Positions 1 to 23,303 of a DNA stretch of 23,303 nucleotides are shown piece after piece. Positions within the stretch are counted from its first letter, which is position 1; each line of letters opens with the position of its first letter. The DNA is taken from the IMG/VR virus record IMGVR_UViG_2859788636_000006. One strand, 5' to 3'. Origin of the DNA: a virus (lineage: Duplodnaviria > Heunggongvirae > Uroviricota > Caudoviricetes). The notes beneath the pieces were generated by a model. The model was given only the letters and a program-made list of their open reading frames with translations, did not search any database and had not been told where the DNA came from. The translations under genes were made by a program, and so were the position numbers.

Positions 1-504
1 TTATTGATAGTGTTTTATGTTCAGATAATGCCCGATGACTTTGTCATGCAGCTCCACCGATTTTGAGAACGACAGCGACTTCCGTCCCAGCCGTGCCAGG
101 TGCTGCCTCAGATTCAGGTTATGCCGCTCAATTCGCTGCGTATATCGCTTGCTGATTACGTGCAGCTTTCCCTTCAGGCGGGATTCATACAGCGGCCAGC
201 CATCCGTCATCCATATCACCACGTCAAAGGGTGACAGCAGGCTCATAAGACGCCCCAGCGTCGCCATCGTGCGTTCACCGAAGACGTGCGCAACAACCGT
301 CTTCCGGGGCCTGTCATACGCGTAAAACAGCCAGCGCTGGCGCGATTTAGCCCCGACATAGCCCCACTGTTCGTCCATTTCCGCGCAGACGATGACGTCA
401 CTGCCCGGCTGTATGCGCGAGGTTACCGACTGCGGCCTGAGTTTTTTAAGTGACGTAAAATCGTGTTGAGGCCAACGCCCATAATGCGGGCAGTTGCCCG
501 GCAT
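1..504 (-). CDS. insB: IS1 InsB reading frame (normally expressed as InsAB' transposase by -1 frameshift from insA)
   Basis: 167-aa ORF; translation matches the IS1 InsB sequence as recalled. Confidence 0.9.
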
Positions 505-698
505 CCAACGCCATTCATGGCCATATCAATGATTTTCTGGTGCGTACCGGGTTGAGAAGCGGTGTAAGTGAACTGCAGTTGCCATGTTTTACGGCAGTGA
601 GAGCAGAGATAGCGCTGATGTCCGGCGGTGCTTTTGCCGTTACGCACCACCCCGTCAGTAGCTGAACAGGAGGGACAGCTGATAGAAACAGAAGCCAC
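423..698 (-). CDS. insA: IS1 InsA (transposition regulator, zinc-finger/HTH)
   Basis: 91-aa ORF beginning [39 protein letters not shown], characteristic of InsA; overlaps insB as in IS1. Confidence 0.9.
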
Positions 699-753
699 TG
701 GAGCACCTCAAAAACACCATCATACACTAAATCAGTAAGTTGGCAGCATCACC

Positions 754-1060
754 CATCATCTGTTGCCATACCTAAATCAACCGCATCCTGAAGCGGCGCT
801 ATTACATTCGTTGCCTCTGCTATCAGTGCAGATTTCTTTTCATCATTTATTAAGGCTAATTGTTCTGGTGTTGGAGAAGGACGGTCAACAATGACAGGGT
901 GACCGTTCTCACCACAGGTAATCATTTTTGTTACACTCTGTGAGTTAATCAGTGTTTTCCACTCTGATTCCGAGATTTCCACTGCATCATCAGGAATATT
1001 GGTGCCGTGAAATTCAGTCGAATAAAATCCGTTTGTCGATGCAGAATAAAAATATGACAT
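754..1060 (-). pseudogene. tfa: Tail fibre assembly protein (Tfa), 3'-truncated by the IS1 insertion
   Basis: Internal Met gives the Tfa-typical N-terminus MSYFYSASTNGFY, starting 4 nt after the tail-fibre stop; the frame runs into the IS1 end at 753 and stops inside IS1, so the usual C-terminal part is missing. Confidence 0.75.
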
Positions 1061-1064
1061 TTCG

Positions 1065-1856
1065 TTAATATCCCATTGCAATGTAATACGCATCAGCAGA
1101 TGAACCATATCCTGAACCGGGCGACACTGTAATATCAAATCCAGTGTTATGGACATTTGTCGCCGATACAGTCGGCTGCCCTGACGCGCCAGTAACGTTC
1201 AATGTAACTGTGACAGCAAGGACTCTTGAGAATGTCATCGGGAACCTCATCCCGTATGTTGAAGATACATTCGGGGAGCCATTCAACTGACCGCACTGTA
1301 AAATTAATCCAGACGGAAATTTTTGCGCAGCAGCCGTTGCGGTATTACTTGACGCGAACAGGCTCATATCAGGTATCTGATTCGCCCCTGTACCTACATT
1401 CCTTTTAGCCGCTTCTCCCAAACCAAGGTATGTGAGAATGTCAGCAATAGTATTTTTCCCAATAATGTCACGGCCAACAGAAGTTAAATCAGTCTGCGCT
1501 GCTGTATCATTTCCAGTGAAATATGGGAGTTTATTTGCACCTGTTGCGAGCCCAGCTAATGCCGACAGCGTGGCATCAAGCGCCTGGAAATCTTTCCCGA
1601 AAGCGGTCCCCATTTTGGATATAAACCCGTTCAGGTCTCCATCATCAAGCACATCCAGCCTGCTTTTGTTGGCGGTGTACTGCGCCAACGCTGCCGCGAT
1701 AAAGCTGGCTTGCCGAATAGCTTTGTTGACCTGTGCGCTGGATGCTTTACCTGCCGTAAACCCTGAAAGCAGAGCCGGAAGTGCTTCCCAGTCAGCTTGT
1801 GAGGTGACGTTAGCGTTCGGATCAAGCGCGAAAGGTTTAAAGTTGTTTATTGCCAT
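1065..1856 (-). CDS. Tail fibre protein (side tail fibre, Stf / Mu S-like)
   Basis: Position between baseplate genes and tfa; Gly/Ser/Thr/Ala-rich sequence ending YYIAMGY; likely ATG at 1856 overlaps the upstream stop (TAATG); the ORF track's alternative start is 1874. Confidence 0.65.
   Translation of the reverse strand: MAINNFKPFALDPNANVTSQADWEALPALLSGFTAGKASSAQVNKAIRQASFIAAALAQYTANKSRLDVLDDGDLNGFISKMGTAFGKDFQALDATLSALAGLATGANKLPYFTGNDTAAQTDLTSVGRDIIGKNTIADILTYLGLGEAAKRNVGTGANQIPDMSLFASSNTATAAAQKFPSGLILQCGQLNGSPNVSSTYGMRFPMTFSRVLAVTVTLNVTGASGQPTVSATNVHNTGFDITVSPGSGYGSSADAYYIAMGY
1413..1438. other. Candidate DNA-invertase crossover site (hix/gix/cix-like 26-bp site) inside the tail-fibre gene
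   Basis: TTCTCCCAAACC-AA-GGTATGTGAGAA matches the hixL sequence as recalled (TTCTTGAAAACC-AA-GGTTTTTGATAA) at about 20 of 26 positions, including the AAACC-AA-GGT core; half-sites are near-palindromic; lies about mid-gene. No partner site or invertase gene in the window. Confidence 0.35.
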
Positions 1857-2536
1857 TAGAGTATTGTCCCCCATGCTCCAACATCGAACCCGCCGATGTA
1901 TTCGTTATCCATATCAAACCCAAAGAATTTAGAGCCCTCGGATGGTGCTTCTACCGAAGGCGTTTCAACATCACCGGCCCATACGCCAGCTGCTTTAACG
2001 GTGAGATAGCCCTGTTTGATAGCGGCAATCAGTTCAAGAGACACATCAGAAATATCAGTCTCGGGGAATACCCAAACCGATATCGTCATGTCCTGGTTGT
2101 CGACAATTTGCATCCTCAGGCCTGAGCCTTCAGTCGCAGCGTCAAGGATGGGAGGCAGAGAGTCGTTCCGACCGTCCCAGTTGTTGATAGCGATTTTCGC
2201 TTTCAGAATGATGCGGTACGTCTCATCGCTTAGCGTCGTATAGCCAGAATCAGGATCATATGGCCCTTTCCAGATGCCCTGGTCATACCCAAGCCCGTCA
2301 GTGTCCCAGCTGAAATAAACTCCGCTAATTGGCTGGCTGACTATGCGACTGCGTCCGATCCACAGACCGAGGATGTCGAGCTGTACACCGACAGCAGTAT
2401 CAATATCGAAGGCTGTTATAAGCCCTGACATAGTGCTGGACACATCAATCAGCGGGCGGGTGCTCAGATCTATATGGTCAAAAAAGAGTGGCTTGGTAGC
2501 GTGGTAGTTAGTGATCAGTTCGGTGTATTTGCTCAT
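1856..2536 (-). CDS. Baseplate/tail protein following baseplate J (YmfQ/XkdU/gpI-like, putative)
   Basis: 226-aa ORF; ATG overlaps the baseplate J stop (ATGA); synteny J -> this gene -> tail fibre. Family assignment from memory, not searched. Confidence 0.5.
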   Translation of the reverse strand: MSKYTELITNYHATKPLFFDHIDLSTRPLIDVSSTMSGLITAFDIDTAVGVQLDILGLWIGRSRIVSQPISGVYFSWDTDGLGYDQGIWKGPYDPDSGYTTLSDETYRIILKAKIAINNWDGRNDSLPPILDAATEGSGLRMQIVDNQDMTISVWVFPETDISDVSLELIAAIKQGYLTVKAAGVWAGDVETPSVEAPSEGSKFFGFDMDNEYIGGFDVGAWGTIL

Positions 2537-3732
2537 GAGGTCACCGTGATACTGATATTCGCGGTGCTACAGGACGCAGAAGCATCATAGGCAATATCAA
2601 TGTTTGATGCCGATACGCTGCCAGACGACTTACCGATCAGCAGGTCGGTAATATCGTAATAGCGGGCATTCCCGCCGCTCACAACGCCGAGGTTTGCCGG
2701 GGAATAAATACGGCTCAGCAGAACGTCGTCGCCAATTGTTAGGCCATTTATATAATCGGCAACAGCCTGTTTAATCTGCTCGCCGATTTGAGAGGTATAG
2801 CCGGTAAAAACTTTCAGGGTAATGGCTACGAAAATTGGCACATCGGTAGAGCGCGAAAAACTGATGACGTGTGGATTACCGTAAGTATCCGGCACCGTGA
2901 CAGAAGTTTTACCGTAAGTTGCGGTTCCCTGCCCTTTACTCCCCCGGATTGTTTGGGCTATCTCGGTAACATCCCCTCCATCGACGATGGCGGAAATAGA
3001 GTGTGGCGGCAGCCCGTTGCTGTCGGTTGCCCCAGTGTCGTTCTCATATAGTTTGTGACGTGTCACGCCAGCAACATTAGCGATAGCACCGTCGACACCT
3101 TCAAACGGTGTGATCGATGGTAGCGCGACGCTTTGCCCCTGCCGAATGCGCAGCTCTGCGTCGGTTTCGGCTGGTGAACCGACAGTAGCCGCAACTGGAT
3201 TGGTTACCGACACCCAACCTCGGGTCGGGGTGTTGATAGTGGTAATAGTCCCGGCCAGCGCCGCAACCGAACCGCTATTCGCACATGTGGCCGTCACCAG
3301 CACAGTACCATCAACGCCGATCGCTACACTTGCGGGAAAATTCCAGATAATGCCGTTTTTATCCCGTGCGGAGCCATTCGTGATAGTCGTGCCTGCCGTA
3401 CCGGTTAACAGAAGGTCAGCAGTAGAGTTTGTCGCTACTTTTCGCGTGATCCCGTTAATTTTCACATTGCTGCTAAGCGCTGCGGCCTGCGCTGTCGTCG
3501 GTGAAAAAGAGTTGTAGATCCCGATAGCGGTGTTGTTAGCGTCATGCACGGCAAGAGCCACCAGCGCGACCATCTGCCCGTCTTTGCTGTCTGGTTCGAG
3601 GTAGGCATCACTACCGTAAATCTGCCTGAAATAGCTGGTCAGTGTATCTAGGATTGTCTGGTAATCAGGCGCACTAATCCCCTGGGCGGTTACCGTTGCC
3701 GATAGCCCCAGCGTGTCGAGGTTCAAAGCCAT
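2533..3732 (-). CDS. Baseplate J-like protein (gp47/gpJ family)
   Basis: 399-aa ORF in canonical position between the small wedge protein and the tail-fibre genes; size and sequence character fit the Baseplate_J family. Confidence 0.65.
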   Translation of the reverse strand: MALNLDTLGLSATVTAQGISAPDYQTILDTLTSYFRQIYGSDAYLEPDSKDGQMVALVALAVHDANNTAIGIYNSFSPTTAQAAALSSNVKINGITRKVATNSTADLLLTGTAGTTITNGSARDKNGIIWNFPASVAIGVDGTVLVTATCANSGSVAALAGTITTINTPTRGWVSVTNPVAATVGSPAETDAELRIRQGQSVALPSITPFEGVDGAIANVAGVTRHKLYENDTGATDSNGLPPHSISAIVDGGDVTEIAQTIRGSKGQGTATYGKTSVTVPDTYGNPHVISFSRSTDVPIFVAITLKVFTGYTSQIGEQIKQAVADYINGLTIGDDVLLSRIYSPANLGVVSGGNARYYDITDLLIGKSSGSVSASNIDIAYDASASCSTANISITVTS

Positions 3733-4086
3733 TTATGCCTCGCTTGTTACAGTCGTCTGGCCGTAGATTGTGTCAATGGAGGAAGTGAAGGTGACGCGAC
3801 GGCTGGTGCCGTCATAATTGGTATCGAAGGAAAGAATCGACAGAACGCCCGGTGTATCCTGTATGCGTTCGCGTATAGCCAGGATGTAGACATCTGATCG
3901 CTGCTTCCCAAGCACTGACTGAACATACGGCGTGCCTTCCGTCAGATCGAGAAACCACTGACCGCGCCACAGCTCGAAACGGGTTTTTACGGCCTGGGCG
4001 ACACATTCCGGACTGTCGATAAGGAAAGTATCGTCACCCTGGCCGAAAGTGTAATCGCCTTCAGTATCTTCGCGACGGTATCGCAT
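3733..4086 (-). CDS. Small baseplate wedge protein (gp25/gpW-like or XkdS-like, putative)
   Basis: 117-aa ORF; start overlaps the spike stop (TAATG); position between spike and baseplate J as in Mu/P2/PBSX-type baseplate modules. Confidence 0.5.
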   Translation of the reverse strand: MRYRREDTEGDYTFGQGDDTFLIDSPECVAQAVKTRFELWRGQWFLDLTEGTPYVQSVLGKQRSDVYILAIRERIQDTPGVLSILSFDTNYDGTSRRVTFTSSIDTIYGQTTVTSEA

Positions 4087-4826
4087 TATTGCGGCCCTCC
4101 GGTAGTTCCCCCGCCAGTCTGTACTCCGCCATGTTTATGCGTGGCGACACTGATACCAGAAGCTGTTACGTCATTCGTTACCATCACCGGCCCAAGCATC
4201 GTCGCAGTACCGCCGCTTTCGCCCATTCCCTGAGACAAGTTGCCATTAATCGTTACGTTGCCGTTCAGCGTGATAGTCGGGGATGTGATTGTCGTTCCAC
4301 CTTCAGCCGTAGCTGTAAGCTGGCCCGGTGTTTTAATGGTGATGTTATGTCCTGCGGCGACTTCTACAAACGCCGCACCATCATCGGTTCGCAGCTGCGC
4401 GGCGCTGGTACTGATACCGCTGATTTTCCGTGCTTGCGACTGCGGGCCAACGATGGCGAACGCATCAGATAAGTCATGCTGGCGCGGGTCGACGGTCTCC
4501 TGAACGCCGCCGCTCTGCCACCAAAAATCGATGCAACGGTCAGCAAAAATCAGGAGGCACTCGTCGCCTTCTTTTACCGGAAAGGTCAGCGTGCAACCGC
4601 CGCCGCGCGGGAAGATGACCGGCACATCCACCAGCGGTTTTAATTCGGTGGATCCATCGCCAACAATACCGCGTAGCGCCACCTCTACTGTGCAGGTAAC
4701 AGTCTCAGGATCGAACGACTGAATGATGCCGGGCATCGCTACGCGCATCTGGGTAGACACCGAATCGGCAATGGCCTGCGCGGTCTGCTGCTCACCGCCG
4801 ATCTGTGATTGAGTTGGAATTGGCAT
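4086..4826 (-). CDS. Baseplate central spike protein (gpV / Gp138-N-like OB-fold with Gly-rich C-terminal region)
   Basis: 246-aa ORF; N-terminus MPIPTQSQ...MPGIIQSFD typical of spike N-domains; C-terminus Gly/Thr-rich; GGGGG Shine-Dalgarno 4 nt upstream. Confidence 0.6.
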   Translation of the reverse strand: MPIPTQSQIGGEQQTAQAIADSVSTQMRVAMPGIIQSFDPETVTCTVEVALRGIVGDGSTELKPLVDVPVIFPRGGGCTLTFPVKEGDECLLIFADRCIDFWWQSGGVQETVDPRQHDLSDAFAIVGPQSQARKISGISTSAAQLRTDDGAAFVEVAAGHNITIKTPGQLTATAEGGTTITSPTITLNGNVTINGNLSQGMGESGGTATMLGPVMVTNDVTASGISVATHKHGGVQTGGGTTGGPQ

Positions 4827-4834
4827 AAAACCCC

Positions 4835-4860
4835 CATAAAAAAACCAGCCGAAGCTGGTT
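4835..4860 (-). terminator. Intrinsic terminator on the minus strand (7-bp stem, UUCG tetraloop, 7-8 U tract), 17 nt upstream of the spike start codon
   Basis: Minus-strand RNA AACCAGC-UUCG-GCUGGUU followed by UUUUUUUAU; read directly from the sequence. Confidence 0.6.
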
Positions 4861-5048
4861 TGGTATCAATTATCTCTTAGTAACTAAGCTACATCAGTGT
4901 GAAGTAAGGCTTTTCCGCTGCAATGGCACACATTCACAAGGTGTATTAGGATATGTTTGCAACAAGTAAGCATTGAAAATCAATTTCAGCCATGAAGCCG
5001 CCATAGAGTGGACCTGCACCATCGCATTATTGACTACAGGAGTAACAA

Positions 5049-5339
5049 ATGGGATTTAGATTTCGTAAAAGAATCCGGATTGCGCCCGGACTCGCGATCA
5101 ACATTAGTAAAAGCGGAGTAAGCACTTCAATTGGTGGTAAAGGTTCCACCATTAACATCGGGAAAAAAGGCGTAAAGATGACAAATGGCCTTCCCGGCAC
5201 GGGGCTGTCGCATACCACTAACCTTTACTCTCCCGGGAAATCGACAGAAAAAAAACAACTTACTCATAAGCAAAAAATAATTAGAAACATCCTGTTCGTA
5301 ATTATTGTGTTTATAATAATTAAAGCTCAATATTTTTGA
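5049..5339 (+). CDS. Small C-terminally membrane-anchored protein with DUF4236-like N-terminal motif; insert cargo gene of unknown function
   Basis: 96-aa ORF; AGGAG Shine-Dalgarno 6 nt upstream of ATG; N-terminus MGFRFRKRIRIAPGLAINISKSGVSTSIGGKGSTINIGKKG matches the DUF4236 motif as recalled; C-terminal hydrophobic segment NILFVIIVFIIII; markedly AT-rich; opposite strand to all flanking phage genes; followed by a terminator. Confidence 0.7.
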   Translation: MGFRFRKRIRIAPGLAINISKSGVSTSIGGKGSTINIGKKGVKMTNGLPGTGLSHTTNLYSPGKSTEKKQLTHKQKIIRNILFVIIVFIIIKAQYF

Positions 5340-5344
5340 CGCAT

Positions 5345-5375
5345 GCCCGCCTATCTGGCGGGCTATTTTACTTTT
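5345..5375 (+). terminator. Intrinsic terminator for the plus-strand cargo gene (GC-rich hairpin plus U-rich tract), overlapping the 3' end of the convergent minus-strand gene
   Basis: GCCCGCC-tatct-GGCGGGC followed by TATTTTACTTTT on the plus strand, 5 nt after the stop at 5337-5339; on the minus strand the hairpin is followed by an A-rich tract, so termination is likely plus-strand only. Confidence 0.6.
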
Positions 5376-5707
5376 CGGCAGTCGTATGTTGCATACTGAC
5401 GCGGCGAATCCATGCTGGCTTGCAGCCACTGTGCGTTGAGAATGGCTTTGCCGTTTCGATTGATGTACTCAAGACCAACCCATCTTCCAGGCTGATCGGT
5501 AGCCATACGCCAATCCATCTTGATATTGTTATAATCGCCTTTGTTTTTCAGGAAGGTGATTTTTTGCATTTCTGGCTTTGCGCCATTGATTCTGGCTAAG
5601 CCATCATCTGCCCAATGGATTTTAAAATCACCACATTGCTGATCCGCAAAAGCGGGTGCTGATATAAGCACCGCGAACACGGTAACAGTGCAAAGTAAAT
5701 GTCTCAC
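5363..5707 (-). CDS. Secreted/periplasmic protein of unknown function (signal peptide, two Cys), embedded in the baseplate module
   Basis: 114-aa ORF with GTG start 12 nt after the hub stop, preceded by a GAGGTGG Shine-Dalgarno; N-terminus MRHLLCTVTVFAVLISAPAFA-DQQ is a canonical Sec signal peptide with AxA-type cleavage site; Cys near the mature N-terminus and near the C-terminus; GC lower than flanking structural genes. Confidence 0.65.
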   Translation of the reverse strand: MRHLLCTVTVFAVLISAPAFADQQCGDFKIHWADDGLARINGAKPEMQKITFLKNKGDYNNIKMDWRMATDQPGRWVGLEYINRNGKAILNAQWLQASMDSPRQYATYDCRKVK

Positions 5708-5719
5708 GGCCCCACCTCA

Positions 5720-6784
5720 CTAATTCGTCGTCCCTTGCATTGCTTTCGGGCTATAAAGATCACGAGCGCCACGCGCAAAACACATCAAATCCATGTACCA
5801 CGCCTGACCTCTGGTGTCGCCAGTATAGTCGATAGCTTTGACGATATAAACGCCATCCGTCGCAATGCTGGCAGCCTGTGACGTCGTGCCGGTCAGCACA
5901 CGGTTGCCGTTCTCTTCTGTTTCGGTGATACGCCCGGGCGACTGTGCTATTTCGCTATTGCCGAGCGTGGCGCGGTACACCGAAGCCTGATCGAGCTGGA
6001 TAAGACCATTAATACGGATGTTTGGGTTTATCAGGCATCGCACGTTTACTCCGCCACCCATCGTTTGTTGCGGCATACCGATCAGGCCAGTATTGGCATT
6101 CAACACAATGGCTTCGTGAATATATTTATCCTCCGGCACCATCTGGACCTGACCATCCACCAGTTGCCATGTCGCTTTGCACTGCGCAGCAATATTATCC
6201 ATCACGTTGCGGCTGGATGAGTAAATCGCGCGGCCACGAGGAAACACGGTATCAGGAAAATCGCCGGTAATGCCCTGTGTCACGCCGAACGCGTTGAAAT
6301 CCTGCATCGTCGCCCGGTGCAGATCCGCAACGGTATATCCAGCGGCAAGCGTGGTGATGGTGGTCGCATAGAGGAACGCTTCGTGATCACCAATGGCCTG
6401 AATCAACACCCAGGAATCCGTAATGTTGTCCTTCCCGGTGACGGTGAAGCGAATATCACCGTCAAAAATCAGGCCGTAGTTCTGACCGTTCACCTGCCCT
6501 ATCTGGTCTGGTGAAATCTCCCGGGACACACCAACCTGGCTCGCATCAACATCCGGCGCTATACCGTCATACCCGGCAATGATGCGAATTTTGGCAAACT
6601 CCTGCCCAAGTATCTTGTTCGTGGTATCGGTCGAAAGGTTGTAAATTTTCACGTTCGCCACGCGCGGCCAGCGTGTGTCTGCCCACTCGATCTGGAACGT
6701 GACCTTAAAGTCAGACAGGGAAACGCCCTGCCCGTTCTGGTCCAACAGTTGCAGCTCAAAATGGCGCATCCAGTTAAGAGACAT
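5720..6784 (-). CDS. Baseplate hub / tail assembly protein (gpD / XkdQ / Mu gp44-like, putative)
   Basis: 354-aa ORF in the position between tape-measure-proximal genes and the spike; assignment by synteny and size. Confidence 0.45.
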   Translation of the reverse strand: MSLNWMRHFELQLLDQNGQGVSLSDFKVTFQIEWADTRWPRVANVKIYNLSTDTTNKILGQEFAKIRIIAGYDGIAPDVDASQVGVSREISPDQIGQVNGQNYGLIFDGDIRFTVTGKDNITDSWVLIQAIGDHEAFLYATTITTLAAGYTVADLHRATMQDFNAFGVTQGITGDFPDTVFPRGRAIYSSSRNVMDNIAAQCKATWQLVDGQVQMVPEDKYIHEAIVLNANTGLIGMPQQTMGGGVNVRCLINPNIRINGLIQLDQASVYRATLGNSEIAQSPGRITETEENGNRVLTGTTSQAASIATDGVYIVKAIDYTGDTRGQAWYMDLMCFARGARDLYSPKAMQGTTN

Positions 6785-6786
6785 TT

Positions 6787-7092
6787 CTACTCCTGTACGA
6801 AAATGAGGTGGCTGTATGTGCCGAGGTTGGTTTTGGTGGGCTCGTCTGGTGCGCCCTTATCGGTCGCCACCACCAGCGCGCCATCAATGCCAAGCTGTGG
6901 ATATTGTCGTAAAAGGTTTACGCCGGTCAGTAGAGGTACGCCAGAGAGAAGCGCGGCACCGCCGCTATCCATCACGTCCATAATCCAGCCAGCCGCATCA
7001 CGCCAGATGATCCTGAGTGTATACGTGGTATTGCCCAGCAAAACTCGGAACTGCTGATTGTCAGGAGAAAGCGGTATTTCGTTAAACTGCAT
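6787..7092 (-). CDS. Small tail/baseplate protein, unknown family
   Basis: 101-aa ORF with ATG start, tightly packed between the 200-aa protein and the hub gene. Confidence 0.4.
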   Translation of the reverse strand: MQFNEIPLSPDNQQFRVLLGNTTYTLRIIWRDAAGWIMDVMDSGGAALLSGVPLLTGVNLLRQYPQLGIDGALVVATDKGAPDEPTKTNLGTYSHLIFVQE

Positions 7093-7093
7093 A

Positions 7094-7696
7094 TCATCCC
7101 CCGAATGCTGATGTAACGCTTCCGCCCAGCTGGCTCAGCAAGGATTCGTTTGGCGGTGTAGTGGATTTCATCCCGGAATTCTGCACCGCCGATGTGCTGA
7201 CGCCATCCTGCATATCTGATTTATCTGCAACGCTAACGCTCTGCGTCTGCGACATGATCACTTCACGCAGGGTAAGCGTGCAGTTCAGCACGTTCTCGCT
7301 GGTTTTATCCGTTGTCACCTCGATGGCTCGCACCAGCATATTGCTGTAAACCCGCTTTCCGGTCACTACATCGAACGGCACCCTAGAGGACTGGAGATCC
7401 AGTAGTTGCTGATAGGTCTCTTTCGGGCTAAGTCCGGCGCTGAGGCCGATTGACGATGTATCAATGAAGTCCAGCAACGAACCGCCACCTGCGAAGCCGC
7501 ATTCCATCGTGACTTCGCTGGGGCGCTTATACGCATGATCGGCGATGAAACCCGACGCGCTATTCGTTGTTGGCTTCTCCACCGGGTGCTCAGTAATTTC
7601 GAGCGCATCAGAATGCTTTTCAGAAACAACCACGCTGGGGATTAATATTCCAATTCGCCGGGATTGCTGGCGAAAAATTGCTGATAAAATATCCAT
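7094..7696 (-). CDS. Tail protein downstream of tape measure (putative baseplate assembly / XkdP-position protein)
   Basis: 200-aa ORF; ATG overlaps the tape-measure stop (TAATG); function by position only. Confidence 0.4.
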   Translation of the reverse strand: MDILSAIFRQQSRRIGILIPSVVVSEKHSDALEITEHPVEKPTTNSASGFIADHAYKRPSEVTMECGFAGGGSLLDFIDTSSIGLSAGLSPKETYQQLLDLQSSRVPFDVVTGKRVYSNMLVRAIEVTTDKTSENVLNCTLTLREVIMSQTQSVSVADKSDMQDGVSTSAVQNSGMKSTTPPNESLLSQLGGSVTSAFGG

Positions 7697-16709: not shown

Positions 16710-17483
16710 TCAGGCGAGATAAGAATGAGGGTTGGGAAAAACGATTTCTTTATAACAGCGACAATTCGGGAGCTCGCCAGCGTGACCGGTCATGCCATCA
16801 AGCGTTGGAGGTTTGCCCCATTCGACAAACTTACCTTCCATCTCCCGATGAGAATGCCGGACGTCGCCATCTTCGGCTGTACGCCAGATATAACCATTCG
16901 AGCCGATTGACAGCGCACGCGCCTGATCGAGCGCGCCGGTTGCACGTCCAAGCTCGGTACGGGCGATAAGGTTCGCTCGTGAGCGTGACACGTCACCGGA
17001 CGCTGCTATCTCTTTCGCGAATGGTTCAGCGCGGCCACCAGCCACAACGGCCTCGATGGCCTTGTTCTGAATGTCATACACCCGATCGGCGGCCTCAAGA
17101 GGCAGTGACTTGATATACTTAATTTGCTCGGCGACGATGGATTTCATCACCTGGCCTACCGGGGCGCGGTCGACCATGTTGCGCAGCTCTGCGCTGATGT
17201 TCCGGCTGTGCTGACGCCACTGCTTTTCATTCTGGCGTGCAATGTCGGCGGTAAAGTTCTCAGCAACCTTCGTCGCCCAGGGGGTGATGATTTCGCTGTA
17301 GCGCTCCAGCGCATCCATTATTTCGGTAACGCTATCATTTGAACCATCGTAGCGCCCATTTACGATATCCCCGACCGCCCGCGCTATCTGCCGTAGGCTC
17401 GTTCGATATCGGATCTCCGCCTGGCGGCTCTGGCGGTTTGTCGCCAAGTTCGCCGATGCCTGGCGGCGCTTCGTCTTCGGCAT
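16710..17483 (-). CDS. Phage head morphogenesis protein (Mu F / SPP1 gp7 family minor head protein)
   Basis: C-terminal region contains RHSHREMEGKFVEWGKPP...HAGELPNCRCYKEIVFP, matching the Phage_Mu_F signature (H...NCRC); GAGGA Shine-Dalgarno before ATG at 17483; 149-nt overlap with the portal 3' end (alternative internal ATG at 17318). Confidence 0.75.
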   Translation of the reverse strand: MPKTKRRQASANLATNRQSRQAEIRYRTSLRQIARAVGDIVNGRYDGSNDSVTEIMDALERYSEIITPWATKVAENFTADIARQNEKQWRQHSRNISAELRNMVDRAPVGQVMKSIVAEQIKYIKSLPLEAADRVYDIQNKAIEAVVAGGRAEPFAKEIAASGDVSRSRANLIARTELGRATGALDQARALSIGSNGYIWRTAEDGDVRHSHREMEGKFVEWGKPPTLDGMTGHAGELPNCRCYKEIVFPNPHSYLA

Positions 17484-18801
17484 TCTCGATATCCTCGTCG
17501 GTAATGGATGCCCCGATGCCGGTGACGTCAGAGTTTTCGCGCAGGTCGGTCATCGCCGCCTTACGCGTCATCAATCCGTCGCCCAGCGCGGTACTAATCG
17601 CGTTGGTGGTGTTTACGGCCACCGTTGATCGGTCAACGTCTGACATTTGCCATAGCGGGTTAAACTCAAACGTGAAATCGTCCGGCAGCGGCTTTCCGAG
17701 TTCCGAGCGGTGCATAATGTCCAGTATCCGGCGCATCGGCAGCCGTAAGCGGCGCTCCTGCAATGAGCTCACCCGGTCGTAATAGTTGGCGAGGTCTGCA
17801 TCACCAGTAGAGAAGCCTTTCGGGGATTGACCGAACAACCGCACCAGCGGGATACCAACGGCACCGCTAATCTGCTCAGCAAACTGCGAAAGAATGTCAT
17901 CCAGACCACTAAAGCTGTACTGGTGGGTTTCGAACTTATCCCGCGAGTCCATGAGCGTCATACCTTCATTGCTCTGGAACTGGCGGATCAGGTCGATGTT
18001 CTTCAGCAACGCCTCGAACGCCGGGCCTCCAAGCGCGATAAGCTCGCGCAACTTCTCCACGCTATAGGTACGCAGATGTGCTTTGTAGACCAGCTGCGCC
18101 GCGCCGACAGTGGCGCTGTCGAACGCAGTAAGCCGATCCCAGATACGCTCTACAACCGACATTCCCCATTCGTTTTCGGTCATCTTCTGCTGGAATGGCA
18201 GCGTCACCCCGTCGAAGCGAATCAGGCGGCTGTGATGGATGCGCCAGGCCGGGATGCCCGTTGCAGTGGTCACCACGTCGTAAAACTCAGGTTTGCCGAG
18301 ATCTGGCCCCATCTCTTTAATGCGGCGGGTCAGGACCGGGTTAATCATCCAGCGGTCGAGCGGGAGAATGCCCTTAAACTTGCCTTCTCCAATGGTTTCG
18401 AGCCGCAGCGGGGTCATTGGTGCCTGCCCCTCGATCATGATGAAGCCGACCGCGCCGCCGTAGAGGCGAGACCATTTCAGCACGTCGTTCAGCGCATCCC
18501 AGATTTGCAACTCATCCAGTTGTGATTCGAGAATGCCACGATCTTTTGCATCAATTTCCGAAGTGATGCGAATGCCTTTGCGGGTCATATCATCCGGGAT
18601 AGCATCGACCGCTTCGCCGATAATCCAGGACGAACGATAGGACCATTCCACCAGCATGCGGTTACGACTGGTGAAATTAGCCCGGTAGGTGGATGCTGAG
18701 TGCTGGTTAGGTGTCTGCATCCCCACGCGGGCAACAAAGTTCTCATAGCCATCAGCGGTGGCCTGTGCCGTTCGCCGCGTGGCTTGTTTGTTTCGTGCCA
18801 T
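17335..18801 (-). CDS. Portal protein (DUF1073-like)
   Basis: 488-aa ORF immediately downstream of the large terminase (overlapping TGATG); size and position typical of a portal; acidic/Pro-rich C-terminal tail. Confidence 0.7.
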   Translation of the reverse strand: MARNKQATRRTAQATADGYENFVARVGMQTPNQHSASTYRANFTSRNRMLVEWSYRSSWIIGEAVDAIPDDMTRKGIRITSEIDAKDRGILESQLDELQIWDALNDVLKWSRLYGGAVGFIMIEGQAPMTPLRLETIGEGKFKGILPLDRWMINPVLTRRIKEMGPDLGKPEFYDVVTTATGIPAWRIHHSRLIRFDGVTLPFQQKMTENEWGMSVVERIWDRLTAFDSATVGAAQLVYKAHLRTYSVEKLRELIALGGPAFEALLKNIDLIRQFQSNEGMTLMDSRDKFETHQYSFSGLDDILSQFAEQISGAVGIPLVRLFGQSPKGFSTGDADLANYYDRVSSLQERRLRLPMRRILDIMHRSELGKPLPDDFTFEFNPLWQMSDVDRSTVAVNTTNAISTALGDGLMTRKAAMTDLRENSDVTGIGASITDEDIENAEDEAPPGIGELGDKPPEPPGGDPISNEPTADSAGGRGYRKWALRWFK

Positions 18802-20423
18802 CAGGCCTGTCTCCCTAGCAGCTCCCAGATGTTCAGGGCTGAATTCATTGGCGCGTAGCTGATCATCACCGAGTCGGCAAGGTTTGGCGACCGGGTTCCA
18901 TCAGGCTGTTTATCAATAACGATTTTTCCCACACCATTAATGGAATAGGTCGGCTGCGAAAGCTCGATGATGAGTTTATCTTTGAGTGCCATGCTACTGC
19001 TGATTGAGATGATTTCGTCCGGGTTGTAATCCATACCTTCAACCACGGCGCGCCAGGTATTCTGAAAAAGTTTACGTAACCGCCACCAGCTCTGGGCTTT
19101 GGCGTTAGCGAAGAAGTCCTTGTTCAGGCGGGCGGCCTGTCCGTTGTCACCGCGCACCGCTTCGTCGTCCGGATCAAATACCGCGCCACTACCTCGAAAC
19201 GGTGTGGCGAGTATTGACGGTCGGCGCGCAGCGTTACGCAGTTCGTTGATAGCGCGTGCATCGCCGCGAACGCCAGCGCCCAACCCGTCCTCGTCAAAGC
19301 GAAACTCTTCGAGGTTGTCCTGTTCGCAAAAGCCGAAAACCTTCTCGACGGACTGATAAATGTCGCTGCCCACACCGGACCATTCCCGCACATTCTCCAG
19401 GAGGAAGCCATGACGGGTGGAAAAGGAATTTTTGTCCCTGCCTTCGTCGGCGACGTCCATCGCGCCCAGTCGCTTGCCTGTTGGCTGGATGCCCAGCTTG
19501 ATATGCGCGTCGACAGCAGCCTGTACCCATTCGGATGGAATCAGGACGCCTTCCGCTGATGCACTGTAGTTCAGGTCAAGTTCCTGTGCCACCACCACCG
19601 GATTGTCGATTTTCTCGCATTCCCTGCGATACCACTCTTCATCCTTGCGAGGATCATCCCGCCAGTGGAATGTGAATACCGGTATCTTCCCGCCATGACG
19701 CTTCTGAGCGAACGGGTTCGCCATGCCGTTAACTGAACTCAGGTCAATACGGCAACGCGTCGTTTGTGACAACGCCGCATCAATCAGCAGAGGACGCTGA
19801 AGGAATGCAGACTCATCAACCAGATAAAGCGTGGTACGGTCACCACGGCCAATATTATCGCCAGCCTCACCTTTGATAACGGCACCAGTTTCAGGAAACT
19901 CAACGCGCATGTATGGTGCGTGCTTCTTTTCGTCCCACGAACCTCGAAACTCTACAGGTAGTGTTTCCACGAACTTGCGCGCCTTCCAGAACAATGCTTT
20001 CGGGTCACCGGTGCTGTCGACGTATTCCTCTTTACGGGAGCCGAAACCGATAACCATTTCTTTGTTGAAGAGACAAAGCGAGCATGCCAGCCCGATCGCG
20101 GTCCAACTGAGCCCCATTTCACGGGATTTTTCGGTAATACCATTCTCCCGATTACCCCAGCGTTCCATAATCCAGTGGATCCACTCCTCCTGCTTAGGGA
20201 AGAGTAAAAACGGAATGGTCACCGGCAGGCCATAATCAATATTACGCGGGTCCGTTGTCATGCCCCAGTCGATGATGAACTGAGCCGGATTGGTTCGGTA
20301 AAACTGTTTTAGTGCAGGCAATATTTCAGGATTCTGGCGAATGCGCTGTAGGCGTTCCATCCGCCATTCAAAAACCATCTGGTAATCAGGATGTTTAAAA
20401 TCGAAGGGGAATGGTAACGGCAT
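18801..20423 (-). CDS. Terminase large subunit
   Basis: 540-aa ORF following the small-subunit gene with a 2-nt gap; N-terminal ATPase-like region and C-terminal nuclease-like region; canonical position upstream of portal. Confidence 0.8.
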
Positions 20424-20425
20424 AC

Positions 20426-20980
20426 TTAGCCCATCATTTTTCTATACGCCTCTGCAGCCTGCTCCGGCGTTAAGTTGGTAATTTCTGTTCTGACTGGTCC
20501 TCCGTCAGCACCAGTCACTTCATTTTTGACATTGTCTTTAAACGCCTGAACAGAAACATGACGCCCGAGCAACTCAAGGTTTTTAACCTTATCAGGCCAT
20601 TTGATTTTCTTCAGGAGAGCAGCACTATCTGCTGATGCCATCTCGACGACATCCATTCCTGATAGCGTTGTACGCCACACCTTAGGCCAGTCTTTAATCT
20701 GCTTCAGTTCGCCATTGGCAAGCAGAATGTCAAGCACGTCCATCTGATCGATTTCAGTCAGCCGTCGCAATACATAGGCGGCGTCTATACCTACCTCTTC
20801 ATTGCGTTCAGCCTTTAGCTCAGCAATGCGATCTGCTATGTCAGGTTTTGACAGGTTCTCGCTACCAGTGGCGCGAGCAGTTTTCTCGCTGTAACCCGCC
20901 CTGATAGCTGCCTGAGTGGCGTTTAAATCTTTTAAATATTCCCTGCAGAACAGTTCCTGCTTAGGTGTGAGCTGTTTCAA
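20426..20980 (-). CDS. Terminase small subunit
   Basis: Contains [28 protein letters not shown], a typical TerS HTH signature; preferred start is TTG at 20980 with GGAGG Shine-Dalgarno 6 nt upstream, one nt after the HNH stop (the ORF track extends to 21031). Confidence 0.75.
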
Positions 20981-20981
20981 A

Positions 20982-21297
20982 TCACACCTCCGAAACATTG
21001 CTCCAATTTCTATGATTAACGATGTCAGCAATCATGGTAGTGGATACGCCATATCTCTTTGCTAAAGACCTAAGCCCATTACCTACACTCCCGCGCACAT
21101 ACTCGCGGCGAATGCAGATGACATCGCACTCTTTTAATTTCGCCATTCCGTTCTTTTCACCTGAACGGTCAGGGTATGAGTTTCTGCCTCGCCTTGACCT
21201 GTCACGATTATTGTCAGCGACAGTACCTATAATCAGATGGTCAGGATTCACGCATGATGGATTATCGCATTTATGCCTAACAACAAGGTCCTTGATG
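20982..21297 (-). pseudogene. HNH endonuclease (HNH_3-type), 5'-truncated by the IS911-like element
   Basis: Translation contains RHKCDNPSCVNPDHLIIGT (HNH_3 signature) and a C-terminal HTH-like region; the reading frame continues into the IS inverted repeat at 21298, so the native N-terminal half is missing. Confidence 0.7.
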
Positions 21298-21366
21298 TGA
21301 AGTGGCACACTGAATTTGGCCACCTGAACAGAGGTGATATGCTCACCTCAGAACAACACAGGTGCT

Positions 21367-22538
<1,172 letters not shown>

Positions 22539-22547
22539 CCACTTCAA

Positions 22548-23303
22548 ATCCGAAGAAAATTGCCGGACAAACCGCTCGCTGACATATCAACGAAAGAGGT
22601 GGCAGCAATGCTAAACACCTACGTAGCAGAAGGTAAAGCGGCTTCCGCAAAATTAATCAGGTCAACCCTTGTTGACGTTTTTCGTGAGGCAATAGCCGAG
22701 GGGCATGTAGCAACGAATCCGGTAACAGCAACCCGCACAGCAAAGTCAGAAGTAAGGCGCTCAAGGCTGACAGCTAATGAGTATGTCGCGATTTACCATG
22801 CAGCCGAACCTCTCCCAATCTGGCTGAGGCTAGCAATGGATTTGGCTGTCGTTACAGGGCAGAGAGTCGGCGATTTGTGCAGAATGAAATGGTCAGACAT
22901 AAACGACAACCATCTTCACATTGAACAGAGCAAAACAGGGGCTAAGCTCGCCATTCCGCTGACGCTAACGATTGACGCGCTCAATATCTCATTGGCTGAT
23001 ACACTACAGAAATGCAGGGAGGCCAGCAGCAGTGAAACTATAATCGCATCAAAGCATCACGATCCGCTTTCCCCGAAAACAGTATCGAAGTATTTTACAA
23101 AGGCGAGAAATGCATCAGGACTCTCATTTGATGGAGACCCGCCAACATTCCATGAACTGCGTAGCCTGTCGGCGAGGCTATACCGTAATCAGATTGGCGA
23201 TAAGTTTGCTCAACGTCTTCTCGGACATAAATCAGATTCAATGGCGGCGCGGTATAGGGACAGCCGTGGACGGGAATGGGACAAAATTGAAATCGACAAA
23301 TGA
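22548..23303 (+). pseudogene. int: Lambda-like tyrosine integrase, 5'-truncated by the IS911-like element (catalytic domain only)
   Basis: Translation (IRRKLPDKPLADISTKEVAAMLNTYVAEGKAASAKLIRSTL...HELRSLSARLY...LLGHKSDSMAARYRDSRGREWDKIEIDK) closely parallels phage lambda Int from about residue 110 to the C-terminus; frame is open back to the IS end; the N-terminal arm-binding domain is absent. Confidence 0.9.

Follow-up and report, generated by a model that had tools for sequence, protein, structure and literature searches.

A very probably vestigial Pin/Cin-type crossover site in the tail-fibre gene of an oac1b-type cryptic prophage

The stretch of DNA analysed here (23,303 nucleotides; hereafter, the window) carries in its left part a minus-strand tail-fibre gene that runs from 1874 to 1065 and encodes a 269-aa protein with a Gp53-like_C domain, preceded upstream by a DUF2612 wedge gene and the genes for baseplate J, W and V. 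As summarized in Table 1, the fibre gene is made up of a constant and a variable part and is followed by tfa, to which IS1 supplies the last two codons and the stop across the junction at 753/754; in relatives, the intact tfa encodes 149 aa. Two small ORFs break the baseplate operon at 5049-5707, between gpV and the hub gene, one encoding a plus-strand DUF4236 protein and the other a minus-strand product of 114 aa whose N-terminus resembles a signal peptide and for which Pfam gave no match. These ORFs look like a moron-type insertion, and the region differs in the E. coli prophage of G3/10 described below. At the right end, IS911 (IS3 family, orfA and orfB) is found at 21298-22546; on one side it is flanked by the small terminase gene and on the other by a tyrosine integrase gene (22560-23303) whose 5' end is missing and whose stop codon ends on the last base of the window.

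Table 1. Coordinates of the features around the fibre gene in the window
Feature	Position	Strand	Remarks
Constant N-terminal part of the fibre gene (Sc), codons 1 to ~149	1427..1874	-	Shared by hundreds of E. coli prophages, identity up to 99.8%
Variable C-terminal part (Sv), Gp53-like_C receptor-binding domain (PF21882)	1065..1424	-	Stop codon 1065-1067; exchangeable cassette with tfa
Truncated tfa, Caudo_TAP (PF02413), 119 aa as called	749..1108	-	Alternative ATG at 1060
IS1, 753 of 768 bp (the window begins within IS1)	1..753	-	Prophage-flanking IS1 beside torT
Orphan Pin/Cin-type crossover site, 12-2-12	1413..1438	-	Uniqueness, consensus, register with cixL, gix and pix, identical 26-mer in WEM25/GPEC60
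Outer half-site, Sc side	1427-1438	-	12-2-12 register
Core dinucleotide of the site	1425-1426	-	12-2-12 register
Inner half-site, Sv side	1413-1424	-	12-2-12 register

An exact look-up of the wedge protein led to IS1-rich chromosomes of 4.4-4.6 Mb that are collinear with window 12536..754 at 99.98-100% and then go on with the rest of tfa (149 aa), an opposite-strand gene for a 333-aa Acyl_transf_3 protein, IS1 and torT-torR-torC-torA. The DNA of this acyltransferase gene is ~88% identical to the Sf6-type oac. The published map of the oac1b prophage of Shigella flexneri serotype 1b reads torR-torT-IS1-oac1b-tail genes...terminase-IS911-HK022-like integrase (Sun et al., 2012; PMC3630932), and the right end of the window, with its IS911 and 5'-truncated integrase, agrees with it. 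Both elements share the order torT-IS1-...-tail fibre-baseplate-tape measure-capsid-portal-terminase-IS911-truncated HK022-like integrase, whereas oac1b and the 3' third of tfa are present in the published prophage and were lost from the window through an IS1-adjacent deletion. From this published gene order we infer that the window is the oac1b-type cryptic prophage of S. flexneri at torT, and its host organism likewise. The acyltransferase was also considered as the serotype 6 oacC, and this was rejected because oacC resides in an SfII-like prophage and the gene order here fits oac1b. In the oac1b prophage no recombination, immunity or lysis genes were found and the element was not inducible, and its description mentions neither an invertase nor a crossover site (PMC3630932). 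One relative (L012) has a further copy of the IS911 element inside a Dit-like baseplate gene.

The history of the junction between IS1 and tfa was clarified with the complete chromosome LR213452.1 (L023), which was located by a look-up of the junction-specific truncated Tfa protein and is 100.000% identical to window 1-11108, the IS1 junction included. Beyond IS1, this chromosome continues with torT-torR-torC-torA, and the torT-side flank of IS1 is GTCCATTTC, with the same orientation and flank as in the oac1b-positive relatives, in which IS1 has a copy of this 9-mer on either side. The tfa junction shows no such target duplication, so that a simple IS1 insertion, which would leave tfa on both sides and a duplication of ~9 bp, does not fit. 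The kept torT-side flank, together with the lack of a target duplication at tfa, is the mark of a deletion adjacent to IS1 rather than an insertion in tfa, and a 1449-bp deletion of this kind has removed oac1b and the 3' end (the last third) of tfa, the deleted stretch corresponding to L011 11783-13232. The original prediction, which had IS1 inserted in tfa inside an invertible segment, does not hold in this respect, IS1 being the prophage-flanking copy. The truncated Tfa (119 aa) specific to the junction is present in 37 assembly-collection blocks, including 3 with contigs >1 Mb; among complete E. coli genomes the IS1-tfa junction of the window had no match, and it was found only via exact-protein look-ups. 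It can be inferred from PMC3630932 that without oac1b the strain should lack group-6 O-acetylation and be 1a-like instead of 1b, and as a practical by-product the deletion would alter the serotype read-out of such strains.

Other rearrangements at this end of the prophage came to light as well. In CP097828.1 (L010), a larger IS1-adjacent deletion with the same torT-side flank ends at 11276/11277, equivalent to window 1261 and located within Sv; evidently, the IS1 adjoining torT eroded the prophage end more than once. In the draft contig ABSIDY010000008.1 (L014, 12552-20681), the exact IS1-tfa junction is followed by plasmid-type genes (StbA/StbB partition, methylase, antirestriction) and no torT; IS1 may have mediated a cointegrate or rearrangement here, or the assembly may be chimeric across this element.

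The fibre gene contains the 26-mer TTCTCCCAAACCAAGGTATGTGAGAA, whose position was confirmed by a sequence check of the window and which is the sole match on both strands of the 23.3-kb window even with up to 3 mismatches allowed. The consensus TTNTCNNAAACCNNGGTTTNNGANAA likewise matches this locus alone in the window, with 1 mismatch at 18 specified positions, and shuffled controls gave matches in 0 of 100 cases, none being expected by chance. On the gene strand, the site reads TTCTCACATACC TT GGTTTGGGAGAA (outer half, core and inner half; window 1411-1426 is GCTTCTCCCAAACCAA) and forms codons 146-154 of the fibre gene, coding for LTYLGLGE. Its layout is that of a crossover site, a 2-bp core separating 12-bp half-sites that are imperfectly inverted copies of each other, it fits the family consensus, and it is nearly identical to sites that recombine: core and inner half agree at 14 of 14 positions with the repeat TTGGTTTGGGAGAAGG of the e14 P segment, and the whole site at 25 of 26 with the fibre-side site of the prophages of E. 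coli C10 and C11. The resemblance to Hin/Gin/Cin/Pin crossover sites from which the original prediction started was therefore borne out by the consensus, the e14 repeat and the uniqueness of the match, and the alignment that it had called for with known gix, cix and pix sites gave the same 12-2-12 register in P1, D108 and e14. By sequence and descent, we regard the 26-mer as a genuine Pin/Cin/Gin-type invertase crossover site.

Homology comparisons placed the site at a break within the gene. The constant-side homology starts at ~1403-1423 in most of the 30 matches listed of 697 E. coli records, that of the E. coli prophage of ECONIH5 starts at 1412, and the cassette-side homology in the Sf phages stops at window ~1429. 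The homology thus breaks within 1403-1429, in agreement with the claim that the site sits where the fibre gene splits into constant and variable parts, and the site marks the mosaic boundary of the gene. The Sv-tfa cassette (window 754 to ~1429) is found again, 94.7-99.8% identical, in tail modules of very different kinds, being joined to the H constant part in a P2-type prophage (L004) and lying silent beside a decayed pinE in an e14-type element (L005). This adds a further clean case of fibre cassettes swapped between unrelated tail modules (window type, P2-type and e14/SfV-type) exactly at a crossover site. Among the serotype-converting phages, the identity of the cassette amounts to 99.0% in SfI (JX509734), 98.7% in SfIV (KC814930), 96.7% in SfII (KC736978) and 94.7% in SfV (U82619). 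Such likeness suggests that the cryptic prophage may recently have exchanged the cassette with serotype-converting phages in shared Shigella hosts.

The identical 26-mer was also found in related E. coli prophages that retain an invertible architecture. WEM25, GPEC60 and G3/10 each contain a window-type prophage adjoining tonB-yciI with the gene order fibre-tfa-tfa' (opposed)-S'v (opposed, promoterless)-182-aa recombinase. In WEM25 and GPEC60 (L002/L003), the baseplate genes and the constant part of the fibre gene are 97-99.8% identical to those of the window, and the identical 26-mer is accompanied by an inverted partner, TTATAAAAAAGGTTGGTTTGGGAGAA, ~1.8 kb from the fibre-side site; in G3/10 the constant part differs (209-aa fibre). 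The 182-aa recombinase has Resolvase and HTH_7 domains, aligns over residues 1-181 with Mu Gin structures (E=1e-56), and is 100% identical to the invertase of mEp237 and 51-56% identical to Gin, Cin and Hin (52% to Cin). When the 5' ends of the invertase genes of the relatives were compared with the annotated P1 enhancer, the stretch proved to be conserved, but the same stretch encodes the catalytic N-terminus, so that coding constraint may equally explain it. The Fis-dependent enhancer of the family normally lies in this 5' end, and the window has no invertase gene that could carry it. ECONIH5 (L022) carries at the torT locus the order torR-torT-invertase (frameshifted)-silent gp53-like cassette-tfa'-tfa-fibre, with inverted sites bounding the segment. 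The second cassette, the invertase gene and the partner TTATAAAAAAGGTTGGTTTGGGAGAA are kept in the prophages of WEM25, GPEC60, G3/10 and ECONIH5, whereas the lineage of the window has oac1b and IS1 in their place. The window-type prophage of ECONIH5 (1700-4635) and the Shigella element both lie at torT, so that they may have an integration site in common or descend from one ancestor, though no att site was found for the oac1b prophage (PMC3630932).

Natural inversion was seen directly in the same P2-type prophage of E. coli C10 (L021) and C11 (L020), which are exact inversion isomers. Their flanks of 3520 and 3515 bp are 100% identical, and the interval of ~1.85 kb between them is present in opposite orientations, a 1868-bp segment being flipped with one mismatch. 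The breakpoints fall within TTGGTTTGGGAGAA; the outer half-sites are unmoved and the inner halves exchanged. The fibre-side site differs from the 26-mer of the window at a single base. Both strains have, between the fibre and sheath genes, an invertase gene coding for 197 aa. This P2-type prophage is the only one for which a strict inversion pair was demonstrated; among 5,426 genomes, no exact isomer of the junction predicted for a flip in WEM25 was found, only the same cassette class joined to this Sc.

In the lineage of the window itself, neither a partner nor an invertase was detected. The search covered the window, ~9.2 kb past IS1 in LR213452.1 and the loci of close relatives: those ~9.2 kb were devoid of an inverted partner when up to 7 mismatches to the 26-mer or up to 4 mismatches to the consensus were tolerated, and the close relatives L006, L007 and L010-L017 showed no second site at up to 6 mismatches. 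The 182-aa and 197-aa invertases, used as tblastn queries, gave no significant match in the window or in 11 close relatives, namely these ten and LR213452.1. Two opposed Sv-tfa cassettes were likewise absent, the single cassette being followed by oac1b-IS1-torT in the intact relatives or by IS1-torT in LR213452.1, and L006, L007, L010-L017 and L023-L026 are all alike, with no second orientation among them. The expectation of an invertible segment that holds tfa and the variable part and extends beyond the window, with an inverted 26-mer and an invertase gene in the flank, was thus contradicted by the tor genes that begin there in LR213452.1. The idea of a shufflon also met with homologues devoid of an intact invertase: the SfII-type prophages L008 and L009 carry the site as plain coding sequence. 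In these SfII-like E. coli prophages, a 38-aa remnant of a Gin-like invertase (8376-8489; 55-58% identity to residues 75-112) was noticed, the gene order being fibre-tfa-acyltransferase-ISSfl9-gtrII, and they seem to have lost an invertible fibre segment as well. SfI, SfIV, SfII and SfV, which we take to be without an invertase gene, carry the same cassette up to the joint.

On this evidence, we consider it extremely improbable that the site actively bounds a host-range invertible segment on the left, as first proposed, with its partner and a pin/gin-like invertase gene located beyond an IS1 that had simply inserted in tfa. That proposal draws on the existence of such an architecture, with the identical 26-mer, in related E. 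coli prophages, and on the fact that the window ends within IS1 and its own left flank lies outside; against it stand the torT-torR-torCA order past IS1 in a chromosome matching window 1-11108 throughout, more than 10 close relatives reading tfa-oac1b-IS1-torT with no second cassette, partner or invertase, and the IS1 itself, which has no target duplication at tfa and a flank identifying it as the pre-existing torT-side copy. The 26-mer might instead be nothing but the DNA of a conserved fibre motif, LGLGE, with an incidental likeness to invertase sites and no recombination ever having taken place here. Protein constraint by itself could indeed keep much of the sequence, and SfI, SfII, SfIV, SfV and the SfII-like prophages lacking an intact invertase carry it as plain coding DNA. 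However, where the identical 26-mer occurs in prophages of this type, its inverted partner lies at the start of the promoterless S'v, next to an intact Gin-like invertase gene, one invertase-bearing prophage of this type occupies the same torT locus (that of ECONIH5, with its frameshifted invertase), the constant-side and cassette-side homologies both break around the core dinucleotide, and a site with one base different shows clean natural inversion in C10/C11. We thus rate a purely coding origin as very unlikely.

It was further considered that a Pin-type invertase encoded elsewhere might pair the orphan site with a near-identical site in the fibre gene of a co-resident SfI/SfII-type prophage, giving large inversions or cassette exchange. 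Members of this invertase family normally require an enhancer in cis and a supercoiled synapse, which speaks against such action in trans; the examined stretches of these genomes contain no invertase gene, and all of the 20-plus assemblies of the lineage show one orientation and the same flanks. In its favour, the sites of the SfII-type L008 and L009 have an identical inner half and core, the Sv-tfa cassette of the window is 99.0% identical to that of SfI, a phage typical of serotype 1 strains, and PinQ, PinR and PinE are able to invert the e14 P segment in trans (PMC12529663). If true, this would drive chromosomal inversions or site-specific swaps of receptor-binding cassettes between prophages, and would explain both the 99% identical cassette and a joint lying exactly at the core dinucleotide. 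Ordinary homologous recombination, however, explains that identity equally well, and we give the proposal very little credence.

The explanation that we favour is that the 26-mer is, very probably, a vestigial and locked crossover site at the Sc/Sv joint of a defective prophage, now serving as coding sequence only. In the fibre of this myovirus-type prophage, Sc would attach to the baseplate and Sv bind the receptor, the site lying at their joint. In the ancestral phage, of which E. coli still has representatives, a Gin-like serine invertase encoded at the prophage edge would have flipped a segment of ~1.85 kb that held two opposed Sv-tfa cassettes between the site and its inverted partner, each flip switching the receptor-binding domain. 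In the lineage of the window, the partner site and the second cassette are missing along with the invertase gene, and tfa is followed by oac1b and IS1 instead; in the source genome, the 1449-bp deletion then took oac1b and the last third of tfa. Inversion would no longer be supported and the fibre would be fixed in one configuration, with tfa truncated. The order of these events, and past recombination of the site in the Shigella lineage, are deduced from the relatives. The oac1b-type S. flexneri prophage would accordingly descend from a phage with a Gin-like host-range switch, which was presumably lost when oac1b and IS1 replaced the invertase end. The site is a further vestigial case of a well-known kind in an already published element, and its significance beyond annotation is slight. 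Relics of such sites reportedly occur in P2 gene H and other fibre genes; the papers covered by our literature search contained no report of vestigial cix-like sites.

Finally, the site was compared with known crossover sites taken from the annotated records of P1, D108 and K-12. On the gene strand, P1 cixL reads CAATCCTAAACC TT GGTTTAAGAGAA, with the annotated crossover within TT, D108 gix reads TTATCCAAAACG TC GGTTTACAGGAA, and the stfP-side site of K-12 e14 reads CTCTCGAAAACC TT GGTTTGGGAGAA. The closest likeness was to the pix site of e14, whose P segment inverts experimentally between the repeats TTGGTTTGGGAGAAGG and CCTTCTCCCAAACCAA and is inverted in trans by each of PinQ, PinR and PinE (PMC12529663). 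The stfP-side site shares the 12-2-12 layout, the TT core and the inner half GGTTTGGGAGAA with that of the window, agrees with it at 22 of 26 positions overall, and likewise lies where Sc meets Sv, in a fibre gene whose C-terminal cassette is Gp53-like and which tfa follows. In contrast, e14 has a pair of inverted sites separated by 1.8 kb, with pinE adjoining, whereas the window has a single site and no invertase, and the outer half-site and the receptor-binding allele differ. A link to the e14 anti-T2 protein StfE2 was dropped, the Gp53-like domain of the window being a different allele that is alike at the LGLGE joint only. P1 and Mu, unlike the lineage of the window, have complete working systems, in which two sites and opposed S'v-U' cassettes are combined with cin or gin, the recombinase gene itself containing an enhancer. 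The cix and Mu/D108 gix sites are nevertheless in the same register as that of the window, with the annotated crossover in the central dinucleotide and an inner half that agrees at 10 of 12 positions in cixL and 9 of 12 in gix. The in-gene position is also comparable, corresponding to ~codons 166-177 in D108 S and ~codons 93-101 in e14 stfP, against 146-154 in the window, and the cix and gix sites share with that of the window the role of splitting gene S into constant and invertible parts.

Follow-up and report, generated by a model that had tools for sequence, protein, structure and literature searches.

Phage morons reportedly include bor and lom of lambda, whose products are lysogenic-conversion factors, and the HK97 gp15 moron, which encodes an inner-membrane superinfection-exclusion protein. 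Accessory and defence hotspots are said to occur in P2-like phages and P4-like satellites, and fixed hotspots between conserved phage genes have been the most productive source of new anti-phage and phage-phage conflict genes. In P22, the immI region (arc, ant, mnt) is embedded in the late operon beside the tailspike gene. Exclusion proteins matched to a tail or receptor are encoded near tail genes (T5 Llp, phi80/N15 Cor, T4 Sp and Imm, P1 Sim, TP-J34 Ltp); they are small exported or lipoprotein products, each blocking a step of the tail component next to which it is encoded. Orphan immunity arrays are found in polymorphic toxin systems such as CDI (cdiA-CT/cdiI) and Rhs.

Here we compare with these systems a locus in 23,303 nucleotides of tailed-phage DNA (the window), namely the interval that separates the baseplate hub gene from the spike gene in an E. 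coli prophage. Its anatomy, the presence/absence pattern of its genes, cassette borders, export signals, predicted folds and terminator covariation were computed here. Literature searches for baseplate-associated morons and for SEN34 found no description of this hub-spike locus. Very probably the segment is the accessory compartment in the tail module of a Brunovirus/SEN34-like myovirus, and it is built of two layers that differ in history: a resident gene for an exported protein, which we call P114, and a slot for swappable cargo, held in the window by a DUF4236 gene. That degree of confidence covers the architectural and evolutionary part; for the whole explanation, with the functions proposed below, we estimate a probability of about 0.5.

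The left anchor of the interval is the hub gene (5720-6784, minus strand, 354 aa), which matches PHROG 196 'baseplate hub' (E = 3e-82), NCBIfam orf58_phage_fam and, weakly, Pfam E217_GP41. The right anchor is a gpV-like spike gene (4086-4826, minus strand, 246 aa; RBS GGGGG at 4831-4835), identified by a Pfam spike N-terminal domain family (E = 9e-42), the GpV Apex motif and TIGR01644 phage_P2_V. The 893 bp between them (4827-5719) have a GC content of 0.436, compared with a window mean of 0.529 (sd 0.031 over 893-bp windows; z = -3.0), and only 0.2% of 893-bp windows are as low. Resolved by part, GC is 0.39 in the DUF4236 gene, 0.415 in the DUF4236 cassette and 0.46 in P114, compared with 0.535 in the hub and 0.570 in the spike gene. 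Two genes converge inside the gap, P114 (5363-5707, minus strand, 114 aa) and the DUF4236 gene (5049-5339, plus strand, 96 aa), the latter antisense to the structural operon. The initial annotation had read the same picture from the letters, a low-GC segment of about 0.9 kb that splits hub from spike and carries two small convergent genes, one for a signal-peptide protein and the other for an opposite-strand, DUF4236-like membrane protein. All of this is borne out: the open reading frames and coordinates agree, P114 begins with a canonical Sec signal peptide, and the plus-strand product matches PF14020 with 73.6 bits (gathering cut-off 27) and ends in a hydrophobic helix.

The variable slot extends from the P114 stop codon to a conserved terminator hairpin just ahead of the spike RBS. 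It holds at least 17 unrelated cassette types between flanks that are >95% identical among relatives, and is free of cargo in two loci; the hub-spike gap measures 398-2464 bp across loci. DUF4236 occupies 25 of the 84 slots in close loci; other cargo includes Phd/Doc, Arc with a P22-type antirepressor, EACC1, the signal-peptide proteins sp106, sp128 and sp166, and lipoproteins. Searches of Pfam, NCBIfam and PADLOC with both window proteins and 20 cargo proteins returned few informative matches, and links of the cargo to known conflict systems are limited to Phd/Doc, EACC1 and a faint HEPN match. Judged from these alignments, the junction of hub and spike is a hotspot at which accessory genes are exchanged by recombination. 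It is defined in widespread enterobacterial temperate myoviruses (SEN34/Brunovirus-like and Wanchaivirus-like), including many prophages of E. coli, Salmonella, Klebsiella, Serratia and Pantoea. It can be searched for by its sharp borders, which are the P114 stop and, at the opposite end, the spike RBS with the terminator ahead of it; its cargo is mostly orphan.

Like the P2/P4 hotspots, this slot has a fixed position between conserved core genes and exchanges unrelated cassettes, toxin-antitoxin systems among them; unlike those hotspots, it lies inside a SEN34-like baseplate operon and is bounded by a resident exported protein and a terminator. The slots of two relatives, L019 and L043, carry an Arc-like repressor plus P22-type antirepressor/Rha genes, and like P22 immI they represent terminator-insulated regulatory cargo inside a late structural operon. 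The window's own cassette is a different one, and only a 36-nt Rha-like remnant is left (4862-4897), the 3' end of a cargo gene that is intact in L043 (BLAST to L043 at 4897-4726). A 42-aa open reading frame at 4894-5022 (minus strand) was rejected as a gene, as it has no family match and lies partly inside this remnant of another cassette.

The DUF4236 cassette spans ~510 bp (about 4850-5362). It assorts independently of the P114 variant, being paired with six P114 length/sequence variants, and it recurs in the same place, always antisense and convergent with P114, across three diverged lineages, represented by the window type, by LHM10-1 and by GZ7/AZ147. The DUF4236 copies of these lineages are 51-55% identical and their hubs only 62-64% identical; by this comparison, DUF4236 is no one-off acquisition. 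Residues 3-55 of the protein align to profile positions 1-54 of the 55 in PF14020, and the same domain is matched by ten PHROG families. Structure prediction gives a basic N-terminal domain folded as a six-strand beta-meander, a basic linker, and a C-terminal transmembrane helix at residues ~77-95 (nt ~5277-5333), for a predicted tail-anchored, N-in topology.

The only sequence upstream of the DUF4236 gene that is common to all three diverged lineages (the window compared with L113, L114 and L115) is TTGACTACAGGAG, the 5' UTR and RBS at 5030-5042 on the plus strand. A promoter would be expected farther upstream, at 4862-5029, and no sigma-70 consensus was found on the plus strand at 4862-5048. 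Downstream lies a GC-rich hairpin (5345-5363, plus strand) with a 7-bp stem, a folding energy of -16.7 kcal/mol and a folding z of -3.0; terminator scanning and folding place a T-rich tail on the plus strand only. This hairpin bounds the variable cassette on the left, and homology to relatives that lack DUF4236 stops at 5360-5379.

The cassette resembles morons in several respects: it is a small gene between structural genes, differs from them in GC and ends at a terminator of its own, has a small, predicted inner-membrane product, and is present in some relatives and absent from others. It differs from them in occupying a reusable slot, in its antisense orientation and in having no promoter found at 4862-5048, and its product is unrelated in sequence to HK97 gp15 or YebO. 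By its presence/absence pattern, the moron-type insert proposed in the initial annotation describes the DUF4236 cassette (25/84 slots, swapped or absent between >95% identical flanks) and does not describe P114, which is present almost throughout. Universal carriage of the same two genes by relatives had been named there as evidence against the proposal; we find that pattern for P114 and not for DUF4236.

The proposal that each gene has its own terminator likewise holds for one gene of the two. The hairpin at 5345-5363 serves DUF4236 and has no U tract on the P114 strand; the terminator on the operon strand lies beyond DUF4236 and, being conserved throughout the phage group, is not private to this insert. 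It is found at 4838-4861 (minus strand), reads AAACCAGC-TTCG-GCTGGTTT followed by a U run, and forms the right border of the cassette. It consists of an 8-bp stem, a UUCG loop and a U7-8 tract and ends 12 nt before the spike ATG (15 nt when the terminator is taken as 4842-4861); 22 distinct stems occur among the 107 of 109 loci that have it. In the covariation analysis, 97.6% of cells are paired, 3 of 6 pairs show compensatory double changes, and 0 of 500 shuffles score as high. On these comparative grounds the hairpin has the hallmarks of an intrinsic terminator and is conserved across the phage group. Late transcription would have to read through it to express the spike and downstream genes, presumably by antitermination; no Q-type gene was identified in a near-identical prophage, where a Q-like candidate has no Pfam match. 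An Rfam scan of 4700-5900 gave sub-threshold matches only (isrK at 23 bits, with a threshold of 50, Trp leader and rsmX), and a small RNA was rejected because all of them are driven by the terminator hairpin.

The resident layer is P114. Its gene starts with GTG behind an RBS (GAGGTG, 5713-5718), 13 nt after the hub stop, and its first 63 nt (5645-5707) encode the signal peptide. In each of the 40 aligned family members, a basic n-region is followed by a hydrophobic h-region and by an AxA site, which lies 2-6 residues ahead of an invariant cysteine; both Cys25 and Cys110 are invariant in this set, and the mature protein is predicted to form an 8-stranded beta-barrel with a Cys25-Cys110 pair. 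P114 directly follows the hub in 80 of 84 loci of close relatives and in 19 of 20 loci of other species, where hub identity falls to 53-65%, and the hub adjoins P114 in 80 of 80 P114-centred viral contigs. The isolated phages SEN34, Mulock and GZ7 carry it in this place too. Where hubs are 64-70% identical, P114 is 42-56% identical, a divergence that parallels that of the module. Because P114 is present across relatives and diverges in step with the module, we read it, from these comparisons, as a resident gene of the module. The exceptions are four close loci with other lipoproteins in place of P114 and Serratia sp. PL17, which lacks the P114 domain; in ten loci the domain is fused to a lipobox N-domain.

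P114 constitutes a small, narrow orphan family with no Pfam (E <= 0.1) or NCBIfam assignment, and PADLOC gave a chance-level Cas11a match only (E = 0.045). As an exported, disulfide-bearing protein with a predicted eight-stranded barrel, it has the shape of the PliC/MliC lysozyme-inhibitor-type proteins; no MliC Pfam match was obtained at E <= 0.1, and the SGSGA-type loop, the conserved inhibitory motif of PliC/MliC, is not visible in the P114 sequence. The cleavable Sec signal in all P114 members and the lipobox in the fusion variants speak against a virion or assembly protein, as do, for DUF4236, the antisense orientation and absence from most relatives. We infer that neither is a virion part.

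P114 is also linked to the end of the hub itself. The last ~15 hub codons (5723-5767, minus strand), which follow ...WYMDLMCFARG, are hypervariable: mean pairwise identity is 0.50 in this tail and 0.83 in the hub core, and DNA homology to relatives is interrupted within it, at 5749-5768. Another class of tail reads ...ASLNRTF. Similarity in the hub tail tracks that in the P114 N-region (r = 0.62) and not that in the hub core (r = 0.30). The alignments indicate that the hub tail is exchanged along with the 5' end of the P114 gene, as one mosaic block; since only the 13-nt spacer and the 63-nt signal-peptide segment separate the two, linkage alone can explain their co-variation. In phage E217, the homologous hub remains at the tube end once the tip is lost (PMC10329688). 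The tape measure has a lytic transglycosylase domain (TMP residues about 500-620), suggesting that the tail tip works in the periplasm. E217 gp42, which is also placed between hub and tip, was rejected as a P114 analogue, as it has neither a signal peptide nor similarity.

In some contigs (L118 and L119), 4-7 tandem P114 paralogs occur, each behind a hub 3' fragment. The L118 array comes from a single metagenome contig; two further assemblies share the start of the L119 array, in which a hub 3' end and the first paralog are followed by a hub 3' fragment and the second paralog, and this recurrence in three assemblies makes an assembly artefact unlikely for L119. P114 arrays are rare: none was found among the 80 P114-centred viral contigs or in the hub-centred close loci, which have one P114-family ORF each. 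Like the orphan arrays of CDI and Rhs systems, those of L118 and L119 consist of tandem, diverged small exported proteins, each after an upstream-gene 3' fragment with a variable C-terminus. Unlike in CDI and Rhs, the upstream partner is the 15-20-residue tail of a structural hub protein, not a toxin domain.

In the first layer as we propose it, P114 would be translated by way of its own RBS, beginning 13 nt downstream of the hub stop; Sec would export the protein, and in the periplasm it would form a disulfide-closed 8-stranded barrel, the resident unit being closed by the conserved terminator directly ahead of the spike RBS. In the second layer, recombination would swap whole cassettes between the P114 stop and this terminator; the ~510-bp cassette of the window would supply a tail-anchored DUF4236 protein of the inner membrane, from a gene that runs antisense to the late operon and has its own terminator. 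P114 may be an envelope protein matched to the tail module that hinders superinfecting phages with the same type of tail from penetrating the envelope, and the variable hub tail, exchanged with the P114 N-part, would be left as the exposed end of the tube in the periplasm once the spike has been released. As in the Llp, Cor, Sp, Imm, Sim and Ltp cases, P114 is a predicted exported protein, sometimes fused as a lipoprotein, that is locked to a tail gene, here the hub. It shares no sequence or specific fold similarity with them, and it is a predicted soluble beta-barrel in contrast to the helical Sp. Of the functions considered, superinfection exclusion at the envelope is the likeliest; for P114 it is a tentative assignment, with the odds somewhat against it. 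DUF4236 may be a moron-type inner-membrane protein expressed in the lysogen and acting in exclusion or abortive infection, which we consider doubtful. Neither protein resembles known exclusion or defence proteins in PADLOC (no match at all for DUF4236), Pfam, NCBIfam or PHROG annotation.

An unlikely elaboration is that the hub tail and the P114 N-terminal half form a polymorphic cognate pair, which would confer allele-specific, immunity-like superinfection exclusion from inside the baseplate operon. Periplasmic P114 of a lysogen or infected cell would bind the hub tail of a matching incoming tube after the spike is shed, jamming channel opening or tape-measure exit. If this were true, an arms race among related prophages would have left its footprint in the diversification of the paired alleles and in the orphan arrays of P114 and hub 3' fragments, the adjoining slot up to the terminator would take up further anti-phage cargo as a general landing pad, and DUF4236 would represent a new membrane-level exclusion or abortive-infection family.

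A near-universal, hub-coupled P114 is also what an accessory protein of assembly or infection would look like. P114 might be required by the phage itself, aiding its infection or lysis cycle from the periplasm, with DUF4236 still cargo; example roles would be shielding the infected cell wall from the progeny tail transglycosylase or conditioning the envelope. This has perhaps one chance in a handful, as four close relatives and Serratia sp. PL17 manage with other lipoproteins or genes in its place, no MliC/PliC family match was obtained, and allelic mosaicism and tandem paralog arrays are unexpected for a housekeeping helper. Alternatively, both genes could act in lysogenic conversion, as lambda Bor or Lom do, serving the host (serum resistance, adhesion, stress) with no phage as their target. 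Both products are predicted envelope proteins encoded in the tail-gene region of a prophage, and the slot also receives sp106, sp128, sp166 and lipoproteins; on the other hand, it also receives Phd/Doc, antirepressor and EACC1, and P114 is confined to this tail module and mosaic with the hub tail, which ties it to phage machinery rather than to host ecology and leaves host benefit a rather poor candidate. The recurrence of the convergent pair in three diverged lineages and the one hairpin common to both genes could instead suggest a two-component envelope system, in which P114 is a periplasmic sensor or binder and DUF4236 an inner-membrane effector; this is improbable, considering that P114 occurs without DUF4236 in ~70% of close relatives, that the cassette combines freely with six P114 variants, and that DUF4236 is widespread in bacteria and phages without P114. 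Most improbable is the initial model of a recent, single ~0.9-kb moron with two unrelated cargo genes between adjacent hub and spike genes, which would fit the low GC over the entire 893 bp, the convergent small genes and the hairpin terminators, and against which hub and spike are adjacent in 0 of 109 loci examined, P114 is nearly always present and co-diverges with the hub, and relatives replace only ~4850 to 5362.

The two-layer compartment offers the first clue from gene context to two families that are uncharacterised. One is P114, which is linked to the tail tip and allelically mosaic. The other, DUF4236, is a very widespread family with no published function found; our literature search returned a passing mention of DUF4236 and nothing for PF14020. 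DUF4236 genes occur in virulent phages too, so a lysogeny-specific role is not implied. For P114, the promoter scan of the minus strand gave TTTATA-17-TATACT inside hub codons, a chance-level hit; the synonymous codons that spell the TATACT hexamer are kept in many, but not all, lineages, a weak hint of a P114 promoter within the hub gene.

The structural operon lies on the minus strand of the window and proceeds from the tape measure (7696-9711), with its C-terminal lytic transglycosylase domain, through the genes for a Dit-like protein (7094-7696), a Pam3-type plug (6787-7092), the hub (5720-6784) and the spike (4086-4826) to gpW-like, Baseplate_J and DUF2612 genes, in that order. The window's prophage is 98.9% identical to one in E. 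coli TOK-001, a lambdoid-type temperate myovirus that adjoins yciI/tonB; Citrobacter phage Omnitron is its sole close relative among isolated phages. The tape measure has 671 aa in the window versus 755 aa in the TOK-001 prophage, and the transglycosylase domain covers residues about 500-620. The gap between hub and spike spans 893 bp at a GC content of 0.436, against a window mean of 0.529 (z = -3.0; as low a value occurs in just 0.2% of windows of that size), and holds two converging genes, as the initial annotation had described. P114, encoding a 114-aa signal-peptide protein (5363-5707, minus strand), begins with GTG behind a GAGGTG ribosome-binding site, 13 nt past the hub stop. The other gene (5049-5339, plus strand) matches DUF4236 (PF14020) at 73.6 bits (cut-off 27). 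The strong hairpin at 5345-5363 is followed by a T-rich stretch on the plus strand but not on the minus strand and therefore terminates DUF4236, while a second hairpin with a U7-8 run (4838-4861) lies on the operon (minus) strand, 12-15 nt upstream of the spike ATG; the assignment of one terminator to each gene thus does not hold.

Comparison with related loci gives good support for an architecture in which a resident exported gene is followed by a terminator-bounded cargo slot. We collected 8 annotated loci from E. coli or phages, 80 IMG/VR loci whose hub identity is at least 84%, 21 loci of other species (one genome per species), and isolated phages and more distant prophages. In none of the 109 loci that allowed placement of both genes are hub and spike adjacent, and across 84 close loci they are 398 to 2464 bp apart. 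Clustering of all gap ORFs places a P114-domain gene directly 3' of the hub in 80 of these 84, including 10 in which the P114 domain is fused to a lipobox N-domain in a 296-aa protein; in the remaining four, other lipoproteins (240 or 374 aa) are encoded. P114 is kept in 19 of 20 usable loci of other genera (Pantoea, Erwinia, Rahnella, Serratia, Yersinia, Trabulsiella and others), where its identity drops with that of the hub (42-56% at 64-70% hub identity), and it occupies the same position in Salmonella phage SEN34 (Brunovirus), Klebsiella phages Mulock and GZ7, and vB_EcoM-683R1. Conversely, the hub precedes P114 in every one of 80 viral contigs sampled around P114. This near-universal, hub-linked presence and parallel divergence argue that P114 is a resident of this tail module and not cargo, which replaces the earlier picture of a single insert with two cargo genes. 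In E. coli SY3626 (NZ_CP059283.1; L003 1567-2457) the fusion ORF is intact, as in all 10 loci; RefSeq annotates a 5'-truncated pseudogene there and leaves about 600 bp empty. A sigma-70-like TTTATA-17-TATACT element within the hub 3' end (5822-5850, minus strand) may be a promoter for P114; its TATACT, codons Y-T of D-Y-T-G, keeps its synonymous codon choice in most of the diverged relatives, loci L111-L114 and L119 excepted.

The cargo slot is sharply delimited. DNA homology between the window and relatives with other cassettes ends just past the P114 stop (5360-5379) and returns at the hairpin or U-run (4844-4861). Within these borders, antisense DUF4236 occupies the slot in 25 of the 84 close loci, followed by an antisense EACC1-domain gene with a 53-aa ORF (9 loci), signal-peptide proteins of 106 aa (8) and 128 aa (7), Phd/Doc (6), a 181-aa orphan (4), a 145-aa TM and Cys-rich protein (4), a 258-aa protein with a faintly HEPN-like 123-aa protein (3), and a 185-aa membrane protein with a 70-aa ORF (3). 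Several occupants are singletons, and two loci (L083, L085) are empty of cargo. In two others (L019, L043) an Arc-like repressor with P22-type antirepressor/BRO/Rha genes forms an immI-like regulatory module within the baseplate operon. The DUF4236 cassette is found with at least six different P114 variants, so cargo and P114 assort independently. The Rha-like gene that is whole in L043 has left part of its 3' end in the window, at 4862-4897, which shows that one cassette replaced another.

Diverged DUF4236 genes (51-55% protein identity) recur at the same position and in antisense orientation in E. coli LHM10-1, Klebsiella phage GZ7 (Wanchaivirus) and the Ecol_AZ147 type (about 34 of 5426 complete E. 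coli genomes), at loci whose hubs are 62-64% and P114 proteins 39-43% identical to those of the window. The three DUF4236 lineages have in common only the gene itself and a 13-nt ribosome-binding-site region, TTGACTACAGGAG. These comparisons indicate that DUF4236 at this slot is no recent one-off insertion; it is either an old occupant that was displaced repeatedly or a favoured cassette.

A GC hairpin and U-run stand directly 5' of the spike ribosome-binding site in 107 of 109 loci, both cargo-free loci included. There are 22 distinct stems, and in an alignment of 28 hairpin sequences 97.6% of cells pair, with compensatory double changes in three of six pairs, a level of covariation reached in none of 500 shuffles. 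The stem variant goes along with the cassette, so each cassette carries its own stem version, while the U-run and spike ribosome-binding site form the invariant border. We suggest that this hairpin ends the P114/cargo transcription unit and would keep transcription in the prophage state from reaching the spike and the baseplate genes beyond it. Late transcription would then have to read through it; an antiterminator for this step was looked for and not identified. A match to the Hfq-binding prophage sRNA isrK (4839-4921, minus strand) scores 23.4 bits in Rfam, below the gathering score of 50, reflects mainly the terminator stem-loop, and was rejected.

P114 homologues form 86 clusters, all from Enterobacterales and all annotated 'hypothetical', and only 56 matches were retrieved when 1.84 billion representatives were searched exhaustively with a profile. 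Sec signal-peptide features are seen in each of the 40 aligned members, in which Cys25 and Cys110 are invariant. The AlphaFold2 model (pLDDT 84) predicts an 8-stranded up-and-down barrel with no significant match in BFVD. The DUF4236 protein combines its domain with a variable basic linker and a C-terminal TM helix, an architecture kept across Proteobacteria, with SH3_3 domains added in some homologues. Its AlphaFold2 model (pLDDT 83) shows a six-strand beta-meander plus a helix, and its charge distribution predicts an N-in, tail-anchored topology. Virulent phages also carry DUF4236 homologues. We found no published function for DUF4236 in the literature and no PADLOC match for either protein. 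From localisation, tail-tip linkage, allelic mosaicism and arrays, and the kind of neighbouring cargo, we infer that P114 would act in the periplasm as an exclusion factor matched to the tail module, and that DUF4236 would be an accessory protein of the inner membrane, expressed in lysogens. Alternatively, P114 may be a phage-intrinsic helper or a transglycosylase inhibitor, or the locus may supply a host-benefit conversion factor; the two proteins may also act as a two-component system. The locus adds a new case to the known phenomenon of phage morons and accessory hotspots, and its value lies in a sharply defined hotspot that puts two uncharacterised families in a testable context.

A possible allele-specific pairing of hub and P114 adds further interest. 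Within a conserved backbone, the last 15-20 hub residues (5723-5767), the P114 signal peptide and the first ~36 mature residues (P114 N-region, 5537-5707) form a mosaic block, and very different backbones share the same hub-tail class together with the same P114 N-class. Pairwise similarities across 83 unique loci correlate between hub tail and P114 N-region (Spearman r 0.62, permutation p about 0.001), compared with 0.30 for hub tail and hub core, 0.37 for hub tail and spike N-terminus, 0.81 for hub core and spike N-terminus, and 0.67 for hub core and P114 C-half. By these values the mosaic block is decoupled from both hub core and spike. In Pseudomonas phage E217 the homologous hub stays at the tube end once the tip is lost (PMC10329688), so the hub tail would be reachable by a periplasmic protein during infection. 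Between the tail and the mature N-region, however, lie no more than a 13-nt spacer and the 63 nt that code for the signal peptide, so linkage alone can explain the co-variation, and we consider a cognate hub tail/P114 pair unlikely. Virulent E217 carries one gene, gp42 (L123 7595-8128), between hub gp41 and tip gp43; its product has no model in the virion cryo-EM structure, lacks a signal peptide and is unrelated to P114, and was rejected as a counterpart. In two contig families (L118, L119) the region between hub and spike is occupied by several diverged P114 paralogs in tandem, and 175-230 nt of the hub 3' end are duplicated in front of each. These arrays resemble the orphan immunity arrays of polymorphic toxin systems, an analogy which suggests that gathering P114 alleles is advantageous. 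The L118 array (1823-5935), seen in one metagenome contig only, has seven intact paralogs and one fragment; that of L119 (4330-6579) has four, and its start (hub 3' end, paralog 1, hub 3' fragment, paralog 2) is also present in two further assemblies (L120, L121).

Follow-up and report, generated by a model that had tools for sequence, protein, structure and literature searches.

Among the baseplate genes of the window (the whole stretch of 23,303 nucleotides analyzed here), one small gene on the plus strand runs against its structural neighbors (Table 1). The window is an enterobacterial prophage. Searched as a whole against 5,426 complete E. coli genomes, it finds its best match at 94.5% identity over 80% of the window, and over 4000–6500 it shares 99.3% identity with E. 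coli TOK-001, in which the element adjoins yciI/tonB and combines lambdoid early and lysis genes with a contractile tail (DUF3383/DUF3277 sheath and tube, baseplate J, gpV). In TOK-001 all annotated genes from the tail fiber to the terminase lie on the opposite strand except the DUF4236 gene, which bears out two proposals of an earlier note, made from the sequence alone: antisense orientation relative to the late operon, and the absence of any other credible plus-strand gene from the structural block. Two other long plus-strand frames, 9830–10189 and 15461–16132, are discounted: neither has a Pfam match, and both overlap minus-strand genes. Insertion sequences bound the element, the IS3-family pair following directly after the small terminase and HNH genes and being followed by an integrase fragment; given these bounds, this copy is probably rearranged or defective.

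Table 1. The DUF4236 gene, its signals and its surroundings in the window.
Feature	Coordinates	Strand	Basis
IS1 transposase, bounding the element	1–504		
Baseplate spike/assembly protein V (P2 gpV-like)	4086–4826	−	RefSeq; NCBIfam phage_P2_V, 50.7 bits
Terminator-like hairpin (4842–4861) and run of seven T	4835–4861	−	Scan, alignment
Variable cargo cassette, low-GC island	4847–5362	.	Alignment with ET791, CX12 and strain 81; GC
5′ untranslated/promoter region	4862–5037	+	Promoter scans
Shine-Dalgarno AGGAG	5038–5042	+	Sequence; 6 nt 5′ of ATG
CDS of the 96-aa DUF4236 tail-anchored protein	5049–5339	+	ORF list, translation, Pfam, pN/pS
DUF4236 core, residues 3–55	5055–5213	+	Pfam envelope, AF2 strands, charge
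Polar/basic low-complexity linker, residues ~61–73	5229–5267	+	AF2 coil, allele differences
C-terminal hydrophobic helix (tail anchor), residues ~74–96	5268–5336	+	Kyte-Doolittle scan, AF2
Intrinsic terminator of the cassette	5345–5373	+	Scan, fold
114-aa signal-peptide protein, unknown function	5363–5707	−	Relative's ORF translation, phrog_3443
IS3-family orfA/orfB pair, bounding the element	21334–22535		

The frame is present in the ORF list, opens with ATG, closes with TGA (5337–5339) and encodes 96 residues, MGFRFRKRIRIAPGLAINISKSGVSTSIGGKGSTINIGKKGVKMTNGLPGTGLSHTTNLYSPGKSTEKKQLTHKQKIIRNILFVIIVFIIIKAQYF, the translation that the note had quoted. Its membership in the DUF4236 family had been proposed there; a Pfam-A search returns PF14020 at 73.6 bits against a curated cut-off of 27 (E = 1.8e-20), residues 3–55 matching positions 1–54 of the 55-position profile, and the proposed resemblance is therefore true family membership. 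All residues that are invariant in the family, as judged in a 57-sequence alignment (query included) and a 22-sequence core alignment, are present at the extreme N-terminus (M1, P13-G14, N18, K21, G29, G32, P49-G50, G52). The gene is under strong purifying selection: measured against diverged E. coli alleles, pS is 0.29–0.35 and pN ~0.02, giving pN/pS ~0.06. A single-sequence search finds 192 relatives, and 6,561 database proteins match a profile of the 58-residue core; with such constraint and so many profile matches, the frame is beyond chance.

RefSeq labels the identical copies “DUF4236 domain-containing protein” (WP_000506880.1), and the protein is 99% identical to an E. coli cluster of 83 member sequences (P0001). 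The gene is thus a further member of the DUF4236 family and of the small membrane-protein morons of tail operons, already annotated in RefSeq; with a full-length match to the model and the dominant layout of core, linker and anchor, nothing sets the protein apart from other members. It matches nine PHROG families, all of unknown function, and finds no match in NCBIfam and no family at E ≤ 1 among the 5,027 defense models of PADLOC-DB v2. The literature searches returned no description of the family, which is mentioned once and incidentally, in a Salmonella prophage remnant. Literature matches to the accessions and to PF14020 were Plasmodium gene identifiers only.

AlphaFold2 (AF2), supplied with the 57-sequence alignment, models the protein with a mean pLDDT of 85 and folds the core into six short amphipathic β strands (residues 7–12, 15–20, 23–30, 33–38, 41–48, and 53–60). 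Along the strands, conserved hydrophobic residues (I9, I11, L15, I17, I19, V24, I28, I35, I37, L48, L53) alternate with polar and basic ones, a pattern found family-wide; the alternation predicts a sheet with one hydrophobic face, which must be buried, either on lipid or on another copy. At 6–8 residues the strands are too short to span a bilayer as a barrel, and the idea of a β-barrel pore was rejected. The core is strongly basic, with a net charge of +10 over residues 1–58, the same as the family median (~+10). It is followed by a linker that AF2 renders as coil (pLDDT ~60) and that is the fastest-evolving part of the protein: of the four residues at which the protein differs from allele L006, three lie in it. 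Among solved and viral predicted structures, nothing is specifically similar except DUF4236 proteins, and no member of the family has a solved structure.

The single C-terminal hydrophobic helix described earlier is recovered by both methods applied to it. The 17-residue Kyte-Doolittle maximum, 2.57, lies at residues 77–93, no other segment of the protein is hydrophobic, and AF2 places a helix at 73–95 (block pLDDT 88–96) with at most ~3 residues beyond it. The helix is uniformly hydrophobic, without a pore-lining polar face. There is no signal peptide; the N-terminus is the basic, conserved MGFRFRKR. The basic side of a membrane protein is, by the positive-inside rule, the cytoplasmic one, and the net charge of +14 on residues 1–76 fits this rule. 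Together with the SH3 domains that follow the helix in 167-aa homologs, the charge points, indirectly, to a cytoplasmic N-terminal domain (N-in).

Signals for expression are uneven. The Shine-Dalgarno sequence and the intrinsic terminator credited to the gene are both there. The former is AGGAG, 6 nt ahead of the ATG, and an ACAGGAG motif also precedes the Klebsiella-type allele (L008 and L006 sequences). The latter begins 6 nt past the stop codon with a 7-bp all-GC stem (5345–5363), continues into T-rich TATTTTACTT, and has a folding energy of −16.7 kcal/mol (z = −2.8 relative to shuffled sequences); the 3′ arm shares bases with the stop codon of the convergent 114-aa gene. Equivalent hairpins lie 3′ of the alleles in three other loci (L036, L049, L102), and hairpins of the terminator type are ~3-fold enriched 3′ of DUF4236 genes as compared to neighboring ORFs (11/69 versus 47/777, p = 0.005). 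On the plus strand upstream of the gene, no σ70 promoter reaches the tool's threshold of 9/12; the best, weak candidate, found by a separate scan, scores 8/12 (ATGGCA at 4923–4928, 18 nt, TAGGAT at 4947–4952). The Klebsiella-type allele has a 10/12 candidate, and no candidate is conserved across alleles or lineages, so that expression from the prophage state, suggested in the earlier note, is putative.

A second, minus-strand hairpin lies directly upstream of the gpV ribosome-binding site and is found in every slot variant (see below), its stem sequence differing. By analogy, it may serve as an insulator that keeps cassette transcription off the tail genes in the lysogen; to judge from lambdoid biology, late transcription, which is presumably antiterminated, would pass through it. 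The stretch that contains it (minus strand, 4839–4921) resembles the small RNA isrK, a candidate rejected at 23.4 bits against a gathering score of 50, with its pairs broken and a fold z of +0.88 against shuffles. Within this isrK-like stretch only the terminal hairpin is real.

The gene occupies a slot between the gpV spike gene and the genes for the 114-aa protein and the baseplate hub, and the slot is a compositional island: GC is 0.40–0.45 over 4800–5550 and 0.53–0.59 in the flanking baseplate genes. When the window is aligned to relatives with flanks 91–96% identical, conservation ends in the hairpin just upstream of the gpV start (~4847) and returns at the stop codon of the 114-aa gene (~5363). 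What lies in between differs. ET791 and CX12 carry an unannotated plus-strand gene for a 116-aa single-TM protein, with a plus-strand hairpin of its own and a marginal match to Pfam EACC1 (PF19953; 24.0 bits, cut-off 23.6); in strain 81 the cargo is a 106-aa signal-peptide protein, in LR-33 a 181-aa protein, and in the Citrobacter phage Omnitron, a bona fide phage record, a 128-aa signal-peptide protein. With DUF4236 included, five types of cargo share the slot, and four of the five are targeted to the envelope, i.e., are membrane or secreted proteins. The presence of unrelated cargo in such close relatives makes DUF4236 dispensable for this type of phage. None of the relatives examined has an empty slot. 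There are no flanking repeats of note to mark insertion, so that the exchange probably proceeds by recombination in the conserved flanks. The 114-aa protein, which has the signal peptide MRHLLCTVTVFAVLISAPAFA/DQQ, shares the low GC of the cassette and is kept beside the slot, its cluster being a neighbor in five lineages; its AF2 model, from a single sequence, is of low confidence (pLDDT 39).

DUF4236 is nonetheless an old resident of this slot across phages of E. coli, Klebsiella, Hafnia, and Serratia, always antisense. The cassette is present in 19 of the 5,426 complete E. coli genomes, and a diverged allele (~70% DNA identity over the core) in a further 34; both diverged alleles examined occupy the same slot by the spike gene, antisense. 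Eight loci dereplicated from IMG/VR and GTDB genomes share the slot, all in antisense orientation (L022, L036, L049, L058, L069, L074, L078, L102); seven of these cluster on gpV/gpW, and L058 is linked to them by the hub and 114-aa genes. Klebsiella phage RCIP0034 is arranged likewise. In phages of the Hafnia, Serratia, and Klebsiella types the DUF4236 protein is 49–69% identical to the one in the window and the baseplate proteins are 46–85% identical, and in a distant lineage, with baseplate proteins only ~20–25% identical, the slot still holds a DUF4236 protein, of 177 aa, whose core is 64–66% identical. Between lineages the core retains 76–81% identity, as compared to 13–56% for the linker and anchor.

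Beyond the slot, the short tail-anchored form is the dominant architecture of the family: among the best 120 of the 192 single-sequence matches, 109 have the core followed by a strongly hydrophobic 17-residue window, and the best 120 of the 6,561 profile matches are all 60–102 aa long. Variants exist. The 167-aa proteins of Vibrio and Photobacterium, encoded in a region that resembles a cassette array, have SH3_3/SH3_4 domains after the helix; one homolog (P0057) lacks the helix and is fused to an FtsK gamma DNA-binding domain; there is one TPR fusion, and several forms of 200–400 aa have no other Pfam domain. Jumbo Brevundimonas phages encode core-only forms.

Homologs also occupy the tail modules of phages unrelated to this one. 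In a lambda-like Leclercia prophage the gene lies antisense between the tape measure protein (TMP) gene and gpM; in P. syringae B728a it separates gpK from gpJ; in C. difficile phiCD38-2 it lies between the tail chaperone and TMP genes, the position of HK97 gene 15; and in Pasteurella phage Pmp2 it is near the baseplate hub. Not all placements are of this kind: a tail-anchored 83-aa homolog sits among RNA ligase, NrdA-like, and helicase genes in a virulent 142-kb Klebsiella phage. In 69 dereplicated loci, both flanking genes are opposite to the DUF4236 gene in 16, mixed in 31, both on the same strand in 19, and one-sided in 3, counts that rest on crude gene calls.

The earlier note had asked after recurring partners among homologs, and the answer divides. 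In phages there is none: across 16 other loci the neighbors are assorted genes for tail, terminase, and portal proteins, HTH regulators, RelE/MqsA, KilA-N, and integrases. In nine Hyphomicrobiaceae loci, by contrast, a gene for a HerA-like ATPase (PF05872, 6e-200) lies just upstream of the DUF4236-TM gene on the same strand, and in the two loci looked at further the pair is kept while the flanking housekeeping genes differ. The pairing hints at a link between DUF4236 and DNA-translocating ATPases and is a lead only. This clade is chromosomal, and the DUF4236 module is thus not confined to mobile elements. Close homologs are otherwise overwhelmingly found in phages and prophages; non-mobile housekeeping contexts are not the rule.

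[quoted passage not shown] The DUF4236 gene is an extra gene, replaced in relatives, and its differing GC and own terminator fit the published description on those points. The founding moron, HK97 gp15, is an inner-membrane superinfection-exclusion protein that blocks genome entry (Cumby et al., 2012, as related in PMC3594210). Both proteins are small and single-pass, and both are dispensable cargo encoded by an extra gene of a tail operon with a terminator of its own; gene 15 lies between the tail chaperone and the tape measure, the very junction occupied by the DUF4236 gene of phiCD38-2. The differences are equally clear. HK97 gp15, a YebO-family protein of 62 residues, is anchored at its N-terminus, has a helical tail, and is encoded on the strand of the tail genes, whereas the DUF4236 protein has 96 residues, a C-terminal anchor, and a β-sheet domain, and its gene is antisense. 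A comparison with HK97 gp15/YebO gives no alignment in BLASTP and a probability of 0.9% in hhalign. Exclusion has been demonstrated for gp15 and is proposed for the DUF4236 protein by analogy.

Two other phage-encoded inner-membrane proteins act alone to block injection: P22 SieA, with 162–164 aa and three predicted TM segments (PMC10883804), and T4 Imm (PMC11436027). Compared by description, they resemble the DUF4236 protein in being self-sufficient, and T4 Imm illustrates that virulent phages carry such genes too, as they do DUF4236. However, the targets of SieA and Imm are conduit proteins that span the periplasm or the membrane, while DUF4236 exposes essentially only a cytoplasmic domain. 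The Tai systems, which interfere with tail assembly, were considered and set aside: their genes have another location, upstream of the packaging module, and a text search of the paper on them finds neither DUF domains nor TM segments.

Taken as a structural and genomic description, an accessory tail-anchored membrane protein encoded by an autonomous, moron-type cassette in an exchangeable slot of the baseplate operon of a myovirus-type prophage accounts well for the locus (probability ~0.85). A role as an inner-membrane superinfection-exclusion or defense protein expressed in the lysogen, argued by analogy, is the leading functional reading, at a probability of about 0.35–0.4. According to this model, the lysogen would produce small amounts of the protein without any need for late transcription; after translation, the C-terminal helix would enter the inner membrane, with hardly any residues emerging on the periplasmic side. 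The short, flexible linker would hold the DUF4236 domain at the cytoplasmic face, where the basic amphipathic sheet could lie on the acidic lipid surface or self-associate. From there, much like HK97 gp15, P22 SieA, and T4 Imm, the protein may interfere with incoming phages at a membrane-proximal step of their infection.

Several observations pull against exclusion. The best promoter candidate falls below the threshold and is not conserved across lineages; the 5,027 PADLOC models contain no match, and the family is undescribed in the literature searched; there is no homology to HK97 gp15. With ~3 periplasmic residues, the protein could make contact with the tail of an incoming phage nowhere but inside the bilayer or at its cytoplasmic side. 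The core is 64–81% identical across phyla, where baseplate proteins are 20–70% identical, and conservation this strong is more in keeping with a universal ligand, be it lipid, nucleic acid, or a conserved host protein, than with an arms race against phage tail proteins. Finally, homologs also lie in clusters of early and DNA-metabolism genes in virulent phages and in the chromosomal HerA pair, and exclusion therefore cannot be the sole role of the module.

A broader proposal is doubtful as it stands. Tail-anchored DUF4236 proteins might constitute a very large, unrecognized family of single-gene exclusion proteins, carried by temperate and virulent phages across phyla, that work at the cytoplasmic face of the membrane against a universal step in DNA translocation or genome entry, a possibility at which the pairing with a HerA-like ATPase and the fusion to FtsK gamma hint; certain junctions of tail modules, including the gpV/hub slot, might then be dedicated docking sites for envelope-acting cargo. 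As a small membrane-protein moron of a prophage tail operon, the gene itself is unremarkable, and its value lies in the family: thousands of proteins with one simple architecture, found in phages of Gram-negative and Gram-positive hosts and repeatedly at tail-module junctions, none of them characterized. A function for the 96-residue E. coli protein could be the first for Pfam DUF4236, and to learn whether the hub/spike junction is a hotspot of exclusion genes would be useful for reading prophage cargo and for predicting host range in phage therapy.

Other readings draw on the same evidence. The protein could be a helper of the lytic cycle, tethering nucleic acid or a DNA-handling ATPase to the membrane in early infection, replication, packaging, or assembly. 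The phi29 protein p16.7, a membrane-anchored DNA-binding protein, would be analogous in principle. This is unlikely, although much agrees with it: the very basic domain (+10), the fusion of P0057 to a DNA-binding domain, the HerA-like partner retained between differing flanks, the tail-anchored homologs of virulent Klebsiella phages and the core-only forms of jumbo phages, as well as the persistence of DUF4236 in its slot while the baseplate proteins diverged to 20–25% identity. But here the gene runs against the late operon and ends in a terminator of its own, no partner gene is fixed in phages, and the unrelated cargo of close relatives and of Omnitron means that virions do not need it.

Morons have diverse host-directed roles (PMC3594210), and lysogenic conversion unrelated to defense, in which the protein would alter stress tolerance, division, or transport in the host, would suit the same moron features, the terminator and the GC. 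The conserved core suggests a conserved host target, and the family does occur outside phages. Conversion is quite unlikely nevertheless, as no neighborhood contains a host pathway or partner and the repeated placement in tail modules and by the spike gene would have no obvious meaning.

An abortive-infection effector, inert in the lysogen and damaging or depolarizing the membrane once superinfection is sensed, had been floated alongside exclusion in the earlier note and is distinctly improbable. A small membrane protein in an accessory slot of a prophage suits the idea, and the modeled amphipathic sheet could conceivably perturb a lipid surface. The EACC1-like cargo of ET791 and CX12 is suggestive as well, EACC1 being a module described together with effectors of conflict systems: it sits in this slot too, likewise on the plus strand and with a hairpin of its own. 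Yet it is unrelated to DUF4236 in sequence, and the effector domains that normally accompany EACC1 are found in neither cassette. The DUF4236 gene stands alone in phage contexts, without sensor, antitoxin, or partner, and matches nothing in PADLOC; its anchor has no pore-lining polar face and its modeled strands are too short for a membrane-spanning barrel; and it is carried stably in many genomes, under strong purifying selection, and by virulent phages also.

Lastly, that the gene is a silent relic, no longer expressed in this copy bounded by IS1 and an IS3-family element, is highly improbable: the promoter is unconvincing and the copy may be defective, but the Shine-Dalgarno sequence, the frame, and the terminator are all intact, pN/pS is ~0.06, and the protein is identical in at least 11 IMG/VR viral contigs.

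The slot that holds DUF4236 in the window is occupied in three relatives by further, unrelated proteins; those of them that were searched against Pfam gave no match (see table; L185, L004 and L007 are loci of relatives). In two E. coli relatives, ET791 and CX12, it holds an unannotated 116-aa ORF with one TM segment (residues 46-70), a marginal match to Pfam EACC1 (24.0 bits against a cut-off of 23.6) and a plus-strand hairpin of its own; RefSeq instead annotates at this position a 53-aa minus-strand ORF, which overlaps the start of the 116-aa ORF.

The terminator-like hairpin within the late operon, immediately before the gpV ribosome-binding site, is retained in every slot variant with differing stem sequences, and thus its structure is conserved while its sequence is not; it may insulate the transcription of the cassette. 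At 4839-4921 of the window, a weak isrK-like match to Rfam failed on examination. On the other side, the 114-aa gene, which lies on the late-operon strand, is kept beside the slot in five lineages despite a low GC content like that of the DUF4236 cassette. Its product may be periplasmic, judging from its sequence; an AF2 single-sequence model (pLDDT 39) was unusable. A predicted secreted protein is encoded here amid baseplate genes.

Coordinates of features in the window and in other loci
Feature	Location	Strand	Remarks
IS1 transposase	window 1-504	−	left end
Terminator-like hairpin + T7	window 4835-4861	−	before gpV
114-aa protein gene, phrog_3443	window 5363-5707	−	clear signal peptide, two cysteines
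IS3-family orfA/orfB pair	window 21334-22535	+	right end
Phage-integrase fragment	window 22560-23303	+	right end, after IS3-family pair
116-aa slot ORF	L002 4043-4393 (E. coli ET791)	+	same in CX12 (L003)
128-aa slot cargo	L185 1379-1765 (Citrobacter phage Omnitron)	−	signal peptide
106-aa slot cargo	L004 3885-4205	−	signal peptide
181-aa slot cargo	L007 2275-2820	−	signal peptide absent
HerA-like ATPase; DUF4236-TM gene	L141 4370-5881; 6001-6297		example of the pair in Hyphomicrobiaceae

DUF4236 also occurs in other settings. The only paper mentioning it that a literature search returned describes Salmonella 4,[5],12:i:-, where a prophage remnant of 5 kb, located beside hin as an insertion, carries DUF4236 together with three tail proteins (PMC8049487), a further association of DUF4236 with tail genes. 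In Vibrio diabolicus and a related contig, a 167-aa DUF4236-TM-SH3 form is surrounded by a row of small same-strand genes, mostly without annotation. Products encoded there include an acetyltransferase, an ankyrin, a PLD-type restriction endonuclease and DUF4238, and the whole has the appearance of a cassette array of the integron type. In nine Hyphomicrobiaceae loci, a HerA-like ATPase (PF05872, 6e-200) is paired with a downstream DUF4236-TM gene whose product has a conserved HWWQPKWF tail. The housekeeping flanks vary (UvrC/PurB versus catalase/GMC oxidoreductase) while the pair itself is retained, a candidate two-gene unit.

The prophage copy in the window looks IS-truncated or rearranged: an IS1 transposase lies at its left end and, at its right end, the small terminase and HNH genes are followed directly by the IS3-family pair and then the integrase fragment, a segment whose position in TOK-001, an intact E. 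coli relative, is occupied by lysis and lambdoid early genes. The highest identity of the window to complete E. coli assemblies is 94.5%.

Follow-up and report, generated by a model that had tools for sequence, protein, structure and literature searches.

A gene for a predicted exported protein in an accessory slot between the baseplate hub and spike genes of enterobacterial myophages

The locus and the translation of gene X

The window analysed here is a stretch of 23,303 nt from a tailed virus (IMG/VR record IMGVR_UViG_2859788636_000006), and the gene of interest, here called X, lies in its tail module between the genes for the baseplate hub and the central spike (Table 1). The tail-tip genes follow the order tape-measure protein with an SLT domain at residues ~480–671, Dit-like protein, plug of the Pam3 gp18 type, hub, X and gpV-like spike with an Apex motif, and after the spike come genes for a gp25-like protein, baseplate J, a DUF2612 protein and the fibre. 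Further on from the tail tip are genes for the sheath, tube, capsid, portal and terminase. This gene set is that of a simple contractile tail; the virus is a temperate myophage, a prophage of enteric bacteria. The gene upstream of X had been called a baseplate hub in the first-pass annotation, and this identification is supported by its match to phrog_196; its score against the Pfam family E217_GP41 is 26.6 bits, just below the cut-off of 27.

The ORF of X was found as first described, with the same coordinates, GTG start (5707–5705), Shine-Dalgarno sequence and 12-nt spacing, and only its strand had to be specified, which is the minus strand. It comprises 114 codons and ends with a TAG stop at 5365–5363. 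The spacer between the TAG of the hub gene and the GTG of X is exactly 12 nt long (TGAGGTGGGGCC). In E. coli TOK-001, which is 99.7% identical, PGAP annotation calls the X CDS with an identical start and gives it the product name 'hypothetical protein'. Many other alleles of X overlap the hub gene at a shared stop/start (TAATG, ATGA or TGATG junctions). The translational coupling proposed at the outset is borne out by the spacer of the window and these overlapping junctions: X is read off the same strand as the tail operon, in translational coupling with the hub gene. Judged by the junctions, coupling is a property of the family and is tighter in alleles that overlap. X is no chance ORF: it matches a PHROG along its full length, has over 100 homologues in synteny, shows a dN/dS of about 0.1 over residues 46–114 and is called by PGAP, and on these comparisons it is a genuine gene.

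Table 1. Features at and around gene X, with their positions in the window.
Feature	Coordinates	Strand	Remarks
Central spike gene	4086..4826	-	gpV-like N domain and Apex motif; downstream boundary of the slot
Intrinsic terminator	4842..4861	-	AAACCAGC-TTCG-GCTGGTTT + T7, tail-operon strand; 15 nt separate its end from the spike ATG
DUF4236 cargo gene, convergent	5049..5339	+	96 aa; Pfam E 2e-20; C-terminal hydrophobic helix; AGGAG Shine-Dalgarno
GC-rich hairpin	5345..5363	.	GCCCGCC-N5-GGCGGGC; abuts the X stop; T-run on + strand only
X CDS	5363..5707	-	Predicted secreted protein of 114 aa, phrog_3443; GTG start, TAG stop
Predicted mature domain of X	5366..5644	-	93 aa; predicted eight-stranded beta-barrel with Cys25 and Cys110
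Subdivision of mature X			Residues 22–45, variable hairpin; residues 46–114, conserved scaffold
Predicted signal peptide of X	5645..5707	-	Residues 1–21, predicted cleavage AFA/DQQ; from sequence features, with the same architecture in 73 unique homologues
Shine-Dalgarno of X	5713..5718	-	GAGGTG; in the 12-nt hub-X spacer, 5 nt before the GTG
Baseplate hub gene	5720..6784	-	354 aa; phrog_196 E 3e-82; directly upstream of X
Candidate sigma-70 promoter	5822..5850	-	TTTATA-17-TATACT in the hub 3' end, about 115 nt upstream of X; suggestive

The predicted X protein and its family

The X precursor reads MRHLLCTVTVFAVLISAPAFA up to the predicted cleavage site, continues as DQQCG and ends in YDCRKVK. 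In a heuristic check of features, its N-terminus has a positively charged n-region, a hydrophobic core (mean of 2.66 over a Kyte-Doolittle window of 10 residues) and an A-F-A site. There is no lipobox, as the cleavage region, SAPAFA-DQQC, does not fit the pattern [LVI][ASTVI][GAS]C and its Cys stands four residues past A-F-A. Among 73 unique family members, K or R occurs near the N-terminus in 66, a strongly hydrophobic 10-residue window in 70, and a small-x-small site just ahead of the first conserved Cys in every one. Column entropy peaks in the signal segment, at 2.3 bits compared with 0.7–0.9 for the C-terminal two thirds, and because the architecture is kept while the sequence varies, the N-terminus reads as a working signal peptide. 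The Sec signal peptide with cleavage after AFA that had been proposed at first is upheld by these features, which recur in 66–73 of the 73 homologues, and X is predicted to be an exported, periplasmic protein.

Mature X has exactly two cysteines, C25 and C110, one near each end as the first-pass annotation had noted, and both are invariant across the family; the protein is probably disulfide-bonded. AlphaFold2, run on an alignment of 48 sequences, predicted an all-beta protein of eight strands with a pLDDT of about 90 over the mature part, and an N-terminal helix of low confidence. In the predicted model the first strand bears Cys25 and the last strand Cys110, making a disulfide that closes the barrel plausible. 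Structure prediction followed by a fold search had been suggested as a way to identify the protein, and it yielded an eight-stranded beta-barrel whose fold matches were generic avidin/calycin-like ones only; no baseplate protein was among the structural matches of X in the PDB searches.

The profile of phrog_3443 matches X at E 6.9e-46 (155.7 bits), with residues 2–114 aligned to positions 2–114 of 115. At E <= 0.01 this was the only PHROG matched, and no lysis or exclusion family appeared. No significant match to X was found in scans of Pfam, NCBIfam and PADLOC, nor in PDB sequence searches with either the single sequence or the family profile; Pfam gave none even at E 10, and PADLOC-DB gave only a chance-level match, to Cas11a, at E 0.045. 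Searched for exhaustively by profile among 1.8 billion representatives, the family formed 56 clusters at 50% identity, and at 90% identity it forms 86 clusters, all from Enterobacterales. By these counts it is a narrow family. Phrog_3443, of which X is a member, carries no assigned function.

Several specific relationships were considered. A faint resemblance to YebF (PF13995) and the colicin-M-immunity proteins (Cmi), mentioned at first, was not upheld, with an hhalign probability of 0.6% against YebF and no Pfam match at E 10. Of the features pointed out along with it, the C-terminal DC stands as part of a Y-D-C that is conserved in the family, but WADD is part of the variable N-terminal hairpin and no motif of the family. 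The sequence match to avidin (PF01382) was regarded as not significant. The phmmer match (E 0.0098) was to a tandem dual-chain avidin only and rests on one hairpin (YINRNGKAILNAQWL), while the family profile brought no gain (E 0.7–0.8 for single-domain avidins), and the match is put down to chance or convergence; in addition, Pfam gave no avidin match and Trp93 is not invariant in the X family. The lysozyme inhibitors MliC/PliC (PF09864) provided neither a family HMM match nor a close fold match, and no sequence or confident fold relation was found between X and any of Spackle, Ivy, MliC/PliC or PliG. E217 gp42, which occupies the equivalent hub-spike slot, is without a signal peptide and has no evident resemblance to X. 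A literature search on the X family, DUF4236 and the S. Typhi locus tags found nothing relevant.

Selection on X differs along the protein. Pairwise dN/dS is about 0.1 for residues 46–114, 0.2–0.7 for residues 22–45 and about 0.6 for the signal peptide, and synonymous divergence between X alleles is near saturation. On these values the barrel is under purifying selection, and positive selection on X was not detected, pairwise dN/dS never exceeding 1.

An accessory slot between hub and spike

Altogether, 107 related loci were gathered from phage records, species-representative genomes and IMG/VR, and in essentially all of them X directly follows the hub gene and precedes the spike gene. The position is the same in Mulock, YP3, SEN34 and GZ7, whose X proteins are only 33–39% identical. 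Among complete E. coli genomes, 64 of 5,426 carry the family, which also occurs in many prophages of Citrobacter, Salmonella, Enterobacter, Klebsiella, Serratia and Yersinia. In Providencia phage PSTCR3 there is nothing between the two flanking genes, which overlap (hub end at 3951, spike start at 3948). X is also missing from Hafnia phage yong1 and Elizabethkingia phage EKP1, whose hubs are 64% and 52% identical, respectively, and whose slots hold unrelated genes. X is not part of the tail module, because these three phages share the module without it. Judged by this distribution, X is an accessory insertion that is dispensable for the tail module and no part of the virion, in agreement with the earlier remark that such a protein would be atypical as a virion component. 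The GC content is 39–47% across 4800–5700 (the slot spanning 4827–5707), against 52–60% in the hub and spike flanks. X thus has the marks of a moron: it stands between genes that are adjacent in relatives, its GC content deviates, and an intrinsic terminator lies downstream.

Two hairpins lie downstream of X. The one that abuts its stop codon is the terminator of the DUF4236 gene, because its T-run sits on the plus strand only. The other, a strong intrinsic terminator on the tail-operon strand, has an equivalent before the spike gene in 98 of 100 loci, whatever the cargo, with stems that differ by compensatory changes, and it is absent from PSTCR3, which has no cargo. From this pattern, a conserved terminator closes the accessory slot ahead of the spike gene. 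Late transcription must read through it (4842–4861), since there is no room for a promoter between terminator and spike, and it would stop non-antiterminated transcripts begun upstream. The arrangement is classical for morons and hints that X may be expressed in lysogens. The only candidate promoter for X is the one within the 3' end of the hub gene. A scan for promoter consensus sequences gave no more matches than shuffled sequence. The codons forming the hexamers of the candidate are synonymously invariant in 68 unique sequences (TAT 68/68, ACT 68/68), and five other Thr codons nearby use 3–4 codons each; this invariance is suggestive, and recombinational homogenisation could also explain it. 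No RNA family turned up when the window was scanned with Rfam.

X and its cargo can be replaced separately. When two of the loci (L052 and L060) were compared with the window by sliding window, the differences were confined to X and the final ~80 nt of the hub gene (36–86% identity), and all else, the DUF4236 cassette included, was 98–100% identical. In a third locus (L033) X is identical to that of the window and the downstream cargo has been replaced. From these joints, therefore, X and the cargo are two independently exchangeable modules. The tape-measure, plug, spike and fibre genes likewise occur as discrete alleles, so that, on present comparisons, the phage group is mosaic throughout and allele swapping is not special to X. 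Several X alleles coexist in E. coli, and single alleles are common to E. coli, Citrobacter and Enterobacter. No co-variation was found between X alleles and those of the tape-measure, plug, spike, wedge or fibre genes. The sole co-variation of X alleles is with the ~15 residues at the C-terminus of the hub, ~80 nt away, the last ~15–20 hub codons varying together with the X allele. Linkage suffices to explain this, because the same mature hairpin type (CGDFKIHWADDG) is found with several hub tails.

Variants of the family add to this picture. Serratia-type prophages carry in the same slot a protein of 284–299 aa with a canonical lipobox (LSGC or VSGC), in which the X barrel is C-terminal and the N-terminal domain is helical and bears a conserved Cys pair of its own. 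These fused variants are the only family members with a lipobox, and they provide strong support for an envelope location of X. Tandem arrays of X occur in two of 103 loci. That of Serratia aquatilis (L025) has eight profile matches between hub and spike, two of which represent one frameshifted copy, and an IS element lies inside the array; its copies are nearly identical in the C-terminal scaffold, the differences lying in the signal peptide and first hairpin. In Pseudescherichia vulneris (L020) X is present four times, with a remnant of the hub 3' end before each of copies 2, 3 and 4. Judged by these remnants and repeats, the arrays show that alleles are acquired by recombination in a conserved hub motif, and they suggest that carrying several variants of X can be useful. 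In a marine phage relative, X lies between the plug and hub genes. Distant homologues are found without phage context as chromosomal singletons in Erwinia and Pantoea, and of the non-phage homologues one lies beside an orphan Hcp gene and another on a Rep3 plasmid.

The family already had a PHROG entry with no function attached, and all sources call its members hypothetical. The present study adds the evidence for an accessory envelope protein, the behaviour of X as an allelic cassette, the lipoprotein fusions, the arrays, and the hub-spike slot with its conserved terminator.

Possible functions of X

The most probable role of X is a change to the host envelope, perhaps one that shuts out other phages. 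The model tentatively preferred here, as a serious possibility short of an expectation, is that X is a moron-type periplasmic factor of a temperate myophage, acting broadly in superinfection exclusion. As a moron-type accessory gene it would occupy the insertion slot between hub and spike, and its product would be exported, oxidised by DsbA and retained in the periplasm; the lipoprotein-fused variants would sit on a membrane, facing the periplasm. The variable N-terminal hairpin could then bind a component of the envelope or of an incoming phage, the likely outcome being that entry of superinfecting phages is blocked and that the lysogen and late-infected cells are protected. The slot would also be transcribed outside the antiterminated late programme, i.e., in the lysogen, as is suggested by the terminator standing before the spike gene.

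There are precedents for parts of this model. Periplasmic exclusion proteins are known from T4 (Spackle) and P1 (Sim), lipoproteins encoded beside tail genes from T5 (Llp) and from phi80 and N15 (Cor), and HK97 gp15 is an exclusion moron within a tail operon. Like the morons of lambdoid phages (HK97 gp15; lambda bor and lom), X is inserted between genes that are adjacent in relatives, has a deviant GC content, a flanking terminator and a product that would be directed to the envelope. It differs from them in having no free-standing promoter, as a promoter could lie only inside the hub gene, and in being a long-term resident of its slot with many alleles and not a sporadic insertion. With T5 Llp and Cor of phi80, N15 and T1 it shares small size, cysteines, a presumed place in the envelope and a gene beside those for tail or receptor-binding proteins, and lipoprotein-fused members exist in the X family; however, the X of the window is without a lipobox, has no homology to them and does not co-vary with the fibre gene.

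Several observations count against exclusion. Tight coupling to a late structural gene is unusual for a factor needed in lysogens, the family is linked to exclusion neither by homology nor by a PADLOC match, and the lack of allelic co-variation with tape-measure, spike or fibre gives no pointer to a target. The chromosomal singletons of Erwinia and Pantoea, furthermore, show that the fold can serve a purely bacterial periplasmic role. Also to be weighed against the model are the lack of any pairwise dN/dS above 1, the mosaicism of every gene in the group, the rarity of arrays, one of which has a frameshifted copy and an IS element, and the nature of the internal promoter, a consensus match with synonymous invariance that could stem from homogenisation by recombination.

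A more specific form of the exclusion model would make X the founder of a polymorphic, cassette-like 'envelope immunity' family, in which the hairpin recognises a matching variable part of the incoming tail tip, possibly the co-inherited C-terminal tail of the hub, and protection is widened by swapping alleles or by building arrays of hub 3' remnant plus X. It must be regarded as a long shot.

Exclusion need not be involved at all. X could be a small calycin/avidin-like periplasmic binder of bacterial origin, with a small molecule or an envelope component as ligand, that serves lysogenic conversion or host fitness by conferring stress tolerance or protection from toxins acting in the periplasm. 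The avidin match did not gain from the family profile (E ~0.7 for single-domain avidins), Trp93 is not invariant, and the overwhelming majority of the family, the marine relative included, lies in the baseplate cluster of one tail type, which is difficult to reconcile with a function independent of phages. This explanation seems rather unlikely.

The first-pass annotation had raised inhibition of cell-wall hydrolysis in the manner of T4 Spackle (Sp, gene 61.3). Periplasmic X would then inhibit the SLT lytic-transglycosylase domain of the tape-measure protein of incoming phages of the same family, and so block peptidoglycan penetration or lysis from without. The likeness lies in a small phage protein exported by Sec to the periplasm, this status being predicted for X, in a phage whose own tail bears a peptidoglycan hydrolase, and in the proposed role, a block of superinfecting phage at the cell-wall step, which would be the same idea. 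Spackle is alpha-helical, is the product of an early gene and has the gp5 lysozyme as its target, whereas X is predicted to be all-beta and is coupled to a late gene, the tail enzyme of its phage is an SLT transglycosylase, and the two proteins have no sequence similarity. Neither does X have a confident fold relation to Spackle or to the inhibitors named above; yong1 and EKP1 have SLT tape-measure proteins yet lack X, the alleles of X reassort freely against those of the tape-measure gene, and nothing in a conserved catalytic domain obviously corresponds to the variability of the hairpin. This mode of action is accordingly considered improbable.

About as improbable is that X, made along with the tail proteins, binds an outer-membrane protein or other envelope component from the periplasmic side late in infection, sparing progeny from loss on debris or infected cells, as T5 Llp keeps progeny from being wasted. 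Such masking would fit the coupling of X to a late gene, which in many alleles takes the form of a stop/start overlap, as well as the lipoprotein-fused variants, whose Thr or Ala at +2 suits an outer-membrane location, and the coexistence of several X alleles within one host species. On the other hand, X alleles do not co-vary with the tail-fibre allele, soluble X is not anchored in a membrane, there is no known receptor for these phages, and the conserved terminator points to expression beyond the late programme too.

That X assists tail assembly or is a minor virion component, in either case linked to the hub, with its hydrophobic N-terminus serving as a membrane tether or left uncleaved, is very unlikely indeed: it would account for the strict linkage and translational coupling to the hub in ~100 loci, for an association with hub and plug that persists in the distant marine phage, and for the co-variation of the hub C-terminal tail with the X allele, but this last is a matter of ~80-nt linkage, since one hairpin type occurs with several hub tails, and phages with the same module lack X, its GC content is foreign, the A-x-A site is conserved, the Cys pairs are invariant, lipobox variants exist, and the PDB searches gave no structural match to a baseplate protein.

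Only a few phage-encoded envelope proteins with the ability to block other phages are known, most of them not related to each other, and each has revealed an entry step. As a candidate for exclusion, X would be easily testable, being small, easily expressed and available as a natural allelic series that includes arrays and lipoprotein fusions; should it have no phage-related effect, it would be merely another uncharacterised moron product. The slot between hub and spike, closed by a conserved terminator, also forms a clearly delimited hotspot for accessory and defence-type cargo and could be mined systematically. The cargo next to X is, from the loci compared, hypervariable. DUF4236 genes occupy the slot in 17 loci, and other cargo includes Phd-Doc toxin-antitoxin pairs, two families of small secreted proteins, membrane proteins and a weak, EACC1-like match that is under the Pfam cut-off. 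One further cargo protein, without a Pfam match, is presumably HEPN-like, as judged by eye from its sequence, and another, judged in the same way, we take to be antirepressor-like.

The cargo interval upstream of the spike gene

The interval between X, the gene for a predicted Sec-exported beta-barrel protein that follows the baseplate hub gene, and the spike gene is a hypervariable cargo hotspot, which ranges from 62 to 1714 bp in loci L002-L107. The cargo it carries includes Phd-Doc toxin-antitoxin pairs, small secreted proteins of two families, multi-pass membrane proteins, a putative HEPN-like protein, a putative antirepressor-like protein and a weak EACC1-like match. In the window the occupant is a DUF4236 cassette, found at 96-100% identity in 15 other loci and, as a diverged copy (51%), at the equivalent position in Klebsiella phage GZ7. 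X and this cassette move independently of each other.

At the spike end of the hotspot, 98 of 100 related loci (L012-L107) carry a strong intrinsic terminator 12-20 nt upstream of the spike ATG, with stems that show compensatory changes from locus to locus. It is absent from the cargo-free Providencia phage PSTCR3. With such a terminator directly before a tail gene in nearly all of these loci, late tail transcription must, by implication, be antiterminated.

Features of the window and of related loci (L-numbers)
Feature	Location	Strand	Remarks
Hypervariable cargo hotspot	window 4827-5362		X-spike interval; counterparts in L002-L107
Intrinsic terminator, strong	window 4842-4861	-	just upstream of spike start
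DUF4236 gene, 96 aa	window 5049-5339	+	convergent to X; own Shine-Dalgarno; C-terminal hydrophobic helix
Terminator of DUF4236 gene	window 5345-5363		
Transposase (phrog_720)	window 1-504	-	mobile-element gene, one window end
Two-ORF transposase (phrog_157) and integrase-like ORF	window 21334-22538, 22560-23303	+, +	mobile-element genes, other window end
Mosaic patch	window ~6850-7150		
Tandem X paralogue array	L025 5394-10282		Serratia aquatilis; hub-spike interval
Tandem X paralogue array	L020 629-2849		Pseudescherichia vulneris; hub-spike interval
Lipoprotein-fused X	L013 8001-8879; also L014, L015, L026		in X's slot
X with 1-nt deletion	L049 10001-10341		IMG/VR contig
E217 gp42	L119 7595-8128		Pseudomonas phage; between hub gp41 and tip gp43
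Distant X homologue with signal peptide	L112/L113 371-709		marine metagenome
Non-phage X homologues	L109 5001-5342; L114-L118		Erwinia typographi (L109); Erwinia, Pantoea

Variants and relatives of X

X itself occurs in several forms. The Serratia array holds eight profile matches to X, two of which make up a single frameshifted copy, together with an IS256-type transposase. The Pseudescherichia array has four copies, and a leftover piece of the hub 3' end, present as a duplicate, precedes each of copies 2-4. In the lipoprotein fusions a lipobox is followed by a helical domain of about 175 aa, restricted to these fusions, and then by the X barrel. Every tail protein of contig L049 that was compared matches its window counterpart at 100% identity, but the 1-nt deletion close to the 5' end of its X destroys the signal peptide; either gene decay to a pseudogene or an error in sequencing could account for this.

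More distantly, the marine homologue is flanked by the plug gene and by a gene for a shorter, 315-aa protein occupying the hub position, in a phage whose baseplate genes follow the same order. The non-phage homologues are chromosomal singletons; the example from Pantoea vagans sits after fliE, and one homologue lies in an island whose other genes include one for a lipoprotein and an orphan T6SS Hcp gene. Pseudomonas phage E217, too, carries a gene between its hub and tip genes; the product, gp42, lacks a signal peptide and bears no evident resemblance to X. The text of the E217 cryo-EM paper makes no mention of gp42.

Window ends and a second mosaic patch

Mobile-element genes lie at both ends of the window, and past the terminase genes it is possible that the prophage is interrupted or cut short. 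A second sharp mosaic patch covers the plug gene and reaches into the end of the Dit-like gene; here DNA identity falls to 52-74% and plug protein identity is only 77-79% in many loci that are otherwise near-identical.
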